62,614 nucleotides of DNA, taken from Lachnospiraceae bacterium. Lineage in GTDB: Bacteria; Bacillota; Clostridia; Lachnospirales; Bianqueaceae. The notes beneath the pieces are model-generated. The model made no database searches. It had not been told where the DNA came from and saw only the letters and a program-made list of their open reading frames with translations. Below are positions 1 through 62,614 of the stretch, piece after piece. The translations under genes and the position numbers were made by a program. Each line of letters starts with the position of its first letter. The stretch's first letter is position 1. The stretch is taken from contig JABUST010000218.1 in assembly GCA_021442595.1 (NCBI GenBank), positions 1 through 62,614 on the forward strand, in the 5' to 3' direction.

Positions 1-3
1 GCT

Positions 4-139
4 TTCGAACCATGCGAGTTTGCGCGGGTCGCAGATTCGTATGGTTCGAAATTCATGCCGCGCAAACAACGCGGGGCGTTTGAGAAGACGCATTTTTGAA
101 CTATGCAAGTTTGCGCGGTGCGTAAACCTGTATAGTTCG
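4..139. repeat. two nested inverted-repeat hairpins with an AGTTTGCGC-type inner core
   Basis: The perfect 10-bp outer stem ttcgaaccat (4-13) / atggttcgaa (41-50) encloses gcgagtttgcgcgg..cgcagattcg. A second outer stem gaactat (98-104) / atagttc (132-138) encloses caagtttgcgcggtgcgtaaacctg. The agtttgc..gcaaac theme recurs in the tRNA-Arg leaders at 47013-47188 and 48861-48983. Confidence 0.5.
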
Positions 140-162
140 CTTTTGAACTTAGTCTGTGAACC

Positions 163-223
163 TCTTTGCGGGGCCGAACCGGTGAGATTCCGGTACCGAC
201 GGTACAGTCCGGATGGGAAAAGA
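163..223 (+). promoter_or_regulatory. FMN (RFN) riboswitch-like element, atypically short
   Basis: The element tctttGCGGGGCcgaaCCGGTGAGATTCCGGTACCGACGGTACAGTCCGGATGGGaaaaga carries RFN signature strings (GGGGC, GGTGAnATTCC, ACCGACnGTA, AGTCnGGATGGGA). A P1-like pairing tcttt/aaaga closes it. It is followed by an intrinsic terminator and by ribU. Only one of the two pseudo-symmetric halves of a normal RFN aptamer is present. Confidence 0.5.
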
Positions 224-260
224 CGATCGATTCATATACAGGCTTTGCTCCTGATATAGA

Positions 261-299
261 AAGATCCCGAGGCTGATGTGTTAGCTTCGGGATTTTTCT
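261..299 (+). terminator. intrinsic terminator (likely expression platform of the upstream riboswitch-like element)
   Basis: An 11-bp stem atcccgaggct / agcttcgggat (one G-U pair) with loop gatgtgtt, followed by tttttct. Confidence 0.75.
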
Positions 300-381
300 A
301 TTATTCTGCTTCTGCGCAGTATTCGGGCATTTTTCCCGTTAACACTCTTATGGCAGAAGCCACATCGGAAAGGAGCATCAG

Positions 382-972
382 ATGAAATCTACCAAACACA
401 CCCGTATGATTGCAGGCTGCGGCATGCTGACAGCCGTCGCAGTGGTATTGCAGTACATTGAAATTGCCATCCCTCTTATGCCCAGCTTTGTTAAGCTGGA
501 CTTCTCTGACTTACCGGAGCTGATCGGCGCTTTTGCCTATGGTCCTTTAGCCGGGGCAGCCATCGCTGTTGTCAAAAATCTGATTCACGTGGTAGTCTCT
601 CAAAGTGCCGGTATCGGGGAACTCTCCAATGCTCTTCTGGGCATTGCCTTTGCTGTTTTTGCCGGTCTTGTTTACAAAATTAAGAAGACACGGAAAACCG
701 CCCTGTTGGCAGGATCCTGTGCCGCTGCTGTCATGGCTCTCGTCAGCTGGCCCCTCAACTATTTCATCATTTACCCTCTGTATTACAGTGTCATGGGCTT
801 TCCGGAGGTCGCCATTTTGGGCATGTATCAGGCACTGCTGCCCGCTGTAAGCAGTATCGCTCAGGCACTTTTGATCTTTAATGTTCCCTTCACCCTTGTC
901 AAAGGCCTCCTGTGTGTTGCCATTGCTATGGTCATATATAAGCCTTTGTCCCATGTGTTGAAGAAGAAGTGA
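382..972 (+). CDS. ribU: riboflavin transporter, ECF-type S component RibU
   Basis: A 196-aa polytopic membrane protein. The KLDFSDLPELIGAFAYGPLAGA motif is typical of RibU. It lies downstream of an RFN-like leader, and the RBS ggaaaggag precedes the ATG. Confidence 0.85.
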   Translation: MKSTKHTRMIAGCGMLTAVAVVLQYIEIAIPLMPSFVKLDFSDLPELIGAFAYGPLAGAAIAVVKNLIHVVVSQSAGIGELSNALLGIAFAVFAGLVYKIKKTRKTALLAGSCAAAVMALVSWPLNYFIIYPLYYSVMGFPEVAILGMYQALLPAVSSIAQALLIFNVPFTLVKGLLCVAIAMVIYKPLSHVLKKK

Positions 973-991
973 CTGCATCTATAAGACCTTG

Positions 992-1813
992 TCATTTCCA
1001 GTGAGGACATCTATCCTCAAGTTCTGCTTCTGAAATCATTTCTCTTGTCTCTAACAATTTGCTTTCCATTTTTTTCAATTCCAGTAATATTTCTTCCAAA
1101 GTCGATACTCCTATTGGCGGATAAACCTTTTCTCTCAACAACTCGAAAACCAGCATGTCTATGATATTTGCACTACTGGATAACTGCTTTCCAAACGTCT
1201 TTATTTTTGAAGCATCACATTGCTTCACCAGCCATTGTCCCAGCAAATGCCTCCTGCAGGCCAAATCGTTTAATTTCCATGTCAAAATATCTGCTTCCGA
1301 CTTATAGCTGAACTGTCTGCTTTTTCGTCCCAAGTCCCGATTATGAAATGTCACATACTCACGAAAACACTTAATAGCTTCAAGCCCACTAACTTCACAA
1401 ATGCCATCTGGTTGCGATGTTTCTGTCAACTCTCTTCCAAATCTCTTAACAAACAGATACGGGTACTCTCCTGCATAGAGAGGAATATCGGTGGATTTTT
1501 GATAAACAGACATTTCAAATTTCATTTGCAGCCCGCGATACAATTCTTCTTTTGTGATGAGTCCCAATTCATGATTCCTCTCATATGGAACAAAGCCTTT
1601 TGAATGTCTGCGAAGCGAATCAAAAAAAACATATCGGTCCCCAGTCTTTTTCAACAAAGCAAAGATATGACTTGTTGCTTTTTCATCAAGCATTTCTCTG
1701 GAATCGGCATCTAAGTCTGAAAAAGGCATCACCGGAAATATCGTACTAATGTAGACCTCCATCCCTGAACTTAGGAAATCATTCATCAATCCATATTCCC
1801 GTAATATCTCCAT
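992..1813 (-). CDS. hypothetical soluble protein, last gene of the RiPP-like operon
   Basis: A 273-aa ORF in the low-GC island, co-directional with the preceding ORF and overlapping it by 35 nt. It has no TM segments and no motif I recognise. The start is uncertain; alternative ATGs lie at 1786 and 1762. Confidence 0.55.
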   Translation of the reverse strand: MEILREYGLMNDFLSSGMEVYISTIFPVMPFSDLDADSREMLDEKATSHIFALLKKTGDRYVFFDSLRRHSKGFVPYERNHELGLITKEELYRGLQMKFEMSVYQKSTDIPLYAGEYPYLFVKRFGRELTETSQPDGICEVSGLEAIKCFREYVTFHNRDLGRKSRQFSYKSEADILTWKLNDLACRRHLLGQWLVKQCDASKIKTFGKQLSSSANIIDMLVFELLREKVYPPIGVSTLEEILLELKKMESKLLETREMISEAELEDRCPHWK

Positions 1814-2132
1814 CCTTATTTATCTCGTCATAAACGCCTTTGTCCGGCCAAACAATAATAATATCATTTGGCTGGCTGCTTATCTCAAATCGGTTCTCCC
1901 ATAAAACACATTCAATACTTATTGCAATTCCCAGATCTGCAAAAGACTCTTTTATCCCCCAGTAGTACCAGGCATCTGGTTCGGAGGATGAAACTAAAAA
2001 TACTCTTTTTTTCTCTTGGCATACTTCGGCTTTAATGTTGATATTTTCTATAAACCCCAGTAAAGGAGGAGATGTTATCGTAAGGTCGGATACGGCACTA
2101 ATCATCTTTATATTCTGATTACTTTCTGACAT
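1779..2132 (-). CDS. hypothetical small soluble protein in the RiPP-like operon
   Basis: A 117-aa ORF whose start overlaps the end of the upstream ABC gene by 25 nt, suggesting translational coupling. No recognisable motif and no TM segment. Confidence 0.5.
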   Translation of the reverse strand: MSESNQNIKMISAVSDLTITSPPLLGFIENINIKAEVCQEKKRVFLVSSSEPDAWYYWGIKESFADLGIAISIECVLWENRFEISSQPNDIIIVWPDKGVYDEINKDGDITGIWIDE

Positions 2133-3751
2133 GCCGAAAGCACCTGCTCATCGTGAGATATTATAAAAACAATAGTTCCGGTTTTCGCATCGTCGGATAA
2201 AGTCTCAAGAACATCGTTCTTCATTTCTTTATCCAGAGCCGAGAGAGATTCATCAAAAATCCTTATCCTCGCTGTTTTTATCAGAGCCCTCATGATGGAT
2301 AACAATTGTAATTCTCCTCCGGACAGACCTGACTCTCCTTCTCCGAGAACGCGCTCCGTTCCTCCAAGCATACCGATCCATCGTTCAAAAAGAGGATTAT
2401 CGTTTCTTTCCGACATATCCATGTCCAACAACAAATTTTCTTCAATTGTTCCGCCAATCCAAAAGGCTTCCTGCCCCACATAGGATATCAATTCCTGAAA
2501 ATCTGTACGGGAATAGTCGGAAATCTGATTACCAAATACAGAAAGCTCTCCCTCAAACGGATACAATCCCATCAACAGTTTCATCAATGTGCTTTTTCCT
2601 TTGCCGCTTTCTCCGGAGACTCCGTACAGACCGGGACCGGCAACACGGAGATTGATGCCATTAAGAATATCTTCTTCCGCCTTGGGATATGAAAAGCACA
2701 GGTCCTTCACAATAATACTATTATCTGTTTGTACTGATCTCTGCTTTGAAATATCCTCTCTCTCCTGAGGAAGCTCCAGTATTTCAATTACCCTTTTTAC
2801 GCCCACCCAGGACTCTGCTAATGCTTTATATACGTCCCCAAAAGAAATCAATGTATTCACAACCATACCCATCATGGGCAAGGCTACAAGGATTTCCGGA
2901 ATTGAAATATTCCCTCTCGAAAACCAGACTGCGCATATTGCAAGCCCGATTCCATATTGGGTCACTAACGGAGCCTTCCCCAACAGTGTGATTATTGAAT
3001 CTAAGCTGTCTTTTTTTAGCTCCATATCCATACAGACTTGATTACGCTCATCAATTTTATCTTGCAAATACTCTTCATGCCCACAAAGAAGAACACTTTC
3101 TTTTTTCTCAAGGCAGACATCCAAAAACTTGGTAATCTCCGATTTTGCGATAGAAATTCTATTCCTGAGGACTTCTATTCGTTTTGTAATGAGAGACATA
3201 CCTCCTAAAAACAGCAGCCCTGTTATGAATGAAACTCCCACCAGCATTCCTGTCTGATCTATAAAAAACAAACTAACGGCAGCAAGGATGCCCGAGAATG
3301 CACTCATTATCGGGGATAACACCTGATATCGAAGCACCCCGTGCACAAGATCCAAATCATTGTTCACCCGGGAGATATAATCAGCACGATCCGTTTCTCT
3401 TCCCAAATATCTCATGTCTGCATTCACAACACAATGAGTCATGGTTTTCCTGGTATGAGTAATCAATTGATGTGCTATAACATGAAGAAAGTACTGAGAC
3501 AACGCATCAAAAACACAAAACAAAATAATAGCTGCAGTAAGAGCAATCCAGCCTGATGCATTCTCTCCCACACCTGTCCCTTCTATCACCTGTCCGGCAA
3601 TCTTCGAGGAAAAAAAAGCATTTAAAAAGACTATCCCAAAATTCCTTAAGGATACTCCGGTAAGTGCGGAAATGTATTTTGTTCCGTATTTTCTCCAGAT
3701 ATTCCTGCTTCGTCGGATGTCTGAAACCATAGTTTTAAATGTTGATAACAT
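2108..3751 (-). CDS. ABC transporter, fused permease/ATP-binding half-transporter
   Basis: Has an N-terminal TM domain, Walker A GESGKGKST, signature LSGGELQ and Walker B RIFDESLSALD. I moved the start to ATG 3751 (MLSTF...) because the RBS aaaggaggg sits just upstream. The ORF-track start is 3811. Confidence 0.85.
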   Translation of the reverse strand: MLSTFKTMVSDIRRSRNIWRKYGTKYISALTGVSLRNFGIVFLNAFFSSKIAGQVIEGTGVGENASGWIALTAAIILFCVFDALSQYFLHVIAHQLITHTRKTMTHCVVNADMRYLGRETDRADYISRVNNDLDLVHGVLRYQVLSPIMSAFSGILAAVSLFFIDQTGMLVGVSFITGLLFLGGMSLITKRIEVLRNRISIAKSEITKFLDVCLEKKESVLLCGHEEYLQDKIDERNQVCMDMELKKDSLDSIITLLGKAPLVTQYGIGLAICAVWFSRGNISIPEILVALPMMGMVVNTLISFGDVYKALAESWVGVKRVIEILELPQEREDISKQRSVQTDNSIIVKDLCFSYPKAEEDILNGINLRVAGPGLYGVSGESGKGKSTLMKLLMGLYPFEGELSVFGNQISDYSRTDFQELISYVGQEAFWIGGTIEENLLLDMDMSERNDNPLFERWIGMLGGTERVLGEGESGLSGGELQLLSIMRALIKTARIRIFDESLSALDKEMKNDVLETLSDDAKTGTIVFIISHDEQVLSACQKVIRI

Positions 3752-5339
3752 ATCCATCCCTCCTTTCCAGATTCTCATGCGAGATAATAACCACAATATT
3801 GTCCCTTGCAAGTTCTGATAAATGGCTTAAGATAGTTTCTTTATTGTCTCCTCCAAATGAAGAAAACGGCTCATCATATAGGAAAATAAAAGCATTTTCT
3901 TTCATCCAGCTTCTGGCTATTGACAGCCGTTTTCTCTGTCCGCCTGACAATGGTTTTCCATTACTGTATAATTCTGTATTCAGCCCCGCCTCCAGCTTGT
4001 TTACTTCATTCAGCAGTCCAACTTCCTCTAAGAATATCCTTGCCTTCTTTTCTCCCAGGTCTGTGTGAGGTGTTTCCACAAACAAATTACCCAGGATCGT
4101 ATCAGGATAGATCAGATCATCCTGCGGGCATACTGAAACCCGATGTATCCATTCGCTGCGTTCAAGATTCTTCAGATTAATGTCATCCAGCATGACGTCC
4201 CCTGAATAATTTTGAAGCGATTTAGTCAATACTTTAAATAATGTACTCTTCCCTTTTCCGTTTTTCCCCTGAAGGTAATTAATCTTTCCTTTCCTGAAAA
4301 CAACTTGATCTACGAACACCACCTTCCCGTTACTGTATTCAATCTTTAGGTTGCTGATGCTAATAACATCCGGGCAGGCCTCCAACCCGGAATAACCATA
4401 ATCCATATTATCTTTCTTTGTGTTCTTGAAAAGGCTTTCTGCCCTATTTAAGCTTGCTTTAGCTCTTTGAAAACTGCTGATAGTTCCATCTAATGTCATT
4501 ACAAAGTCTTCTACAATATCAACTGTAAAGATGGTCAGAAGAAGGTCTGCGGTAGAAATCAATCCTTTTGCACGCAGCACACCTGCCATTCCTGCCATAC
4601 AAATCATCACTACAAAGCTGAACAAACACATGGGTCCGGATATCCATGCTTCTTTGGCAGCGGCTGTTTTATCTGCCTGGTTCAGCGTCTTCAGTTTTTT
4701 GTCATAACTATCTTCCAAAAGCTTTCTGTTCCGAAGCATTTTCAGCATTTCTATATTTCTCAGCCACCTCCCCTCCTCGCATAGTACGAGGTCAAGGACT
4801 TCATAGTATCCCGCGTAATAACCCGGGAGTTTTTTCCCTAAGAACATCAGATACAAAAATACTACCCCTGAGCAAACCACCACTGTCATTCCAAGAATCA
4901 CATGTCTCGAAAACAGAACACAAAGCACCAAACAATAACAAACTAAATTCGGAAAGAAAACACCCCAGAATCTTCTGAAGAATTTCACCAAATTGCTTGT
5001 GTCTACCTGTATTTTATTAATACTCGCCTCTTCATCCTTATTCTCAGCGCTGTATTCCAGAAGTTCTCGCTCTATCCTACTTTGCATGCTCCAGGAAAAC
5101 TCTGTTGCCTGCCGAAGCATAAGTCTGTTGCTCAAATATGAAAAAACAATATATGCTGTCATTATGCCAAGCATTTTGAAAATCCATTCTGTCCAGGCAT
5201 TTTGAATAAATGCTTCTTCCATCCCGGAAGCTGATAACCTCCAGAGAATAGAACAGATTGCACTCATACATGTCACGAAGCATAAAATCAGGTTCTTCCG
5301 TTGGTTCCCCATATAGACCAATACACTGTTTTTTCTCAT
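3735..5339 (-). CDS. ABC transporter, fused permease/ATP-binding half-transporter
   Basis: A 534-aa protein with a TM domain, Walker A GKNGKGKST, signature LSGGQRKRLSIARS and Walker B FLYDEPFSSF. Its start overlaps the stop of the upstream gene by 4 nt (ATGA). Confidence 0.85.
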   Translation of the reverse strand: MRKNSVLVYMGNQRKNLILCFVTCMSAICSILWRLSASGMEEAFIQNAWTEWIFKMLGIMTAYIVFSYLSNRLMLRQATEFSWSMQSRIERELLEYSAENKDEEASINKIQVDTSNLVKFFRRFWGVFFPNLVCYCLVLCVLFSRHVILGMTVVVCSGVVFLYLMFLGKKLPGYYAGYYEVLDLVLCEEGRWLRNIEMLKMLRNRKLLEDSYDKKLKTLNQADKTAAAKEAWISGPMCLFSFVVMICMAGMAGVLRAKGLISTADLLLTIFTVDIVEDFVMTLDGTISSFQRAKASLNRAESLFKNTKKDNMDYGYSGLEACPDVISISNLKIEYSNGKVVFVDQVVFRKGKINYLQGKNGKGKSTLFKVLTKSLQNYSGDVMLDDINLKNLERSEWIHRVSVCPQDDLIYPDTILGNLFVETPHTDLGEKKARIFLEEVGLLNEVNKLEAGLNTELYSNGKPLSGGQRKRLSIARSWMKENAFIFLYDEPFSSFGGDNKETILSHLSELARDNIVVIISHENLERRDGYVINI

Positions 5340-6196
5340 AACAGATACTCCTTGAAAAACTCCGTTGTTTGGGGTTCAAGTCTAAACGATAATTCCCTTA
5401 CCGGAATTGTTTTTGAAATCGTCTGCAGCAAATCAACAGATGTCAGAAGATTCTCGGCATGTCCATATGGCAGAAGCGATATTGTTAAGAGTTTCCGGCA
5501 TGCTTCCTCCTTTGAATACTGTTGCAAGACGTTATCCTTGCCATGTTTTAGCAAGATTATTTCATAAAGCCTTTCTTTTTGATTTTTACACTCATGATTC
5601 TTTCTGTCAAATGGATTTCCGTATATCCAAAGTTGGCCCTCTTCTTGTCTTATGATAATCCTGTCATCTGTCAGGAGACTAAATTCCTTATGCTTAATCA
5701 ACATTTGAGAAAGTGTCGTCTTTCCAACCCCGGAGGATCCCGTCAAAACAATGGCCCTCCCTTCATGGATTACCGTTGCGCCATGCATAATAAACCCTTT
5801 TTTCTTTTTATTCAGTTCCTGTTGCAGAATAAACCCGGTCATAGCAATTGGCAGAATCTGTGGGAAATACTCCTCCTGTGTCACATATGTTGTATATATG
5901 TAATCCTCTTTCGTGAAGCAAATCAAACCGATGAAATGTTCATCCGGATGAAATACGGCTGTAATTCTATTCCCTTTCTCATGCCAAGTCCAAGCAGGCG
6001 TATGATAAATTGCTTCTCCTTTATCATCCAAATCTATGGCATCGTTGATGTGAAATATGTGATTTATAATATCCGTACTGCTATTTGATATCAAGAAGTT
6101 ACGAATGGTACTTTCCTCAATGTAATCCATCTCAAAATGATACAAATACGCAAAGGATATGCCTGCAATTTCAAAATGAACTTCCTTATCCACCAT
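5336..6196 (-). CDS. HPr kinase-like (HprK C-terminal domain-like) P-loop protein
   Basis: The segment HGATVIHEGRAIVLTGSSGVGKTTLSQMLI...LLTDDRIII resembles the HprK/P catalytic core (HG..v...G.gvLi.G.SG.GKS...L...LvaDD). About 140 aa at the N-terminus have no feature I recognise. It overlaps the rSAM gene by 11 nt. Confidence 0.7.
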   Translation of the reverse strand: MVDKEVHFEIAGISFAYLYHFEMDYIEESTIRNFLISNSSTDIINHIFHINDAIDLDDKGEAIYHTPAWTWHEKGNRITAVFHPDEHFIGLICFTKEDYIYTTYVTQEEYFPQILPIAMTGFILQQELNKKKKGFIMHGATVIHEGRAIVLTGSSGVGKTTLSQMLIKHKEFSLLTDDRIIIRQEEGQLWIYGNPFDRKNHECKNQKERLYEIILLKHGKDNVLQQYSKEEACRKLLTISLLPYGHAENLLTSVDLLQTISKTIPVRELSFRLEPQTTEFFKEYLL

Positions 6197-7238
6197 AGCT
6201 CACCTTCACCCCCTGTACATACTTTTTTAACTTTTGGGCATAGCTGCAGGCCCACTCCGGTGGATTTTTTGTGGACAGACCTTCTGCCTCAAACCGACCC
6301 GGACAATATCGACAAAACGGTCGTTCCTCACAATCATAACATTGATCTGCCGGCGTTAATGTCCCTTCTTTATACATTGCTAGAGCCTGGGCCGCCTGTT
6401 TCAATGATGTCTCTTCGGTGATTTGATATCCCGGTGTACGCACCGCAACACATAAACCTGCTCGCAAAGAAGCGTCGATAAATAGAGATGTTTCACCTGC
6501 ATCACAAGTATATTTTTCGTTAGTTCTATCCATCGGGATATTGCTGCGTAGTTTTTCAATATAATGCTCATTTTCGCACACCAACTTCACTGCTTCCAAA
6601 CTGCTTACCTGAAAGCTCTGCGAATTGACAGATGTTCTGTCTATGCAAGGAATCACTAATGTATCATATCGAAACGGCACATGATGTTGCTTGGAAAATT
6701 CCAAGTAATCGGATAGTCGTTCACTTTCTGTTGTAATTGTAGTCTTTAGGGTATAAGCTATATGGTTTTCATCTAACTGCTCCAGTACTCTTGAAAAATG
6801 ATCAAACGCCCCCTTCCGTTGGACAATTGCATCATATGCGTCCGCCGTCGTCCCATATAAGGTTATTTCCAGTGCATACGGAGGGTTTTTCTTCCACTCA
6901 TCAATCCATTTCTCAGAAATCAAAGAGCCATTTGTAAATACTGAAACAAAGGGAATCTTTTGTTTTGCGTATCTGTAAAACCAAAGAAACTCCGGATGAG
7001 ATAGTGGTTCTCCACCACTTAATGTAAGATAAAGAACTCCTTCCTGCTGCATCTTATCAACACACAGGGTAAACTTCTCCTTCGATATTACTTTTCCAAG
7101 ATCAGAATGGATATAGCAATACGGACAATCATAATTACACCGCTCTGTTACCTCAAGGTGCACATCAAGAATCTTGTGCTCGAAGTTCGCGTGTAGTAGT
7201 TCCCTAAATTCTCCTTTCCCCATGTTCCTATAAATCAT
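6186..7238 (-). CDS. radical SAM / SPASM-domain peptide-modifying enzyme
   Basis: The CNYDCPYC motif (C34-x3-C38-x2-C41) is a radical SAM cluster site. The C-terminal Cys-rich region CDAGETSLFIDASLRAGLC ... CYDCEERPFCRYC ... EWAC is SPASM-like with 7 Cys. A GGEPL motif is present. The RBS gggag lies 9 nt upstream of the ATG. Confidence 0.9.
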   Translation of the reverse strand: MIYRNMGKGEFRELLHANFEHKILDVHLEVTERCNYDCPYCYIHSDLGKVISKEKFTLCVDKMQQEGVLYLTLSGGEPLSHPEFLWFYRYAKQKIPFVSVFTNGSLISEKWIDEWKKNPPYALEITLYGTTADAYDAIVQRKGAFDHFSRVLEQLDENHIAYTLKTTITTESERLSDYLEFSKQHHVPFRYDTLVIPCIDRTSVNSQSFQVSSLEAVKLVCENEHYIEKLRSNIPMDRTNEKYTCDAGETSLFIDASLRAGLCVAVRTPGYQITEETSLKQAAQALAMYKEGTLTPADQCYDCEERPFCRYCPGRFEAEGLSTKNPPEWACSYAQKLKKYVQGVKVSYGG

Positions 7239-7300
7239 TGTTGATCACTCCCAGTTTTAATAAAGAGGTCAAAAATTCATTTATATCCTCCTCGGATAAG

Positions 7301-7321
7301 GTCTGCCCTTAGGGCAGACCT
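7301..7321 (-). promoter_or_regulatory. perfect stem-loop between the precursor ORF and the rSAM gene (attenuator or processing hairpin)
   Basis: On the minus strand, ggtctgccc-taa-gggcagacc forms a 9-bp GC-rich stem. It starts 10 nt after the peptide stop codon and has no following U-run. Confidence 0.6.
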
Positions 7322-7330
7322 TTGAACACT

Positions 7331-7435
7331 TCAACAAGATGATGGAACTGCTCGCCAACAGCCTAATGAAATTGTCTCATCTGCAACCAGTTCGATAATT
7401 TCTATGGTCGGCTTTTCATATACCTTTTTTTCCAT
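7331..7435 (-). CDS. candidate RiPP precursor peptide (34 aa), not in the ORF track
   Basis: My own translation of the minus strand gives atg gaa aaa aag gta tat ... tct tgt tga = MEKKVYEKPTIEIIELVADETISLGCWRAVPSSC. The RBS gaggagga ends about 10 nt upstream. The ORF lies directly upstream of the rSAM/SPASM gene. It has an acidic leader-like N-terminus and a Cys/Trp-containing C-terminus. Confidence 0.6.
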   Translation of the reverse strand: MEKKVYEKPTIEIIELVADETISLGCWRAVPSSC

Positions 7436-7461
7436 GAATCATGTTCCTCCTCTCTGAAAAA

Positions 7462-8274
7462 TTAACAATGACTATTATTGTCATCACTGTTTTTCCTTTT
7501 CCTGATGCTTTTATATAGATTCTCCCTCATATCAGATGTAAGCTCATCTTTGAGAATACAAAAAATCTGATTTGCTTTATCAAGATACCGTGAATCCTTT
7601 CGGATTTCATACAAAACCAGCAAATGCTTGATTATCGCCCATGAGACCGGATTTATAGAAGATGCTGCTATCTTTTCTTTGTCTTCCGGTGTCTGAGATA
7701 AAAACAACATGGCATTTTCTCGTGTTTTATAATACCCCGGTAACTTTACCGCATACTCCATAGCTTCTTGCATCCTTCCCAATTTTGCAAGCGAAAAGCA
7801 CAGATTGTATCGTGCACAATAAACCTGTTCAGGATCTTGAGATTCATTAATCACTATTTTCTGAAGCATTATGGATTCTTTTAGGTATTTCTCCGCTTCA
7901 ACCGTACCATCCCCCATGTATTCCAATGTTGCCGCAAGATACAAAAACAAGGCATAATCCTTCGGATGATTTTTAATCGCTTTACGAAGAAGGGCTTCAT
8001 TTTCCGCATGGAATCCCTTCTTATTGTTCTCCTCCCATGTGCATACTACACTGTTTATTTCATCAGCAGATGGATCTTCTATTCCAAGCAAATAATCTGT
8101 CGTAACTCCAAAATATCTGGCCAGAGCAATTATCATCTGCACGTCCGGAAAACCTTCACCTCTTTCCCACTTACTGATAACTTGAAAAGAACAGTTAACA
8201 ACCATCGCCAACTGCTCCTGTGTCATTTTTCTTTCTTTTCTAAGGTTTCGCAGCAATAAACCAAATTCAGACAT
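7462..8274 (-). CDS. XRE-family HTH transcriptional regulator with TPR-like C-terminal domain
   Basis: The N-terminal LRNLRKERKMTQEQLAMVVNCSFQVISKWERGEGFPDVQMIIALARYFGVTTDYLLG is a classic HTH_3 motif. About 200 aa of helical repeat-like sequence follow. The RBS ggaggga lies upstream. Confidence 0.8.
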   Translation of the reverse strand: MSEFGLLLRNLRKERKMTQEQLAMVVNCSFQVISKWERGEGFPDVQMIIALARYFGVTTDYLLGIEDPSADEINSVVCTWEENNKKGFHAENEALLRKAIKNHPKDYALFLYLAATLEYMGDGTVEAEKYLKESIMLQKIVINESQDPEQVYCARYNLCFSLAKLGRMQEAMEYAVKLPGYYKTRENAMLFLSQTPEDKEKIAASSINPVSWAIIKHLLVLYEIRKDSRYLDKANQIFCILKDELTSDMRENLYKSIRKRKNSDDNNSHC

Positions 8275-8382
8275 TTATTCCCATCCCTCCAAACAGCGCA
8301 TGCAGTTTCTGATTTCTGCTGATTTCTTCTTCCCCTATGATTCCCTTAACCAATCCCGGCAGCAGCTGGTTATCCACTCATT

Positions 8383-8826
8383 CTAAGAATGGAATTGTCC
8401 ATGTCCACCTCTGAGAAAGCCCAAAACACTCACCCTCTTCTTGCTAAATGGGGGAATCTGGTGAGAATACAGAGCGCACATCACTTCTTCCTCCCTGCAT
8501 AGATGCCTTTGTGAAAATCCGTGTCGTTTAAGAACATCCGCTAAAAAGCACGTATCCTTTTTATTGATCAACACATCAATATCTCCCGTATGCCGGCATC
8601 CTTCCTTTCCATAAGCAAGAACAGATAGTACCTCTCCCTTAATTATGGCATAGGGCTTGGCAAAATCTCGTTCCAAAATTGGAATCAGATAGTTGTATTG
8701 AATGGCAGAAGCCAATACTCGAATGTCATTCCATTGCATTTTCTTCAAATACTCGAACCAATTTTTCAATATAGTTACAGCTGCGTTTAAATCACGACAA
8801 CAATACCCTATGTGATGTAACTGCAT
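8383..8826 (-). pseudogene. possible truncated nucleotidyltransferase-family ORF (N-terminal part only)
   Basis: A 147-aa ORF containing KGEVLSVLAYG...RHTGDIDVLINKKD, reminiscent of the uncharacterised nucleotidyltransferase family. From memory, that family is usually more than 300 aa. Only about 100 nt remain before the next gene. Confidence 0.4.
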
Positions 8827-9023
8827 TCCGCATATTCTCCTTTTCCTTTCCCGTAGCGTATCATTATTACAAGGTCTTTGTCAAATGAAATAAATAATCT
8901 TTTTTTCCTATGTCGTTTAGCTGTCTCTACATGGTAGAGAATAACGCAAACTCTTCCTGATAAATACGCCGGAAGGGCTTATAAAAACAACTTTATTCGT
9001 TCTCCCAAGGAAAGCTTCTCTCC

Positions 9024-10394
9024 TCACATAGATGCCCTTGTAATATTCTTAATCCAATTGAATCTGTTAACCTTCACTGCGGCCACGATACACTTCAGCA
9101 GCTGGTCGCATTTCAGGCAGGCAAATACCACCCAGGCAGGGGCATCAAATACAAAAGCCGCCAGCAGCCCGGAGGGAATCAGCACACAGCATACAAATAT
9201 GGTGTCATTGATAAAAACAAAATTCGTCTGTCCACCCGCACGGACAATACCCGTCAAGGAGCTCATCTGGTAGGAGGTTCCCACCACCATTACCGTCAGC
9301 ACAGAAATCAGCTGGTTCACGATGACTGTCGTCTCACCGTTGATGGTAGGATACAGCGCCGGCACCAGATACCGGCTCAAATACATAAACACGGCAGTTC
9401 CCAATCCCATGGCCACAAACACAAGCTGCAGGGTCTTCGCATACTTTTTCACCAGTTCATAATCGCCGCTGCCCACCGTCTTTCCGATGATGATGCCGGT
9501 GGCGCTGGCCACTCCGTACACACCCACGGAAATCAAATTAAACAGGTTGTTGGCGATGCTCACTGCCGAGATAGCGCTCTGGCTCAGCCGCCCCAGAATA
9601 GCCGCCTGTCCGGTCATATTCAGCCCCCATACCGCTGACCCTGCAAAAATGGGCAGCCCGTACTTGATATAATCCTTCATCAGCACCCCGGAATGCCGCT
9701 TCAGGTCGCCGAACTTCATACGCAGCTTGGTATCCTTCTTCGCCGCAAACACGATGACGACGCAGCTTTCCACGATACGGCACAGCAGTGTGGAGACGGC
9801 AGCGCCGGCCACCCCCATGGCGGGAACCCCCAGCTTACCGAAAATGAAGACCCAGTTAAAGAAGATATTCAGCAGCACCGTAATCACAGACGTGTAGAGG
9901 GCGATGCCCACCGTCTCCACGCACTTCATGCTGGTCAGAACTACCTCCGTGACCACATAGAACAAATAGGAAAAGCATACGATCCTTAGATATCCGGTTC
10001 CTTCCCGAATGACCTCCTGCTCGTTGGTGTAGAGGCTCAGCAGCTGATTCGGAAAGAAAAATGCTGCGGCAAAAAAGCCCAGAGCCACCACCCCTGCAAA
10101 CCGGGCAGTCATGGCAGTGATGGTCTTGATGCTGTCCGTATCTTTTCTTCCCCAGTACTGAGCGGCCAGAACCAGCGCTGCGGTGCAGAAGCCCTGTATA
10201 AATTTCTGCAGCAGCGTCATCCACTGGTTGGCCACATAGACACCGGAAAGCGCCAGGTCACTGACACTTCCCACCATAATGTTGTCCGTCAGGCCCACCG
10301 CATAGACCAAAATATTCTGACCTGCCAGGGGCAGGGCCAGAGCAAAGAGCCGCTGATAAAACTTTTTGTCCTTGACTAACCAATCTGTTTTCAT
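9024..10394 (-). CDS. MATE family efflux transporter
   Basis: A 456-aa protein with 12 TM-like segments and a typical MATE N-terminus (FYQRLFALALPLAGQNILVYAVGLTDNIMVG). Confidence 0.9.
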   Translation of the reverse strand: MKTDWLVKDKKFYQRLFALALPLAGQNILVYAVGLTDNIMVGSVSDLALSGVYVANQWMTLLQKFIQGFCTAALVLAAQYWGRKDTDSIKTITAMTARFAGVVALGFFAAAFFFPNQLLSLYTNEQEVIREGTGYLRIVCFSYLFYVVTEVVLTSMKCVETVGIALYTSVITVLLNIFFNWVFIFGKLGVPAMGVAGAAVSTLLCRIVESCVVIVFAAKKDTKLRMKFGDLKRHSGVLMKDYIKYGLPIFAGSAVWGLNMTGQAAILGRLSQSAISAVSIANNLFNLISVGVYGVASATGIIIGKTVGSGDYELVKKYAKTLQLVFVAMGLGTAVFMYLSRYLVPALYPTINGETTVIVNQLISVLTVMVVGTSYQMSSLTGIVRAGGQTNFVFINDTIFVCCVLIPSGLLAAFVFDAPAWVVFACLKCDQLLKCIVAAVKVNRFNWIKNITRASM

Positions 10395-10475
10395 GAGATC
10401 CTCCGATAAACAGCGCCGGTCTCAAAGTTAAGACCGGCGCTTCATTTTTTCTCTTATTTAGCTCTTATTTAGTTC

Positions 10476-11498
10476 TTAGCGGTTGACCAGCTCATATCCG
10501 GCCATGAGCATTTCCTTGCCAAAGTGGATCAAACCTCCCTCAAAATCCTGTTGGGCGTGGTCGCTGATGACCAGCTCGGGAATGACATCCTTCGGAAGAA
10601 ATCTCTCGCACAGATCCTTTACCTCCTCCAGCACATCCTCCGTTCCGGGATGCTTGTAAAACACAATGACCCGTGGATCCACGGTACAGGTGATGGCCGC
10701 CACCATTTGGGCGATCTCCACCGGGGTGGCTCCTCCGTTGGAGCTCAGGCGGGAATCAAAGGTGGCATCATAACTGACAGGCAGGTGGCGCATCTCGCCG
10801 GCAAAGCCGTGAAATCCGCGAATCACATGTCCCCGCAGATACAACCCGCAGCCCAGGCCTCTTCTGCCCACGTTCACACACACCATGGAATCGTTCTTTT
10901 CCCTAATCATGCGGTTATAGCAGCCCACCACCATGGAATTCATATCGTTCTCCACCCTGGTGCGGATGCCGAACTTCGCCTCCAGATGCTCCTGGAGCGG
11001 AAAGTCCTTCAGGGAAGGATCGCTGAAATCCGCGCAGAAGGCGATTCTTCCTTTTGAAATACCGAAGGGCAGTCCGATGGCAAGGGCTTTGATGGGATAC
11101 TCATCCACCAGCTCCTCCACCACATGGTCGATGGTATCCACCAGCACATACAGACTTTTCAGGGGATAATCCTTGTCCCGGACCTTTTCCCCGTGAGTAT
11201 TTCTAACCAAAGTCCTCAGTGTGCCGGGCTTGGAGATAAATATGCAAAGATAATAGGCAAAATCCGGATTCACAATGTAAGACATGGCATGACGCCCACC
11301 GGTGGTGGGATCTACACCGTTGCGCAAAATCTCTCCGGTTGCCAGCATATCATCCACAATGCGGCTCACGGTGGGAAAGCTGAGATCCGTCAGATGAGCA
11401 ATTCTTGTTTTTGTAAATGGATTCTCCTCCCGAATGGCCCTGCGGATATTGCTTTCATTGATATTTTTAACTACAGACTTTTTACCGAATTCCGCCAT
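10476..11498 (-). CDS. ROK family transcriptional regulator
   Basis: Has an N-terminal winged HTH (TKTRIAHLTDLSFPTVSRIVDDML) and a ROK sugar-kinase-like fold with GCGLYLRGHVIRGFHGFAGEMRHL. Confidence 0.85.
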   Translation of the reverse strand: MAEFGKKSVVKNINESNIRRAIREENPFTKTRIAHLTDLSFPTVSRIVDDMLATGEILRNGVDPTTGGRHAMSYIVNPDFAYYLCIFISKPGTLRTLVRNTHGEKVRDKDYPLKSLYVLVDTIDHVVEELVDEYPIKALAIGLPFGISKGRIAFCADFSDPSLKDFPLQEHLEAKFGIRTRVENDMNSMVVGCYNRMIREKNDSMVCVNVGRRGLGCGLYLRGHVIRGFHGFAGEMRHLPVSYDATFDSRLSSNGGATPVEIAQMVAAITCTVDPRVIVFYKHPGTEDVLEEVKDLCERFLPKDVIPELVISDHAQQDFEGGLIHFGKEMLMAGYELVNR

Positions 11499-11629
11499 AC
11501 TTTTTAAAGCTCCTTTGGAAAATTGCCTAATTTTAGCATGCCTGTATTTCTATTTCAAGTAAAGTGATTCTGTTTTCCCTTGAAATATCGCATTTTCTCT
11601 GTAAATAAGATATCAAAGAGATGCTGTCA

Positions 11630-13096
11630 TTACAGTAATCCCATTTTAATTTTCAGCAGCAGAACCCTCAGGACGGATGCATCCAGCCGCTCCTGAGAGA
11701 TGACTCCCTCCTGCACAGCCTCCAGCACCGCCTCATACTGGGTGATGTAGCTGCTGGAGATCAGCATATCGTTGCCGGCCAGCACCGCCAGCACCGCCGC
11801 CTCCCCGCATCCGTAATAGTCCACGATGGCGCCCATGGCCAGATCATCGGTCATGAGAACCCCCTCATATCCCAGCTCCCGGGCCACCTCATGCACCTCA
11901 GGCGATAGGGACGCCGGATACTCACTGTCGAAGCAGGTCACGATGTTGTGGCACACCAGAACGGAGTCCGCTCCCGCCTCCATGCCCGCCATAAAGGGAA
12001 TGAGTGCGTCAGCATAGAATTCGTCGGCGCTGCGTTCGTCCACGGACATGCCCACATGGGTGTCCAGATTGCTGCCGTAGCCGGGGAAATGCTTCAGGGA
12101 AGAGGCCACACCGTACTCCTGCATGATGGTCAGAGTGCGAAGAATAAACTCGCTTGTCAGCTCCGGATCGTCGCTGAAGGCCCGGTAATACATGAACTCT
12201 TCCTCGCTGCCGGCCATATCCGCCACCGGGGTGAGGTTCATGTTCAGGTGAAGAGACAGCAAAAGCTCACACTTCTCCCGGGTCTCTGCCTCCAGGGCTT
12301 CAAACCCGCCTATGCTGTACAGATAGCGGGGAGAGTAGAACCGGTTCTCCCTGTAATGGGTGCTGACCCGGCAGACGGAGCCTCCCTCTTCATCCACGGA
12401 CATGAGCATGGGAATGGCGCAGGCCTCCTGACATTCGTCAATGACCGCCCGGACCTCATCCATGGAATATCCGTCGAATTCCTCATCAAACAGCACATAG
12501 CCCCCCAAACAGTAGGCCCTGGCATCCTCAGCCGCATCGTAATAAGATGGAAATCTGGCCATGAACATCTGGCCCACCTTCTCCTCTATGCTCAGCCCTG
12601 CCAGGATGTCCTTGGCCCTTTGCAGCATATCTGAGGTGACGCCTTCTCCCGGTGTGAAGTCCGGTGCTTTGCCGGGGTCGGGGGTTTCAGCGGATGCATC
12701 CCGGGATTCAGAAGCGTCTGCCGTCTCCGGGGCATCTGAGCTCTCTTCCGGTGAAGCTGCGTCATCATGTTGATTCATTACGCCGGATTCATTGCTGTCA
12801 CCGGACTCCTCAGAGGAAGCCCCATCTATGCTTTCCCCGGATTCCATGGGCTTCAGGCCACTGTCCCGGTTTCTGTCGCTGATCTCCCTACCCGGGTCAA
12901 ATTCTTTTCCGGAGTGGGAATTCCCGGAAGCTTCGCTTTGTGCGCCGTTCGGGGAGGAGCTGCCGGATTGTGCCTTTTTGTCTGAACTCCACAGGGAGCA
13001 GCCGGACAAAAGGGACATTATCAATAATATGCTTATCAAGCGGAAAAGGCCCGACCTTTCGGTCGGACCTTTCGGGAATCGTGTATTATTCTTCAC
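11630..13096 (-). CDS. glycoside hydrolase family 3 lipoprotein (beta-N-acetylhexosaminidase/NagZ-like)
   Basis: Has a lipobox LLSGC, a Ser/Asp/Glu-rich linker, and GH3 motifs EEKVGQMFM, DEEGGSVCRV, KHFPGYG and MTDDLAMGA. Confidence 0.85.
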   Translation of the reverse strand: MKNNTRFPKGPTERSGLFRLISILLIMSLLSGCSLWSSDKKAQSGSSSPNGAQSEASGNSHSGKEFDPGREISDRNRDSGLKPMESGESIDGASSEESGDSNESGVMNQHDDAASPEESSDAPETADASESRDASAETPDPGKAPDFTPGEGVTSDMLQRAKDILAGLSIEEKVGQMFMARFPSYYDAAEDARAYCLGGYVLFDEEFDGYSMDEVRAVIDECQEACAIPMLMSVDEEGGSVCRVSTHYRENRFYSPRYLYSIGGFEALEAETREKCELLLSLHLNMNLTPVADMAGSEEEFMYYRAFSDDPELTSEFILRTLTIMQEYGVASSLKHFPGYGSNLDTHVGMSVDERSADEFYADALIPFMAGMEAGADSVLVCHNIVTCFDSEYPASLSPEVHEVARELGYEGVLMTDDLAMGAIVDYYGCGEAAVLAVLAGNDMLISSSYITQYEAVLEAVQEGVISQERLDASVLRVLLLKIKMGLL

Positions 13097-13319
13097 CGGT
13101 CTGTGCCTTAATGATATCGATCAGTTCACCGATAGTCTTGGGAGGATTCTCCAGCTGATTGTCCAGAGAAACACCGAACTCTTCTTCACAGCTCATGGTC
13201 AGATCCACCAGAGAAAGGGAATCCAGCTCCAGCTCTTCAAAGGTTGTTTCAGGGGTAATGGTGCTGCCGTCGATAAATTCCTGCTCGGCCAGCATTTCCT
13301 TGATCTTTTCAAGAATCAT
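13086..13319 (-). CDS. acyl carrier protein-like small protein (stand-alone)
   Basis: A 77-aa acidic protein. ELELDSLSLVDL contains the DSL phosphopantetheine attachment motif. Its 3' end overlaps the GH3 start by 11 nt. Confidence 0.75.
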   Translation of the reverse strand: MILEKIKEMLAEQEFIDGSTITPETTFEELELDSLSLVDLTMSCEEEFGVSLDNQLENPPKTIGELIDIIKAQTGEE

Positions 13320-13398
13320 TTGTTTGCCTCCATTGGTCCGGACTTATCTGCTCTGCGGTTCTCTGCCCCAGATTGACTGTGTCCGGTCAGTTTCTATC

Positions 13399-13427
13399 AG
13401 TATAGTAAATCCCACATAACCTGTCAA
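13399..13427 (-). promoter_or_regulatory. sigma-A-type promoter upstream of the ACP-like gene
   Basis: On the minus strand: TTGACA, 17 nt, TATACT. Confidence 0.5.
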
Positions 13428-13451
13428 CTGTCCGTTCCTCCCATAAAATTG

Positions 13452-13480
13452 TTGAATTTGCGTTTTTGTTTAGATATAAT
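13452..13480 (+). promoter_or_regulatory. sigma-A-type promoter upstream of the PP2C-LysM gene
   Basis: TTGAAT, 17 nt, TATAAT. Confidence 0.5.
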
Positions 13481-13581
13481 AGGTTATCGTACTATATTGC
13501 GATAAGTGTAGCCAAATGACGCTCTGTCCTGTGGGGTACGGGTCAGGCGTCTTGCAGATAAAAAAAGAAGGTGGTGCAATC

Positions 13582-15297
13582 ATGGCTGAAAACAGTATCC
13601 TTAGCGTATCCGCTTACGGTATTTCCTCCACAGGGAAAGCCCTTAACCTGGATAATATGTATCTGAACGGAAGATATGTCAATGTACCTTCCGAAACAAC
13701 CTCCAAATTCTCCAAGACCGCCAGCGGAAATTTCCTTGTTTACGGTGTTTCCGACTCCGACATCGGTGTAGGCGAGAACCGTCCTCTGGGCCGTATTACC
13801 GGCGACATCGTCATGGACATGCTGCAATACACCCAGCGCACGTTGGATACGGGAGCACGTCTGGAAAAAGCTCCCCTGTGGGAAGCCATGGTGGAAGCCA
13901 ACCGCCAGGTGAAGGAGGTTCGCCATCAGGAGGGTCTGGACATTCTGGGCACCTCATTTGTAGCTCTGTATCTCCACGGAGACCGCGGTCTGGTGGTTCA
14001 TTTGGGTGACAGCCGTCTGTACGTCATCCGCGGCGGACGCATGCTGCAGATCACCGATGATCATCTTTCTTCTTCCGACATGTTCCGTCTGGGCATTCTT
14101 TCCCAGGCCCAGGCCGAAGTTCATAAGTCTGCCTCCCGTCTCACCGCTTATGTGGGCATGGACGACATTTATGATAAGAAGGATGAAGCCTTTTCCAAGT
14201 ATTTCATCTTCTATCCCGGGGATATTTTCATCCTCTGCACCGACGGTGTCACGGATGCCATCCTGAATGAGCGTCTGGAAAAGGTCACCCGTCTGTTAAA
14301 GGATGCCACTCCCGATCAGATTGCCAACACCCTCATGGATGCCTCCAGTGAGTACTCCGACGAAGACCGCACCATCGTGGTTCTTCGAATCGAACAGGTT
14401 GGTCAGGAGCTTGCCCCCCAGCCCTCCCAGAACGTGCCCCAGAAGGCAGCCTTCTCCGAGGAAGTTCCCCTGACACCTTCCGTTCCCGTACAGCATGCAC
14501 TGAATGGCCCTGCTCCCGCGCAGCCTCAGGCTCCCGCCCAGCAGCAGACCGCCTATTATCAGCCCCAGACCTCTGCGCCTGCATACCAGCCTCAGGCTCC
14601 TGTTCAGCCTCAGGCTCCTGCTCAGCAGCCGGTTTACCAGCAGCCTGTCTATAATCAGACTCCTGCATATCAGCCCCAGGCTCCCGTACAGCCTCAGACC
14701 GATCCCTACGCAGAGAGCTTCCGCGGCGCATCTGTTCAGGCGCCCATACCTGCGGATCCGGAGGAAGATGAGGAGGACGAGGGTGGTTTCCAGCTGCCGG
14801 CCTTCCTGGATGATCTGCTGGCCAGCCCCAAGAAGCTGTTCATGGTCATCGGCATTGCCGCTGCGGTTCTGCTGGTGCTCATCATCATGATCATCGTGAT
14901 CTCCGCTGCCGGAAAGAAAAAGGCACAGCAGGCAGAGTCCTCTGCTGCTCTGGAGTCCTCTTCCGCTATTTCCAGCGTGGTCATTGATCCCGGCTCTGTC
15001 ACTCCTGCCTACGAGTCCAGCGTCACCGAAGAATCTTCCGAAGAGAATTCTCAGTCCGGAAAGGTCACTAAGGAATATATTTACGTGATCGAGGAGGGTG
15101 ACAACCTGTATGACATCGTAGAAGAAAATTACGGCACCGGGTCCATGGCCTATGTGGAAGCTCTGTGCAAGTACAATAACATGACCCTGGATGAAGATCT
15201 CTGGGTCGGCGAGGAGCTGAAGATTCCTACGGACGAAACCATCCGCGAGCTTGCGGGTGTGACGGAAGAGGATGAAGAAAGCTCTGACGAAGAATAA
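13582..15297 (+). CDS. membrane-anchored PP2C-family phosphatase-like protein with C-terminal LysM domain
   Basis: PP2C motifs GTSFVALYL..VVHLGDSRLYVIRGG..QITDDH and GDIFILCTDGVTD are present. A P/Q/A/Y-rich linker, one TM segment (LFMVIGIAAAVLLVLIIMIIVISAAG) and a Ser-rich region follow. The LysM region is YIYVIEEGDNLYDIVEENYG...WVGEELKIP. I moved the start to ATG 13582, which follows the RBS agaaggtgg. Confidence 0.75.
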   Translation: MAENSILSVSAYGISSTGKALNLDNMYLNGRYVNVPSETTSKFSKTASGNFLVYGVSDSDIGVGENRPLGRITGDIVMDMLQYTQRTLDTGARLEKAPLWEAMVEANRQVKEVRHQEGLDILGTSFVALYLHGDRGLVVHLGDSRLYVIRGGRMLQITDDHLSSSDMFRLGILSQAQAEVHKSASRLTAYVGMDDIYDKKDEAFSKYFIFYPGDIFILCTDGVTDAILNERLEKVTRLLKDATPDQIANTLMDASSEYSDEDRTIVVLRIEQVGQELAPQPSQNVPQKAAFSEEVPLTPSVPVQHALNGPAPAQPQAPAQQQTAYYQPQTSAPAYQPQAPVQPQAPAQQPVYQQPVYNQTPAYQPQAPVQPQTDPYAESFRGASVQAPIPADPEEDEEDEGGFQLPAFLDDLLASPKKLFMVIGIAAAVLLVLIIMIIVISAAGKKKAQQAESSAALESSSAISSVVIDPGSVTPAYESSVTEESSEENSQSGKVTKEYIYVIEEGDNLYDIVEENYGTGSMAYVEALCKYNNMTLDEDLWVGEELKIPTDETIRELAGVTEEDEESSDEE

Positions 15298-15318
15298 AGC
15301 AAGACTTAAGTCAGCAAA

Positions 15319-15348
15319 AAGAGGGCTTAACCCGGGCCCTCTTTTTTG
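15319..15348 (+). terminator. intrinsic terminator
   Basis: Stem aagagggc...gccctctt followed by a T-run. Confidence 0.65.
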
Positions 15349-15382
15349 CTGCCCTGATTCTGCTGCAAAGGGACGGAGCATC

Positions 15383-16069
15383 ATGGATCTAACCGTATGG
15401 ATCCTGGAAAAGGATCCCAAACAGGTCAGCGCATTGAAACGCCTCTGGTCCGGTACCTGCGGCTCCGGCGTAAGTCTCCGAAGCTTTTCCTCCTTTGAGG
15501 AGCTGAAGGCTGCCTCCGCTGCCCGTTTGCCGGACCTGATCTGCGGGGATCTGCTGATGCTCTGTGAAAAAGGGACGGAGTCCATCCGGCTTTGTAGGGA
15601 ACTGGGTCCCGTGGATCTCATGGTGATCACCTCTTCCCGGCTGAGTTCCTCCTTTACGCTGGCCCAAAGATGCGGTATCATTGACTATATTCTGTATCCC
15701 TACGACCCGGAAAGGTTGCGCCGCAGCATTCTCCGGTATCTGAAGCTGCGCAGCAGTTTCCTGCCTGCCGCTTACACAACTCAGCTGCGCATTGATTCCT
15801 TTCTGTTTTCCGGTCCTTCCTCTTCCCGCCGCCTTGCTGCGTCTTCCAATCGACCTTCCCCCTCCGGAGTGGCCTCCGTGCTGGATGCTCTTCTCCATGC
15901 GCCGGGTGGATTGGAGGTGAAGGAGCTGACAGCGAGATTATCCATGTCCCGTACCACCCTTTTGAAGGACCTGGATTTTCTGGAAGCCCAGGGATTGATA
16001 CAGAAACGGCCTGTACACACAGGACAAAAGGGGCGTCCCCGCTGGATCTACCTGCTGGGAGGAGAGTAG
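15383..16069 (+). CDS. response-regulator-like protein (CitB/DcuR-like receiver plus C-terminal winged HTH), no kinase nearby
   Basis: MDLTVWILEKD...PDLICGDLLM...IIDYILYPYDPERL is receiver-like. The C-terminal ELTARLSMSRTTLLKDLDFLEAQGLIQKRPVHTGQKGRPRWIY is HTH-like. I moved the start to ATG 15383. Confidence 0.5.
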   Translation: MDLTVWILEKDPKQVSALKRLWSGTCGSGVSLRSFSSFEELKAASAARLPDLICGDLLMLCEKGTESIRLCRELGPVDLMVITSSRLSSSFTLAQRCGIIDYILYPYDPERLRRSILRYLKLRSSFLPAAYTTQLRIDSFLFSGPSSSRRLAASSNRPSPSGVASVLDALLHAPGGLEVKELTARLSMSRTTLLKDLDFLEAQGLIQKRPVHTGQKGRPRWIYLLGGE

Positions 16070-16084
16070 CCCGTGGAGGTAAAT

Positions 16085-16702
16085 ATGAAAACCATTATTT
16101 TCGCCACCGGAAATCCGGGAAAAGTCAGAGAAGTCAAAGAGATCCTTACCGGTTTCCATGTCATCACCATGATGGAAGCCGGCCTCTCTCCGGAGATCAT
16201 AGAAGACGGCGCCAGCTTTGAGGAAAATGCTGTCATTAAGGCCAGGGCTGTCTATGATGCCATAAAGGCCCGGGAGGCCGCCGGTGATCCAGCTTTTGAT
16301 TTTGCTTACTGCATGGCAGATGACTCCGGTCTGGAGATCGATTATTTCGACAAAAAACCGGGCATCTATTCCTCCCGCTGGTTGGGAGAGGATACTTCCT
16401 ATGACATTAAAAACGGCATCGTCCTCAGTGAGATGGAGGATGTGCCGGATGAAAAACGCACTGCCAGATATGTGTGCTCCATAGCCGCTCTGGATGCAGA
16501 GGGAACCTCCACCGTTGTCACGGAGGCCTGCGAAGGCATCATCGGACATGAACCCAAAGGGGAGGGGGGCTTCGGTTATGATCCCATCTTCTATATTCCC
16601 GGTCTGGGCACCTTCGCTGAGATCTCCAGCGCCGCCAAGCACGAGGTTTCCCACAGAGGAAAAGCTCTGCGGGCCATCCTGCCGCTTTTGAAGGAAATCT
16701 GA
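16085..16702 (+). CDS. rdgB: non-canonical purine NTP pyrophosphatase RdgB/HAM1 family
   Basis: Contains IIFATGNPGKVREV, DDSGLEID and GEGGFGYDPIF. The RBS ggagg lies 6 nt before ATG 16085. Confidence 0.9.
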   Translation: MKTIIFATGNPGKVREVKEILTGFHVITMMEAGLSPEIIEDGASFEENAVIKARAVYDAIKAREAAGDPAFDFAYCMADDSGLEIDYFDKKPGIYSSRWLGEDTSYDIKNGIVLSEMEDVPDEKRTARYVCSIAALDAEGTSTVVTEACEGIIGHEPKGEGGFGYDPIFYIPGLGTFAEISSAAKHEVSHRGKALRAILPLLKEI

Positions 16703-16726
16703 TCCATGCGAAAAGAGGTATGATCC

Positions 16727-17227
16727 ATGCGCTATCTGGTTCTCAGTGATACCCATAACAACATAACCGCTGCCCGGGATCTCATCGAACAGCTCCATGA
16801 CCGCATCGACGGTGTTCTCCATATGGGGGACATGGTGACGGATTTCAATAAACTTAAGAATATGTATCAGGACCGCTACGGCCTAGCCTTTGCAGGGGTC
16901 TGCGGCAATTGCGATCTGTTCTCCACAGAGCCGGATACCCGGTGCTTCACCGTGGAAGGAAGAAGGGTCCTCATGTTCCACGGGCATCAGCACGGCGTCA
17001 AATACGGAACCCGCTACCTGAAAGAAGTTGCCGAAGAGAACAAAGCCAACATCGTCCTCTTCGGTCATACCCATGTGCCTCTGATGGAAGAAGCAGAGGG
17101 TATACTGTACCTGAATCCCGGCTCCCTGTCGGAGCCCCGGGGAGGATCCAGGGCGGGATTTGCACTCCTGGAGATCGAAAAGGGGAAGGCAGCCGCTGTG
17201 CTGTATAAATACGAAGATTTTTGTTGA
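16727..17227 (+). CDS. YfcE/MJ0936-family metallophosphoesterase
   Basis: Contains LVLSDTHNN, GDMV, GNCD, FHGHQ and GHTH, which are calcineurin-like phosphoesterase motifs. Length is 166 aa. Confidence 0.8.
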   Translation: MRYLVLSDTHNNITAARDLIEQLHDRIDGVLHMGDMVTDFNKLKNMYQDRYGLAFAGVCGNCDLFSTEPDTRCFTVEGRRVLMFHGHQHGVKYGTRYLKEVAEENKANIVLFGHTHVPLMEEAEGILYLNPGSLSEPRGGSRAGFALLEIEKGKAAAVLYKYEDFC

Positions 17228-17389
17228 TTTCGATCTGTACTCTCTGTTCATATGTCAGTGCAGCTGTTCTCAAAACCGTCTCCTGAACGATCAATGCCGA
17301 CGTACTTCCCTCTCTGATTTTTGCATGGTGAGGTGTGCATAAAGCGTCCCCTTCAACCGCTTCCACCTGTCTAATGCGAAATTTCTCAT

Positions 17390-17418
17390 TGACTTTCTTT
17401 CTGCCGAAGACTATAATA
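17390..17418 (+). promoter_or_regulatory. sigma-A-type promoter of the tRNA cluster
   Basis: TTGACT, 17 nt, TATAAT, about 30 nt upstream of tRNA-Pro. Confidence 0.6.
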
Positions 17419-17448
17419 GCCTCTGATGCGTAACTAGAGCGCATTCTT

Positions 17449-17523
17449 CGGGGTGTGGCTCAGTTTGGCTAGAGCGCGTGCTTTGGGAGCATGAGGCCGC
17501 AGGTTCGAATCCTGTCACCCCGA
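17449..17523 (+). tRNA. tRNA-Pro (anticodon TGG)
   Basis: Manual cloverleaf: acceptor cggggtg/caccccg, anticodon stem cgtgc/gcatg, loop ttTGGga, T-arm gcagg-ttcgaat-cctgt. Confidence 0.9.
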
Positions 17524-17583
17524 TCGCTTTGGTTCTTGCCCCAGGCAAATGCCTTTGGTAAATGCATCAGGCAAGTGAGTTCT

Positions 17584-17657
17584 GTGCCTGTAGCTCAGTT
17601 GGATAGAGCAACGGCCTTCTAAGCCGTGTGTCCTGGGTTCGAATCCCCGCAGGCACG
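17584..17657 (+). tRNA. tRNA-Arg (anticodon TCT)
   Basis: Acceptor gtgcctg/caggcac, anticodon stem acggc/gccgt, loop ctTCTaa, T-loop ttcgaat. There is one mismatch in the T-stem. Confidence 0.85.
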
Positions 17658-17795
17658 CTTCTTTGGCAGCTTCATTGCTGTTGAGGTTTTCACCGGACTG
17701 ATTTTCGTCCCGGAAATCTGTTTCAGTGCTGCTATCTTTAATGACAATGCTAACCTTGCATTGCTGTCCTTGATGGCATAATTTCATAGACTCAT

Positions 17796-17870
17796 GGTGG
17801 GTATGGTCCAGTTGGTTAGGGCGCCAGATTGTGGCTCTGGATATCCTGGGTTCGAGTCCCAGTACCCACC
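17796..17870 (+). tRNA. tRNA-His (anticodon GTG)
   Basis: An extra 5' G(-1) precedes the acceptor gtgggta/tacccac. Anticodon stem ccaga/tctgg, loop ttGTGgc, T-arm ctggg-ttcgagt-cccag. Confidence 0.9.
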
Positions 17871-17883
17871 CTCGTCTAACCCT

Positions 17884-17955
17884 TGGGTAGTCGCCAAGCG
17901 GTAAGGCACAGGGTTTTGATCCCTGCATGCGTAGGTTCGAATCCTACCTACCCAG
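17884..17955 (+). tRNA. tRNA-Gln (anticodon TTG)
   Basis: Acceptor tgggtag/ctaccca, anticodon stem caggg/ccctg, loop ttTTGat, T-arm gtagg-ttcgaat-cctac. Confidence 0.9.
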
Positions 17956-17991
17956 CTAGGTTCAAAACCGAAAGGAAAGAGAATATAATGC

Positions 17992-18020
17992 TTGACACCT
18001 GCAGGTGACGGTGTTATAAT
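17992..18020 (+). promoter_or_regulatory. internal sigma-A-type promoter ahead of tRNA-Lys
   Basis: TTGACA, 17 nt, TATAAT, within the Gln-Lys spacer. Confidence 0.55.
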
Positions 18021-18031
18021 CATTTTTCGTT

Positions 18032-18104
18032 GGGGCATTAGCTCAATTGGTAGAGCACCAGACTCTTAATCTGGGTGTTCGGGGTTCGAGACCCCGATGC
18101 CTCA
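18032..18104 (+). tRNA. tRNA-Lys (anticodon CTT)
   Basis: Acceptor ggggcat/atgcctc, anticodon stem ccaga/tctgg, loop ctCTTaa, T-arm cgggg-ttcgaga-ccccg. Confidence 0.9.
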
Positions 18105-18108
18105 CTCC

Positions 18109-18136
18109 AACCGATCCGAAACGGATCGGTTTTTTG
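18109..18136 (+). terminator. intrinsic terminator of the tRNA cluster
   Basis: Stem aaccgatccg-aaa-cggatcggtt followed by ttttt. Confidence 0.8.
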
Positions 18137-18257
18137 TTTATATAGATTGCGTATTATAAGTCTCTTAATTATTTATGGAGTCTGCTTTCATCTGTTTCGA
18201 TAATAACAATTACTTGAGCGGGGAGAACGATTTCCCCGCTCCAAGTCTTTTCCGGCC

Positions 18258-18650
18258 TTATTCCTCAAACAGTTTTTTGCCCTCAATTTCTAAAGTGGAG
18301 TAATCCACATCTGTTTCTTTGAGATTCAAAGTCCAATTAGTATCTCTCATATCAGAGATAAATTCCGGTGCAAGTGCAAGCCGGTAGTTCCTGACATAAT
18401 AGCCCAGATCTCCAGGCCACACCCATTTTCCATCTGTCAATACGGATGGGGTACCGGCAATACCGTTTTCAGGCCTGATTACGTCCGTGCTTGTTCCACA
18501 ACAGGTAATTAACACAATCCCTGAATTCAAATAGCCGCAGATTTTTTCAATTTCTTCCGGATTTGCCTTTCCAATAAAATCCAGAATAGAGCTGTCTGCA
18601 TACTCGGCATAAGGCATTTCTTTGTAATAACCCTGTCGAATCAGATTCAT
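18258..18650 (-). CDS. hypothetical protein (130 aa) in a small AT-rich patch
   Basis: A clean ORF with no motif I recognise and no TM segment. The flanks are visibly AT-rich compared with the neighbours. Confidence 0.55.
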   Translation of the reverse strand: MNLIRQGYYKEMPYAEYADSSILDFIGKANPEEIEKICGYLNSGIVLITCCGTSTDVIRPENGIAGTPSVLTDGKWVWPGDLGYYVRNYRLALAPEFISDMRDTNWTLNLKETDVDYSTLEIEGKKLFEE

Positions 18651-18704
18651 TTTTTCTTTTCTCCCTTCTTATATGGCATATAAGTTACCCAATGACCGGT
18701 ATTC

Positions 18705-19682
18705 TTAAACGGGGTTGGACCAATACTCTTCTGTAAAGTGATGGACCTGACCGTTTTTATCTTTATAGGCCACCACCGTATTCAGATTTACGTTTTCCAC
18801 ACTGCGGAATATATTACTTTCTACATAAGGATTGATCTTCTTCATCTGAGCGATCAGCTCCTTCACCTCCATGCGCTTGGAGGCGGAGCTTCCATCCTCG
18901 TGAACATGCCCCGATGTCTCCGTGAACCTGCAGGCACATTGCAAAAAGGTGAGACCGTTGTAATCTCTCCAGTGGCAGATGTCCTCTTCCCGGATCAGAT
19001 ACATGGGCCGGATCAGCTCCATGCCCTCGAAATTTGTGCTGTGGAGCTTGGGCATCATGGTCTGAATCTGGCCTCCGTACAGCATGCCCATGAGAATGGT
19101 CTCAATGACGTCATCATAATGATGTCCAAGAGCAATCTTGTTGCATCCCAGAGCTCTGGCATGACTGTAGAGATAGCCTCTTCTCATGCGGGCGCAGAGA
19201 TAGCAGGGATTCTTATCCACCTGGACCACCGAGTCAAAAATGGTGGACTCAAAGATTTGAACAGGAACACCCAGCAGCTGGGCATTTCGCATAATCTGCT
19301 GACGGTTGGCCGGGCTGTACCCGGGATCCATCACCAGAAAGACCAGTTCAAACTCAAACTTATTATGCCGCTTCAGCTCCTGGAACAATTTTGCCATGAG
19401 CATGGAGTCCTTGCCTCCGGATATACATACGGCGATCCTGTCTCCGGGACGGATCATGTCATACTGATTGATGCCCTTGGCAAAGGGAGTGAACAGCTGC
19501 TTATGAAACTTTTTTCTTATGCTGAGCTCCGCCTTTTCCTGAAGCGTGAGAATTTTCTCTTCCTTGCTTTCATTGACCCTGTTATCCTTGGTAACCTCCG
19601 GATTTTCAGCTCTCCGGTCCTCTTTTATCTGTTTATCCAAGGGCATTTCCTTTTCCGGTTCCTTTATCTGATTGTCTTCCAT
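18705..19682 (-). CDS. ttcA: PP-loop ATPase, tRNA 2-thiocytidine biosynthesis TtcA-like
   Basis: Contains the SGGKDS PP-loop (CISGGKDS) and Cys motifs CYLCARMRRG and CACRF. The N-terminus is rich in K and E. I moved the start to ATG 19682 so the gene does not overlap metA. Confidence 0.75.
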   Translation of the reverse strand: MEDNQIKEPEKEMPLDKQIKEDRRAENPEVTKDNRVNESKEEKILTLQEKAELSIRKKFHKQLFTPFAKGINQYDMIRPGDRIAVCISGGKDSMLMAKLFQELKRHNKFEFELVFLVMDPGYSPANRQQIMRNAQLLGVPVQIFESTIFDSVVQVDKNPCYLCARMRRGYLYSHARALGCNKIALGHHYDDVIETILMGMLYGGQIQTMMPKLHSTNFEGMELIRPMYLIREEDICHWRDYNGLTFLQCACRFTETSGHVHEDGSSASKRMEVKELIAQMKKINPYVESNIFRSVENVNLNTVVAYKDKNGQVHHFTEEYWSNPV

Positions 19683-19725
19683 TACCACTATATCTCTATC
19701 CTTCCGGCCTCTTCCCGGCTGCCGG

Positions 19726-20655
19726 TTACAGCTTCGGTTCAAACTCCTCCACACCCAGCAGATAGGGAGTGGCCTGATAGACAAAGTAATTCAGCCAGTT
19801 GGAGTACTGCAGGTTGGCGCTGGAGCGCCAGGTATTGATGGGTTCTCTGGTGTCATCATCCCCCGGAAAGTAATTGACCGGCACTTCAATGGGAAGCCCC
19901 TGATCCTTGTCTCTCCGGTATTCCTTCAGTAGGGTATCCGTGTCATATTCGGAATGACCGGTAATGAATATCTGCCTTCCGTAATTGGTGGATACCGCAT
20001 AGACCCCTGCCTCCGGACTCTCTGCCAGGATCTTCAGCCTGGGCTCTGCCAGAATGTCCTCCCGGCGTATGGTGGTGTGACGGGAGTGGGGCACCTGGAA
20101 AACATCGTTGAATCCCCGGTACAGAATGGACCCCTTGTGGGTAATGGTATGCCCGAACACCCCGAAAAGCTTCTTCTCCAGAGGATATTTCCGGATGCCG
20201 TAGTGATAGTACAGGGCAGCCTGAGCCCCCCAGCAAATATGAAAGGTGCTGTATACATGAGTCTTTGTCCACTCCATAATGGCGCAGAGCTCGTCCCAAT
20301 AGTCTACCTCTTCGAATTCGTATTGCTCTACCGGTGCGCCGGTGATGATCATGCCGTCAAAATACCGCTCCTTCACCTCGTCAAAGGTCTTGTAGAAGGC
20401 CAGCATATGCTCCTTGGTGGTGTGCTTGGGCTCCCGGCTCACCTTCATGAGCTCCATGTGAATCTGCAGAGGCGTATTGCCCAGAAGCCTGGCCAGCTGG
20501 GTCTCCGTGACGATCTTGGTGGGCATGAGGTTCAGAACCAGGATCTCCAGAGGGCGAATGTTCTGGGACTTAGCCCGGGCATGGTCCATGACAAAAATAT
20601 TTTCTTCCTTCAGGGTCCTTGCGGCCGGCAGGTCCGCCGGAATACAGATGGGCAT
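19726..20655 (-). CDS. metA: homoserine O-acyltransferase MetA
   Basis: [23 protein letters not shown]...LNLMPTK...[10 protein letters not shown] matches typical MetA/HTS over 309 aa. Confidence 0.9.
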
Positions 20656-20708
20656 AGGTTCCTCCTTTTCTTCACACAGATAGGGCCAATATTGACCGCA
20701 GCTGTTCT

Positions 20709-20737
20709 ATTATAAAGAATCCTGTGGAGAATGTAAA
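20709..20737 (-). promoter_or_regulatory. sigma-A-type promoter of metA
   Basis: On the minus strand: TTTACA, 17 nt, TATAAT. Confidence 0.5.
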
Positions 20738-20767
20738 CCGAAGGGAGATAAGCCCTGTCCCCTCTGC

Positions 20768-20796
20768 TTGACAAAAATTTTTCTATCTTGTACCAT
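20768..20796 (+). promoter_or_regulatory. sigma-A-type promoter of bioY
   Basis: TTGACA, 17 nt, TACCAT. Confidence 0.5.
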
Positions 20797-20834
20797 ACAG
20801 AACTGTACGTTATTTTATAAAGAAGGAGGTACTT

Positions 20835-21458
20835 ATGTCCGCATCTTCCTCTTCCGGAAAGAAGTATTCCCCCCATGACCTGGTACTGATGGCCCTGTTC
20901 ACGGCCCTCATGGCAGTCTGTGCCTGGATCACTGTTCCGGTTCCCAATATTCCCTTTACCCTTCAGCTTCTGGCTGTCTTCGCCTCCCTCTTTTATCTGG
21001 GAGGAAAGAAGGGCACCCTCAGCATTCTGGTATATCTGCTGCTGGGAGCCCTGGGCGCTCCCGTTTTCTCCGGATTCGGAGGAGGCCCGGGCAAGCTTTT
21101 GGGGGTCACCGGGGGCTACCTGCTGGGCTTTCTCTTTACGGGCCTCATTTACTGGCTGATAACCTCCTGCTTTCCGGGAAAGAACTCTTCCACCGGAAAA
21201 TCCGGTGAAAAATCTACGGTCAAACCCGGCACCTTTGTTTCTATAGGGGCTGCCCTGGCCGGTCTTGTTCTGTGCTATGCCTTCGGTACCGGCTGGTTCA
21301 TGTATATCTACATGAAGAACACCGGTCCCATCGGTCTTAGCAGCGTACTCATGATGTGCGTTGTCCCCTATGTGATTCCCGACCTGATCAAGCTGGCTCT
21401 GGCCTGGAGCATCACCACCGTGATCAGGAAAGCCCTGAGACATAAACAAGGATCTTAA
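20835..21458 (+). CDS. bioY: biotin transporter, ECF S component BioY
   Basis: A membrane protein with PFTLQLLAVFASLFYLGGKKG...GAPVFSGFGGGPG..LGVTGGYLLGF, typical of BioY. Confidence 0.85.
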   Translation: MSASSSSGKKYSPHDLVLMALFTALMAVCAWITVPVPNIPFTLQLLAVFASLFYLGGKKGTLSILVYLLLGALGAPVFSGFGGGPGKLLGVTGGYLLGFLFTGLIYWLITSCFPGKNSSTGKSGEKSTVKPGTFVSIGAALAGLVLCYAFGTGWFMYIYMKNTGPIGLSSVLMMCVVPYVIPDLIKLALAWSITTVIRKALRHKQGS

Positions 21459-21530
21459 TACATAAGCGGATCTTTGAACCATCCGGCTCCTGATGCCAAT
21501 GGCATTAACTAAACCGGTGACATGAAATAA

Positions 21531-21592
21531 GAAAAGGCACTGTCTGCCCGGTCATAATGATACAGAGACCGGATAGGCGGTGCCTTTTTCTT
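21531..21592. terminator. bidirectional terminator between bioY and pepF
   Basis: Outer stem gaaaaggcac...gtgcctttttc, flanked by an A-run and a T-run. Confidence 0.6.
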
Positions 21593-21678
21593 AATTATAT
21601 AGATCCTTCTCTTAGCTGCGCATTCACCTGCTTTTAGGAATTTCCTTCCTTTGCAGATTCTTTGCGGACAGCTGCTGC

Positions 21679-23496
21679 TTACTTAGCTGCGCAGAGGCGG
21701 GCATAGGTGGCTTCTGCATCGGCCACGATAGAATCGAACTTCTTCAGCGCTGCTTCGATGGGAGCAGGAGTGGTGAGGTCCACACCGCCGTGCTTCAGAG
21801 AATCCAGCGGATACCGGCTGGAACCCATGGAAAGGAACTCCAGATACTTCTTCACCGCAGGCTCTCCCTCCTTCAGGATGCCTTCGGACAGAGCAGCGGC
21901 AGAGCAGTAGCCGGTGGCATATACATACACATAGAAGCTGCGATAGAAGTGAGGAATGCGGGACCACTCATAGCGGACCTCTTCATCCATGACCATCTCG
22001 GGACCGAAGTACAGCTTCACCAGCTCTTCGTAGGTCTTGTTCAGCCACTCGCTGCTGAGCGCTCCGCCCTTCTCGATCTCCTCATGTGCCAGCTTTTCAA
22101 ACTCGGCAAACATGGTCTGGCGATAAACGGTTCCCTTGAAGTTCTCCATGTACTGGTTCAGCAGATACATGCGGGTCTTGTCATCGATATCCTGCTTCAA
22201 AAGCTGCTCGATGAGCAGATTTTCATTAACGGTAGAGGCGATCTCGGCTACAAACAGAGTGTAGTCTGCATAATGGGAGGGCTGATGGGTCTTGGCCAGC
22301 AGGGTGTGCTGGGAATGTCCCATCTCATGAGCCAGAGTGGAAACGGAATCGATGGTTCCGGTGAAGTTCATCATGATGTAGGGATTGCAGTCGTAGGTGC
22401 CTGCAGAGTAAGCACCGCCGGACTTTCCGGTGTTGGGATATACATCCACCCAGCGCTCGTCAAAGGCCCGCTGTACGTTCTTTCCGTACTCCTCACCCAG
22501 GGGCTTGACGGCGGTCTTGACCATCTCCTTGGCCTCTTCAAAGGAGTAGGTCAGGTCCAGATCTCCCACCAGAGGGGCATACACATCATAATAGTGGATC
22601 TCATCCAGACCCAGCATCTTCTTGCGAAGAGCCACATAGCGGTACATGGCGGGAAGGTTGGCATGGACGGTGTCCACCAGAGAATCATAGACGCTCTCGG
22701 GAATGTTGGTGCCGGCGAGGCTCATAGCTCTGGCGCTGGCATAATTTCGGGTGCGGGCCATGAACACGTCCTTCTTTACATTGGTGCTGTAGGTGGCGGT
22801 CATGGTGTTATTGTGCTGCTTGTAGGTCTTATAGTAGCTGCGGAAGGCCTTCTCACGAATGTCTCTGTCGCTGTTTGACTGGAGAAGGATATAATTGGCA
22901 TTGCTTACCTGGATCTCGTTTCCATCCTTGTCGGTGATGGGATCGAATACCATGTCGGCGTCCTGCAGGGCATCGGCGATGCGTCCGGAGGCTCCGGTGA
23001 TCTCACCCATGCCGGAGATCAGCTTTTCCTCGGCGGGGGTCAGGGTATGCTCCTTCTGTCTCTTCAGATCCTCCAGGGCATGGCGGTAGGGTGCCAGCTC
23101 TTCGGAATTGGTGAAGGCATCGAACTTTTCCTCCTCCATGGAGAGCAGCTCGGGAGCCACAAAGGCAAAGGCGGCGGCAATGGGCATGATCTTTCCCATA
23201 GCCTTGGACTGCATGATCTGGGCAGCCTCTGCTCTGGTATCTTCGCTCTGTCTCAGCATGGGATACTGGAAAACATTAGAGATCTTTCTTTCCAGCAGGT
23301 TCTGCTTATCCATAAATTCCCTAAGGACAGCAGGAGACTCGGTGAGTCGTCCCTCATATTTCAGAAGCTCCTCAACTTCCGCGTCCAGAGTGGGCAGAGC
23401 AGCTTCCCAGGCCTCATCGCTTGCAAACAGGGGAGTCAGGTCCCACTTAAATCTCTCTTCGATCTCGGAACGATCTTTGATCTTCATATCTGCCAT
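21679..23496 (-). CDS. pepF: oligoendopeptidase F (M3B)
   Basis: Contains the HEMGH zinc motif and FKWDLTPLF near the N-terminus, about 600 aa in all. I moved the start to ATG 23496 (MADMKIKD). Confidence 0.9.
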   Translation of the reverse strand: MADMKIKDRSEIEERFKWDLTPLFASDEAWEAALPTLDAEVEELLKYEGRLTESPAVLREFMDKQNLLERKISNVFQYPMLRQSEDTRAEAAQIMQSKAMGKIMPIAAAFAFVAPELLSMEEEKFDAFTNSEELAPYRHALEDLKRQKEHTLTPAEEKLISGMGEITGASGRIADALQDADMVFDPITDKDGNEIQVSNANYILLQSNSDRDIREKAFRSYYKTYKQHNNTMTATYSTNVKKDVFMARTRNYASARAMSLAGTNIPESVYDSLVDTVHANLPAMYRYVALRKKMLGLDEIHYYDVYAPLVGDLDLTYSFEEAKEMVKTAVKPLGEEYGKNVQRAFDERWVDVYPNTGKSGGAYSAGTYDCNPYIMMNFTGTIDSVSTLAHEMGHSQHTLLAKTHQPSHYADYTLFVAEIASTVNENLLIEQLLKQDIDDKTRMYLLNQYMENFKGTVYRQTMFAEFEKLAHEEIEKGGALSSEWLNKTYEELVKLYFGPEMVMDEEVRYEWSRIPHFYRSFYVYVYATGYCSAAALSEGILKEGEPAVKKYLEFLSMGSSRYPLDSLKHGGVDLTTPAPIEAALKKFDSIVADAEATYARLCAAK

Positions 23497-23711
23497 AGTT
23501 GATTTCCTTTCTTTCACGTTCTTTCTGTAATTAACTGACAACACAACCCTGCAAAATGCAGGGTTGTGTCATTCTTTTCAGGTTTGCAGAGTATTTTGCA
23601 AACATCCTTTGCACATGAAAATGAACATGCAGCTCACACATACAATCTGTCCACACAATATGCATATATGATCTGCTGCATAGACCGGCTCTTCATTCTT
23701 ATTTGAATGAA

Positions 23712-25514
23712 TCAATCCAGCTCTGCCTTTCCGGTATACAGCTCGTAGTACCGTCCCTTCATTTCCAGCAGCTCCTCATGGGTTCCCCGCTCGATAATCT
23801 CACCGTGCTCCAGAACCATGATCTGATCCGCATTACGGACCGTGGAAAGTCTGTGGGCAATGACAAAGGTGGTACGGTTCTTCATAAGACGGTCCATACC
23901 ATGCTCGATATGGCGTTCGGTTCGGGTATCCACGGAGCTGGTAGCCTCATCCAGTACCAGAATGGGAGCCTTACTGATGGCTGCCCGGGCAATGTTCAAA
24001 AGCTGTCTCTGTCCCTGGGACAGGTTTCCCCCATCCTCCTCCAGAACAGTATCATAGCCCTTATCCAGACGCATGATGAAACTGTGGGCACTGGCAGTCT
24101 TTGCTGCCTGGACGATCTCTTCATCAGTGGCATCCAGACGGCCGAAACGGATATTGTCCTTTACGGTACCCACAAACAGATGAGTATCCTGCAGAACCAT
24201 GGCAATGTGCTGTCTCAGCTCCGTGCCATTGTAATCCTTGATGTTGACTCCATCGATGGTGATGGTGCCTTCGTTGATGTCATAGAAACGGTTCAGCAGA
24301 TTGGTGACCGTAGTCTTTCCGGCGCCGGTGGATCCCACGAAGGCCACCTTCTGACCGGGCTCCACCTGTACATTAATATGCTTCAGTACAGGCACGTCCG
24401 GATTGTAGCCAAAGGAAACATCCTCCAGGACCACCCGGCCCCGGATATTTTCCATGGGGACGGCACCCTCGTGATCCAGCTGCTCCGGCTCCTGATCCAT
24501 CATGTTAAACACACGCTCGGCACCGGCCAGAGCGGACATGATGGTAGTGACCTGGTTGGCCAGCATGCTCACGGGCATGGAGAACTGACGGGAATAGTTG
24601 ACAAAGATGGTGAGGCCACCCACATCGAAGCGTCCCAGAGCGCAGAGAATACCTCCCACCAGAGCCACCAGAGCATAACTCATCTGACCCAGGTTGCCCA
24701 TGACGGGACCCATGATGCCGCCGTAGAAGTGGGCCTTGATCTGCTTTTCAGCCAGATCCGTATTCAGCTCATTGAACTCATCAATGCAGATCTGTTCATG
24801 GTTGAACACCTTGACTACCTTCTGACCGTTGACGGATTCTTCCACGTAGCCGTTCAGCGCGCCCAAAGCTGCCTGCTGAGAACGGTAATATTTCTGACTG
24901 GCCTTGGCAAGCAGGGAAGCCAGCTTCACAAAGATGGGGATCAGAACGATGGTAATAAGGGTCAGCCAGATATTGGTGTAGACCATCATACAGAAGGTTC
25001 CCACCAGTGTCAGAGCATTGGATGCCAGATTCACCAGCGAGTTATCCAGCATCATGCCGATGTTATCCACATCGTTGGTGAACCGGCTCATGAGATCACC
25101 GGTCTGATTGGAATCAAAATATCTCACCGGCAGCTTTTGAAGCTTGGTGAAAAGATCGTTTCGAATGATCTCCAGAGTGCCCTGAGACACATGGATCATC
25201 AGCTTCTGCTCGGTATAAGTGGCAGCGATATTCAGCAGATATACGCCTCCCAAAACTGCCAGACCTCCCATAAAGCCTGTCAGCTTATCCAGACCTGCGC
25301 CCTCGATGATGTAGTTGTTGATCAGAGGACGAAGCATATAAGAGGCGGCCAGGGCTGCCAAAGTTTTGATGATGACGAAAATAAAGGAAAGAATCAGCTT
25401 CGTCAGATTACCTTCAAGGTAGGCAAGAAGGCGAACAATGGTTGCCTTGGTATTTTCAGGCTTGCGGGTATCATTGCGGCCGGGACCTCCCGGACCTCTT
25501 CTCGGACCTGCCAT
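23712..25514 (-). CDS. ABC transporter permease/ATP-binding protein (multidrug-type heterodimer subunit)
   Basis: A TM domain followed by Walker A GSTGAGKTT, signature LSQGQRQLL and Walker B LVLDEATSSVD. Confidence 0.9.
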   Translation of the reverse strand: MAGPRRGPGGPGRNDTRKPENTKATIVRLLAYLEGNLTKLILSFIFVIIKTLAALAASYMLRPLINNYIIEGAGLDKLTGFMGGLAVLGGVYLLNIAATYTEQKLMIHVSQGTLEIIRNDLFTKLQKLPVRYFDSNQTGDLMSRFTNDVDNIGMMLDNSLVNLASNALTLVGTFCMMVYTNIWLTLITIVLIPIFVKLASLLAKASQKYYRSQQAALGALNGYVEESVNGQKVVKVFNHEQICIDEFNELNTDLAEKQIKAHFYGGIMGPVMGNLGQMSYALVALVGGILCALGRFDVGGLTIFVNYSRQFSMPVSMLANQVTTIMSALAGAERVFNMMDQEPEQLDHEGAVPMENIRGRVVLEDVSFGYNPDVPVLKHINVQVEPGQKVAFVGSTGAGKTTVTNLLNRFYDINEGTITIDGVNIKDYNGTELRQHIAMVLQDTHLFVGTVKDNIRFGRLDATDEEIVQAAKTASAHSFIMRLDKGYDTVLEEDGGNLSQGQRQLLNIARAAISKAPILVLDEATSSVDTRTERHIEHGMDRLMKNRTTFVIAHRLSTVRNADQIMVLEHGEIIERGTHEELLEMKGRYYELYTGKAELD

Positions 25515-27247
25515 TACTGTGCCTCCTTTCTATCCATCTGAGAATAATAGATTTCCTGATATTCCTCATTGGAAGCCAGAAGCTCTTCATGGGTTCCCAT
25601 GCCGGTGATCTTTCCTTCATCCATGACAATGATGGTATTTGCATCCTTCACGGAAGAAATTCTCTGGGCAATGATGATCTTGGTGGTATCCTTCAGCTCC
25701 TTATGGAAGGACTCACGGATCCTTGCTTCTGTGGCAGTATCCACAGCGCTGGTGGAGTCATCCAGAATGAGGATCTTAGGATGCTTCAAAAGAGCCCTGG
25801 CAATGCAAAGACGCTGCTTCTGTCCACCGGACACATTGACGCCTCCCTGACCCAGCTCACGCTCGTAGCCATCCTTGTGGGCGCGCACGAAATCATCCGC
25901 TTGCGCATTTTTACAGGCAGCAGTGATCTCCTCATCTGTCGCATTGGGATCGCCCCAGAGCATATTCTTCTTAACACTGCCGGAGAACAGAACGTTCTTC
26001 TGCAGCACCATGCCTACAGCCTCACGGAGATTAAACAGAGAATAATCTTTGACATTCACTCCATCCACCAGCACTTCACCTTCGTCAACATCGTAGAGAC
26101 GGGGAATCATGCTGACCAGAGTGGTCTTTCCGCAGCCGGTGGAACCGATGATGCCCACGATGCTGCCGGGCTCAATGGTCACATTGATATTGTCCAGAAC
26201 CTTCTCTTCACTATTCTTATAATAACGGAAGCTTACATTTCTGAATTCGATGCGTCCTTCCTGAACCTGCTTATCCTTCTGCTCTGCATAGACGTCGCTG
26301 ATATCTACTTTCTCATCCAGCACTTCTCCCAGACGTTTGCTGGAAGCTGCAGCTCTGGATGCGCTGAGGAAGATCATGGAGACCATCATGAGAGAACTGA
26401 GAATCTGAGTGATGTATGTGACAAAAGCCGTCAGATCTCCCAGCTTCATGGTTCCCACCATGACCATCTTTCCTCCGAACCACAGAACAGCCAGAGATGA
26501 AAAGTTCATGACCAGGCTCATGGTGGGCATGATGAGGATCATCAGATTCATGGCGTACAATCCGGACTTTTTCAGATTGGCGTTGGATTCAAAAAACTTT
26601 TCTTTCTCGTAATCATCCCGGACAAAGGACTTGATGACACGCACATTGGTAATGTTTTCCTGCACATTGGTATTCAGGGCATCAATCTTTTCCTGCATGA
26701 TCTTGAATCTGGGGAATCCCCGAAAGACCACAAACACCATGACGGCAACCATGATAGGAATGGCGATGCACAAAACCAGTGCCAGGCGGGCATTGAGCTG
26801 CAGTGCCATAATCAACGCACCGATCAGCATGCCGGGAGCACGGAGCATCATTCTCAAACACATATCCACAAAGTTCTGCAGCTGGGTGATGTCATTGGTC
26901 AGTCTGGTTACCAATGAACCAGTGGAGAACTTATCAATATTACTGAAAGAGAACTCCTGGACCTTGCGATAAGCATCCCTGCGGATGTCTTTACCGAAGT
27001 TAATAGAAGCTTTGGCGCCAAAATAAGCACCGCCGACGCCGCCCACCACCATCAACAGAGATGTTGCAATCATCAGGATGCCCATTGATACGATGTATCC
27101 CACATCTTGATTGCTGACACCGCCGTTAATGATGTTGGCAAAGAACTTGGGCATAAAGACCTCGCCCAGTACCTCCACGATCATCAAAAGGGGGCCCACA
27201 ATAAAATATGCCAGATACGGTTTGATGTACTTGAACCATCTTTTCAT
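25514..27247 (-). CDS. ABC transporter permease/ATP-binding protein (multidrug-type heterodimer subunit)
   Basis: Walker A GSTGCGKTT, signature VSGGQKQRL and Walker B LILDDSTSAVD. I moved the start to ATG 27247, which follows the RBS ggaggaag. Confidence 0.9.
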   Translation of the reverse strand: MKRWFKYIKPYLAYFIVGPLLMIVEVLGEVFMPKFFANIINGGVSNQDVGYIVSMGILMIATSLLMVVGGVGGAYFGAKASINFGKDIRRDAYRKVQEFSFSNIDKFSTGSLVTRLTNDITQLQNFVDMCLRMMLRAPGMLIGALIMALQLNARLALVLCIAIPIMVAVMVFVVFRGFPRFKIMQEKIDALNTNVQENITNVRVIKSFVRDDYEKEKFFESNANLKKSGLYAMNLMILIMPTMSLVMNFSSLAVLWFGGKMVMVGTMKLGDLTAFVTYITQILSSLMMVSMIFLSASRAAASSKRLGEVLDEKVDISDVYAEQKDKQVQEGRIEFRNVSFRYYKNSEEKVLDNINVTIEPGSIVGIIGSTGCGKTTLVSMIPRLYDVDEGEVLVDGVNVKDYSLFNLREAVGMVLQKNVLFSGSVKKNMLWGDPNATDEEITAACKNAQADDFVRAHKDGYERELGQGGVNVSGGQKQRLCIARALLKHPKILILDDSTSAVDTATEARIRESFHKELKDTTKIIIAQRISSVKDANTIIVMDEGKITGMGTHEELLASNEEYQEIYYSQMDRKEAQ

Positions 27248-27389
27248 ATAATTACTTCCTCCTCTCCTTCCTTGGATGACCTGTTCATCCAAAACCGATA
27301 TAGATAATATTATAAACCAAAGACCCATGAGGAATAAAGTCCCATGGGTCCTTGATTTATAAAATGTTTAACAGAATATGGTTCCAAAA

Positions 27390-28220
27390 TCAGAACAAAT
27401 GCCCAAAACCCATATCCACAAGATTGTCGTGACTGATCTTCAGGCTCTCCAGAGGATCCCGACCGTAGGTATCATCCTGCTCCACGAAGAAGAACTCGCA
27501 GCCGCAGTCAAGACCTGCTTCCACGCATTCCCGGACGGGAAGGTTGCCCTCACCCACCTCGGCAAATTCCACATACTGCCCGTCAAAGCCGTCCCGGAAG
27601 AATTTCTCTCCGCTGATGCGGTAATCCTTCAGATGCAGCAGGCGCACTCTTCCGTTAAAGCGCCGGATGATCTTTACAGGGTTCTCGCCCCCTCGCTGGA
27701 TCCAGTGGATATCCAGTTCAAAGCCGATATTCTCCGTGTTATCCTTGATATGATCGATGACATACTTGCCCTTCATCTTTACAAACTCCATATGGTGAGT
27801 ATGGAAATATAGATCAATGCCGTTTTCCTTAAGGATAGCGCCGTAGCGGTCGATCTCACGGATGTATTCCATCAGATAATCGTAGTCAACAACACATTGG
27901 GAAGGCAGAATACCGATGCGCACTGTGGGGCAGTGAACCGCTTTGCATCCTGCGATAAGCTGTTCCAGATCGGCATGTAAACTGTGTACGGGATAATTGG
28001 GATAAGCGTCCAGAACGGTACTGACAGCTCCCACCCGGATGCCGAAGTCCTCCTGAGCTTTCAGAAGGTCCTGAATGACTTCCGGTGTCAGGGCCATCCA
28101 GCTGACTTCGATATAATGATATCCGATCTCAGAGCAGCGGCGCAGTGTTTCGTACAGTCCGTACTTTTCGATCACAGGTTTGATCAGCAGCATCTGTATA
28201 CCGATATGAGATTGTGCCAT
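27390..28220 (-). CDS. sugar phosphate isomerase/epimerase (xylose isomerase-like TIM barrel)
   Basis: A 276-aa protein with a pattern typical of the AP_endonuc_2 / TIM barrel family (HLKDY, EVGEGNL, VEQD). Confidence 0.7.
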   Translation of the reverse strand: MAQSHIGIQMLLIKPVIEKYGLYETLRRCSEIGYHYIEVSWMALTPEVIQDLLKAQEDFGIRVGAVSTVLDAYPNYPVHSLHADLEQLIAGCKAVHCPTVRIGILPSQCVVDYDYLMEYIREIDRYGAILKENGIDLYFHTHHMEFVKMKGKYVIDHIKDNTENIGFELDIHWIQRGGENPVKIIRRFNGRVRLLHLKDYRISGEKFFRDGFDGQYVEFAEVGEGNLPVRECVEAGLDCGCEFFFVEQDDTYGRDPLESLKISHDNLVDMGFGHLF

Positions 28221-28402
28221 GATGTTCTCCTTTTCAAAACATTGAATTTAAAATTGATTCGAGCTCATATGGAATGATGTCATACAAGAATGTCTTTTCC
28301 TGACAGAGAATCCTACCTGTATGATGAAATAGTGTCTGAATGCTCGATCGGAGGCCGTTCCATTACTGGAAAAGCCTCCGATCGAATAAAAGTCAAAGAA
28401 AA

Positions 28403-28864
28403 TTATTTCAGATTTTTCTTCATGCGGGCAAGGAAGTCCTTCAGCTGTTCCTTTTCCTCTGCGGTGAAATCGCTCAGAGCAATCTCTTCGATTCCAACAA
28501 AGTACTTGACGGATTCACGAACCACATCCTTACCTTTACGGGTAAAGTTGATATCATTATATCTGTTATCTCTTTCAGAAATGATCTTTTCGATGTAGTT
28601 CATAGCAGAAAGCTTCTTAAGGTTAACTGCAACAGCAGCAGGGGTAACACCCATTTCCTTTGCTACCATCTTCTGGCTGACGGTCTTTCCATCGCCCATG
28701 GCTGCCATCTTCATGAGAAGCTTATGCTGACTGCGCTGAATGCCGAACTTCTCGATGAACTCATCTTTTCTTACTCTGAGAGCGTCATTCACATCTGAAT
28801 AGAGATTCATGATGTCTTTTACTGTCTTGTCAATTTCTGCCACTTTAGGTTCCTCCAAAATCAA
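28403..28864 (-). CDS. MarR family transcriptional regulator
   Basis: A 153-aa protein. GIQRSQHKLLMKMAAMGDGKTVSQKMVAKEMGVTPAAVAVNLKKLSAMNYIEK is a winged HTH. Confidence 0.8.
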   Translation of the reverse strand: MILEEPKVAEIDKTVKDIMNLYSDVNDALRVRKDEFIEKFGIQRSQHKLLMKMAAMGDGKTVSQKMVAKEMGVTPAAVAVNLKKLSAMNYIEKIISERDNRYNDINFTRKGKDVVRESVKYFVGIEEIALSDFTAEEKEQLKDFLARMKKNLK

Positions 28865-29038
28865 GATCCTATGAATCCTGGAATTTTAAATACATAATAA
28901 TGGATAAGACCGCATGTGTCAACAATATTCATGAACAAACGCATTAATGAATGCTCTTTGAAAACCTCTATCCGTCAATTAAAGAGCGATTTTCTATGAA
29001 AACAGAGAAATGATCTGTCCTTGAGAATTTTGTATTCT

Positions 29039-29488
29039 TTACTTAAGTTCGAAAATACCCTCGATCTCCACAGGCTGATTGCCGGGAAGAGAAACCATGC
29101 CTACTGCGCTTCTGGAAGGAGCCTCTCCAAAAAGATCCACCAGTACCTGGCTTCCTCCGTTAGCTACCTTGGGCTGATCGTAGAAATCAGGATCGGAACC
29201 CACGAACACCAGGATCTTAATGCACTTCTTTACATTTTCCAGACCCACATTGGCATCCACCACACTGAGAAGATTCAAAACAGCATTTTTGGCGCACTGC
29301 TGTCCCTGCTCGATGGTCAGCTCCTTACCCAGCTTTCCGTGAACTGCATCCCCCTCCAGATCGCTTCCGCAGCCGGAGATGTAGACCAGCTTCTCGCCAA
29401 AAGGCATGCACTGAGTGTAGAGACCACCCTTGGCAGGTGCCGGAGGCAGGACGATATTTTTTTCCTTCATGATTTCATAGATACCCAT
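29039..29488 (-). CDS. RidA/YjgF-family protein
   Basis: A 149-aa protein with ...VYISGCGS...VGMVSLPGNQPVEIEGIFEL, characteristic of the endoribonuclease L-PSP fold. Confidence 0.75.
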   Translation of the reverse strand: MGIYEIMKEKNIVLPPAPAKGGLYTQCMPFGEKLVYISGCGSDLEGDAVHGKLGKELTIEQGQQCAKNAVLNLLSVVDANVGLENVKKCIKILVFVGSDPDFYDQPKVANGGSQVLVDLFGEAPSRSAVGMVSLPGNQPVEIEGIFELK

Positions 29489-29549
29489 GTTGATACTCCT
29501 TTATTCTTTCCCAGGGATATTCCCGCAATTGAATTCCTTAATTTCAAGT

Positions 29550-30128
29550 TCAATGCTCATTCAGTTCATCCAGTGTTACATTAAACTCAGGAATGCACTC
29601 TCTCATAAAATCCTCCACCGCCGGAAGCTTCATATTCATTATGGAATCGTAGAGCTGCTGCTCCGCCTTGATAAATTCCATATTTCCGCTTCTTCTCTCC
29701 TCCAGACATTTGGTATAAGCGGCGATCTTATCCGCAGCCTTTACCAAAAGCTTTTCCTCCGGATCAGACGGTTGGATCAGAGGTCGATAGTCTTCTTTCA
29801 GGTCCTCCGGAAGCATGGAGATCATTCTCTCCTCCGCTTCCTTTTCGATCTTTTTATAGGCGGACCGGATCTCCTCATTGTAATACTTGATAGGTGTTAC
29901 CAGATCTCCAGTAATTACCTCGGCAGTCTCATGATACACCGCCAGGGCCATCACATGCTCTGGATCCAAATGTCCGTTGTATCGTTTATTCTGAATCAGA
30001 GCCAGAGCATGGGCGAACATGGCCACCTGCAGAGAATGCTCCTGTATATTTTCTTCTCTGAAGGAGGGCATCAATCCCCATCTCTTAATATGCTTCATCC
30101 GTGATATATAGGCAAAAAAACGGCTCAT
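29550..30128 (-). CDS. HD-domain 5'-deoxynucleotidase YfbR-like
   Basis: Contains IKRWGLM...ENIQEHSLQVAMFAHALA...VYHETAEVITGDLVTPIKY. Confidence 0.8.
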   Translation of the reverse strand: MSRFFAYISRMKHIKRWGLMPSFREENIQEHSLQVAMFAHALALIQNKRYNGHLDPEHVMALAVYHETAEVITGDLVTPIKYYNEEIRSAYKKIEKEAEERMISMLPEDLKEDYRPLIQPSDPEEKLLVKAADKIAAYTKCLEERRSGNMEFIKAEQQLYDSIMNMKLPAVEDFMRECIPEFNVTLDELNEH

Positions 30129-31231
30129 AGAATCCGTCCCTCCGAAACATGATACAAATCGCAGTCGGGAAGAGAGCGAATGCTGTCCTCCACACCGGTA
30201 CAGGTAAGGATGGTCTGATGATCCTTAATATACGCCGACAGCTGCATCTGCCGCTGCCTGTCCAGCTCACTCATCACATCATCCAGCAAAAGCACAGGAG
30301 CTTCTCCTGTTTCATCCTTCATCATCTGCAGCTCTGCCAGCTTCAGTGATAAAGCGCTGGTCCTCTGCTGCCCCTGAGATCCGTAGGTCCTTACCTCTAC
30401 ACCGTTAAGAGAAATGATCATATCATCATGCTGGGGACCGTCACCGGTATTTCCAAGTCTCATATCTCTGTCCAGATGGCGCTCTAAAGCCTCCAGAAAT
30501 GTTTCTTCCTCCATAGGTGCCTGAGGAGCATAACGGATAGTCATGATCTCCTTCTGCTTTGATCCGGCGGTGATCTCACTGTGGATACGGGCAGTATATT
30601 CCTCCAGCTTTTTCACAAAAGCTTCCCGGCGCTTCATGATCCGAATGCCATAGTATACCAGCTGCCGGTCCCAGGCAAAGATGGTATCTGTCAGCGCTTT
30701 TCTGTCTCCTGTGTCCTTCAGAAGCTCATTTCTCTGCTTCAGCACATGATAGTACTGCTGCAGATCATGCAGATAGACCGCATCCATCTGGGAAAGCTCC
30801 ATATCTATGAACTTTCGCCTAAGCAGGGGACTGCTTTTAATGATAGAAAGATCTTCCGGAGAAAATACCACCACATGAAACCTTCCGATCAGTTCACTGA
30901 TCTTATGAATAGGATAGTCATTCACCCGAATGATCTTACGCCCTCTTTTTTTCAGGCTGATATCTATTTTCTCTTCTTTACCCCTGATCTCATAAACCAG
31001 AGATATCAGTGTCTCATCCTTTCCGTGACGGATGCATTCCTTCTCATTTGTGGTGCGGTGAGAACGGCCCGTAGCGCAGAAAAACACAGCTTCCAGAAGA
31101 TTCGTTTTCCCCTGCGCATTATCCCCGTAGAAAATATTGATGCCTTCCTTCATGTCCAGAGAAAGCTCTTCATAATTACGGTAATCGCGCAGCAAAAGAC
31201 GCTTTACATGCATATTATTCTTCCGTTTCAA
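30125..31231 (-). CDS. recF: DNA replication/repair protein RecF
   Basis: Contains LLLRDYRNYE, GDNAQGKTNLLEA and LLLDDVMSELD, and sits after dnaN-yaaA. Confidence 0.95.
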   Translation of the reverse strand: MKRKNNMHVKRLLLRDYRNYEELSLDMKEGINIFYGDNAQGKTNLLEAVFFCATGRSHRTTNEKECIRHGKDETLISLVYEIRGKEEKIDISLKKRGRKIIRVNDYPIHKISELIGRFHVVVFSPEDLSIIKSSPLLRRKFIDMELSQMDAVYLHDLQQYYHVLKQRNELLKDTGDRKALTDTIFAWDRQLVYYGIRIMKRREAFVKKLEEYTARIHSEITAGSKQKEIMTIRYAPQAPMEEETFLEALERHLDRDMRLGNTGDGPQHDDMIISLNGVEVRTYGSQGQQRTSALSLKLAELQMMKDETGEAPVLLLDDVMSELDRQRQMQLSAYIKDHQTILTCTGVEDSIRSLPDCDLYHVSEGRIL

Positions 31232-31433
31232 TCAGGTAGCTTTCGCCGCCGGCTTCTACCACGTCACCGGTGCGCAGCTTCTTACGGATAACATCCGTGA
31301 CCTCTCCATTCACTTTGACATCACCGTTTTCGATTATCTCTCTGGCATGCCCGCCTGTATAGGCAATACTTTCCAGTTTAAGAAACTGATTCAGCTGAAT
31401 GTACTCACCGGATACTTTAACTGTTTTCATCAT
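31215..31433 (-). CDS. yaaA: S4-domain RNA-binding protein YaaA
   Basis: A 72-aa protein with IQLNQFLKLESIAYTGGHAREIIENGDVKVNGEV, located between dnaN and recF. Confidence 0.85.
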   Translation of the reverse strand: MMKTVKVSGEYIQLNQFLKLESIAYTGGHAREIIENGDVKVNGEVTDVIRKKLRTGDVVEAGGESYLIETEE

Positions 31434-31454
31434 GACTCAGATGCTCTGCTGCGA

Positions 31455-32564
31455 TCAGCCGTGGAGACGGATGGGAAGAATGAAATACTTATAATCTCCT
31501 CCTTCCTCACCTTCAATGATGCAGGGAGTCAGAGCAGAAGAGAAATTGATAATGATGGTATCATCACTGATGGCTTTAAGAGCATCCATGTAATATTTGG
31601 GATTGAAAGCAATATTCAGAGGCTCACCCTCCTTCATATCCACTTCCACCTCTTCACGGGCAGTTCCGGTCTCCGCATTGGAAGTGATGACCATCTTATT
31701 CTCATCAATTTCAAGACGGATAGGGCTGTTCTTGCTCTCACGGCTAATCAGAGCAGCTCTGTCCACACTGTCCAGCAGATCCTTTCTGGAAACGGAGATC
31801 TTTGTTTTGAAATCCATGGACAGATTTCTCTCGTAATCCAGGAAGTTGCCCTCAAGCAGACGGGTCAGCACCACAGTCCGATTGATATTGAACATAGCAT
31901 GCTTACCGGTAAATACCATGGTAGCCACAGACTCTTCCTCAGAATCCAGTATCTTGCAGATCTCACTGAGAGCCTTGCCGGGGATGGTCACCTTGAAATT
32001 ATTGCTGCTGATAACAGGGGTCTTCTTCATGGAGATGCGAAATCCATCCACAGCAACGATATACAGATTTCCGTCCCTCACATCAAACAGTTCGCCGGTC
32101 AGTACAGGACGTCCGCTGTTTTCGGGAGCAATGGAAAAGATAGTATTACTAATCATATCCCTGAGCACAGCCTGATTGATCATAATCTCCTGTTCCTTTT
32201 TGATTTCAGGAAGTCTGGGAAAATCCTTTCCGGACAGAGTACCCATGGTAAACTTGGAGCGAGCGCACTCAATACTCATCTGACCCTCATTGGTTGTCTC
32301 GATTTTCACATCTTCATCGGGAAGACGGCGAATAATCTCACCGAACATACGGGCATTGACAGCTACGCTTCCTTCCGTGCGGACAACTGCTTCAATGGAA
32401 GTCTGAATGCCCATCTCAAGATCATTGCCCAGCAAGGTCAGTGTGTCCCCGGATCCATCCAGAAGAATATCTTCCAGAATCGGCATGGTGGTTCTGACAG
32501 AAACAGCCTTTGAAACGGTACCTACTGCTTTCAGCAGGTCATTGCGATTACATACGATGTTCAT
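31455..32564 (-). CDS. dnaN: DNA polymerase III beta sliding clamp
   Basis: MNIVCNRNDLLKAV...PILEDILL, and sits after dnaA. I moved the start to ATG 32564, 5 nt after the RBS ggaga. Confidence 0.95.
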   Translation of the reverse strand: MNIVCNRNDLLKAVGTVSKAVSVRTTMPILEDILLDGSGDTLTLLGNDLEMGIQTSIEAVVRTEGSVAVNARMFGEIIRRLPDEDVKIETTNEGQMSIECARSKFTMGTLSGKDFPRLPEIKKEQEIMINQAVLRDMISNTIFSIAPENSGRPVLTGELFDVRDGNLYIVAVDGFRISMKKTPVISSNNFKVTIPGKALSEICKILDSEEESVATMVFTGKHAMFNINRTVVLTRLLEGNFLDYERNLSMDFKTKISVSRKDLLDSVDRAALISRESKNSPIRLEIDENKMVITSNAETGTAREEVEVDMKEGEPLNIAFNPKYYMDALKAISDDTIIINFSSALTPCIIEGEEGGDYKYFILPIRLHG

Positions 32565-32585
32565 ATGGATCTCCTTTCCGAACAT

Positions 32586-32969
32586 AAACTTTCATTCGGT
32601 CAATGATGACCGGGTTTTTCACCGAGGGCAAGTCCCACGGAGGATGGTTGTCATCCCATCTTTGTATTGTTTTTTTTACAGTAGTTCTCTTCATAGTAGG
32701 GTGGGTAAAGTGGAAAAGTACCTCCAGCCCCCTGAAATAAAGAAAAGTGTCTGTGGAGAAAAAGTGAAAAAGGCAGTGGAAAAGCAGAGAAGCTGTCCAC
32801 CTTTTTCACAGGAGGATGATCTGCGGCGCTTGAAGGGTTGGATCTTTCCACAGAAAAGATTTTATTCCACAGGATGTTCACCTTGAAATAACAGAGTTGC
32901 TCACATAAAAGACGGTACTTATCCACAAAAAATGTGAATAAACAGGAAAACTCTGTGTAAAACAGGCTC
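32586..32969. other. oriC segment (dnaA-dnaN intergenic DnaA-box cluster)
   Basis: A perfect TTATCCACA lies at 32919-32927. TGTGGAGAA at 32752-32760 has one mismatch. Several two-mismatch boxes are present (ctttccaca, tattccaca). Confidence 0.7.
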
Positions 32970-34319
32970 TTATTCGCCGGTGATCCGCTTTTCCATATCC
33001 TGAATACTTCTTCTGAGCTCGTCTCCATTTGGACCCTTCAGATCTTCTGCTATCTTATTGCAGGCATGGATAACAGTGGTGTGATCCCTTCCTCCGAAAA
33101 AGCTTCCGATACTGGAGAGTGGTTCTTCTGTCATTTTGCGGGAAAGATACATGGCAATCTGACGGGGATAGGCGATCTCTTTAGGCTTTTTCTTGGAGCG
33201 GATATCTTCTGCTTTCAGGTTGTAGCGCTCGCAGACGATGTCAATGATATCCGGTACGGTAATGGTTTTCATGATACCACTTCCCATATAATCCTTCAAT
33301 GCTTCCTGAGCCATGGAGATGTCGATTTTTTGGTCCGGAGCCAAAAGAGAATAAGCGGAGACCCGGGTCAGGGCACCCTCCAGCTCACGAATGTTGGAAG
33401 CCACATTATTGGCAATATAGCTCAGCACCGGAATATCAATATTCATATGGTTCATATCTGCTTTTTGCTGCAGAATGGCTACTCGGGTTTCATAATCGGG
33501 AGCCTTAATGTCTGCCACCATGCCGGATTTGAAACGGCTGGTCATTCTTTCATTCAGGGATTTAAGCTCGGAAGGATGGCGATCTCCTGAAATGACGATC
33601 TGTCGTCCGTTTTCATAGAGGGCATTAAATGTATGGAAGAATTCCTCCTGGGTGCTTTCTTTTCCTTCAATAAACTGAATATCATCAATAAGCAGCACAT
33701 CAATGGAGCGGTATTTGGCCCGGAATTCATCAGTCTTTCTGTCACTGATGGAAGAGATAAGCTCATTGGTAAAGCTTTCGGAAGTAATGTAAAGCACTTT
33801 TTTCTCCGGGTCGGTAGTAAGCACCTGATGGGCGATGGACTGCATCAGATGTGTTTTTCCCAGACCGGGATTTCCCCAGATGAACAGGGGATTGTAGATC
33901 TGACCGGGCATCTCCGCAACAGCAAGGGCTGAAGCGAAGGCCAGAGCATTATTGTTTCCTTTGATGAAGTTATCAAAGGTATATTTTGGATTCAATCCGG
34001 AAGCTTTTGAAAGGTCGGAAAGAATGATCTCTCGGGTGACTTCCGTGCTGACGGTAGGGGTATAGGTATCTTTCAGGAATACTTTAAAGGAAAGATTCGG
34101 ATAACCCATGTCTTCAAAGGCCTGCTTGATGTCTCTGGAATATCTGGGTTCAATGATGTTCAGCGCGATTTTCTCCGTAGTCTCCATAATCAGAACCTTG
34201 TCCTGCTCGACCGTAATGGGGGAAAGTCCTGAAAACCAGGAATCAAAGACAACATGGGAAAGCTTCTTACTTAATATATCCAGAAGCTCCGTAAAGATTT
34301 TGTTTGCATCCATGGACAT
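32970..34319 (-). CDS. dnaA: chromosomal replication initiator DnaA
   Basis: Contains NPLFIWGNPGLGKTHLMQSIAH, LLIDDIQF and the C-terminal DHTTVIHACNKI. Confidence 0.97.
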   Translation of the reverse strand: MSMDANKIFTELLDILSKKLSHVVFDSWFSGLSPITVEQDKVLIMETTEKIALNIIEPRYSRDIKQAFEDMGYPNLSFKVFLKDTYTPTVSTEVTREIILSDLSKASGLNPKYTFDNFIKGNNNALAFASALAVAEMPGQIYNPLFIWGNPGLGKTHLMQSIAHQVLTTDPEKKVLYITSESFTNELISSISDRKTDEFRAKYRSIDVLLIDDIQFIEGKESTQEEFFHTFNALYENGRQIVISGDRHPSELKSLNERMTSRFKSGMVADIKAPDYETRVAILQQKADMNHMNIDIPVLSYIANNVASNIRELEGALTRVSAYSLLAPDQKIDISMAQEALKDYMGSGIMKTITVPDIIDIVCERYNLKAEDIRSKKKPKEIAYPRQIAMYLSRKMTEEPLSSIGSFFGGRDHTTVIHACNKIAEDLKGPNGDELRRSIQDMEKRITGE

Positions 34320-34735
34320 AGCAAACCTCCTGTGGTAGGGTAGTGCTTAAAGGGAGTTCATTTTATCATTACAGGGGGAAGGATTCAATCAATCCGAAGG
34401 AGCATAAATAATAGGTGTGGATAGTGTGGATAACTCATACACACAAAACACAGAGGCTCAAGCAGTAAAAATTGATAATAAAAGAATGAAAAAAAGCGGA
34501 TTGGAAAGAAATCGTTAGATGTATGAAAAAAGATATACACAGTTCATTTTGATAAATGTGCACAACCTGTGCATAAAATTGTGGATAACCTTATTTTTGC
34601 TGTCAGGAGAAGGTCCGGAAAATCCCTTGAATATGCGGTTTTCAAAGAAAATAATAAAGAAAAACTCCTTGACGATTGAGTAATCGATGCGTATAATGTT
34701 CGGGTATGTGCTCTAAATAAAGGAGGTGTCCAATT
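34320..34735. other. oriC segment upstream of dnaA (DnaA boxes plus AT-rich tracts)
   Basis: Perfect TGTGGATAA boxes lie at 34425-34433 and 34580-34588. One-mismatch boxes are TGTGGATAG at 34416-34424 and TGTGCATAA at 34568-34576. AT-rich runs lie at about 34466-34500 and 34640-34665. Confidence 0.75.
34669..34697 (+). promoter_or_regulatory. sigma-A-type promoter of rpmH
   Basis: TTGACG, 17 nt, TATAAT. Confidence 0.6.
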
Positions 34736-34870
34736 ATGGTAACAACATATCGTCCGAAGACCAAGCAGCGCAAGAGAGAGCATGGTTTCAGAAAGAGAAT
34801 GGCTACTGCCAATGGCCGTAAGGTTCTTTCCAGAAGAAGAAGAAAGGGCAGAAAGGTTCTTACTGCCTGA
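34736..34870 (+). CDS. rpmH: 50S ribosomal protein L34 (not in the ORF track)
   Basis: My own translation gives [44 protein letters not shown]. The RBS aaaggagg lies upstream and a terminator hairpin follows. Confidence 0.95.
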
Positions 34871-34888
34871 TTTCTCATATCCGATTGA

Positions 34889-34923
34889 GATAGAACCGGC
34901 TCATGAAGCCGGTTCTATCTTTA
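34889..34923 (+). terminator. stem-loop after rpmH (attenuating terminator)
   Basis: Stem gatagaaccggc-tcatgaa-gccggttctatc followed by ttt. Confidence 0.6.
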
Positions 34924-34942
34924 TCCTCATTTTCTCTGCGGA

Positions 34943-35272
34943 ATGGAAAGCTTAAAAAAACAACAATTCAGTGCCGTTTATACTAATGGTAGATCCCGCG
35001 CAGACCACCTGATCGTTATGTATGTATTGGAAAACGATCGGCCCTATAACCGTCTGGGAATCACTGTATCAAAAAAAGTCGGAAACAGTGTAGTGCGTCA
35101 TCGCGTTAAGAGAATCATCAAGGAGGCTTATCGCCTCCATGAAGATGAATTCTCCTCCGGTTGGGATATCGTCATCATTGCCCGCCGCGATACAATCGAC
35201 AAAAAGAGCACAGACATGGAAAAATCACTGCGGAAGCTGGGCAGGATCTGTAAGATCATCGAGAAGCATTAA
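34943..35272 (+). CDS. rnpA: ribonuclease P protein component
   Basis: A 109-aa basic protein that sits after rpmH, with LKKQQFSAVYTNGRS...RLGITVSKKVGNSVVRHRVKR. Confidence 0.9.
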   Translation: MESLKKQQFSAVYTNGRSRADHLIVMYVLENDRPYNRLGITVSKKVGNSVVRHRVKRIIKEAYRLHEDEFSSGWDIVIIARRDTIDKKSTDMEKSLRKLGRICKIIEKH

Positions 35273-35275
35273 ATT

Positions 35276-35485
35276 ATGAAGAGATTTTTGCTTTTTTTGA
35301 TCCGCATCTATCAAAAATGGATTTCACCGCTTAAGAAACCTTGCTGTCGGTTTTACCCCACCTGCTCCTGCTATGCAAAGGAAGCTATTATGAAATACGG
35401 TGCGGGAAAAGGAACAAAGCTGGCTATTAAGCGGATCTTGCGTTGTCATCCTTTTCATGAGGGAGGGTATGATCCCGTTCCCTGA
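35276..35485 (+). CDS. yidD: membrane protein insertion efficiency factor YidD
   Basis: Contains [38 protein letters not shown]. Confidence 0.9.
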
Positions 35486-35532
35486 TGAAAAAAGAATGAT
35501 GATGCAAAGCTCACAGAGAGGAATATGTATCC

Positions 35533-36924
35533 ATGAATTTTACTGCACTTGCAGCAACTAAAAATTGGCTGTTAAAGCCCTTTGCTCTTCTGCTGGGTCT
35601 GATTTTTAACGGCCTTTTTGCGCTCATCAGCGGATGGTCCGACTCTCAGGCTCTTGGTATCTCCATTATCCTTTTCACTTTTATTACCCGTCTTCTGATG
35701 ACGCCCCTGATGTTCAATCAGCAGCGTTCTTCCCGCCGCATGACCAGACTGCAGCCAAAGATCCAGAAGATCCAGGAAAAATATAAAGGAAAGACGGATC
35801 CGGAGTCCAATCAGCGCATGCAGGCCGAGACTCAGGCTCTATATAAGGAAAACAATGCCAGCCCCATGGCCGGATGTCTGCCTCTTCTGATTCAGATGCC
35901 CATCATTTTTGCTCTGTTTGAGGTTCTCCGAAACGTTCCTTTTTACGTTAACGATATCGGGTCCTATTACAGAGAGATGGCAGAGATGGTCATGGGAGTC
36001 AGCGGTAGCGGTTCCTATATTACTGAAAGCTTTGAAACTGTCATCAAGGGTCTGAAAAACTTTGATGTGACCACCACAGATTCTGTGATGGATCTTCTCT
36101 ATCATTTGAATTCTACCCAGTGGGCAGAACTGATGGAGAAGCTGGGACTGAATGCCAATGCAGCTTTCCAGACTGCCTATCAGAGTGTGACCCATCTGAA
36201 TACCTTCGGCGCAGGTTTTCTTACTTTTAATCTGACTGAAGCTCCCGGCTGGACAGGATGGAATCTTGTGATTCCTGTACTGGCAGGCATCACTACCTTT
36301 ATTCAGAGTTTTGTTACTCAGAAAACCAATGAGACCCGTCAGAAAATGGCAAGCCCCGACGGCATTGCCGATCAGTCTCAAAAGTCCATGAAGTACATGA
36401 ATTACTTCTTCCCTGTCATGACCCTTTTCTTTGCGGTATCCATGCCTGCAGGTCTTGGTCTGTACTGGATCGCATCCAACGTGTTCGGTCTGATATCTCA
36501 GCTGATCATGGATGCTGTTCTGGATAAGCAGGAATATAAAGAAGCTCTGAAGAGAAGAGACGAGCTGATCGCCAAGCGCGAAGCAGCTGCCAGAGATAAG
36601 TCTCATCTGGACAAGAAAACCGGCGGACGCCTCGGATCTTCTAATACACAGAGCAAGTCTGCCCTGTCCGGAGGAAGTAAATTAAATAAAACCACCATGC
36701 CCGTTAAGCCTGTTATCGATGCGGAAGATTCTGAAATCCGCGAGGTTTCGGCGCCTGTGGAGGCAGTGGTGAAGGAGGAGCTGCAGGAGACGGAGGAAGA
36801 AACCACCACCTATCAAACTGCAGAAGTTATGCAGGAAGATACTGTACAGAATGAAAGCGTACAGGATGAAGCCCTGCAGGAAGAGGTCGAAAAAGCAGTA
36901 GAGACCCAGGAGGACTCAGAATGA
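35533..36924 (+). CDS. yidC: YidC/Oxa1-family membrane insertase with long acidic C-terminal tail
   Basis: Contains the conserved [29 protein letters not shown]-type motif. About 120 aa at the C-terminus are low-complexity. Confidence 0.9.
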   Translation: [463 protein letters not shown]

Positions 36925-37910
36925 GATCCGTTGAAGTAACCGGAAAAACAAAAGACGAGGCTATCACCAAAGCCATCATTGAACTTGGTGTGCCTGAGGA
37001 ACAGGTAGACATTCAGGTCCTTTCCGAAGGCGGCAAGGGACTGATGGGACTGTTCTCCAAAGGATATAAGATCCTCGCCACCATAAAGGATGACGCAGAA
37101 CCTGTCATTCAGAAGAAAGAAGAAACAGAAGATAAGCCTTCTGAGAGATTACTGGCTGCGATTGATAAGAATGAAGCATCCCACAGCATTCAGGTGGAAG
37201 GTCTGACTGTGACGGGAGAGAAGGTCATCATTAATGATACCATCGAGCAGAGACTGCGTAAGGCCAAAGCCAATCAGAATAATGAAGCCGGCGCCGGTGC
37301 AGAGGACCGTTCTGAAGGAAAGCGCCGTGAATACCGAAGAAATGACCGTTTCGAGAGACGCAGCTACAGAGATGAAGAAGCCCGGGAAGAAATCAAGGAA
37401 CAGGAGCCTGTGGTCTTCGAGCCCAAGACTTATGAGATCCCTGCAGATGCAGAGGATGTCATTGCCAGAACCTGCAGCTTTCTGAAGGATCTGCTGGCTA
37501 ACATGGGAATTGATGCCACCGTTACCGGCGCCTTTTCCGAGGCCGGCATTCTGGAAATTGATATTGCCGGAGAAGGCATGGGCCTGATTATCGGAAAGCG
37601 GGGCGCTACCCTGGATTCTCTTCAGTATCTGGCCACCCTTGTTATCAATAAAGATCGCAAGGATCATGTGCGCATGAAGCTGGATACGGAAGGTTACAGA
37701 AGCCGCCGTCAGGAGACTCTGGAAAAACTGGCTATCAACATGGCCAAAAAGGCAAAGCGCACCGGTCATCGTGTGGTGCTGGAGCCCATGAATCCCTACG
37801 AGAGACGCATTATTCATGCAACTCTGCAGACGGAGAGCGGCGTAGAGACTCACAGCGATGGTGAAGAGCCTTATCGTAAAGTCATCATCAGTCCCAAGAG
37901 AAGACACTAA
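36921..37910 (+). CDS. jag: Jag/KhpB RNA-binding protein (Jag_N, KH, R3H)
   Basis: Has an N-terminal Jag_N region (EVTGKTKDEAITKAIIELG), IGKRGATLDSLQYL (KH) and LEPMNPYERRIIHATL (R3H). It overlaps the yidC stop. Confidence 0.9.
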   Translation: MRSVEVTGKTKDEAITKAIIELGVPEEQVDIQVLSEGGKGLMGLFSKGYKILATIKDDAEPVIQKKEETEDKPSERLLAAIDKNEASHSIQVEGLTVTGEKVIINDTIEQRLRKAKANQNNEAGAGAEDRSEGKRREYRRNDRFERRSYRDEEAREEIKEQEPVVFEPKTYEIPADAEDVIARTCSFLKDLLANMGIDATVTGAFSEAGILEIDIAGEGMGLIIGKRGATLDSLQYLATLVINKDRKDHVRMKLDTEGYRSRRQETLEKLAINMAKKAKRTGHRVVLEPMNPYERRIIHATLQTESGVETHSDGEEPYRKVIISPKRRH

Positions 37911-38009
37911 TCAGCGCAATAAGAAAAGCCGTGTCTGTCGATCATGTTAACGGCAGACGCGGCTTATTCTTTACAGAAATCAGACATCACTGACAGAAAG
38001 GAGAGAACC

Positions 38010-39503
38010 ATGGAAGAGAGCACTATCTGCGCCCTGTCCACCCCTGCGGGAACCGGCGGGATTGCTGTTATCCGCGTATCCGGTCCGGATGCCCGGAAGC
38101 TGACGGATAAGATCTTTAAAGGAAGCTCTCTGCAAAAAGTTCCTTCCCACCGGGCAGTACACGGATATATCCTGGATGCTGCCACCGGTGAAGTCATTGA
38201 TGAAGTCATGGCTCTTCCCATGAAGGGTCCCCGCACCTTTACCGGGGAGGATACGGTGGAGATCAGCTGCCACGGCGGCATGTATATCTGCCGCAGGATT
38301 CTGGAATCTCTTTTGAAGGCGGGGTGCTGCCTTGCAGAAAAGGGAGAGTTTACCAAACGGGCTTTCCTGAACGGAAAGATGGATCTGAACGAGGCGGAAG
38401 CGATCATGGATATGATCGGCGCCCGGACCTCCTGCTCTCTCCGTGCGGCTTTGGGACAGCTGGAAGGGGCTTTGTCCGGGAAGATCAGTCACATTCGCCA
38501 TACGCTGCTGGATCTTCTGGTGCAGATGGAAGTGAACATCGATTATCCTGAATATGACGTACCCGAGATCACGGATCAACAGGTTTTTGAGACTCTCAGA
38601 CAGGTGAAGGCGGAGACGGATGGGCTTCTGAAGAGCGCTGACAGCGGGCAGATGCTCCGCTTAGGCATAGCTGCTGCCCTGGTGGGAAGCCCCAATGTGG
38701 GAAAAAGCACCATTCTGAATCTGATGCTGGGCCGCCAGCGAGCCATAGTGACAGAGATTCCCGGTACAACCCGGGATGTGCTGGAGGAGATGCTGGATCT
38801 GGATGGAATCCCGGTACGGCTTATGGATACCGCCGGCATCCGCAGCACCGAGGACGTGGTGGAAAAGATAGGTGTGGAGCGCAGCCTGGCTTCCATGGAA
38901 GCATGTGACCTGGTCCTCTGGGTACTGGATGCTTCCCTCCTCAAGTCAAAGGGATCGGCTGTATTTCCGGATGAAGAGGAACAGGCTCTTTGGAAGAAGA
39001 TCTGCCTGCGTCCTCATTTGCTTCTTATTAATAAGAAGGATCTTTTGCAGGGTGAGGGGAAGGATCTTCTTTCCTCTCTGGCAGCGTCTCTTTCTTCCCT
39101 GGTTTCCTCCCGAAGCCTGGAAGATGGGGATGAAACTGCTTTTGCCGCCCCTGACCCGGACGAGATTCTAAACAGCATGGTGCTTTTGTCTGCAAAAGAA
39201 GAAGAAAGGGACCCTCAACATCAGGAGGGACTGCAGGAAATTTCCGGAAAGATCCGGGAGATGTTCTTTTCCGGAGATATGTTGGATCCCGGAAAGCCTC
39301 TGGTGACCAATGCCAGGCAGAAAGAAGCCCTCATCCGGGCCGGAGAGGCTCTGGACAGGGCTCTTCAGGGGGAGGGAATGCCCCAGGATCTCTTGTCTAT
39401 CGATATTCGGGATGCCTTTGAAGCTCTGGGTGAAGTCAACGGAACCAGCGCCGGGGAGGAGATCGTTACGGAGATCTTCAGCCGATTCTGTCTGGGAAAA
39501 TAA
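38010..39503 (+). CDS. mnmE: tRNA modification GTPase MnmE
   Basis: Contains TICALSTPAGTGGIAVIRVSG, GSPNVGKSTILN, DTAGIR and the C-terminal FCLGK. I moved the start to ATG 38010, which follows the RBS aaaggagag. Confidence 0.95.
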   Translation: MEESTICALSTPAGTGGIAVIRVSGPDARKLTDKIFKGSSLQKVPSHRAVHGYILDAATGEVIDEVMALPMKGPRTFTGEDTVEISCHGGMYICRRILESLLKAGCCLAEKGEFTKRAFLNGKMDLNEAEAIMDMIGARTSCSLRAALGQLEGALSGKISHIRHTLLDLLVQMEVNIDYPEYDVPEITDQQVFETLRQVKAETDGLLKSADSGQMLRLGIAAALVGSPNVGKSTILNLMLGRQRAIVTEIPGTTRDVLEEMLDLDGIPVRLMDTAGIRSTEDVVEKIGVERSLASMEACDLVLWVLDASLLKSKGSAVFPDEEEQALWKKICLRPHLLLINKKDLLQGEGKDLLSSLAASLSSLVSSRSLEDGDETAFAAPDPDEILNSMVLLSAKEEERDPQHQEGLQEISGKIREMFFSGDMLDPGKPLVTNARQKEALIRAGEALDRALQGEGMPQDLLSIDIRDAFEALGEVNGTSAGEEIVTEIFSRFCLGK

Positions 39504-39643
39504 GAACAGAGCCCGTCTCGAAGTCAGTAAAGGGCCTGTCTTGAGAATCCGTAACGGATCTGTCATTTATAGTAAGCAAAGATTCCGGCTGAATTAGCAG
39601 CCACAGACCGTAGATATAAATAAAAAATTAACGAGGATACACT

Positions 39644-41506
39644 ATGTATACAGAACAGGCCATGGATGTGGCGGTGATCGGCGGAGGACATGCCGGCTGT
39701 GAAGCGGCTCTTGCTGCAGCCAGACTGGGCATGAAGACCATACTGTTTGCCCTGTCTCTGGATTCCATTGCCATGATGCCTTGTAATCCCAGTATCGGTG
39801 GTACTTCCAAAGGTCATCTGGTAAGGGAGGTGGATGCCCTGGGAGGGGAGATGGGCCGCAATATCGATAAGACCTATCTGCAGATCCGCATGCTGAACAC
39901 CTCCAAGGGACCGGCAGTGTACTCTCTCCGGGCTCAGGCTGACAAATTCAGATATAAAGAGGAAATGAAATCCGTTCTGGAAAAGCAGGAAAACCTGTGG
40001 ATCCGCCAGAACGAGGTAGTCAGGATCGATGTGCAGGAGGGCCGGGTGGCCGGTGTGATTACCGCTACCGGTGCCTATTATCCCTGCAAAGCCGCCATTA
40101 TCTGCACCGGCACATACCTGAATGCCCGCTGTATACACGGAGATTATGAGACCCTTACAGGTCCCAACGGCCTGCAGTCCGCCAGAGGGGGATTGACAGA
40201 GAACATTGCCTCCTTCGGTATATCCCTGCGACGCTTTAAGACCGGCACCCCGGCCAGAGTGGACGGAAAAACCATCGACTTTTCTCAGATGGAGATCCAG
40301 GAGGGAGACCCTGTTCCGGTCCCCTTCTCCTTTGAGGATCCTGCGGAATCCCTGCAAAGACCACAGGTACCCTGCTATCTGGCCTATACCAATGAAAAGA
40401 CCCATGAGATCATTCGGGCCAACCTGCACCGCTCTCCTCTTTACGGTGGTGTGATTCACGGTGTGGGACCCAGGTACTGCCCCTCCATCGAGGATAAGGT
40501 GGTGCGCTTCGCAGATAAGGAGCGCCATCAGCTTTTTCTGGAGCCGGAAGGTGAGCATACCGGGGAATATTATGTGCAGGGCATGTCTTCCTCTCTTCCC
40601 GAGGATGTGCAGCGGGACATGCTGCGCAGCATCCGGGGCATGGAGCATGTGGAGATCATGCGCACCGGTTATGCCATTGAATATGATTGCGTGGATCCCC
40701 TGGAGCTTAAGAGCACTCTGGAGCTGAAGAAGATCCACGGACTCTTCAGCGCAGGACAGTTCAACGGCAGCTCCGGATATGAGGAGGCTGCCGCCCAGGG
40801 CATCGTGGCCGGTATCAATGCTGTCATGCTGCTGAGGGGACAGGAGCCTCTGAAGGTCGACAGGACCAACAGCTATATCGGGGTCCTCATCGACGATCTG
40901 GTGACGAAGGGCACCAATGAGCCCTACCGCATGATGACCTCCCGCTCCGAGTACCGCCTGCTGCTGCGCCAGGACAATGCTGACCTGCGCCTGACAGAGG
41001 AAGGCCACAGAGTAGGACTCATCAATGAAGATCGGTACGGGCGTTTCCTGGAGAAAAAGACCCTGATCCAAGAGGAGATCAGCAGACTGAAGACCACCCG
41101 GTCTCTGGGGGGGAGAGGTCTGCTGGGGGATCTTCTCAGACATCCTGAGGAGAGCTATGCTTCTCTTAAGGAATATGATCCCACCAGACCAGACCTTCCT
41201 TTGGAAGTGGGAGAACAGGCAGCCATTCAGATCAAATATGAGGGATATATCACCAGCCAGATGAAGCAGGTGGAGAAGGCCCGGAAGCTGGAAAGAAAAT
41301 CCATTCCCCGGGACCTGGACTATAAGGAGATCCGGGGACTTCGGCTGGAGGCCATACAGAAACTGGATGCCGTACGGCCCGAGACAGTAGGGCAGGCACA
41401 GAGGATCAGTGGTGTATCCCCTGCTGACATCAGCGTGCTGTTGGTTTATTTGGAGCAAAAGCACCTCAGAGAAAAGAAGGAAAGAGAGGAGGCGAACCAA
41501 AGATGA
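39644..41506 (+). CDS. mnmG: tRNA uridine 5-carboxymethylaminomethyl modification enzyme MnmG (GidA)
   Basis: Contains [28 protein letters not shown] and [11 protein letters not shown]. Confidence 0.97.
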
Positions 41507-42240
41507 AGGATACATTGATGCGGTTATCCTCCCAAATGGGGATCTCCCTTACTTCGGAACAGATTCGGCAGTTTGAGATCTACGGACGCCTTCTGGTGGA
41601 ATGGAACGAGAAGATGAATCTGACCGGAATCACAGATCCGGTGGAGATCGCCCGAATGCACTTTATGGATTCTCTGGTGGGATATGAGGAGATACAAACA
41701 GCCCTGACGCAGGCAAAGGCGGAGAGAAGACAGTTGAAGCTCATAGATGTGGGTACCGGCGCCGGTTTCCCCGGCCTTCCCCTGAAGATCCTCTTTCCCG
41801 AGATCCGCCTCACCCTTCTGGATTCTTTACAGAAGCGGATCCACTTTCTGGAAGCTGTGGGAGCAGCATGCAGTCTTGAGCAGGTGGAGTACCTCCACGG
41901 CAGAGCGGAAGAGACGGCTCAGGACAGGGCATATCGGGAGACCTATGATGTGGCTGTGGCCAGAGCTGTGGCTGCCATGCCGGTCCTCATGGAATATTGC
42001 AGCGGGTATGTGAAAAAAGACGGTATTTTTATCGCCTACAAGGGACCTTCTCTTCAGGAAGAGCTGGCAGGCAGCACGAAAGCCATGCAGGTCCTTAAGC
42101 TGCGGCAGGAAAAGATCCTCCGAGCAGAGGTTCTGGGGGAGGATTATCATCACTATGTGGCGGTGTTCCGCAAGACAGGTCCCCTCAGCTTGCAATATCC
42201 CAGAAAACAAAGTAAAATCAAGTCTGCTCCGCTGACATAA
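41503..42240 (+). CDS. rsmG: 16S rRNA (guanine527-N7)-methyltransferase RsmG
   Basis: Contains WNEKMNLT...[15 protein letters not shown], and sits after mnmG. Confidence 0.92.
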
Positions 42241-42267
42241 GCCTATTAGAATATAAGAGGAAGTACA

Positions 42268-43980
42268 ATGAACACGAAAGCGTATATTATCGATGTGCTG
42301 GACAATCTCTGGACTTTTGTAGACCGTGAGGTGATCGAACAGAGTCTGGAAACACCTAAAGATAAAAAGATGGGAGACCTGGCGTTTCCTTGTTTTCGTT
42401 TAGCCAAGACCCTTCATAAGGCTCCGAATATGATCGCTGCCGATCTGAAGGAGCTGCTGGAGGGACAGAAGCTATTTGAGAAAGTGGAGGTGGTTGGTCC
42501 CTATGTGAACCTTACCATCGATAAAGCCTGGATGGCAGAGTTTGTGCTGGATCAGGTGGACAGCTGTGCGGAAGAAGGAAAAGTCTTCGGCACCTCTGAC
42601 GAAGGTCAGGGAAAGACGGTCATTCTGGATTATTCTTCCATTAATGTAGCTAAGCCATTCCATATCGGACATCTTCGGACCACTGTCATCGGAAACTCTT
42701 TAAAGAGGATCCATCAGTTTATGGGGTACAACACTTACTGCATCAACTATCTTGGTGATTGGGGAACTCAATTCGGTAAAATGCTGGTTGCCTACCGGAA
42801 ATGGGGAGATCCTTCCCTGGTGGAGAAGGATGGCATCCGGTATCTGGTATCTCTGTATGTTCGTTTCCACTCTGAAGCCGAGAAGAATGAGGCTCTGAAC
42901 GACGAAGCCCGGGCTGCCTTTACCTCCCTTGAAAAGGGCGATCAGGATGCACTTGCTCTGTGGCAGCATTTCATCGATGTGAGTCTGAAGGACGTGATGA
43001 AGGTTTATGAGCTTCTTGATGTTCAGTTCGACTCTTATCAGGGTGAGAGCTATTTCTGGGACAAGACTGACGAACTCCTCCGTCTTCTTGACGACAAGAA
43101 GCTGCTTTCCGACAGTGAAGGAGCTAAGATCGTTGATCTTTCTGATTTCAATATGCCTCCCTGCCTGATTCTTAAGAAGGATGGCAGTACCCTGTATGCT
43201 ACCAGAGATATTTCTTCTGCCATGTACCGCAAGAAGACCTTTGATTTCTATAAGAACATCTATATTACCGGTCTGGAGCAGATCCTCCATTTCAATCAGT
43301 GGTTTAAGGTCTGTGATATGATGGGCTTTGAATGGGCACAGGATCTGGTACACATTCCTTATGGTCTTATCTCCCTGGAGGAGGGTAAGCTTTCCACCCG
43401 TTCCGGAAATGTTATTTGGCTGGAGGATCTGCTGAAGGAAGCTATCGCCAAGACCCGATCTATTATAGAGGAGAAAAATCCCAATCTTGAGAATATCGAT
43501 GAAGTAGCTCAGCAGGTTGGTGTAGGAGCAGTAGTTTTCCACGACCTGTTTAACAACCGAATTAAGGAGATCACCTTCAGCTGGGATTCTGTGCTGAACT
43601 TTGATGGTGAGACCGGCCCTTATGTACAGTATACCTATGCCAGGGCCTCCAATGTTCTTCGAAAGGCTGAGTGGAACCGAGGTTCTCTTGAAAAAGTGGA
43701 CTATGCAGCACTAACGGATGAGTATTCACAGGAGATCCTGAAGCTGGTGGAAGCCTTCCCTGCTAAAGTTAAGGAAGCTTTGGACAAGTACGAGCCTTAC
43801 ATCGTTACCCGCTATGCGGTAGCCCTGGCCGGTGCATTTAACCGTTTCTACCATGAGAATTCGATTCTCAATGCAGATGAAGCAGATCGGAAGGCCCGCC
43901 TTAAGCTTACAGATGTGACGACCCGTATACTGAAGCAGGCTCTTTATCTTATCGGTGTCAGCGCCCCGGAGAAGATGTAA
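42268..43980 (+). CDS. argS: arginine--tRNA ligase
   Basis: Contains the class I HIGH-like motif SINVAKPFHIGHLR. The overall ArgS pattern holds over 570 aa, ending in M. Confidence 0.92.
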   Translation: MNTKAYIIDVLDNLWTFVDREVIEQSLETPKDKKMGDLAFPCFRLAKTLHKAPNMIAADLKELLEGQKLFEKVEVVGPYVNLTIDKAWMAEFVLDQVDSCAEEGKVFGTSDEGQGKTVILDYSSINVAKPFHIGHLRTTVIGNSLKRIHQFMGYNTYCINYLGDWGTQFGKMLVAYRKWGDPSLVEKDGIRYLVSLYVRFHSEAEKNEALNDEARAAFTSLEKGDQDALALWQHFIDVSLKDVMKVYELLDVQFDSYQGESYFWDKTDELLRLLDDKKLLSDSEGAKIVDLSDFNMPPCLILKKDGSTLYATRDISSAMYRKKTFDFYKNIYITGLEQILHFNQWFKVCDMMGFEWAQDLVHIPYGLISLEEGKLSTRSGNVIWLEDLLKEAIAKTRSIIEEKNPNLENIDEVAQQVGVGAVVFHDLFNNRIKEITFSWDSVLNFDGETGPYVQYTYARASNVLRKAEWNRGSLEKVDYAALTDEYSQEILKLVEAFPAKVKEALDKYEPYIVTRYAVALAGAFNRFYHENSILNADEADRKARLKLTDVTTRILKQALYLIGVSAPEKM

Positions 43981-44129
43981 ACTTTTCCTTTTTTGGCTTT
44001 TTTCAATGTGTAAGTGCTTAGTCTGAATTCTATATCTCGAAGGATCTCTTTCGTTTCGATGTATGGGCTTGGGAAATCCCCGATTTCATATGAAAGGAAA
44101 GAGATCCTTCTTCCTTTATAAGTTCATTT

Positions 44130-44145
44130 TGTTCTACGTGGAACA
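44130..44145. promoter_or_regulatory. parS site
   Basis: TGTTCTACGTGGAACA, close to the Firmicutes parS consensus TGTTNCACGTGAAACA. Confidence 0.8.
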
Positions 44146-44216
44146 TTTTTGGGTTCGGGCAAATTTCTTCATAGAACAAAACCTCAGAATGAAGTATAAT
44201 ACTCTTCGCACTGTTT

Positions 44217-44232
44217 TGTTCCACGTGGAACA
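44217..44232. promoter_or_regulatory. parS site (perfect palindrome)
   Basis: TGTTCCACGTGGAACA. Confidence 0.85.
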
Positions 44233-44302
44233 AAATCGGAAGATTGAATTTTGACGAAGAGTGAGGATGACGCTCTTCAAATACGAAAAGATGAATGTAA
44301 AA

Positions 44303-44318
44303 TGTTCTACGTGGAACA
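44303..44318. promoter_or_regulatory. parS site
   Basis: TGTTCTACGTGGAACA, 23 nt upstream of the parA start. Confidence 0.8.
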
Positions 44319-44340
44319 TTTAAGATAGACAGGAGAGAGT

Positions 44341-45120
44341 ATGGCGAAGGTAGTTGCGGTAGCGAATCAGAAAGGCGGTGTTGGTAAAACGACCACCGTA
44401 GTGAATCTGGGAGCATGTCTGGCAAAGAAAGGTAAAAAGGTCCTGCTCATTGATCTGGATCCTCAGGGAAATACCACCAGCGGATTCGGTCTGAACAAAG
44501 AGACCATTATGAATACCAGTTATGAAATGCTCATGCAGGACTGCGAAATCAAGGACGCAGTATTAAAGTTGGAGGAGTTCAAACTGGATCTGATTCCATC
44601 GAGTGTGGACCTTGCAGGAGCAGAAGTGGAGCTTATCGGTATCAATGACAGAGAATCCATGCTGGAGAAGGACCTGAAGGAGATCAAGAAGAATTACGAT
44701 GTGATTCTCATTGACTGTCCGCCTTCGCTGAACATCCTGACCATCAATGCATTTAAGGCGGCAAACTCCATTCTGGTGCCCATTCAGTGTGAGTTTTATG
44801 CAATGGAAGGATTAACTCAGCTCATCAACACTATCAATCTGGTGAAACAGAAGCTGAATCCCTCCATTGAGATCGAAGGTGTAGTTTTCACCATGTATGA
44901 CAGCCGCACCAACTTATCACAGCAGGTGGTAGATGAAATTACAGCTTTCCTGCCGAAAAAAGTGTTCAAGACCATGATTCCCCGAAATGTAAGACTGGCA
45001 GAAGCTCCAAGCTACGGACTTCCCGTAATATATTACGATACCACATCCAAGGGCTCGGAGAGTTACAAGGAACTTGCAGAGGAATTTATTCAAAGATCCC
45101 TTTCCGGAAAGAAAAGATAA
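44341..45120 (+). CDS. soj: ParA/Soj chromosome partitioning ATPase
   Basis: Contains the deviant Walker A VANQKGGVGKTTT, and DLDPQGN. Confidence 0.95.
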   Translation: MAKVVAVANQKGGVGKTTTVVNLGACLAKKGKKVLLIDLDPQGNTTSGFGLNKETIMNTSYEMLMQDCEIKDAVLKLEEFKLDLIPSSVDLAGAEVELIGINDRESMLEKDLKEIKKNYDVILIDCPPSLNILTINAFKAANSILVPIQCEFYAMEGLTQLINTINLVKQKLNPSIEIEGVVFTMYDSRTNLSQQVVDEITAFLPKKVFKTMIPRNVRLAEAPSYGLPVIYYDTTSKGSESYKELAEEFIQRSLSGKKR

Positions 45121-45129
45121 GGAGCAGAA

Positions 45130-46104
45130 ATGGCAGCAGCAAAGAAAAGAGGTCTTGGAAGAGGCCTTGGTGCCCTGATGGGTGGCCTGGAAACAGAAGA
45201 AGTAACTATAGAGCAGGATGAACAGGCTAAGGAAGAACCGAAAGCGGAAACTACAAAAACAGGGAAGAGTAACAAATCCAAAACAGAACCTGTCAATCTT
45301 TCCGGAGTGCAGGAGATCGATATCAATCTGTTGAGCCCGGATAAGTCTCAGCCCAGAAAAAATTTCGATGAAGAAGCTCTGAGTGAACTTGCAGAGTCCA
45401 TTAAGGAGTTCGGAGTAATCCAGCCTCTTCTGGTACAGAAAAAAGAGGATTATTACCAGATCATCGCAGGAGAAAGACGCTTCCGGGCAGCCATGAAGGC
45501 AGGTCTGAAGAAGCTTCCTGCTTTGATCAAGGAATACAATCCTCAGGAAACACTGGAAGTATCACTAATTGAAAACATCCAGAGAGAAAATCTGGACCCC
45601 ATCGAAGAAGCTCAGGCCTATCAGCGGCTTTCCGAAGAATACAAGCTTACCCAGGAGGAAATCGCCGGGAAGGTGGGTAAAAGCCGTCCGGTGGTTGCCA
45701 ATGCCCTCAGGCTTCTGAATCTGGATCCTCAGGTCCGGAATATGGTGGCGGAGGGACGCCTCTCCACCGGCCATGCAAAAGTGCTATTGGGTGTAGAAAA
45801 TAAAGAACTGGGACTTATGCTGGCAAGCAAGTGCGCTGCAGACGGATGGAGCGTCCGTCAGCTGGAGAAAGCTGTGGAAGCAGCCAGAAAGGTCTCCGCG
45901 GAGCCTGAGACTAATAAGAAAGAAGATCCCCTCAAGCGAGCAGAAGCCCTTGCCATTGCCAGAGTAGAAGAAGAAATGCAGAAGCTCTTCGGAACCAAGG
46001 TGCAGATAATAGCGGGAAAGAAAAAAGGAAAGATCGAGATCGAATACTATTCGGAGGATGAACTGGAGCGGGTTTTGGCCTTGCTTCGGTCTTTAGGCGC
46101 ATGA
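45130..46104 (+). CDS. spo0J: ParB/Spo0J chromosome partitioning protein
   Basis: Contains QPRKNFDEEALSELAESIKEFGVIQPLLV, IIAGERRFRAA and the HTH LTQEEIAGKVGKSRPVVANALRLL. Confidence 0.95.
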   Translation: MAAAKKRGLGRGLGALMGGLETEEVTIEQDEQAKEEPKAETTKTGKSNKSKTEPVNLSGVQEIDINLLSPDKSQPRKNFDEEALSELAESIKEFGVIQPLLVQKKEDYYQIIAGERRFRAAMKAGLKKLPALIKEYNPQETLEVSLIENIQRENLDPIEEAQAYQRLSEEYKLTQEEIAGKVGKSRPVVANALRLLNLDPQVRNMVAEGRLSTGHAKVLLGVENKELGLMLASKCAADGWSVRQLEKAVEAARKVSAEPETNKKEDPLKRAEALAIARVEEEMQKLFGTKVQIIAGKKKGKIEIEYYSEDELERVLALLRSLGA

Positions 46105-46943
46105 TCAAGCTTGCAGCACTGGATCTGGATGGAACACTTCTGTCCGATGACAAAACCATTTGTAATGAAAACAGGGAAGCTATCAGGGAAGCGTTGAAAC
46201 AAGGATGTAAAGTGGTCCTTTGTTCCGGGCGTTCCCCGGGAAGTCTTCAATTTCTCATGAAGGAACTGGGTCTGAACATTCCCGGACAGTATGGAATTGC
46301 GTTAAATGGTGCGGTCGTGTTTGAAGCAGACACAGGAAAAGTGATTTCTGCACAGGAAATGGAACCGGAGAGTGCAGAAGCTGTACTGCGGGTGGGCGTT
46401 CCTCTCATGGATGGGCTGAACATTCAGCTGTACCATGTAGATAAAGTATTTGTACAGAGATGGGACGAGACCAGTGAATTCTATGAAAAAGTCACCCATA
46501 CAAAGCCGGTTCTGGTGAAGGATCTTCGTGAGCTGACCAAAGGCGTCATTAAAATGAGCTATTTCCAGAAATGGGACGAAGCCCCCAGTGTTACCCACGG
46601 TCTGGAGGAGATCCTGGCATTGAAAGAGAAAGTAGAACCTCAGCTGCCAAAATCCCTGGCTGCACAGGTATCAGCCCCCTATCTGCTGGAATTCATGAGG
46701 GCAGATATCCATAAGGGGATCGGCATGGAAGCCCTGGGAGAAATTCTGGGAATCCGAAGAGATGAAATGATGGGTGTAGGTGATCTGGAAAACGATCTGG
46801 GTATGTTGGAATATGCCGGTGTAGGCGTGGCCATGAAAAACGGAACTCAGAGGGTCAAAGATCAGGCCGATTATGTCACTGAGCGCACCAACAATGAAGG
46901 CGGCGTGGCAGAAGTGATCCGGCGTTTCGTGCTGGAAGCGTAA
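46101..46943 (+). CDS. Cof-type HAD-IIB family hydrolase
   Basis: Contains IKLAALDLDGTLL and GVGDLENDLGML, about 280 aa in all. Confidence 0.85.
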   Translation: MIKLAALDLDGTLLSDDKTICNENREAIREALKQGCKVVLCSGRSPGSLQFLMKELGLNIPGQYGIALNGAVVFEADTGKVISAQEMEPESAEAVLRVGVPLMDGLNIQLYHVDKVFVQRWDETSEFYEKVTHTKPVLVKDLRELTKGVIKMSYFQKWDEAPSVTHGLEEILALKEKVEPQLPKSLAAQVSAPYLLEFMRADIHKGIGMEALGEILGIRRDEMMGVGDLENDLGMLEYAGVGVAMKNGTQRVKDQADYVTERTNNEGGVAEVIRRFVLEA

Positions 46944-46978
46944 CCCGGAAAAAACAGCAGGATATGCACCGGGTCATC

Positions 46979-47007
46979 TTGAAACAGACCCTAAAAAGAT
47001 ATATAAT
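46979..47007 (+). promoter_or_regulatory. sigma-A-type promoter of the tRNA-Arg(CCG) transcript
   Basis: TTGAAA, 17 nt, TATAAT. Confidence 0.6.
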
Positions 47008-47012
47008 GATTA

Positions 47013-47188
47013 GGAGTTCGCAAAGCCGTCGAGGCTTTGGTATCTTATAAGATAAATATTGGAGTTTGCTCGGCAAACTCCGTAAGATGTCAAACCCGTC
47101 GAGGGATTGGTATCTTATAAGATAAATGTTGGAGTTTGCTCCGCAAACTCCGTAAGATGTCAAACCCATTTAGGGTTTGACATCTTAT
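47013..47188 (+). repeat. structured tRNA leader built from a 70-nt tandem unit (two copies plus a partial one)
   Basis: Units 47041-47110 and 47111-47180 are near identical, with a period of exactly 70 nt. Each holds hairpin A (ggagtttgc-tNN-gcaaactcc) and hairpin B (taagatgtcaaaccc-5nt-gggNttgNNatctta). The copy next to the tRNA is a perfect 15-bp hairpin ending 1 nt before tRNA position +1. Confidence 0.8.
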
Positions 47189-47261
47189 GCGCCCGTAGCT
47201 CAGGGGATAGAGCGGCGGCTTCCGGAGCCGCGCGTCGGGGGTTCGAATCCTCTCGGGCGTA
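47189..47261 (+). tRNA. tRNA-Arg (anticodon CCG)
   Basis: Acceptor gcgcccg/cgggcgt, anticodon stem gcggc/gccgc, loop ttCCGga, T-loop ttcgaat. Confidence 0.9.
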
Positions 47262-47410
47262 CTTAAGGAGATCCTGTTTCAGGGTCTCCTATTTCATTGC
47301 AGTGAAGGTAAAAGCGTGTTATCATACACAGTGTATCCGCCCATTTAGCCCGGGTCTATTGGCCGGTCAAAAGGAACATGAATCAGGGCAGATCATAAGG
47401 AGGAAATTAA

Positions 47411-48796
47411 ATGGAGAAGAAATCTCTGTGGCTTACTTATTCCCCGGAGCGGAAGGCTGAATGCTTTGCATTCAATGAGGAATATAAGGCTTTCATGTCA
47501 GCTGCCAAAACCGAGCGGGAAAGCGTTACCGAAGTTATCAAGATGGCAAAGGCAAAGGGCTACCGTGACCTGTATGAGGTCATTGCAGAAGGCGGAAGGC
47601 TGGTACCCGGTGATAAGGTCTACGCAAACAATCGGGGCAAAGCAGCCATGTTCGTCCAGATCGGCAGTGAAGATCTGGAAAAAGGTCTGAAGATCCTGGG
47701 CGCCCATGTAGATTCTCCTCGTCTGGACTTTAAGCAGAATCCTCTCTATGAGGACTCCGAGTTCGCCATGGTCAAGACCCATTACTACGGCGGCATCAAG
47801 AAATTCCAGTGGGTCACCCTGCCCCTGGCCATCCACGGCATCATCTGCAAGAAGGACGGAACTTCCGTGAATGTCAACATCGGTGAGGACGCAGGAGACC
47901 CTGTTTTCGGTATCTCTGACATTCTTCCCCATCTGGGAAAGGATCAGAATGGCAAGAGCATCGGCGAGGCCTTCACCGGTGAGGATCTTAACCTGAATAT
48001 CGGCAGCATTCCCGCAGAAGGCGAGGAGAAGAATGCTGTTAAGAAGAATATTCTGAACATCCTGAAGGACAAGTACGGCATGGAAGAGGAAGACTTCCTG
48101 TCTGCAGAGCTGGAAGTTGTACCTGCAGGTCCCGCCAGAGACCTGGGACTGGACCGCAGCATGGTCTACGCCTACGGCCATGATGACCGGGTGTGCGCAT
48201 ACACCAGCGCAGCTGCTCAGTTTGCACTGGCTGACACCATCCCCGACAGAGCCTATGTGACCCTGTTGGTAGATAAGGAAGAAATCGGTTCCGTGGGTGC
48301 CACCGGTATGCACAGCCGATTCTTTGAGAACTGCATGGCAGAGATCATGAATCTGACCGGCGGATACAGCGAGCTGAAGCTTCGCCGCTGCCTGTCCAAC
48401 TCCTGCATGCTTTCCTCTGACGTTAGTGCCGGCTTCGATCCCAACTTCCCCGGCGTTCATGAGAAGATGAATGCACCCTTCTTCGGATACGGCCCGGTGC
48501 TGAGCAAGTTCACCGGTTCCCGCGGAAAAGGCGGCTCCAACGATGCAGGTCCCGAGTTCATCGCTTCTTTGAGAGATATCTTCGAGAAGGATGAGGTGGC
48601 CTTCCAGATGGCAGAACTGGGAAAGGTAGACCAGGGCGGCGGCGGTACGATCGCTTACATTCTGGCTCAGTACTCCATGGATGTCATCGATGTAGGCGTG
48701 GCTCTGCATAACATGCATGCCCCTTGGGAGCTGGCCTCCAAGGCTGATATCTTCGAAACCTACCGTGCTTATATCAGTTTCCTGACGAAGATGTAA
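47411..48796 (+). CDS. M18-family aminopeptidase
   Basis: A 461-aa protein with GAHVDSPRLDFK, THYYGGIKKFQW, DDRVC and GGGGTIA, typical of aminopeptidase 1 / the M18 family. Confidence 0.8.
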   Translation: MEKKSLWLTYSPERKAECFAFNEEYKAFMSAAKTERESVTEVIKMAKAKGYRDLYEVIAEGGRLVPGDKVYANNRGKAAMFVQIGSEDLEKGLKILGAHVDSPRLDFKQNPLYEDSEFAMVKTHYYGGIKKFQWVTLPLAIHGIICKKDGTSVNVNIGEDAGDPVFGISDILPHLGKDQNGKSIGEAFTGEDLNLNIGSIPAEGEEKNAVKKNILNILKDKYGMEEEDFLSAELEVVPAGPARDLGLDRSMVYAYGHDDRVCAYTSAAAQFALADTIPDRAYVTLLVDKEEIGSVGATGMHSRFFENCMAEIMNLTGGYSELKLRRCLSNSCMLSSDVSAGFDPNFPGVHEKMNAPFFGYGPVLSKFTGSRGKGGSNDAGPEFIASLRDIFEKDEVAFQMAELGKVDQGGGGTIAYILAQYSMDVIDVGVALHNMHAPWELASKADIFETYRAYISFLTKM

Positions 48797-48860
48797 AATG
48801 GTTACGCCCAGCGGCATTACCTAATGTCAAGAAGGAAATAATATGGTATAATATGTCCCG

Positions 48861-48983
48861 GAGTTTGCAAAGCAAACTCAGTAAGTACAACAACCCGTTG
48901 AGGGGAAATTCAAAAAACCTGATACCGAGTTTGCAAAGCAAACTCAGTAAGTTCGCAAAGCCCGCGAGGCTTTGCGAACTTAT
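48861..48983 (+). repeat. structured tRNA leader, same two-hairpin module family as 47013-47188
   Basis: Hairpin A (gagtttgc-aaa-gcaaactc) occurs twice. The final hairpin B (taagttcgcaaagcc-cgcga-ggctttgcgaactta) is perfect and ends 1 nt before the tRNA. An extended -10 TGgTATAAT lies at 48844-48852. Confidence 0.75.
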
Positions 48984-49056
48984 GCGCCTGTAGCTCAGGG
49001 GATAGAGCAGTGGTTTCCTAAACCATGTGTCGGAGGTTCGATTCCTCTCAGGCGTA
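48984..49056 (+). tRNA. tRNA-Arg (anticodon CCT)
   Basis: Acceptor gcgcctg/caggcgt, anticodon stem gtggt/accat, loop ttCCTaa, T-arm ggagg-ttcgatt-cctct. Confidence 0.9.
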
Positions 49057-49129
49057 CTTGAACAAAAGCTTCAGGAGCGGCCCGGCCGCTCCCGGAGATG
49101 AACATATATACAGGACAGAAACAGGAAAA

Positions 49130-49726
49130 ATGGTAAAAACACTCACCGGTGTGGTCAGAGAATCCCTGAACTCACAGCGACAGGAGGGAGAGACCTCTCT
49201 GCTGAAGGAGCTGGGCAGCTGGCTGTTCATCGTATTGGTGGCTCTGGCCGCCGCTATCATGATGAATTCCTTCATCATCGTCAACGCTGAAGTCACCAGC
49301 GGATCCATGCAGAACGGCATCATGACCAACGATCGGGTCATCGGCCTGAGAACGGCTTATTGGCTGGGAGAGCCTCAGAGAGGTGACATCGTCTTTTTCC
49401 GGTTCCCGGACAATGAGTCCCAGATCTTCATCAAGCGCGTCATCGGTCTGCCCGGAGATGTGGTGGAGATCAAAGAAGGCGTCACCTACATAAACGGCGA
49501 GGTTTTGGAGGAGAACTATCTGGCCGAGCCTGCCAAGGCCCGGAACTTCGGACCCTACGAGGTCCCCGAGGACAGTTATTTCATGATGGGGGACAACCGG
49601 AACTGCTCCAATGACTCCCGCTATTGGACCCACACCTATGTAAGCAAGAACAAGATCCTGGGCAAGGCCTACTGGATCTATTATCCCAGATTCGCGAGCC
49701 TGATGCACGGTGACGAGACACCCTGA
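49130..49726 (+). CDS. lepB: signal peptidase I
   Basis: Has a TM segment, then VTSGSMQNG (catalytic Ser), GDIVFF, FIKRVIGLPGD (Lys) and GDNRNCSNDSRYW. I moved the start to ATG 49130 because the ORF-track start overlaps the tRNA. Confidence 0.88.
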   Translation: MVKTLTGVVRESLNSQRQEGETSLLKELGSWLFIVLVALAAAIMMNSFIIVNAEVTSGSMQNGIMTNDRVIGLRTAYWLGEPQRGDIVFFRFPDNESQIFIKRVIGLPGDVVEIKEGVTYINGEVLEENYLAEPAKARNFGPYEVPEDSYFMMGDNRNCSNDSRYWTHTYVSKNKILGKAYWIYYPRFASLMHGDETP

Positions 49727-49752
49727 TCCGGCCGCAGAAACATGAGGACAAA

Positions 49753-50787
49753 ATGAAAAAACTGAAGATTGGCATCATCGGAGCCGGAGGCATCGCGAGA
49801 AAGCGCATGATTCCCGGCATTCTGAAGGCCGAGCATGTGACACTGACAGCTATCATGGATGTCAGTGTTTCTGTTTGCGAGGCCATTGCAGCCCAGCTGC
49901 AGGAAGAGAACGGCATCAACATACGCACCTTCACAGACGCGGCAGAGCTTATCAGGTGGGAAGGGGTAGATCTGGTGTACATCGGCTCTCCCGTCTTTGT
50001 ACACAAGGAGCAGGTGGCTCTGTGCGCCGCCGCCGGAAAGCCGGTCCTCTGCGAGAAGCCCCTGGGCAGAACTGTGGAAGAGGTTCAGGAAATGGTGGAT
50101 CTTTGCCGAAAAGCAGGAATCCACGCCGGAACTGCCTTCATGATGCGATTCCACACTTTCCATCGTCAGCTGAAAAACATGATCGAAGAAGGTAAATTCG
50201 GCGCCATCGTATCCGGCCGGGCGCAGCAGGTGTTCTGGTATCCGCCCATGGAGGGATCCTGGCGTCAGGTGAAAGCCCTGGGAGGCGGCGGAGCCCTCAT
50301 GGATGTGGGCGTACACAACATCGATCTGATGGAATACATTCTGGGCTCCAAAACAGCCTATCTGACGGGCTTCACGGATACCCGCACCTTTGATTACGAT
50401 GTAGACGACAGTTGTCATCTGCTCATTAAGATGGAGAACGGCGCTGTGGTATATATTGACGGAGCCTTTAATGAGAACTCCGGTCCGCAGGGAAGTCTGC
50501 TGGAGATCTACGGAACGAAAGGAACCGCCATTCTCCGGGGCACCCTGGGCCAGGTAGAAGGCGGCTTTGTAGAAGGTTTTATGATTACCGAGGACGGAAA
50601 GAGGGTTCCCCTGGAGCTGACGCCGGACTTTACGGACATGTACACCAAAGAGGTGGATGCCTTTGCTCTGTCTGTGCTGGATGATACCCCGGAGCCTGTT
50701 CCCCTGGAGCAGGGACTGTGGATTCAGAGCGTGGCAGAAGCGGCTTACGAGGCCCAGGCAGACAGCGCCGTTATTCACATCGTTTGA
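49753..50787 (+). CDS. Gfo/Idh/MocA family oxidoreductase
   Basis: KIGIIGAGGIARKR indicates a Rossmann N-terminus, and EKPL is present. Length is 344 aa. Confidence 0.85.
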   Translation: MKKLKIGIIGAGGIARKRMIPGILKAEHVTLTAIMDVSVSVCEAIAAQLQEENGINIRTFTDAAELIRWEGVDLVYIGSPVFVHKEQVALCAAAGKPVLCEKPLGRTVEEVQEMVDLCRKAGIHAGTAFMMRFHTFHRQLKNMIEEGKFGAIVSGRAQQVFWYPPMEGSWRQVKALGGGGALMDVGVHNIDLMEYILGSKTAYLTGFTDTRTFDYDVDDSCHLLIKMENGAVVYIDGAFNENSGPQGSLLEIYGTKGTAILRGTLGQVEGGFVEGFMITEDGKRVPLELTPDFTDMYTKEVDAFALSVLDDTPEPVPLEQGLWIQSVAEAAYEAQADSAVIHIV

Positions 50788-51376
50788 TCCTCATGACCTG
50801 AGAGCCCTGGGACAGGTAGGCTGCTTCCACCCGGTCACGGGGAAAGTAAGCCCCCTCCCCACTGGTGGGATCGTTAAAGTAGAAGCCTTCGTCATCATAG
50901 CCAATGAGGAGGGTGCAGTGCATGGGGCATGTCCAGATGATCTCCCGGTTTTCCGGGGTGGTCCAGGTGATGGACTGATAGGGAGCTGCAAAACCGATGG
51001 TGCCCCAGAAGACCAGAGGAATATCCTGATCCAGATAGGACTTCAGTTCATCCAGAGTCAGACCGTAAAAGGTCTCGGTGGTGAAGCCGGGGATGCCGGC
51101 GATGGCCTCCTCAAGAACAGGAGCGAAGCAGCCCCAGCCGAATTCTTTGGAGTAGGGAGTACCGGGGAAGCACTTCCAGGGGTCATCTCCGTAATACTTT
51201 CCGTCTTCACCTTTTTCGGGTACCTTCCCCAGGGGCAGATGGTTGTCGATGAAATCATCCACGGTACCGGTGTAGCCCAGGTACTGCATGGCCATGACGG
51301 CGGAAACACTCTCACATCCGGTGGGATACTTGATCAGCTGGGAGATAAAGGGAACATTGGGAACGATGTGCTTCAT
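50771..51376 (-). CDS. C39-like (papain-fold) peptidase family protein
   Basis: VPFISQLIKYPTGCESVSAVMAMQYLGY resembles the Cys-containing N-terminus of Peptidase_C39_2/YvpB-like proteins. HCTLLIGYD provides a candidate His. Confidence 0.55.
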   Translation of the reverse strand: MKHIVPNVPFISQLIKYPTGCESVSAVMAMQYLGYTGTVDDFIDNHLPLGKVPEKGEDGKYYGDDPWKCFPGTPYSKEFGWGCFAPVLEEAIAGIPGFTTETFYGLTLDELKSYLDQDIPLVFWGTIGFAAPYQSITWTTPENREIIWTCPMHCTLLIGYDDEGFYFNDPTSGEGAYFPRDRVEAAYLSQGSQVMRIKRCE

Positions 51377-51398
51377 GGCAAACTCCTATTAATATGGC

Positions 51399-51427
51399 TT
51401 GACAAAGACAGGGGGCGGTGTTAAAAT
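51399..51427 (+). promoter_or_regulatory. sigma-A-type promoter of tRNA-Leu
   Basis: TTGACA, 17 nt, TAAAAT. Confidence 0.55.
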
Positions 51428-51451
51428 AGCCTTTGTCTTGAAAAGAGATAT

Positions 51452-51539
51452 GCAGCGGTGGCGAAACTGGCAAACGCGCTAGACTAAGGATCTAGTGACT
51501 AATACATACGTCTTGCGGGTTCAAGTCCCGCCCGCTGCA
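51452..51539 (+). tRNA. type II tRNA, tRNA-Leu with apparent anticodon AAG
   Basis: Acceptor gcagcgg/ccgctgc with discriminator A. The perfect anticodon stem ctaga/tctag flanks the loop ctAAGga (anticodon at 51486-51488). The long variable arm is about 19 nt, and the T-arm is gcggg-ttcaagt-cccgc. A terminator follows. Confidence 0.8.
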
Positions 51540-51545
51540 CTGAAG

Positions 51546-51570
51546 CCGAACCGAATGGTTCGGTTTTTTT
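51546..51570 (+). terminator. intrinsic terminator after tRNA-Leu
   Basis: Stem ccgaacc-gaat-ggttcgg followed by ttttttt. Confidence 0.8.
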
Positions 51571-51719
51571 GTTGTGTAAATAGTATTAAACAGGCTTTCC
51601 GAGCACGCTTCCCGGCCGCCCGGTGCTTTCAGAGCATGGGTAACGGCTGCCCGGAATGTATACATCAGGCACCGGATCTCCGGAGCCTGATGTAGTTTGG
51701 GGTGGTTTGGAATGGCGGC

Positions 51720-54242
51720 TTATTTCTTCTTAGCCTTCTGAGCTTCCAGAGCTGCTCTGGTAGCCTCTTCCCGCTGCTTCTTAAAGGCTTCTCTGCGGGC
51801 TTTCTTCTCTTCTTCCTCCAGACGGCGCTTTTCATCCTCTTCTCGCTGTCTGGCTTCCAGCTCTGCAGCGGCGGCCTGGTTCTTTCGGTAGACCCGAAGG
51901 ATCAGGAAGGAGGCGCCTACCAGCAGATACAGGAAGGGGAATACAAAGCAGAACAGGAGGATCATACGGGAGGTCCCGGATTCATCCCCCACAGAGACTA
52001 TGCCGTAGTTATACAGTTTATAAGGAAGCTTTTCCCGGGTAAGGCTGCCGGACAGCAGGTAGTCCATGATGCCCTTCAAAAACTGCACATTTCCGCCGCT
52101 GCTGAGATCGCTGATATCTTCCATAAGGAAGCCAAGAGAGGTCACCCAGACCACACGGGAATCTCCCTTCTCCATGGCAGCCGCCACAGTCAGAGGTCCG
52201 TCAATATCGCCGGACTCCTTTTCCAGGGTGGTAGCCTGAGAGCCGGCCACCTTGGAAAAGCTGTTTTCGGAAGAGACCAGCAGAGGGGAGAAGGTCACCT
52301 GGGGATTATCCAGGGAAAGAAGGCCCTGGGCGAAGGACAGCACGGGGGCCACCCGGGATTGACTCAGGAGCTGAGTGCTCTCGTGGGCCAGGTAATTGGT
52401 GCGGAACAGATAAAGGGTGTTTCCGTCGTAAGCGTTATTTTCATCTTCAAAAACGATGCCGGGAAGCAGCATGGCTCCGTATCCGTACAAGATGGATTCC
52501 AGCACTTCCTGGTGAGCGGCGGTGTAGGTGCCGTCAGAGTTCGCGGTGCTTTCCTGGACCTTGGAGACAAACAGCATGTCGCCTCCCTGCTCCAGATATG
52601 CATAGAGGTTCTCCCCCTGCTCCTGGGTCAGGTCCTGAGAGGGAGCATTCAGCAGGAGGGCTGCGGCATCCTCAGGTACCGGTTGGTCCAGAGTGATGGT
52701 GCTGACGGTAATGTCTTCCTTCTGAAGCTGGGACAGGAAATAGGAGGAGAGCTCCACTTCCTCGTGACCCGTAATCGTATACAGATGCAGCTGGTTGGAA
52801 CCGCCGAAGTACTCCAGGGCGTGGGAGAACTGATCGTCCAGTTCCACCGCCGTGTCGTAGGCGGGGGTCATGACATAGATATCGTTGTAGGATGTGAAGC
52901 GGGACAGCTCTCCCGAACGGAACAGGACGGAGTTGTTGTACACACTGTCAATGACATAAGTGGTGATGTAGTCCCGGGTAACATCCGGATTCAGCCGGGT
53001 GAGGTGAATGCGGGGACTCATGGCCTCATAGTAGGTAAGGATGGAGCGGATGGAGGCATCCTCCATACCGTTTTGGGTAATCCAGTAAATGGTGACGTCC
53101 TCCTGCGTGGAGGCAGCCCGCTCCTGCAGGGAGACGGGGGGGCTCATAAGCTCTGCGCCGGAGGTATCTGCCATCAGGGCGGTGCCGGTGAACAGATGCA
53201 GTACCAGGTTCAGTACCAGGATGCCTCCGAAGGCAATGGCGGGAAGGACCACCGGGAACCGGCCGAAGAGGGGCTGTTTTTCATCCTCGGAAGCGTCTTC
53301 CTCCTCGGAAGCTGTCTCTTCTTTCTGAGCTTCCCGGACCTTTGCACCTGCCGGTGCCACCACCAGCAGAAAAGCGGCCAGAGACAGCATGTAGATGAGG
53401 GCTCTCAGATCAAGCAGACCGCCGGTAAAGGTGAGGAAGCGCTCAAACACGGAGAGCTTGGATATCAGCATGGGAGCCAGATGCTCAAAGCGGGTCCGGA
53501 GGAAGGTAAAGCAAAGAATCAATATGATCTCCGGTACGGCCCCCACCAACAGGGCCAGGTTGGAGCTGTGGCTGACCAGGAACACGAAGAAAGCCAGAGC
53601 CACCAGCAGCACGGTAAAGAAGAGCATGGCCGCATAAGGGGAAGCGCAATAGGTGGAAAGAGGCACCAGGAAGTAGCCCAGAAGGGTGAAGCCCAGGGTA
53701 TAGGCCACAGCCTTCACCTGAGAGGACTGGGTGGCTGCCAGGACCAGAGCCATGGCCAGCAGCACGGCTCCCAGGCAGAAGAGGGCGGCCAGTTCTCCGA
53801 AGATGGCAGCGAAGGAAACGGTGCCGAAGGCGCAGAGGATCACCGGATATAACAGAGCGATGAGAAGAGGCAGGCCCAGAGTGACCAGAGCGCTGAAATA
53901 CACACTGAGGATCCTGTGATCCACAGTGGTTCCCAGCTCAGCAAAGAAAGCCAGGTCTTCTATGTCAAAGGCATCTGCCTTCAGAAAGACACCGTTCAGA
54001 ACGGGCTTTCCTCCCTCCCCGGTTCCCCAAAGACGCTTGTGCATCCACAAAGCGCTGCAGGGAGTCAGAAGGATCAGCAGCCGGGAGGCGCCTTCCAGGG
54101 CATATTCGAAGTTGGAGAGGGTGCCCTTTACACAGAAGATGATGGTGTAGATGCCGATCACCAGCAGCAGAGCGCCGCCGAACACATAGGGAGCCATACC
54201 CCGGAACAGGGTCTTAAGCTCCCGCTTAAATGCAGTCAACAT
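51720..54242 (-). CDS. fused ABC-2-type permease / GldG-like (ABC_transp_aux) membrane protein with K/E-rich C-terminal tail
   Basis: An 840-aa protein. About 290 aa at the N-terminus are multi-TM and ABC-2-permease-like. The central soluble domain (DVTIYWITQNG...RLNPD...) resembles GldG-type auxiliary domains. A terminal TM segment is followed by the tail ELEARQREEDEKRRLEEEEKKARREAFKKQREE. Confidence 0.6.
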   Translation of the reverse strand: MLTAFKRELKTLFRGMAPYVFGGALLLVIGIYTIIFCVKGTLSNFEYALEGASRLLILLTPCSALWMHKRLWGTGEGGKPVLNGVFLKADAFDIEDLAFFAELGTTVDHRILSVYFSALVTLGLPLLIALLYPVILCAFGTVSFAAIFGELAALFCLGAVLLAMALVLAATQSSQVKAVAYTLGFTLLGYFLVPLSTYCASPYAAMLFFTVLLVALAFFVFLVSHSSNLALLVGAVPEIILILCFTFLRTRFEHLAPMLISKLSVFERFLTFTGGLLDLRALIYMLSLAAFLLVVAPAGAKVREAQKEETASEEEDASEDEKQPLFGRFPVVLPAIAFGGILVLNLVLHLFTGTALMADTSGAELMSPPVSLQERAASTQEDVTIYWITQNGMEDASIRSILTYYEAMSPRIHLTRLNPDVTRDYITTYVIDSVYNNSVLFRSGELSRFTSYNDIYVMTPAYDTAVELDDQFSHALEYFGGSNQLHLYTITGHEEVELSSYFLSQLQKEDITVSTITLDQPVPEDAAALLLNAPSQDLTQEQGENLYAYLEQGGDMLFVSKVQESTANSDGTYTAAHQEVLESILYGYGAMLLPGIVFEDENNAYDGNTLYLFRTNYLAHESTQLLSQSRVAPVLSFAQGLLSLDNPQVTFSPLLVSSENSFSKVAGSQATTLEKESGDIDGPLTVAAAMEKGDSRVVWVTSLGFLMEDISDLSSGGNVQFLKGIMDYLLSGSLTREKLPYKLYNYGIVSVGDESGTSRMILLFCFVFPFLYLLVGASFLILRVYRKNQAAAAELEARQREEDEKRRLEEEEKKARREAFKKQREEATRAALEAQKAKKK

Positions 54243-54344
54243 AAAAAACTCCTTTTATAATTAGGAAGTGACCCGATCTGCCGGGTCAAATATCAGCAGA
54301 TGGTTCCGGTCCGGAAGGAGGATTTTGGCTGAGAAGCCGAGCCT

Positions 54345-54923
54345 TCAGGCCAGAAATTCATCGATCTTACGCTTCAGCATGGACACGGGAAGGCCCATGA
54401 CCGTGAAATAATCTCCCCGGATGCCCCGGATGAGCACGGAGCCCTTCCCCTGAATGGCGTAGGCGCCGGCCTTGTCCATGGGTTCCCCGGTGGACACATA
54501 GTCCCGGATCTCCTCCTCTGTTAAGGGGAAGAAATCCACTTCTGTGCAGACCCTGAAGGAAGTGAGGCGTCCCCCGGTGGCCAGAGCGCAGCCGGTGACC
54601 ACATAGTGGGTCCTGCCGGAGAGCATTCGCAGCATCCGGACCGCATCCTCCCTGTCCACGGGCTTTCCCAGAACGTGAGCTGCGTCTGCATCATCTTTGG
54701 CAATGACGACGGTGTCAGAGCCGATGACCAGAGCCTCCGGGTGACGGGAGGCGATGTCTGCGGTCTTGGCCCGGGCCAGCAGTTCCGGTTCCTCCTCAGG
54801 AGAAAGGTCCGGAGGAAGGGTCAGCTCCTCCTCCGCCGAGGAGGGCATCACAGTAAAATCATCATATAAAAAAGAAAGCAGTTCCCGTCTGCGGGGAGAC
54901 TGGGAAGCCAGGATCACTTGCAT
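54345..54923 (-). CDS. maf: Maf-like nucleoside triphosphate pyrophosphatase
   Basis: Contains MQVILASQSPRRRELL, GSDTVV and KAGAYAIQG. I moved the start to ATG 54923, 6 nt after the RBS ggaggt. Confidence 0.9.
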   Translation of the reverse strand: MQVILASQSPRRRELLSFLYDDFTVMPSSAEEELTLPPDLSPEEEPELLARAKTADIASRHPEALVIGSDTVVIAKDDADAAHVLGKPVDREDAVRMLRMLSGRTHYVVTGCALATGGRLTSFRVCTEVDFFPLTEEEIRDYVSTGEPMDKAGAYAIQGKGSVLIRGIRGDYFTVMGLPVSMLKRKIDEFLA

Positions 54924-55232
54924 GGGCATACCTCCGGTAATTGGCTTCTCTTTAGGTAATTTCCTCAGAGAGGAACCCCGGATATTTATTCCCTGAGGGA
55001 GTTTCCCGGGGAGCGCGAGGTTCCTTCCTATGTTACCACAAGGAAAAAACAGGAACAAGGCAGGGGCGGATTGTTTACGAAAGATTCAAATACAGAAAAC
55101 CACAAGATATAGGGTTGATGACATAGAAAGAAAACAACATAAAGAGGGATTGAAGCGGAGAAATGTAACAATTATGAACATGATGCGGAAGATGCATTTG
55201 AAAGAATCCCTTAAGATAAAGGGTTTTTGTGT

Positions 55233-55261
55233 TTGACAAAGAGAAGGCATCTGTGTATAAT
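55233..55261 (+). promoter_or_regulatory. sigma-A-type promoter upstream of the cell wall hydrolase gene
   Basis: TTGACA, 17 nt, TATAAT. Confidence 0.55.
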
Positions 55262-55358
55262 ACGAAAAGTGTTACAATTATTACAAAAACGAGCGCGGAC
55301 AAAACGCAAATCTTGTGGTGTCTGCGAGAAGTCCATGTGGTAAGAAGAGGAAAGATCT

Positions 55359-56354
55359 ATGATCACCGGAAGAAAACGCAGACCCTGCGTGGTTACAAGT
55401 ATGGGTCTTGCAATTTTGATGGTACTGGGATCTTCTGCATTCCCCCTGCAGCCCTCTGCGGAAGAGAGATGGGATTCCATCCCCCTCCTGGAAGCAGTGA
55501 CCGGCGGCCGGCCGGGAGGCGAATCAGAAGAACACTTGGCGATTGAGGGTGAAGATACCCGCTACAGCATCTGTCAGGGCGAGGAGGTCTCCTCCGTTCC
55601 CCAGCAGGATGACCTGGATGCAGCCCGGCTGCAGGAGGCCCTGGAGGTGCTGATCGCGACACATAACGAGAAAAACAGTACCAAGGACAGGGAGGGCATG
55701 GAAGCATGCCGGTCTTCTTTGTCTGAAGGAGAGGATGCTTATTCAGAAGAGCTGTCTGAAGAAGCTGAAGGTTGGCAGGATTATTGGTACGAGGACTGGT
55801 CCACGGAAGAGACTGCCGACGAAAGAGTTTCTTTCGGAGAAGCATCTGAAGGAGATACCGGAAGAGAGCTCGAAGAGACCTATACATCCCCTGCAGCCTC
55901 CGAACCGGAGGACACACTGCCTGCTTATGAGGAAGCTGCCCCCACAGCCCCCTCTCAGGAAGCAGAGCAGGAAAGTGCTTCTTCTCAGGGAGCTCAGGAG
56001 ACCACTGCCTCCTCCTACTCCGATCTTGACCTTCTGTGCGCCATCTGCTCCATTGAAGCAGGGGGAAGCTACGAAGGTGCCCTGGCGGTTGCCAATGTGG
56101 TTCTGAACCGCCTGAAATGCGGCTTTGCCGACACCATTTACGGTGTGATCTACGCACCTTATCAGTTCGACACCTCCAACATGGATTATTATCTCCAAAA
56201 CGGAAGCAGCGAACATATAAGGCGCGCTGCCCAGGATGCCCTGAGCGGCATCAACAACGTGGGAGACTACCTGTACTTTAACGGCGTCTACTGGCTGGAT
56301 CCGGACAGTCTGGATGTGCCCCATGTGGTCATCGGCGGCAACTGCTTTTATTAA
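55359..56354 (+). CDS. secreted cell wall hydrolase, SleB/CwlJ-type C-terminal domain
   Basis: Has a signal-like N-terminus, a long acidic E/S/A-rich linker, and a C-terminal LLCAICSIEAGGSYEGALAVANVVLNRL...VIYAPYQFD (Hydrolase_2-like). Confidence 0.8.
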   Translation: MITGRKRRPCVVTSMGLAILMVLGSSAFPLQPSAEERWDSIPLLEAVTGGRPGGESEEHLAIEGEDTRYSICQGEEVSSVPQQDDLDAARLQEALEVLIATHNEKNSTKDREGMEACRSSLSEGEDAYSEELSEEAEGWQDYWYEDWSTEETADERVSFGEASEGDTGRELEETYTSPAASEPEDTLPAYEEAAPTAPSQEAEQESASSQGAQETTASSYSDLDLLCAICSIEAGGSYEGALAVANVVLNRLKCGFADTIYGVIYAPYQFDTSNMDYYLQNGSSEHIRRAAQDALSGINNVGDYLYFNGVYWLDPDSLDVPHVVIGGNCFY

Positions 56355-56549
56355 TTCGTTTTTCAGACCATGTAACTGCACTCACCACACTGTTTTACAT
56401 GGCTTATCCCCGGGCTCCGGTACGTCTACACCGGAATCCGGGGATTTCTTTTTACGGATTCGGATTTGCGAAGGACCCCTGCAGGAAGTATAATGGAACG
56501 ATCCCTTTTGCAGGCAGAGGGACGAAAGAAACATGACAAGAGGAACACC

Positions 56550-57155
56550 ATGAAATTACTGATTACCGGTTTTCAGCCCTTCGGGGGCGAGAACATGAAT
56601 CCGGCCTATGAAGCCGTCAAACGGCTGCCGGATCGTATCGGATCTGTGGAACTCGTAAAAAAAGAGATTCCCGTTGTCTTCGGGGAGGCAGCCCGGCAGG
56701 TCATTGACTGCATGGAAGAGCTGCAGCCGGATGTTGTCATCTGCGTGGGACAGGCCGGAGGCCGACCCGGCATCACCCCGGAGAAGGTGGCCATCAATCT
56801 GCAGACTACCCGGATGCCGGACAATGCAGGCAACTCCCCTGTGGATCTGCCCATCTGCCCGGAGGGACCGGACGCCTACTTCAGCCTGCTGCCGGTGCGC
56901 AGGATGGAAGAGACCATGACCGCAGCGGGACTGCCGGCTTATCTTTCCTACACTGCCGGCACTTATGTATGCAACGACGTCATGTACCGGCTGCTCCACC
57001 ACATCACCACTCGCCGCCCGGGTGTCATAGGCGGCTTCATCCATGTGCCCTTCTGCAAAGAGCAGGTAGAAGGTAAACCGGAGATTCCGGCTATGGAGCT
57101 GGAGGATATTGTGAAAGGGCTGATCCTTTGCGTTGAGACCCTGGAAGTATTATAA
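56550..57155 (+). CDS. pcp: pyroglutamyl-peptidase I
   Basis: Contains MKLLITGFQPFGGENMNPAYEAV, GQAGGR, AGTYVCN and IHVPF. I moved the start to ATG 56550. Confidence 0.9.
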   Translation: MKLLITGFQPFGGENMNPAYEAVKRLPDRIGSVELVKKEIPVVFGEAARQVIDCMEELQPDVVICVGQAGGRPGITPEKVAINLQTTRMPDNAGNSPVDLPICPEGPDAYFSLLPVRRMEETMTAAGLPAYLSYTAGTYVCNDVMYRLLHHITTRRPGVIGGFIHVPFCKEQVEGKPEIPAMELEDIVKGLILCVETLEVL

Positions 57156-57168
57156 AGAGAGGACCATC

Positions 57169-58866
57169 ATGAAACTTACAGAGAACATCACTTATGTGTA
57201 TGACCATCTCATGAATTACGAGGAGATCCGCACCCGCCTGAACAGCTATGCCCTGGAGCATCCGGAGCTATGCCGGGTCAGCAGCGTAGGCAAGACCCGG
57301 GAGGGCCGGGACATCCTGGCCATTGAAGTGACCAACACCCTCACCGGTTCCTATGAGGACAAGCCTGCCCTGTACATGGAGGGCAACATCCACGCAGGAG
57401 AGATCACCGGCTGCATGTGCATCATGTACTGTCTGGATGTGATCTTCACCAACCTGCAGGAGGAGAAGATCCGGGAGATCCTGGATAAATACACCATTTA
57501 CTCCATTCCCCGGGTATCTCCCGACGGCTCCGAGCACTATCTCACCACCCCGGACATGGTCCGCAGCGTGAATACCCTGTATCCCTATGAGGAGGACATG
57601 CCCGGTCTGGTTCCTGCGGATCTGGATGGTGACGGAGTCATCCGTAAGATGCGTGTCCGGAGTCCCTACGGTATCTGGAAGGAGTCCGAGGCAGATCCCA
57701 GAGTCATGACAAAGCGGCAGCCCGACGAAACGGAAGGCGTCTTCTATAACGTATACTCCGAGGGCTATATCAACGATTATGACGGGGTCAACATCGTAAG
57801 TGCTCCCGGTAAATTCGGCAGTGACTTTAACAGGAACTATCCCATCGGATGGAAGCCGGAGCATCAGCAAAGAGGAGCCGGAGATTATCCTCTGTCCCAT
57901 CCGGAGACCAGAGCCAACACGGATTTCCTCCTGGCTCACTCCAACATCTGCGCAGTGCTGGACATGCACACCATGGGCGGCCAGAATCTGTACACCCCCG
58001 GCTTCAAGCCTGCCAAGGAAGCTGAGCGCCAGGACATCGCCATTTATAAAGCCCTGGGCAAGATGGCCAAGGAGGAGAACGGCTATCCGGTCATCAATGT
58101 GTTCGACGAGTACATGCCTGCAGGCTCCCCTGCCTGCTTCGGCGGTTTTGACGATTTCGCCCACTTCATTCTGGGAGTTCCCGCCTTTACCATCGAGTGC
58201 TGGGATCTGGATCCCAGAGCAGGAGTGCCGGTGCAGTTCCCACCTAAGGCTGTCACTACCGATGAGGAGCAGGAAGAGCATGCCCTGAAATATGTGCAGT
58301 GGATCGACAAAGAGAACGACGGTGAGGGCATCACCACCTGGACCCGGTTCGACCATCCCCAGCTGGGAGAAGTGGAGATCGGCGGTATCGACTACAAGCA
58401 TGTGGTCCAGAATCCCCCTCCGAAGTTCCTGCCCCAGGAGCTGGAGAAGCACACCCGCTTCATGCTGCGTCTCATTAAGACCCTGCCCCAGGTAAGCTTC
58501 CGGAAGGTAACCTGCGAAAGGCTCTCCGGTGATGTGTTCAAGGTGGATGCCTACCTCATGAATACCGGCTTCCTTCCCACCTACGTATTTAAGGAGGGCC
58601 TGAAGCTGAAGAAGCTGAAGCCTCTGAAGGTGAATATCAGCGGCATGAGCGCCATGCTGGAAGGCAAGGAAACCACAGAGATCGGTCAGCTGGAGGGCTT
58701 CAGCGGTCTGGGCGGCTTTAACAGCGGCCTGGGAGCCGGCACCTTCCAGACAGATCCCCTGGAAAAGAAGATCACCTGGATCATCCGGGCAGAAGAAGGG
58801 GCAGAGCTGAAGATCCGTGTCAGCGGCGGCCGCATCGGACAGGTGGAGACCTCCGTAACTGTATGA
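57169..58866 (+). CDS. M14-family metallocarboxypeptidase-like protein
   Basis: Contains GNIHAGEITG (the HxxE zinc site), NRNYP and DMHT. About 565 aa. I moved the start to ATG 57169. Confidence 0.75.
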   Translation: MKLTENITYVYDHLMNYEEIRTRLNSYALEHPELCRVSSVGKTREGRDILAIEVTNTLTGSYEDKPALYMEGNIHAGEITGCMCIMYCLDVIFTNLQEEKIREILDKYTIYSIPRVSPDGSEHYLTTPDMVRSVNTLYPYEEDMPGLVPADLDGDGVIRKMRVRSPYGIWKESEADPRVMTKRQPDETEGVFYNVYSEGYINDYDGVNIVSAPGKFGSDFNRNYPIGWKPEHQQRGAGDYPLSHPETRANTDFLLAHSNICAVLDMHTMGGQNLYTPGFKPAKEAERQDIAIYKALGKMAKEENGYPVINVFDEYMPAGSPACFGGFDDFAHFILGVPAFTIECWDLDPRAGVPVQFPPKAVTTDEEQEEHALKYVQWIDKENDGEGITTWTRFDHPQLGEVEIGGIDYKHVVQNPPPKFLPQELEKHTRFMLRLIKTLPQVSFRKVTCERLSGDVFKVDAYLMNTGFLPTYVFKEGLKLKKLKPLKVNISGMSAMLEGKETTEIGQLEGFSGLGGFNSGLGAGTFQTDPLEKKITWIIRAEEGAELKIRVSGGRIGQVETSVTV

Positions 58867-59591
58867 CAAGAGAAGAAAAGCGCAAAAGCTTTCTGGAAGG
58901 GATAAGGGGAGGCCTGCCCATCGGACTGGGTTACTTCCCCGTGTCCTTTACCCTGGGCATCATGTCCATCAGCGAGGGTCTGAACTGGTGGGAAGCCACC
59001 ATGATCTCCCTGTTCAACATGACCTCTGCAGGGCAGTTTTCCGGGCTGACCATCATGGCAGCGGGAGGGACCCTCATAGAGATGGCCCTGAACCAGTTCG
59101 TCATTAACCTGCGCTACGCCCTCATGTCTATCACTCTCTCCCAGAAGGTGGATGACAGCATCACCGGAGGCTGGCGCTTTCTGGCAGCCTTTTCAAATAC
59201 CGACGAGATCTTCGCCATGGGCATGGCCCGGGAGAGGCCGGTGGATCGCTGGTTCTGGGAGGGCCTCAGCATCCCGCCTATTCTGGGATGGACTCTGGGC
59301 ACCGCCTTTGGCGCTCTGCTGGGCTCCGTTCTGCCCCAAAGGCTGCTGGATGCCTTCGGCATCGCCATTTACGGCATGTTTGTGGCCATCATCATTCCTC
59401 AAGCCCGGAAGAGCCGGGCGGCTTTGTTTACCCTGCTTCTGGGGGCGGCCCTCAGCTGCTGCTTCTACTATGTGCCGCTCTTGAGCAGGGTTCCGGCGGG
59501 CTTCAGCGTCATCATTTGCGCGGTGGCAGCTGCCTGTCTGGCAGCTCTGCTGTTCCCGGTGAGGGATGAGGAGAAGGGAGGCTGTGCATGA
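58863..59591 (+). CDS. azlC: AzlC family branched-chain amino acid transporter subunit
   Basis: A polytopic membrane protein with the AzlC-type N-terminus FLEGIRGGLPIGLGYFPVSFTLG. It is paired with azlD. Confidence 0.8.
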   Translation: MTREEKRKSFLEGIRGGLPIGLGYFPVSFTLGIMSISEGLNWWEATMISLFNMTSAGQFSGLTIMAAGGTLIEMALNQFVINLRYALMSITLSQKVDDSITGGWRFLAAFSNTDEIFAMGMARERPVDRWFWEGLSIPPILGWTLGTAFGALLGSVLPQRLLDAFGIAIYGMFVAIIIPQARKSRAALFTLLLGAALSCCFYYVPLLSRVPAGFSVIICAVAAACLAALLFPVRDEEKGGCA

Positions 59592-59896
59592 GCTTTCCCA
59601 GGTATCTGGCATATCTTCTCACCATGGCGGGAGTGACCTATCTGGTGCGGGCAGTGCCGCTGGTACTGATCCGAAAGAAGATTACCAATGTATTTTTGAA
59701 GTCCTTCTTAGCTTATATCCCCATTGCAGTGCTGTCGGCCATGACCTTCCCGGGCATTCTGTACTCCACAGGATCCATGGGTTCGGCTCTGGTGGGCACC
59801 CTGGGAGCCATCATCCTGTCTTATCTGGGCGCTAATCTGCCGGTGGTGGCCTCCGTGGCCTGCGTGCTGGTGTATGTGACCGGATTTTTCCTGTGA
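59588..59896 (+). CDS. azlD: AzlD family branched-chain amino acid transport protein
   Basis: A 102-aa hydrophobic protein whose start overlaps the azlC stop. Confidence 0.8.
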   Translation: MSFPRYLAYLLTMAGVTYLVRAVPLVLIRKKITNVFLKSFLAYIPIAVLSAMTFPGILYSTGSMGSALVGTLGAIILSYLGANLPVVASVACVLVYVTGFFL

Positions 59897-60531
59897 GGAT
59901 GCCTATGAAACATAAAAATGAAACCAATGTTGACGAGGTGTACTGGGAAACCCCCTATCTTCGGGAGACGGACCGGGCAAAGGTGATCCGGTCGGACAGG
60001 CGGACCATGTCCGTGCAGGTGGACCGAAGGGGAGAAGTTATCCTGCGGATCCCCCGCAGGATCTCCCGCCGGACAGCGGAAGACTCACTTCGGAATCAGG
60101 CGAACCGCATCGATGCAGGTATCCGCCGGGTCAAGAACCGTCTGGGGGTTGGAGCGGGAAGCCAAAGTCTGACACCCTTCACGCCGGAGGAGATGGAAGA
60201 TATGAGAAAGAGGGCTGCTTCTGATCTGAAGCCCCGGGTGGCATACCTGGCAGGGCAGATGGATCTGTCCTACGGGCAGGTCAGCATCCGCTTTCAGAAG
60301 ACCCGGTGGGGCAGCTGCTCCTCCCGGGGCAACATTTCCCTGAATGCACTTTTGGTGGAGCTTCCGGAAGAGCTTCGGGACTATGTCATCGTACATGAGC
60401 TGTGTCATCTGAAGCACATGGATCACTCTCCCGCCTTCTGGGAGGAGGTGACATATAAAATGCCGGAATATAAGCTGTATAAACAACGTTTACATACAGA
60501 GGGAGCGGCCTTGATGGCCAGACTTCCCTGA
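59893..60531 (+). CDS. YgjP-like (DUF45/M48-related) metal-dependent hydrolase
   Basis: Contains WGSCSSRGNISLN...VIVHELCHLKHMDHSPAFW (HExxH). The true start may be ATG 59905. Confidence 0.75.
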   Translation: MRMPMKHKNETNVDEVYWETPYLRETDRAKVIRSDRRTMSVQVDRRGEVILRIPRRISRRTAEDSLRNQANRIDAGIRRVKNRLGVGAGSQSLTPFTPEEMEDMRKRAASDLKPRVAYLAGQMDLSYGQVSIRFQKTRWGSCSSRGNISLNALLVELPEELRDYVIVHELCHLKHMDHSPAFWEEVTYKMPEYKLYKQRLHTEGAALMARLP

Positions 60532-60541
60532 AGGAGGTTAA

Positions 60542-61048
60542 ATGGCTGAAACATTGATTGCATGGTTTCAGGAGACCCTGGGAGGAAAGATCCCCTCAGA
60601 GCTCATCGTGTTCATCATTTCCATGGTGCCCATCCTGGAGCTGAGAGGAGGCATGATCGCTGCCAGACTCTTCGGTCTGCCCTATTTAAGAGCCGCCCTG
60701 ATCTGCATCGTAGGCAACCTGATCCCCATACCCTTCATTCTGTGGCTCATCACTCCCATCTTTAACTGGATGAAGACCACCGGGCTCTTCCGCCCCCTGG
60801 TGGAGAAGCTGGAGAAGACAGCTATGAGCAAGTCCGACAAGGTGGCCAAGGCGGAATTTATAGGACTCCTGCTCTTCGTGGGCATTCCCATTCCCGGCAC
60901 AGGAGCCTGGATGGGAAGCCTCATTGCCGCCCTGCTGAACATTAAGTTTAAGAAAGCTATAGTGGCGGAGGTTCTGGGTCTGCTGCTGGCCTTCCTCATC
61001 ATGAGCATCATCACCTATGTGATCCCCTGGCTTATTGCCGCCGTGTAA
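60542..61048 (+). CDS. small membrane protein, COG2426-type putative small multidrug export protein
   Basis: A 168-aa protein with 4 TM segments and MVPILELRGGMIAA, typical of this family. Confidence 0.65.
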   Translation: MAETLIAWFQETLGGKIPSELIVFIISMVPILELRGGMIAARLFGLPYLRAALICIVGNLIPIPFILWLITPIFNWMKTTGLFRPLVEKLEKTAMSKSDKVAKAEFIGLLLFVGIPIPGTGAWMGSLIAALLNIKFKKAIVAEVLGLLLAFLIMSIITYVIPWLIAAV

Positions 61049-61053
61049 AACAT

Positions 61054-61080
61054 AAAGGAGGCAGGTCTCCTGCCTCCTTT
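61054..61080 (+). terminator. intrinsic terminator
   Basis: Stem aaaggaggcagg-tct-cctgcctccttt. Confidence 0.7.
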
Positions 61081-61107
61081 ATAAATGTATTTTCTATTCA
61101 AACCAAA

Positions 61108-61144
61108 GAAAAATGCCGATCTTTGTAGATCGGCATTTTCTTTG
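61108..61144. terminator. bidirectional terminator
   Basis: Stem gaaaaatgccgatc-tttgta-gatcggcattttc, flanked by an A-run and a T-run. Confidence 0.7.
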
Positions 61145-61222
61145 GGGATGACAGCAGGGCCGTCAGAAATTCGGTTTAGAAACTCATTGGCTTCTCAAAT
61201 GGTCACATTTGAAGACCGGAGC

Positions 61223-62614
61223 TTATTCCATGTTTGTTGCAAGGATGCGGAAGTTGTCTTCCTCCAGCTTGATGTCAGCAATGAGGGAAGCCTTGTCCAG
61301 ATATCCGGTGCAGGTCCACTCGATATCATCGTAGCATTCTGTAACAAAGGTAGCATCGGGAGCAATGTTGAAATCGTCGAAGGAACCCTCATAGAAGGTA
61401 ACGGAGCCGTCGGTTTCCAGATACAGATCCGTGATGCGGGCATAGTTCCAGGCGGTGAGGGTCGCATCCTTGCCGGCGGTATCCTTGTAGGTGAAGTTGG
61501 CCTTCATGACAACATACAGAACATTGGTATCGATGTCGGAAGCGCCGTCCTTCAGGATCCAGTAGTAGTAGCCCATGTTTTCGATGCCGGTCAAAAGGAT
61601 ACCTGCATCAATGAAGTCCTGACCTGCATAAACTCCGGTGAGCCAGTCGTCATAGGCCTGGCCCAGGTCTGTGAGCATGGTCTCATCGATGTCTGCAAAA
61701 TTAGTGATGTATCCGTAATGGGACAGACCCTCAACGGTATATTCCCAGGTGGTGACAGTGGGATAATAGCCGTAAAGAGACTTCAGAAGCTCCTCTTCGG
61801 ACTCATCGTAGCCTTCAATATAATAGTGGATGACGTCGCCATTGTGCAGGGAATACAGGTCATCATCGGTGGTGATCCACAGAGAACCCATGACCTCCAG
61901 GTCATCTCTGAGGGTCAGAGTGACATAGGTCTCGCCCTCGGAGCCGGTGATGGAAACCTCGGCGCCTTCAAAGGGATCGAAGCCGGTGGCCTCCTCCAGA
62001 CCCTCAACGGTGTAGGTGAAGTTGGAGCACTCGATGACAGCGTTGTTTCCGTAATAGTCAGACAGATATTCGTTGTAGTCGGAGAAGTAATCGCAGACCT
62101 CCACCTCCAACACATCGCCGTTGCTGATACTGTAGTAGGTATTCAGATAAACAGCTACGTTATCGCAGAGCAGATCCATAACGGTCTGATCCGTGGGCTG
62201 GTTCTTGGTCTTGCAGGTCCATACCAGAGACTCGGAGAAATCAGCTTTCAGACGCTCTGTGTCAATGGTGGCATCGGCTTCGCCGTTTCCGCTGCGGCCT
62301 TCCACGGTGACTACCACATAATCATTCAGGTTGACGGTGACGGGAGCAGCCTTGGGCTTGCCGAGAACATTGACCAGCACAATCACCACGGCAGCCACAG
62401 CAACGACGGCAGCAATGATGCCGATGATCAGGCCGGCCTTACCCTTCTTCTTTTTGGGTTCCTGAACGGGTTCCTGGTAAGGCTGATAGGGGGCCTGCTG
62501 GAACTGCTGAGGCTGATAGGGAGCCTGCTGGAACTGGGGTTCGGGAGCGGGAGCCTGATAAGGATTCTGCTGGAACTGCTGAGGCTGATAGGGAGCCTGC
62601 TGGAACTGGGGTTC
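61223..62614 (-). CDS. type II membrane protein, 5'-truncated by the window edge (P/Q/Y/F-rich cytoplasmic repeats, one TM, extracellular domain)
   Basis: The reading frame stays open from 62398 to the window end. My own translation of that stretch is EPQFQQAPYQPQQFQQNPYQAPAPEPQFQQAPYQPQQFQQAPYQPYQEPVQEPKKKKGKAGLIIGIIAAVVAVAAVVIVLVN.... About 370 aa of extracytoplasmic domain follow, with no motif I recognise. Confidence 0.7.
   Translation of the reverse strand, partial: EPQFQQAPYQPQQFQQNPYQAPAPEPQFQQAPYQPQQFQQAPYQPYQEPVQEPKKKKGKAGLIIGIIAAVVAVAAVVIVLVNVLGKPKAAPVTVNLNDYVVVTVEGRSGNGEADATIDTERLKADFSESLVWTCKTKNQPTDQTVMDLLCDNVAVYLNTYYSISNGDVLEVEVCDYFSDYNEYLSDYYGNNAVIECSNFTYTVEGLEEATGFDPFEGAEVSITGSEGETYVTLTLRDDLEVMGSLWITTDDDLYSLHNGDVIHYYIEGYDESEEELLKSLYGYYPTVTTWEYTVEGLSHYGYITNFADIDETMLTDLGQAYDDWLTGVYAGQDFIDAGILLTGIENMGYYYWILKDGASDIDTNVLYVVMKANFTYKDTAGKDATLTAWNYARITDLYLETDGSVTFYEGSFDDFNIAPDATFVTECYDDIEWTCTGYLDKASLIADIKLEEDNFRILATNME

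Follow-up and report, generated by a model that had tools for sequence, protein, structure and literature searches.

A Probably Eroded Copy of a Rare Radical SAM Peptide Cluster with Remnants of a Carrier-Protein Module

Introduction

Several described systems resemble in part the minus-strand gene cluster discussed here, which lies within a 62.6 kb stretch of DNA (the window) from a Lachnospiraceae bacterium. The sacti- and ranthipeptide systems (AlbA, SkfB, PapB, CteB) share with it a SPASM-type radical SAM (rSAM) enzyme, a short Cys-containing precursor, a PqqD-type element and ABC export. In those systems, however, the recognition element (RRE) is fused to the N-terminus of the enzyme, whereas the relatives of the present cluster carry it as a separate gene, deleted in the window. 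Moreover, the core peptide here has only two Cys and an invariant Trp, and the cluster extends to an HprK-like protein as well as a carrier-protein module. PapB is the top NCBIfam match of the rSAM orthologue in the related locus L037, but the family's enzymes score far under the cut-offs (43-74 bits against 340 for PapB, 49 against 850 for AlbA).

An HprK-like P-loop protein together with an rSAM/SPASM enzyme is also found in SynChlorMet (ScmC with ScmE/ScmF), in the HprK-related kinase A/B families and in GeoRSP, all of which are bioinformatic definitions of NCBIfam/Pfam and uncharacterised. The combination, which an initial annotation of this DNA did not recognise from any characterised RiPP class, is thus already catalogued, as ScmC/SynChlorMet and as the HprK-related kinase A/B families. 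The window scores below all the respective cut-offs (ScmC 15 bits against 125, HprK_rel_A 34 against 200, ScmE 39 against 400, GeoRSP_rSAM 53 against 400), and its precursor and accessory genes differ.

In the phosphorylated lasso peptides, such as paeninodin and pseudomycoidin, a C-terminal Ser of the precursor is phosphorylated by an HPr-kinase homologue and a nucleotidyltransferase decorates the phosphate (PMC8498205). The window likewise combines an invariant near-C-terminal Ser with an HprK-like gene and a relic of NTP_transf_5, but it has neither a lasso cyclase nor a B1/B2 protease, its main modifying enzyme is an rSAM protein and its kinase is putative. PQQ biosynthesis (PqqA, PqqD, PqqE) is similar to the related loci L001, L037 and L038 in its small precursor, stand-alone PqqD and SPASM rSAM enzyme; here, on the other hand, PqqE reaches 41 bits where 381 are required, the precursor is unrelated, and PqqB and PqqC are absent.

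The last comparison concerns the papain-like thiotemplated ligases of the CtaG (closthioamide), CcbD (celesticetin/lincosamide) and BtrH types. CtaG is a papain-like ligase with carrier-protein-bound substrates (PMC12865890). A ligase family represented in the window, by the 273-aa ORF, shares their fold (Foldseek E 5e-6, TM at most 0.66), has the Cys/His/Asp triad with His and Asp spaced 16 residues apart as in those enzymes, and lies beside an ACP gene. The identity is only about 10%, however, the ligase is here joined to a ribosomal-peptide cluster, and the window copy is without the Cys-bearing N-terminus.

In what follows, we argue that the region is probably what erosion has left of a composite cluster, and that the cluster belongs to a very rare family, so far uncharacterised, which appears to combine radical SAM peptide chemistry with carrier-protein acyl transfer.

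Results

An ORF check of the window recovered all the minus-strand genes of the initial annotation, in the same order and with the same overlaps. The rSAM, P-loop, two ABC, 117-aa and 273-aa ORFs overlap by 4-35 nt. The low-GC island is also confirmed, with a GC content of 0.38-0.42 across positions 1001-9000 and 0.49-0.57 in the flanks (about 40% versus 50-57% around). The core genes, namely those for the regulator, the precursor, the rSAM enzyme, the P-loop protein and both ABC half-transporters, are intact.

The regulator (7462-8274) is an XRE-family HTH protein with a helical C-terminal domain (HTH_3, E 1.9e-15; a weak TPR_17 match), and homologous regulators stand at the head of the L001, L002 and L037 clusters. 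It is followed by the 34-codon precursor gene (7331-7435), which encodes MEKKVYEKPTIEIIELVADETISLGCWRAVPSSC. The initial annotation had named the lack of a conserved small ORF in homologous operons as evidence against its reading; homologues of 33-37 aa are present in five other metagenomic loci (L001/L002, L037, L038, L049 and L052). The pattern is invariant, with a Y-x-(K/A)-P leader and then ETIS-x-x-CW-x3-PS-x-C-stop, and the six-member alignment has 11 invariant positions (Y6, P9, E20, T21, I22, S23, C26, W27, P31, S32, C34), at a nucleotide identity of 78% between window and L037. Such recurrence of the core is far beyond chance, and demonstrates a conservation that marks the ORF, at the level of sequence, as a genuine precursor. 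Immediately after its stop codon comes a stable 11-bp hairpin (7299-7321; fold z-score -3.65). Equivalent hairpins are located downstream of the precursor in L001, L037, L038 and L049, and the one in the window is without the 3' T-run found in L001.

The rSAM enzyme (6186-7238, 350 aa) matches Radical_SAM with E 3.8e-17 and has the CX3CX2C motif at residues 34-41. The SPASM HMM gave no match at E<0.01, while a SPASM-type seven-Cys pattern is present in the C-terminal domain (C245, C263, C300-x2-C303-x5-C309-x2-C312, C331). The SPASM assignment of the initial annotation is therefore borne out by the Cys pattern and not by the HMM, whereas its HTH_3, Radical_SAM, HprK-like and ABC assignments all hold. 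Among 5.8 billion proteins, only 8 besides the enzyme itself match at E<=1e-5. No curated or characterised maturase was matched, the best NCBIfam scores being 43-65 bits against cut-offs of 265-850, in line with the earlier view of a RiPP-type cluster whose rSAM enzyme is unlike any characterised maturase.

The P-loop protein (5336-6196) is a putative peptide kinase of the ScmC family. Its matches to Hpr_kinase_C (E 2.2e-6) and to the HprK-related kinase A and B models (E 1.6e-8 and 4.8e-8) all remain under the curated cut-offs, and a 99.7% identical protein (P0010) has precomputed matches to PF27840 (ScmC) and PF07475. The conserved motif is HG..V..G.SGVGK[ST]T..(5-10)..DDR. Its AF2 model (pLDDT 84) resembles PEPCK and the HprK/P C-domain, and an HprK/PEPCK fold is thereby predicted. 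Both ABC half-transporters consist of ABC_membrane and ABC_tran (TMD and NBD) domains. The first (3735-5339), which is without a peptidase domain, has 534 aa, as has its L037 orthologue, and the counterpart of the second (2108-3751) in L037 has 538 aa. The longest version of this second ORF begins at 3811.

We now consider the recognition gene. In L001/L002, L037 and L038, a discrete PqqD gene is situated between precursor and rSAM enzyme; in L052 it comes directly after the precursor, and the contig then ends. In every related locus carrying this rSAM enzyme, PqqD overlaps it translationally. What the window retains is a stub of the last 23 codons, LSEEDINEFLTSLLKLGVINNDL* (7228-7299), which overlaps the rSAM start. 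This stub covers positions 75-94 of the 96 in the PqqD HMM and is the top match of that HMM in a six-frame translation of the whole window; an intact PqqD was not found within these 62.6 kb. Relative to L037 and L001, about 260 nt are absent, so that about 72-78 upstream codons are gone, while the ribosome-binding site and start codon of the rSAM gene are spared. The initial annotation described an rSAM system that has no N-terminal recognition domain. The stub and the relatives point instead to a loss, and not to a design feature.

Upstream of the regulator, the 147-aa ORF at 8383-8826 is chimeric: the N-terminus of a VOC/glyoxalase protein is joined to a nucleotidyltransferase that has suffered an internal deletion and a frameshift. 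About 34 codons (8725-8826) form the VOC relic, in which MQLHHIGY..NAAV pairs with the first 30 residues of the Glyoxalase_4 protein of L047 at a score of 51, reached by 0 of 5000 shuffles. Fused to it in frame are residues about 7-102 of NTP_transf_5 (PF14907; 8437-8724), with a tblastn match at 8724-8437, a Pfam E of 3.5e-8 and 42% identity (E 3e-28) to the L047 protein. After a gap of about 140 internal codons, the C-terminal relic (residues about 244-306; 8282-8437) continues in a shifted frame with an in-frame TGA. It is recognised by tblastn (E 1e-3 and 3e-4) and by the resemblance of VDNQLLPG..EEE..FG to VDNPKLPE..EEE..FG, and it ends in a stop codon that overlaps the start of the XRE gene. 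The remainder of the VOC gene and the entire ACP gene, which in L047 lies between VOC and NTase, are deleted.

The two ORFs at the other end, regarded earlier as whole genes for soluble proteins with no recognisable motif, are both truncated. The 117-aa ORF (1779-2132) matches residues 22-95 of an FkbH-like family (hhalign probability 95%, E 2.8e-8) and an FkbH-domain protein (tblastn E 2.9e-5). It covers the equivalent of the N-terminal 95-97 or so residues of relatives of about 490 aa, one of which is the full-length FkbH-domain protein of L037 (169 bits on TIGR01686), and the HAD/FkbH catalytic part is deleted. The 273-aa ORF (992-1813) derives from a CtaG/CcbD-like papain-fold ligase, of which it retains the C-terminal three-quarters and has lost the catalytic-Cys end. 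Its relatives, a family with 9 members among 1.84 billion representatives, all have 337-357 aa, and the alignment begins at about residue 93. Of the conserved residues C25, D27, H132 and D148, the missing N-terminal 85-92 residues bear Cys25 and Asp27, and a search of the DNA for a relic of this part found none. The AF2 model of the family (pLDDT 88.8) aligns with CtaG and CcbD along the entire length at TM 0.55-0.66. These alignments establish the gene identities together with the deletions; the window has in all lost sequence at four internal sites and gained one nonsense codon.

The order VOC-ACP-NTase-FkbH-ligase is complete in L047, and ACP-NTase-FkbH-ligase is found in L042-L046. In L037, ligase, ACP and FkbH genes are located downstream of the second ABC gene on the same strand. 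Core and module thus share an operon both in the window and in L037, while L038 has the ACP alone. The ancestral order was probably VOC-ACP-NTase-XRE-peptide-PqqD-rSAM-kinase-ABC-ABC-FkbH-ligase. Since the carrier-protein module is also found by itself, with no precursor, at a site flanked by spoVT and hbs, it is only co-location that ties it to the core. The cluster family, known from a handful of metagenomic contigs, is extremely rare and uncharacterised.

Discussion

In the intact family, a separate PqqD-type protein would bind the precursor leader, and the SPASM rSAM enzyme would cross-link the core, most likely through a thioether at Cys26 or Cys34 or through Trp27. The ScmC-family protein may act on the peptide as a kinase, with the invariant Ser32 as one conceivable target; export would be by the two ABC half-transporters, and the XRE-HTH protein would regulate the operon. 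The module would comprise the ACP, an FkbH-domain loader, the CtaG/CcbD-like ligase, the NTP_transf_5 nucleotidyltransferase and the VOC protein, and would probably contribute an acyl or glyceryl-type decoration. Both this chemistry and a functional link between core and module are inferred. In the window, PqqD and most of the accessory genes are deleted, and the full product is therefore probably no longer made; most likely, nothing mature comes from this copy, or at best a poorly processed product that lacks decoration. The undescribed product proposed in the initial annotation is accordingly doubtful for the window, and of its RiPP interpretation the RiPP cluster is retained and the compact operon is replaced by a decayed copy, in which PqqD, FkbH, ligase, NTase and VOC are damaged and the ACP is gone.

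The six core ORFs are full length with conserved motifs, and some function may therefore persist. One could then envisage a streamlined working operon, in which a modified peptide is still produced from the precursor by the rSAM enzyme and the HprK-like protein and is exported by the ABC transporters, with an RRE either unneeded or provided in trans and with the truncated ORFs dispensable or repurposed. All catalytic motifs of the core are kept, the rSAM gene still has its ribosome-binding site and start codon, and the hairpin without a T-run could raise read-through past the precursor. A fragment with 99.4% identity also occurs in an independent metagenome, and an RRE could sit elsewhere in the genome, beyond the 62.6 kb covered, or the enzyme might act with none. 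However, every related locus with this enzyme keeps the translationally overlapping PqqD, which is found nowhere in the window, the ligase fragment is without its conserved Cys, the FkbH fragment is without the entire HAD/FkbH domain, and the NTase is frameshifted and has a stop codon. We thus consider such an operon unlikely.

It is less probable still that the cluster is not of the RiPP type, i.e. that the rSAM/ScmC pair modifies some other substrate, such as a surface protein or a small molecule, and that the small ORF is a pheromone or leader for the XRE regulator. The regulator's architecture of HTH and helical repeats would suit this, and a distant rSAM/ScmC-like pair (29% identity) adjoins Big_3/Flg_new surface proteins of 2,000-2,600 aa, at which a PqqD gene was not called and the precursor motif was not matched. 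Nevertheless, precursor, PqqD and rSAM enzyme are contiguous in L001/L002, L037 and L038 (the L052 contig stops after PqqD), and it is standard for RiPP clusters to set an invariant Cys/Trp/Ser core beside a SPASM enzyme and its RRE. The Y-x-K-P-hydrophobic leader, moreover, presumably corresponds to the leaders of sacti- and ranthipeptides.

Finally, it is very unlikely that the deletions of the eroded copy are assembly artefacts concealing an intact composite cluster: although there is a single assembly, and the independent contig L041 extends only from 4955 to 6758 and crosses none of the deletion junctions, collapse artefacts normally require repeats, which were not found flanking the junctions, a point nonsense codon is also present, and the four separate junctions each have in-register relics and coherent frames.

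Results and Discussion

The operon under study is of a known kind, the radical SAM (rSAM) RiPP systems that use an RRE. Its family is novel and chemically intriguing, and the copy in the window is a decaying relic. All minus-strand ORFs of the initial annotation are reproduced in the ORF list, and its domain calls for the regulator, the rSAM enzyme, the HprK-like protein and the two ABC proteins are confirmed with Pfam and NCBIfam. On the minus strand are an XRE/HTH regulator (7462-8274; HTH_3 in Pfam), a 34-codon precursor ORF (7331-7435), the rSAM enzyme (6186-7238; Radical_SAM), a P-loop protein (5336-6196) with a weak Hpr_kinase_C/HprK-related kinase A/B/ScmC signal, two ABC half-transporters (3735-5339 and 2108-3751, the longest ORF of the second starting from 3811), both TMD-NBD proteins without a peptidase domain, and ORFs of 117 aa (1779-2132) and 273 aa (992-1813); the list also holds a 147-aa ORF at 8383-8826. 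From the rSAM gene through the 273-aa ORF, successive genes overlap by 11, 4, 17, 25 and 35 nt. The GC content is 0.38-0.42 over 1001-9000 and 0.49-0.57 on either side, where the flanks are ordinary chromosomal genes (ECF S component, MatE, ROK, GH3). The island ends were searched for signs of a mobile element, and boundary repeats, integrase genes and tRNA-like features are all absent there.

The rSAM enzyme carries the CX3CX2C motif (C34/C38/C41) and seven SPASM-type cysteines (C245, C263, C300, C303, C309, C312 and C331). The Radical_SAM match and the seven-Cys pattern bear out the rSAM/SPASM call; no SPASM HMM in Pfam or NCBIfam matches at E<0.01, and the SPASM assignment is one by motif. 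The scores are far below every curated maturase cut-off, namely 43 bits against 340 for the PapB-family ranthipeptide maturases (74.5 for the orthologue in L037, a metagenomic contig with a complete cluster), 49 against 850 for AlbA and 46 against 625 for StsB among the sactipeptide maturases, and 39 against 400 for ScmE of the SynChlorMet cassette (62 for ScmE and 55 for ScmF, both against 400, in L037). In a search of solved structures, only generic radical SAM core matches were obtained (viperin and SkfB). Judged by these scores, the enzyme belongs to no characterised family.

Its relatives are few. Among 5.8 billion clustered proteins there are only 8 matches besides itself at E<=1e-5, and none of 185,579 species-representative genomes has a close relative. 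With the rSAM alignment as query, the GTDB representatives yielded nothing but distant rSAM proteins (22-39%, over partial lengths); neither a family member nor the window's own genome was among the matches. The best match, at 44% identity, lies on the metagenomic contigs L001 and L002, in the order XRE regulator, 37-aa ORF, PqqD, rSAM, ScmC/HprK-like protein, ABC. Searching with the P-loop protein yielded L037, which reads XRE, 33-aa ORF, PqqD, rSAM, ScmC-like, ABC, ABC, 355-aa protein, ACP and FkbH-domain protein, and also L038, a variant that has a HemN-like rSAM enzyme and a formyltransferase in addition. In this sub-variant (L038:310-1937 and L052:1627-3287) the HemN-like rSAM and formyltransferase-domain genes are directly upstream of the precursor. 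The same cluster is present in another sample, since an independent low-coverage metagenome contig (L041, ERZ3979741) is 99.4% identical to window 4955-6758, the rSAM/ScmC/ABC1 part; it spans no deletion junction. A selection test between the two was uninformative, as the 10 mismatches look like sequencing error: most are A>C or G>T, and the contig has 2x coverage.

Two more distant arrangements were seen. A ScmC-like and rSAM pair, the latter with 29% identity to the window's, sits directly upstream of a 2,000-2,600-aa Big_3/Flg_new surface protein (L003:8989-19198, L004:5836-16000, also L005 and L006); no PqqD gene was called and no match to the window's precursor motif was found there. In a 588-aa relative (L007:266-2032; 28% identity), the rSAM core is fused to an N-terminal extension, which resembles PqqD when judged by eye, and there is, by weak Pfam matches, a C-terminal GNAT acetyltransferase domain.

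The initial annotation took the lack of a recognition domain to be a trait of the cluster. This does not hold. In L001/L002, L037 and L038 a PqqD gene of 94-101 aa separates the precursor from the rSAM gene, its stop overlapping the rSAM start in L001, where the junction was read; in L052 a 96-aa PqqD gene is immediately 3' of the precursor, after which the contig ends. Only 92 nt separate the two genes in the window, and one frame of these encodes LSEEDINEFLTSLLKLGVINNDL, i.e. the last helix of PqqD (compare ..VEFINSLLELGVLEYE in L001), and its overlap with the rSAM start persists. Of a leader-recognition element, be it a fused or a discrete PqqD/RRE, the window has a 23-codon stub only; L001, L037, L038 and L052 have the element. 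When the four PqqD proteins were made into an HMM and this was run against the six-frame translation of all 62.6 kb, the stub was the best match and no intact PqqD was found. In the DNA alignment ca 260 nt are missing in the window; the deletion begins directly after the precursor hairpin and has removed a T-run that is present in L001. Given the relatives' gene, the stub and the missing DNA, the absence of the recognition domain is a lesion and not a design feature. The window copy is also a natural test of whether a discrete PqqD protein is essential.

On the plus strand at 8945-9028, in the spacer between the 147-aa ORF and the MatE gene, the translation KLFLINTPEGLIKTTLFVL resembles PqqD residues 24-43 of L038 and L052, with an HMM E value of 0.22 and a pairwise score that 0-1 of 5000 shuffles attain. 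This could be an inverted PqqD relic, or chance.

The small ORF itself is, on comparison, a genuine precursor gene. A short precursor gene adjoining the maturase is kept across the homologous clusters, and the six precursors (window plus five loci) align with 11 invariant positions, Y6, P9, E20, T21, I22, S23, C26, W27, P31, S32 and C34, followed by the stop. The lack of a conserved small ORF in homologous operons, named at the outset as a refuting outcome, is therefore not what is seen. A stable hairpin follows immediately 3' of the precursor stop in the window, L001, L037, L038 and L049. When a degenerate DNA pattern of the peptide core was scanned over the JGI metagenomes, two of the four matches were true family members (L049 and L052) and two were chance. 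The one in L049 (7488-7595) is an orphan precursor, MQENKQYTKPVVLVVKLEPEETISLACWRASPSSC, with no PqqD or rSAM gene in the 1.4 kb downstream. It is adjoined by an AMP-dependent ligase, an ACP, a class-II aaRS-like protein and two unknown proteins (L049:2186-6771), again a carrier-protein context. The 378-aa and 299-aa neighbours were considered as ligases and rejected, having no match to the ligase profile. The start of this contig holds a gene that, judged by eye, is likely a transposase.

The P-loop protein has the features of the HPr(Ser) kinase-like peptide kinases (lasso type), i.e. an HprK C-domain fold, an intact Walker A motif GxSGxGKS/T and, further along the chain, a DD motif, the last two conserved as GSSGVGKTT..LLTDDR. 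Foldseek matched it to the HprK/P C-domain and to PEPCK. With Hpr_kinase_C it scores 27.7 bits, under the cut-off of 33.3; with the NCBIfam ScmC model TIGR04249 it scores 15 against 125, and it is also under the NCBIfam HprK_rel_A/B cut-offs. A precomputed match to the Pfam ScmC family PF27840 exists for the L001 homologue and for P0010, a database protein 99.7% identical to the window's. By these profile matches, the pairing of an HprK-like protein with an rSAM/SPASM enzyme seems to have catalogued, uncharacterised precedents in Pfam ScmC (match present) and in NCBIfam ScmC and HprK_rel_A/B (scores under the cut-offs).

The two soluble proteins without recognisable motifs turn out to be gene fragments. 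The 117-aa ORF corresponds to residues 22-95 of the N-terminal domain of ca 490-aa FkbH-domain proteins (hhalign 95%, E 2.8e-8; also tblastn) and lacks the HAD-IIIC/FkbH catalytic domain (TIGR01686); the full-length FkbH protein of L037 passes that model with 169 bits against 147. The 273-aa ORF belongs to a family with just 9 proteins in an exhaustive HMMER search of 1.84 billion representatives. Together with 8 rSAM relatives in 5.8 billion, this rarity means that ordinary genome mining would miss the family. Full-length members have 337-357 aa, and the window ORF starts at about family residue 88-93. Modelled with AlphaFold (pLDDT 88.8), a full-length member matches CtaG and CcbD from end to end (E 5e-6 to 3e-4, TM 0.55-0.66), so that the bipartite papain-like fold is predicted to be common to all across their full length. 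CtaG, a papain-like ligase, uses a Cys/His/Asp triad to join substrates bound to carrier proteins (PMC12865890). The thiotemplated ligases CtaG, CcbD and BtrH have an N-terminal catalytic Cys (C11 in CtaG, C19 in CcbD) together with His and Asp. In the present family, Cys25, Asp27, His132 and Asp148 are conserved; in the window ORF the His and Asp are kept and the Cys region is missing. Tblastn upstream of it found no relic of the Cys region or N-terminus in the DNA.

We also considered that the two ORFs are one frameshift-split gene. This was rejected, as the 117-aa ORF is unlike the ligase N-terminus, of which the DNA holds no relic, and matches FkbH N-domains instead. That match, together with the missing ligase N-terminus, points to a single deletion from ca residue 97 of the FkbH gene to ca residue 88 of the ligase gene.

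A similar situation is found at the other end of the operon. Residues 35-130 of the 147-aa ORF correspond to residues 7-102 of NTP_transf_5 proteins (42% identity, E 3e-28), and residues 1-30 match the N-terminus of a Glyoxalase_4/VOC protein of L047 (score 51, reached by 0/5000 shuffles), which there precedes ACP and NTP_transf_5. The C-terminus of this nucleotidyltransferase (NTase; residues ~244-306) is at 8437-8282 in another frame, with a TGA where relatives have Arg and a stop that overlaps the XRE start codon. On this comparison, the remaining VOC gene, the whole ACP gene and ~140 internal NTase codons have been lost. A tidy operon that looks translationally coupled can thus mix intact genes with fragments of genes that are still in frame.

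With the relics included, the order in the window is VOC' - (ACP lost) - 'NTase' - XRE - precursor - 'PqqD - rSAM - ScmC-like - ABC - ABC - FkbH' - 'ligase, with apostrophes at truncated ends. The end of the NTase relic falls on the XRE start, and the FkbH stub begins within ABC2, across its stop. These junctions place the peptide core in an ancestral composite operon with NTase on one side and FkbH on the other; this operon then appears to have suffered four internal deletions (junctions at about 8724/8725, 8437, 7297-7300 and 1779-1815) and one nonsense mutation. Intact versions of the accessory genes exist: L047, which shares its sample with L001, has VOC-ACP-NTase-FkbH-ligase, and a conserved four-gene cassette of ACP, NTP_transf_5, FkbH-like protein (~490 aa) and CtaG/CcbD-like ligase (~350 aa) is present in L042:4567-8322, L045:3942-7597 and L046:565-4173 (also L043 and L044). 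On these metagenomic Firmicutes contigs, the cassette lies between spoVT on one side and hbs/yabO/yabP/yabQ/divIC/spoIIE on the other. In L037 the order is different, ligase-ACP-FkbH being directly 3' of ABC2. That the peptide core and the accessory module share an operon in two distinct gene orders speaks for a link in function. As the stand-alone cassettes of L042-L046 have no radical SAM gene or precursor nearby, the module can also work independently. Like the window, L047 has a convergent ECF S-component gene beside the ligase, but with just 27% identity between the two ECF proteins and no agreement in the other flanks, orthology is not claimed.

For the intact cluster, the following chemistry can be envisaged. 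By analogy with PqqD-dependent SPASM enzymes, PqqD would bind the leader (YEKPTIEIIEL), after which the rSAM enzyme would cross-link the core LGCWRAVPSSC, with a thioether from a Cys or a cross-link at Trp as the obvious candidate. In lasso peptide systems, the precursor is phosphorylated on a C-terminal Ser by HPr-kinase homologues, and the phosphate is decorated by a nucleotidyltransferase (PMC8498205). Ser32 (position -3) is invariant across the six precursors, and an NTP_transf_5 gene is available, which makes it plausible that the ScmC-like protein phosphorylates the precursor at this residue and that NTP_transf_5 decorates the phosphate in a similar way. The ACP, FkbH and CtaG-like ligase would load and transfer a small acyl unit.

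It is possible, if on balance unlikely, that the family in its intact form, of which L037 is the best example and from which the window's copy descends, constitutes a new hybrid class combining a SPASM rSAM cross-link, HprK-like phosphorylation and CtaG-like ligase acylation with an FkbH-loaded, ACP-bound glyceryl-type unit, in which NTP_transf_5 may decorate the phosphate. If true, the family would bring together ribosomal peptide chemistry, thiotemplated acyl transfer of the CtaG type and phosphorylation of the HprK type. No description of this combination was found in the literature searched: there is no account of the precursor motif or of a RiPP with both FkbH and a CtaG-like ligase, and searches on SynChlorMet, the core motif and FkbH with RiPPs gave nothing relevant.

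In a weaker version, the eroded copy in the window would still give a simpler cross-linked peptide without the recognition protein. The six core ORFs are intact, so residual function is conceivable; without its RRE the copy is probably crippled at the first step, its acylation module is dead, and we consider persisting function quite improbable. Those seeking the product of the intact family should clone an L037-type cluster rather than the window's.

Regarding noncoding elements, an Rfam scan of 1-12000 gave zero matches, and promoter and terminator scans gave counts not above those of shuffled sequence. At window 3-139, a 46-nt element with no Rfam family match occurs twice, the copies being 76% identical, 91 nt apart and each an imperfect palindrome; the pair is located upstream of the ECF S-component gene (382-972).

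Follow-up and report, generated by a model that had tools for sequence, protein, structure and literature searches.

Annotation of the window, by which we mean the whole stretch of DNA analysed (62,614 nucleotides), revealed a run of genes on one strand in the order truncated PF14907 gene, regulator, short open reading frame (ORF) with a hairpin behind it, radical SAM (rSAM) enzyme, ScmC-like protein, two ABC half-transporters, and two ORFs without a family match. The block from approximately 1 to 9 kb has a GC content of 0.39–0.42 against 0.49–0.57 in its flanks, which is consistent with acquisition as one island. The features, in the direction of transcription, are as follows.

8383–8826, minus strand: truncated PF14907 nucleotidyltransferase, 147 aa, covering residues ~32–103 of 303-aa homologues.
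7462–8274, minus strand: XRE-type HTH regulator with a TPR-like C-terminal domain, 270 aa, assigned with Pfam, directly upstream of the peptide gene.
7445–7452, minus strand: Shine-Dalgarno sequence GAGGAGGA, read from the sequence, 9 nt upstream of the ATG of the short ORF.
7331–7435, minus strand (7435 to 7331): candidate precursor peptide gene, 34 codons plus stop, translated as MEKKVYEKPTIEIIELVADETISLGCWRAVPSSC.
7361–7435, minus strand: putative leader, residues 1–25, with a Y6-E-K-P9 motif and a conserved ELVADETISLG segment, from alignments.
7334–7360, minus strand: putative core CWRAVPSSC, residues 26–34, from alignments.
7298–7322, minus strand: hairpin AAGGTCTGCCC-taa-GGGCAGACCTT, a perfect 11-bp stem with a 3-nt loop, directly after the precursor stop codon.
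7231–7308, minus strand: remnant of a PqqD-type recognition element (RRE) gene; the 26-codon frame GQTLSEEDINEFLTSLLKLGVINNDL lacks a start codon and is closed by a stop at 7228–7230.
6186–7238, minus strand: radical SAM/SPASM peptide maturase, 350 aa, matching PF04055 (63.4 bits).
5336–6196, minus strand: ScmC/HPr-kinase-like P-loop protein, 286 aa, with weak matches to HprK_rel_A/B and Hpr_kinase_C.
3735–5339, minus strand: ABC exporter half-transporter 1, 534 aa, from family-model searches, with no peptidase domain.
2108–3811, minus strand: ABC exporter half-transporter 2, given as the maximal ORF; its true start is probably a downstream ATG.

The short ORF had been put forward in the first-pass annotation as the likely precursor peptide, and re-translation reproduced its 34-aa sequence exactly. 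The strong ribosome-binding site (RBS) described there, GAGGAGGA, is present at a spacing of 9 nt rather than approximately 10 nt from the ATG, and strong RBS sequences also precede the precursor gene in relatives. Two of the reported distances required correction: the ORF begins 26 nt after the stop codon of the regulator (7462–8274) and not 27 nt, and it ends 92 nt before the rSAM gene (ATG at 7238) and not 93 nt. The 34-aa product matched no model in Pfam or NCBIfam, and a search of Rfam revealed no RNA family near the ORF.

The hairpin behind the ORF is perfect, as had been reported, with a stem of 11 bp instead of 9 bp. A folding energy of -23.3 kcal/mol (z = -4.55) was calculated for the 51-nt segment that includes it, a value that none of 200 shuffled sequences equalled. 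No T-tract (U-tract in the transcript) follows the hairpin at 7322–7298, and a terminator scan gave no flag there. Most of the related loci have stable hairpins. Comparable structures lie 3' of the precursor gene in L002, L091, L193, and L197; a U-rich tract comes next in the first two of these. The hairpin in the window is probably a transcript-stabilising or attenuating stem-loop, and its counterparts across the family fit an attenuator that holds precursor mRNA in excess.

The proposal that the ORF encodes a precursor peptide gained support from homologous ORFs located upstream of rSAM genes in related loci. Conservation at that position, on which the first-pass annotation had let its proposal depend, was found in all eight other loci of the core family, each carrying a homologous ORF of 31–39 aa; precursor and enzyme thus co-occur in nine of nine core-family loci (the window, L001/L002, L091, and L192–L197). 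Six of the eight comparison loci (L192–L197) were selected through the radical SAM enzyme alone, independently of the peptide, and all six contain PqqD, rSAM, and ScmC-like genes with a 31–39-aa ORF upstream. The peptides encoded by these ORFs are MKKEYTKPELIVVEIVADETISLSCWNTAPSGC; MKYEKPELIKVVVVPGETISLGCWRSAPSSC; ..RVYEKPVLLRIELVPGETISLQCWNSTPSTGC; MDKYEKATFEYIELIPDEVVALGCWNCGGSSGGSC; MEMMVYEKPEVTEIKIVADETISLSCWQSAPSGC; and MEKYEKPIFEHIELIPDEVVALGCWNCGGSSGGSC, and the ORF of L194 had been left uncalled. The closest relative of the enzyme, P0002, is 44% identical to the window rSAM, and its contig is arranged as regulator, 37-aa ORF (MKVRQKKKYKKPSVGTVKLQPEETISLGCWRGAPSTC), hairpin with T-tract, PqqD, rSAM, ScmC-like protein, and ABC transporter. 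A profile of the peptide family, with a 71-aa family member placed first, was run against 5.8 billion proteins and retrieved 20 called peptides; among these, P0027 (MKKEYTKPVITLVELVADETISLGCWNVAPSGC) lies in locus L091, which has the order peptide, hairpin, PqqD, rSAM, and ScmC-like protein.

Sequence comparison between loci revealed that the precursor peptide is better conserved than its enzymes. The window peptide is 69% identical to that of L091, with 28% identity between the rSAM enzymes and 33% between the kinase-like proteins, and peptide identity amounts to 54–69% across loci whose rSAM identity is 28–44%. Among the three closest precursor genes, synonymous sites are saturated (pS 0.82–0.96), whereas pN is 0.23–0.29 overall and 0.09–0.22 in the core, where nearly all substitutions are synonymous. 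With pN/pS well below 1, the precursor gene is under purifying selection. Since the ORF is conserved beside homologous enzymes and under purifying selection, we regard it as a real gene and the cognate precursor. Our main reading, to which we assign a probability of about 0.8, is that it encodes the precursor of a rare, uncharacterised rSAM-modified RiPP family, which would be processed in complete clusters by the pathway set out below and is reduced in the window genome.

An exhaustive HMMER search with the rSAM alone yielded 148 cluster representatives at E ≤ 1e-30, and the family-profile scores of the rSAM clusters dropped clearly after 13 clusters. A word-indexed protein search with the same enzyme found only one close relative; because the exhaustive search found more, this single hit reflects a limit of sensitivity and not rarity at the 30–45% identity level. 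A back-translated ETISLGCW pattern, scanned against metagenomes, gave 98 stretches, but no true family member was among them. Below approximately 30% identity, a scan of species-representative genomes, a set from which the window's own genome was absent, returned mostly an actinomycete rSAM family.

Alignment of the precursors defined the core-family pattern YxKP..E[TV][IV][SA]L.CW...S..C, in which Cys is the last residue. Resolved further, it reads Y-x-K-P (K-A once), ~10 residues, E-[TV]-[IV]-[SA]-L-[GSQ]-C-W, and 6–9 variable residues including Ser before the terminal Cys; in the three closest members, YxKP always lies exactly 29 residues from the C-terminus. From these alignments we infer a leader/core boundary between residues 25 and 26 of the 34-aa peptide. 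Models of lasso and RaS-RiPP leaders weakly matched the N-terminus of one relative's leader. Only two positions, Cys26 and the C-terminal Cys34, are invariant throughout the alignments, whatever the subfamily; Trp27 is invariant within the core family, and a conserved Ser, found in all ScmC-type precursors, stands 1–3 residues before the last Cys. Of the residues in LGCWRAVPSSC earlier named as candidate cross-link partners, Cys26, Trp27, one Ser close to the C-terminus, and Cys34 are conserved, but Arg28 varies. An Arg-based cross-link was rejected as unlikely on this ground, position 28 being R, N, or Q across the family. The residue before Cys-Trp is always small or polar (G/S/Q) and relatives encode an S24/S26-like peptidase, so cleavage directly before Cys26 is possible without a GG/GA motif.

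More distant precursors depart from this pattern to different degrees. Those of the subfamily L008–L010 have the form M[VI]YEKPEIKVVTINLEETPIMFACGNCNNSSQAGPNC and lack the Trp, and that of L007 reads ..VYTQP..SGCWQIANQQDTC. A larger gut-associated group has precursors of 65–95 aa ending in ..MGCWQQSY..NDGDGC, in which the Trp is nearly invariant; its members possess an RRE-rSAM fusion, and a GNAT protein replaces the kinase-like gene. Because the L008–L010 precursors lack Trp and the NDGDGC type lacks the kinase-like gene, the conserved chemistry may involve just the two Cys residues.

The gene set shared by the family consists of the peptide, a PqqD-type recognition protein, a SPASM rSAM, and an HPr-kinase-like P-loop protein, to which most relatives add an S24-like peptidase and two ABC exporters. 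The peptidase genes, of approximately 150 aa, match PF00717/PF10502 (Peptidase_S24/S26) and are candidate leader peptidases judging by these matches. Variable extras comprise a second HemN-like rSAM, a formyltransferase, a B12-rSAM, carrier proteins, and a full-length PF14907 enzyme; full-length PF14907 copies were found in the L008/L010, L193, and L194 clusters, and the 147-aa stub of the window also occurs in L088.

Against this background the window is a reduced locus. In each of the eight other core-family loci, the peptide and rSAM genes are separated by a PqqD gene, but neither tblastn nor a profile search found an intact PqqD in the 62.6-kb window, and an S24-like peptidase was likewise not found there. 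The best match of the L002 PqqD in the whole window by tblastn was at 7287–7243, corresponding to PqqD residues 77–91, and with a nine-member PqqD profile the same frame ranked first of 2,422 six-frame segments (E 0.036). Its stop codon (7228–7230) overlaps the rSAM start, as in intact PqqD genes. According to these matches, all but the last ~26 codons of the window's RRE gene have been deleted. At its left end the deletion abuts the hairpin, which accounts for the missing U-tract behind it. An apparent second RBS with a two-codon ORF after the hairpin was discarded, being in fact the Glu-Glu-Asp coding part of the PqqD remnant.

In four independent metagenome contigs, all from other samples, the region is 99.7–100% identical and has the same layout; the reduced layout is therefore a real genotype rather than an error of assembly. 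The peptide, rSAM, kinase-like, both ABC, and regulator genes of the window are uninterrupted, and the invariant residues of the rSAM and the kinase-like protein are all present. Three possibilities follow for processing in the window genome: it works inefficiently without an RRE, it receives help in trans from beyond the window, or it has already been lost.

The last of these options leads to the strongest competing explanation, in which the precursor is genuine by descent, the cluster has been decaying since its horizontal acquisition, no mature product is made, and the intact ORFs reflect recency and not selection. That the window is the sole core-family locus of nine without PqqD, that its peptidase is missing and its PF14907 gene truncated, that the deletion also took the U-tract behind the hairpin, and that the locus forms a low-GC island all agree with this explanation, as do decayed copies elsewhere, with an in-frame TAA in the L011 peptide and a broken rSAM in L066. 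(Genetic code 4 was considered for the broken frames of L011 and L066 and rejected, the interrupting codon in L011 being TAA.) Opposed to it are the uninterrupted state of every remaining cluster gene with the invariant Cys residues and motifs kept, and the stability of the genotype across four additional samples. Moreover, some rSAM RiPP enzymes need no RRE, darobactin's DarE being one that works without it, and a PqqD or protease gene could sit outside the 62-kb window. We consider decay without a product a serious possibility, although the balance of these points tilts somewhat away from it.

The position of the regulator suggests a different role for the peptide, that of a pheromone, unmodified or rSAM-modified, sensed by the adjacent HTH-TPR (RRNPP-like) protein, which would make the cluster a quorum-sensing and not an antimicrobial system. 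The peptide gene lies 26 nt downstream of the co-oriented 270-aa regulator in a classic receptor-propeptide layout; the same adjacency exists in L001/L002, where the L001 orthologue of the regulator is 43% identical and occupies the same position. The predicted product is short (~9 aa), and agr-type quorum-sensing genes flank L192 and L197. However, the regulator is missing from the other seven core-family loci, in which the enzyme trio is always there, and it fails to match Rgg or PlcR models. The N-terminus of the peptide is acidic and charged with no hydrophobic export signal, and ABC exporters with tailoring enzymes suit a secreted natural product equally. A pheromone function therefore appears improbable to us; it concerns the biological role and is compatible with the ORF being a precursor.

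That the ORF is a chance frame in the spacer between two genes, and that the true substrate comes from another gene, would agree with its shortness and with the empty Pfam and NCBIfam results, but can be dismissed almost outright, as position, frame, length, and sequence are kept across loci whose enzymes are only 28–45% identical, changes in the core are almost wholly synonymous, and the 62.6-kb window holds no other convincing ORF of the precursor type (the sole other result of the filter was an unrelated 20-aa frame at 57278–57340).

Returning to the precursor reading, we analysed the enzymes that would act on the peptide. The rSAM carries the CxxxCxxC motif at C34/C38/C41, which is invariant in the homologue alignments, and seven C-terminal Cys residues (C245, C263, C300, C303, C309, C312, and C331) that are invariant across 14 homologues and typical of SPASM domains; the Pfam model PF13186 did not match. 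It contains no fused RRE or N-terminal recognition domain, unlike CteB and SuiB. No NCBIfam equivalog cut-off was reached, the best being NirJ at 65 bits against 515, and searches of Pfam, NCBIfam, and PDB sequences assigned the enzyme to no characterised subfamily. In an AlphaFold (AF2) model of the enzyme (pLDDT 82), the closest folds were SkfB, CteB, and SuiB (TM ~0.65–0.70), followed by anSME and TigE, with SuiB giving the top TM-score of approximately 0.70.

The kinase-like protein of the window retains the motifs HG, GSSGVGKTT, DDR, and GNPFD intact. This HprK/P signature (HG, Walker A GxSGxGK[ST]T, DDR, GNPFD) is invariant or nearly so in 11 homologues including that of the window, and H138, G156, G158, K159, T161, and D178 are invariant across the 11. 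The ScmC model PF27840 matched the kinase-like proteins of relatives only. Scoring far under the curated kinase models, the HprK-like protein could also act otherwise than by phosphorylating Ser.

For complete clusters, we propose the following pathway. PqqD would bind the leader through its YxKP motif and present the core to the enzyme, by analogy with the lasso and PQQ systems; the weak leader-model match noted above for one relative is consistent with this step. The SPASM enzyme would then abstract a hydrogen atom, giving an intramolecular cross-link through Cys26-Trp27 and/or Cys34, which might be a thioether or an aromatic C-C/C-S bond with a shift of -2 Da each, the window rSAM matching no characterised family above its cut-off. 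Using ATP, the HprK-like protein may phosphorylate the conserved Ser near the C-terminus, which would add 80 Da. In the lasso systems paeninodin and pseudomycoidin, an HprK-like kinase phosphorylates a precursor Ser and a PF14907 enzyme adds a hexose to the phosphate (PMC8498205). We propose modification of the precursor by a Cys/Trp cross-link together with Ser phosphorylation. The S24-like peptidase would remove the leader, possibly just before Cys26, leaving the ~9-residue CWRAVPSSC for export by the ABC pair, and the hairpin after the precursor gene would raise the ratio of precursor to enzyme transcript. With RRE and peptidase missing, the window genome may make no mature peptide.

A literature search on the motifs, on ScmC/SynChlorMet, and on rSAM with HPr kinase found no relevant paper among those searchable, and no curated model matches the precursor peptides. 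This is a previously undescribed, rare RaS-RiPP family, of which the window holds an atypical, reduced copy. Among 5.8 billion proteins it accounts for approximately 13 enzyme clusters (at 90% identity), next to which stands a larger sister group. Its nine distinct precursors share an invariant Cys-Trp pair, a terminal Cys, and a fixed three-protein maturation set. To our knowledge, no characterised radical SAM RiPP pathway uses an HPr-kinase-like partner. A more speculative extension, which we think unlikely but worth stating, is that the invariant trio of free RRE, SPASM rSAM, and HPr-kinase-like ATPase installs a cross-link type new to bacterial RiPPs, for example Cys-Trp (tryptathionine-like) or a phosphorylation-assisted Ser/Cys bond combined with a radical cross-link; the ~9-residue product with Cys at both ends might also be the ligand of the HTH-TPR regulator. 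If so, the window locus, without RRE and peptidase, would be a minimal variant made by nature, from which the steps that depend on leader recognition could be told. For the discovery of new cross-links, this family makes a reasonable target. The window locus shows that such clusters can persist after loss of the recognition element and the leader peptidase, and, its RRE being missing, it would be overlooked by RRE-based genome miners.

Comparison with known systems placed the family nearest to several rSAM pathways. With the sactipeptides and ranthipeptides (CteA/CteB thermocellin, SkfA/SkfB, AlbA/subtilosin, PapA/PapB freyrasin, SCIFF) it shares a short precursor beside a SPASM/twitch rSAM, a PqqD-like RRE for the leader, Cys in the core, and dedicated ABC export, and the modelled window enzyme is structurally nearest to the maturases SkfB and CteB of this group. 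However, the enzyme scored far below the sactisynthase models (AlbA 48.9 of 850 bits, StsB 45.7 of 625) and the ranthipeptide PapB model (43 of 340 bits). The RRE is a separate protein in the relatives and absent in the window; the CxxxD/E repeats of ranthipeptides and SCIFF do not occur in CWRAVPSSC, which has two Cys (one terminal), an invariant Trp, and no Asp or Glu; and the HprK-like P-loop partner, universal here, is found in none of those systems.

The streptide-type RaS-RiPPs (SuiA/SuiB, StrA/StrB, WgkB, WprB) likewise combine a SPASM enzyme with a short core containing an essential Trp. SuiB gave the top TM-score, as noted above, and an HTH regulator adjoins the cluster; the str operon is controlled by shp/rgg. 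The KxxxW motif of streptides is nevertheless absent; the window core lacks Lys, its Arg28 is not conserved (R/N/Q), and the enzyme scored 39 against a cut-off of 650 with the WgkB model. SuiB has a fused N-terminal RRE where the 350-aa window enzyme has none, leaving fold as the sole likeness of this enzyme to the StrB/SuiB family, and streptide precursors lack the two invariant Cys of this family.

Three further systems share gene modules with the locus. The SynChlorMet (SCM) cassette, defined bioinformatically by ScmC, a PqqD-like protein, and ScmE/ScmF, has the same combination of HprK-like ScmC, PqqD-family protein, and SPASM rSAM(s), but the window proteins fell short of its models (ScmC TIGR04249, 15.3 of 125 bits; ScmE TIGR04250, 38.8 of 400), the cassette has two rSAMs against one core rSAM here, and the taxa differ; we know of no established product or chemistry for SCM itself. 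The lasso tailoring module (paeninodin/pseudomycoidin, PadeK/PsmK with PsmN) shares the pairing of HprK-like and PF14907 proteins near a PqqD-type RRE and ABC exporters, and the leader carries a lasso-like YxxP motif. The catalytic core of PadeK-type HprK/P proteins (HG, Walker A, DDR) is present in the window protein and its homologues. Unlike lasso clusters, however, the locus has no lasso cyclase or B2 protease, its class-defining enzyme is a radical SAM protein, and the PF14907 gene of the window is truncated; the substrate of PadeK-type kinases is a C-terminal Ser, whereas here the last residue is Cys in every member and the Ser lies 1–3 residues upstream. The PqqA/PqqD/PqqE system resembles the family in its three-part delivery by a small peptide, a free-standing PqqD chaperone, and a SPASM rSAM, but the window enzyme scored 40.6 against a cut-off of 381 with the PqqE model, the core has no Glu/Tyr pair, the product would be a peptide and not a cofactor, and PqqD is deleted in the window.

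Judged by model scores and core motifs, the family therefore resembles the sactipeptide, ranthipeptide, and streptide pathways yet appears to belong to none of them, falling outside each in every family-specific membership test run. An RRE, common in RaS-RiPP systems but not obligatory, is absent from the window; the generic features of the class that are present are the CxxxCxxC motif, the SPASM Cys ligands, and an adjacent precursor gene co-conserved with its enzyme in all nine loci.

The cluster lies in a low-GC island: between about 1000 and 9000 of the window the GC content is 0.39-0.42, against 0.49-0.57 in the flanks, which suggests horizontal acquisition of the whole cluster. The features of the island, its borders and the tRNA genes are as follows.

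382-972, 196-aa membrane protein gene, approximate island border on one side
992-2132, (-), pair of ORFs encoding 117 and 273 aa, located downstream of the ABC genes
8383-8826, (-), PF14907 nucleotidyltransferase, cut to 147 aa
9024-10394, MATE-like gene, approximate island border on the other side
17449-18104, cluster of five tRNA genes (Rfam)
47189-47261, tRNA gene (Rfam)
48984-49056, tRNA gene (Rfam)
51452-51539, tRNA gene (Rfam)

In alignment with the 303-aa homologues of a distant subfamily (loci L008 and L010), the PF14907 stub covers residues ~32-103, and the independent metagenome contig L088 carries the same stub. A promoter-like site for the regulator (TGGACA-16-TAGAAT, 8407-8380) falls within the 3' end of this stub. 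The 117-aa and 273-aa ORFs matched nothing in Pfam or NCBIfam, and counterparts were absent from the related loci. Rfam matches in the window were confined to the eight tRNA genes, five of them packed tightly at 17.4-18.1 kb.

Several core-family relatives carry extra genes beside the cluster. Genes of agr-type quorum sensing (AgrB, a 55-aa AgrD-like ORF, a LytTR response regulator and a HATPase_c_5 kinase) directly adjoin the cluster in L192 (1-1841) and L197 (1-2905), hinting at quorum-sensing control in those hosts. An additional HemN-like radical SAM gene stands immediately upstream of the precursor in L091 (110-1791), L192 (2806-4454) and L196 (2668-4328), accompanied by a formyltransferase in L192 and L196 and by a NusG-like antiterminator in L091. 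L195 and L197 contain a B12-binding rSAM and a distinct core, CWNCGGSSGGSC.

Among the metagenome matches to the degenerate peptide pattern, a 19-residue stop-to-stop segment, ..CDVGTETISLGCW*, recurred in six unrelated environmental contigs (L154, L155, L159, L171, L177 and L189). It lacks both a YxKP leader and a terminal Cys, and is probably a chance match of a conserved non-peptide sequence to the degenerate pattern.

A larger sister family has precursors of 65-95 aa with the C-terminal end ..[IV][FYV]MGCWQQSY..NDGDGC, preceded in many members by a G[SN]LALK motif; downstream of the precursor gene lie genes for an RRE-rSAM fusion of ~414 aa and for a GNAT. Members are found at L190/L191 (5001-6980), among proteins P0010-P0029, and at loci L006 and L011. 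One of them, P0025, has index entries in 41 assembly-collection blocks, Hadza gut metagenomes among them. Two copies, both in very low-GC (20-22%) Bacilli/Erysipelotrichaceae MAGs, are decayed.

L011, 5528-5689, precursor interrupted by an in-frame TAA
L066, 5998-6864, rSAM split into fragments

Genetic code 4 was rejected as an explanation of both interruptions, the interrupting codon in L011 being TAA. The sister family itself appears to be undescribed.
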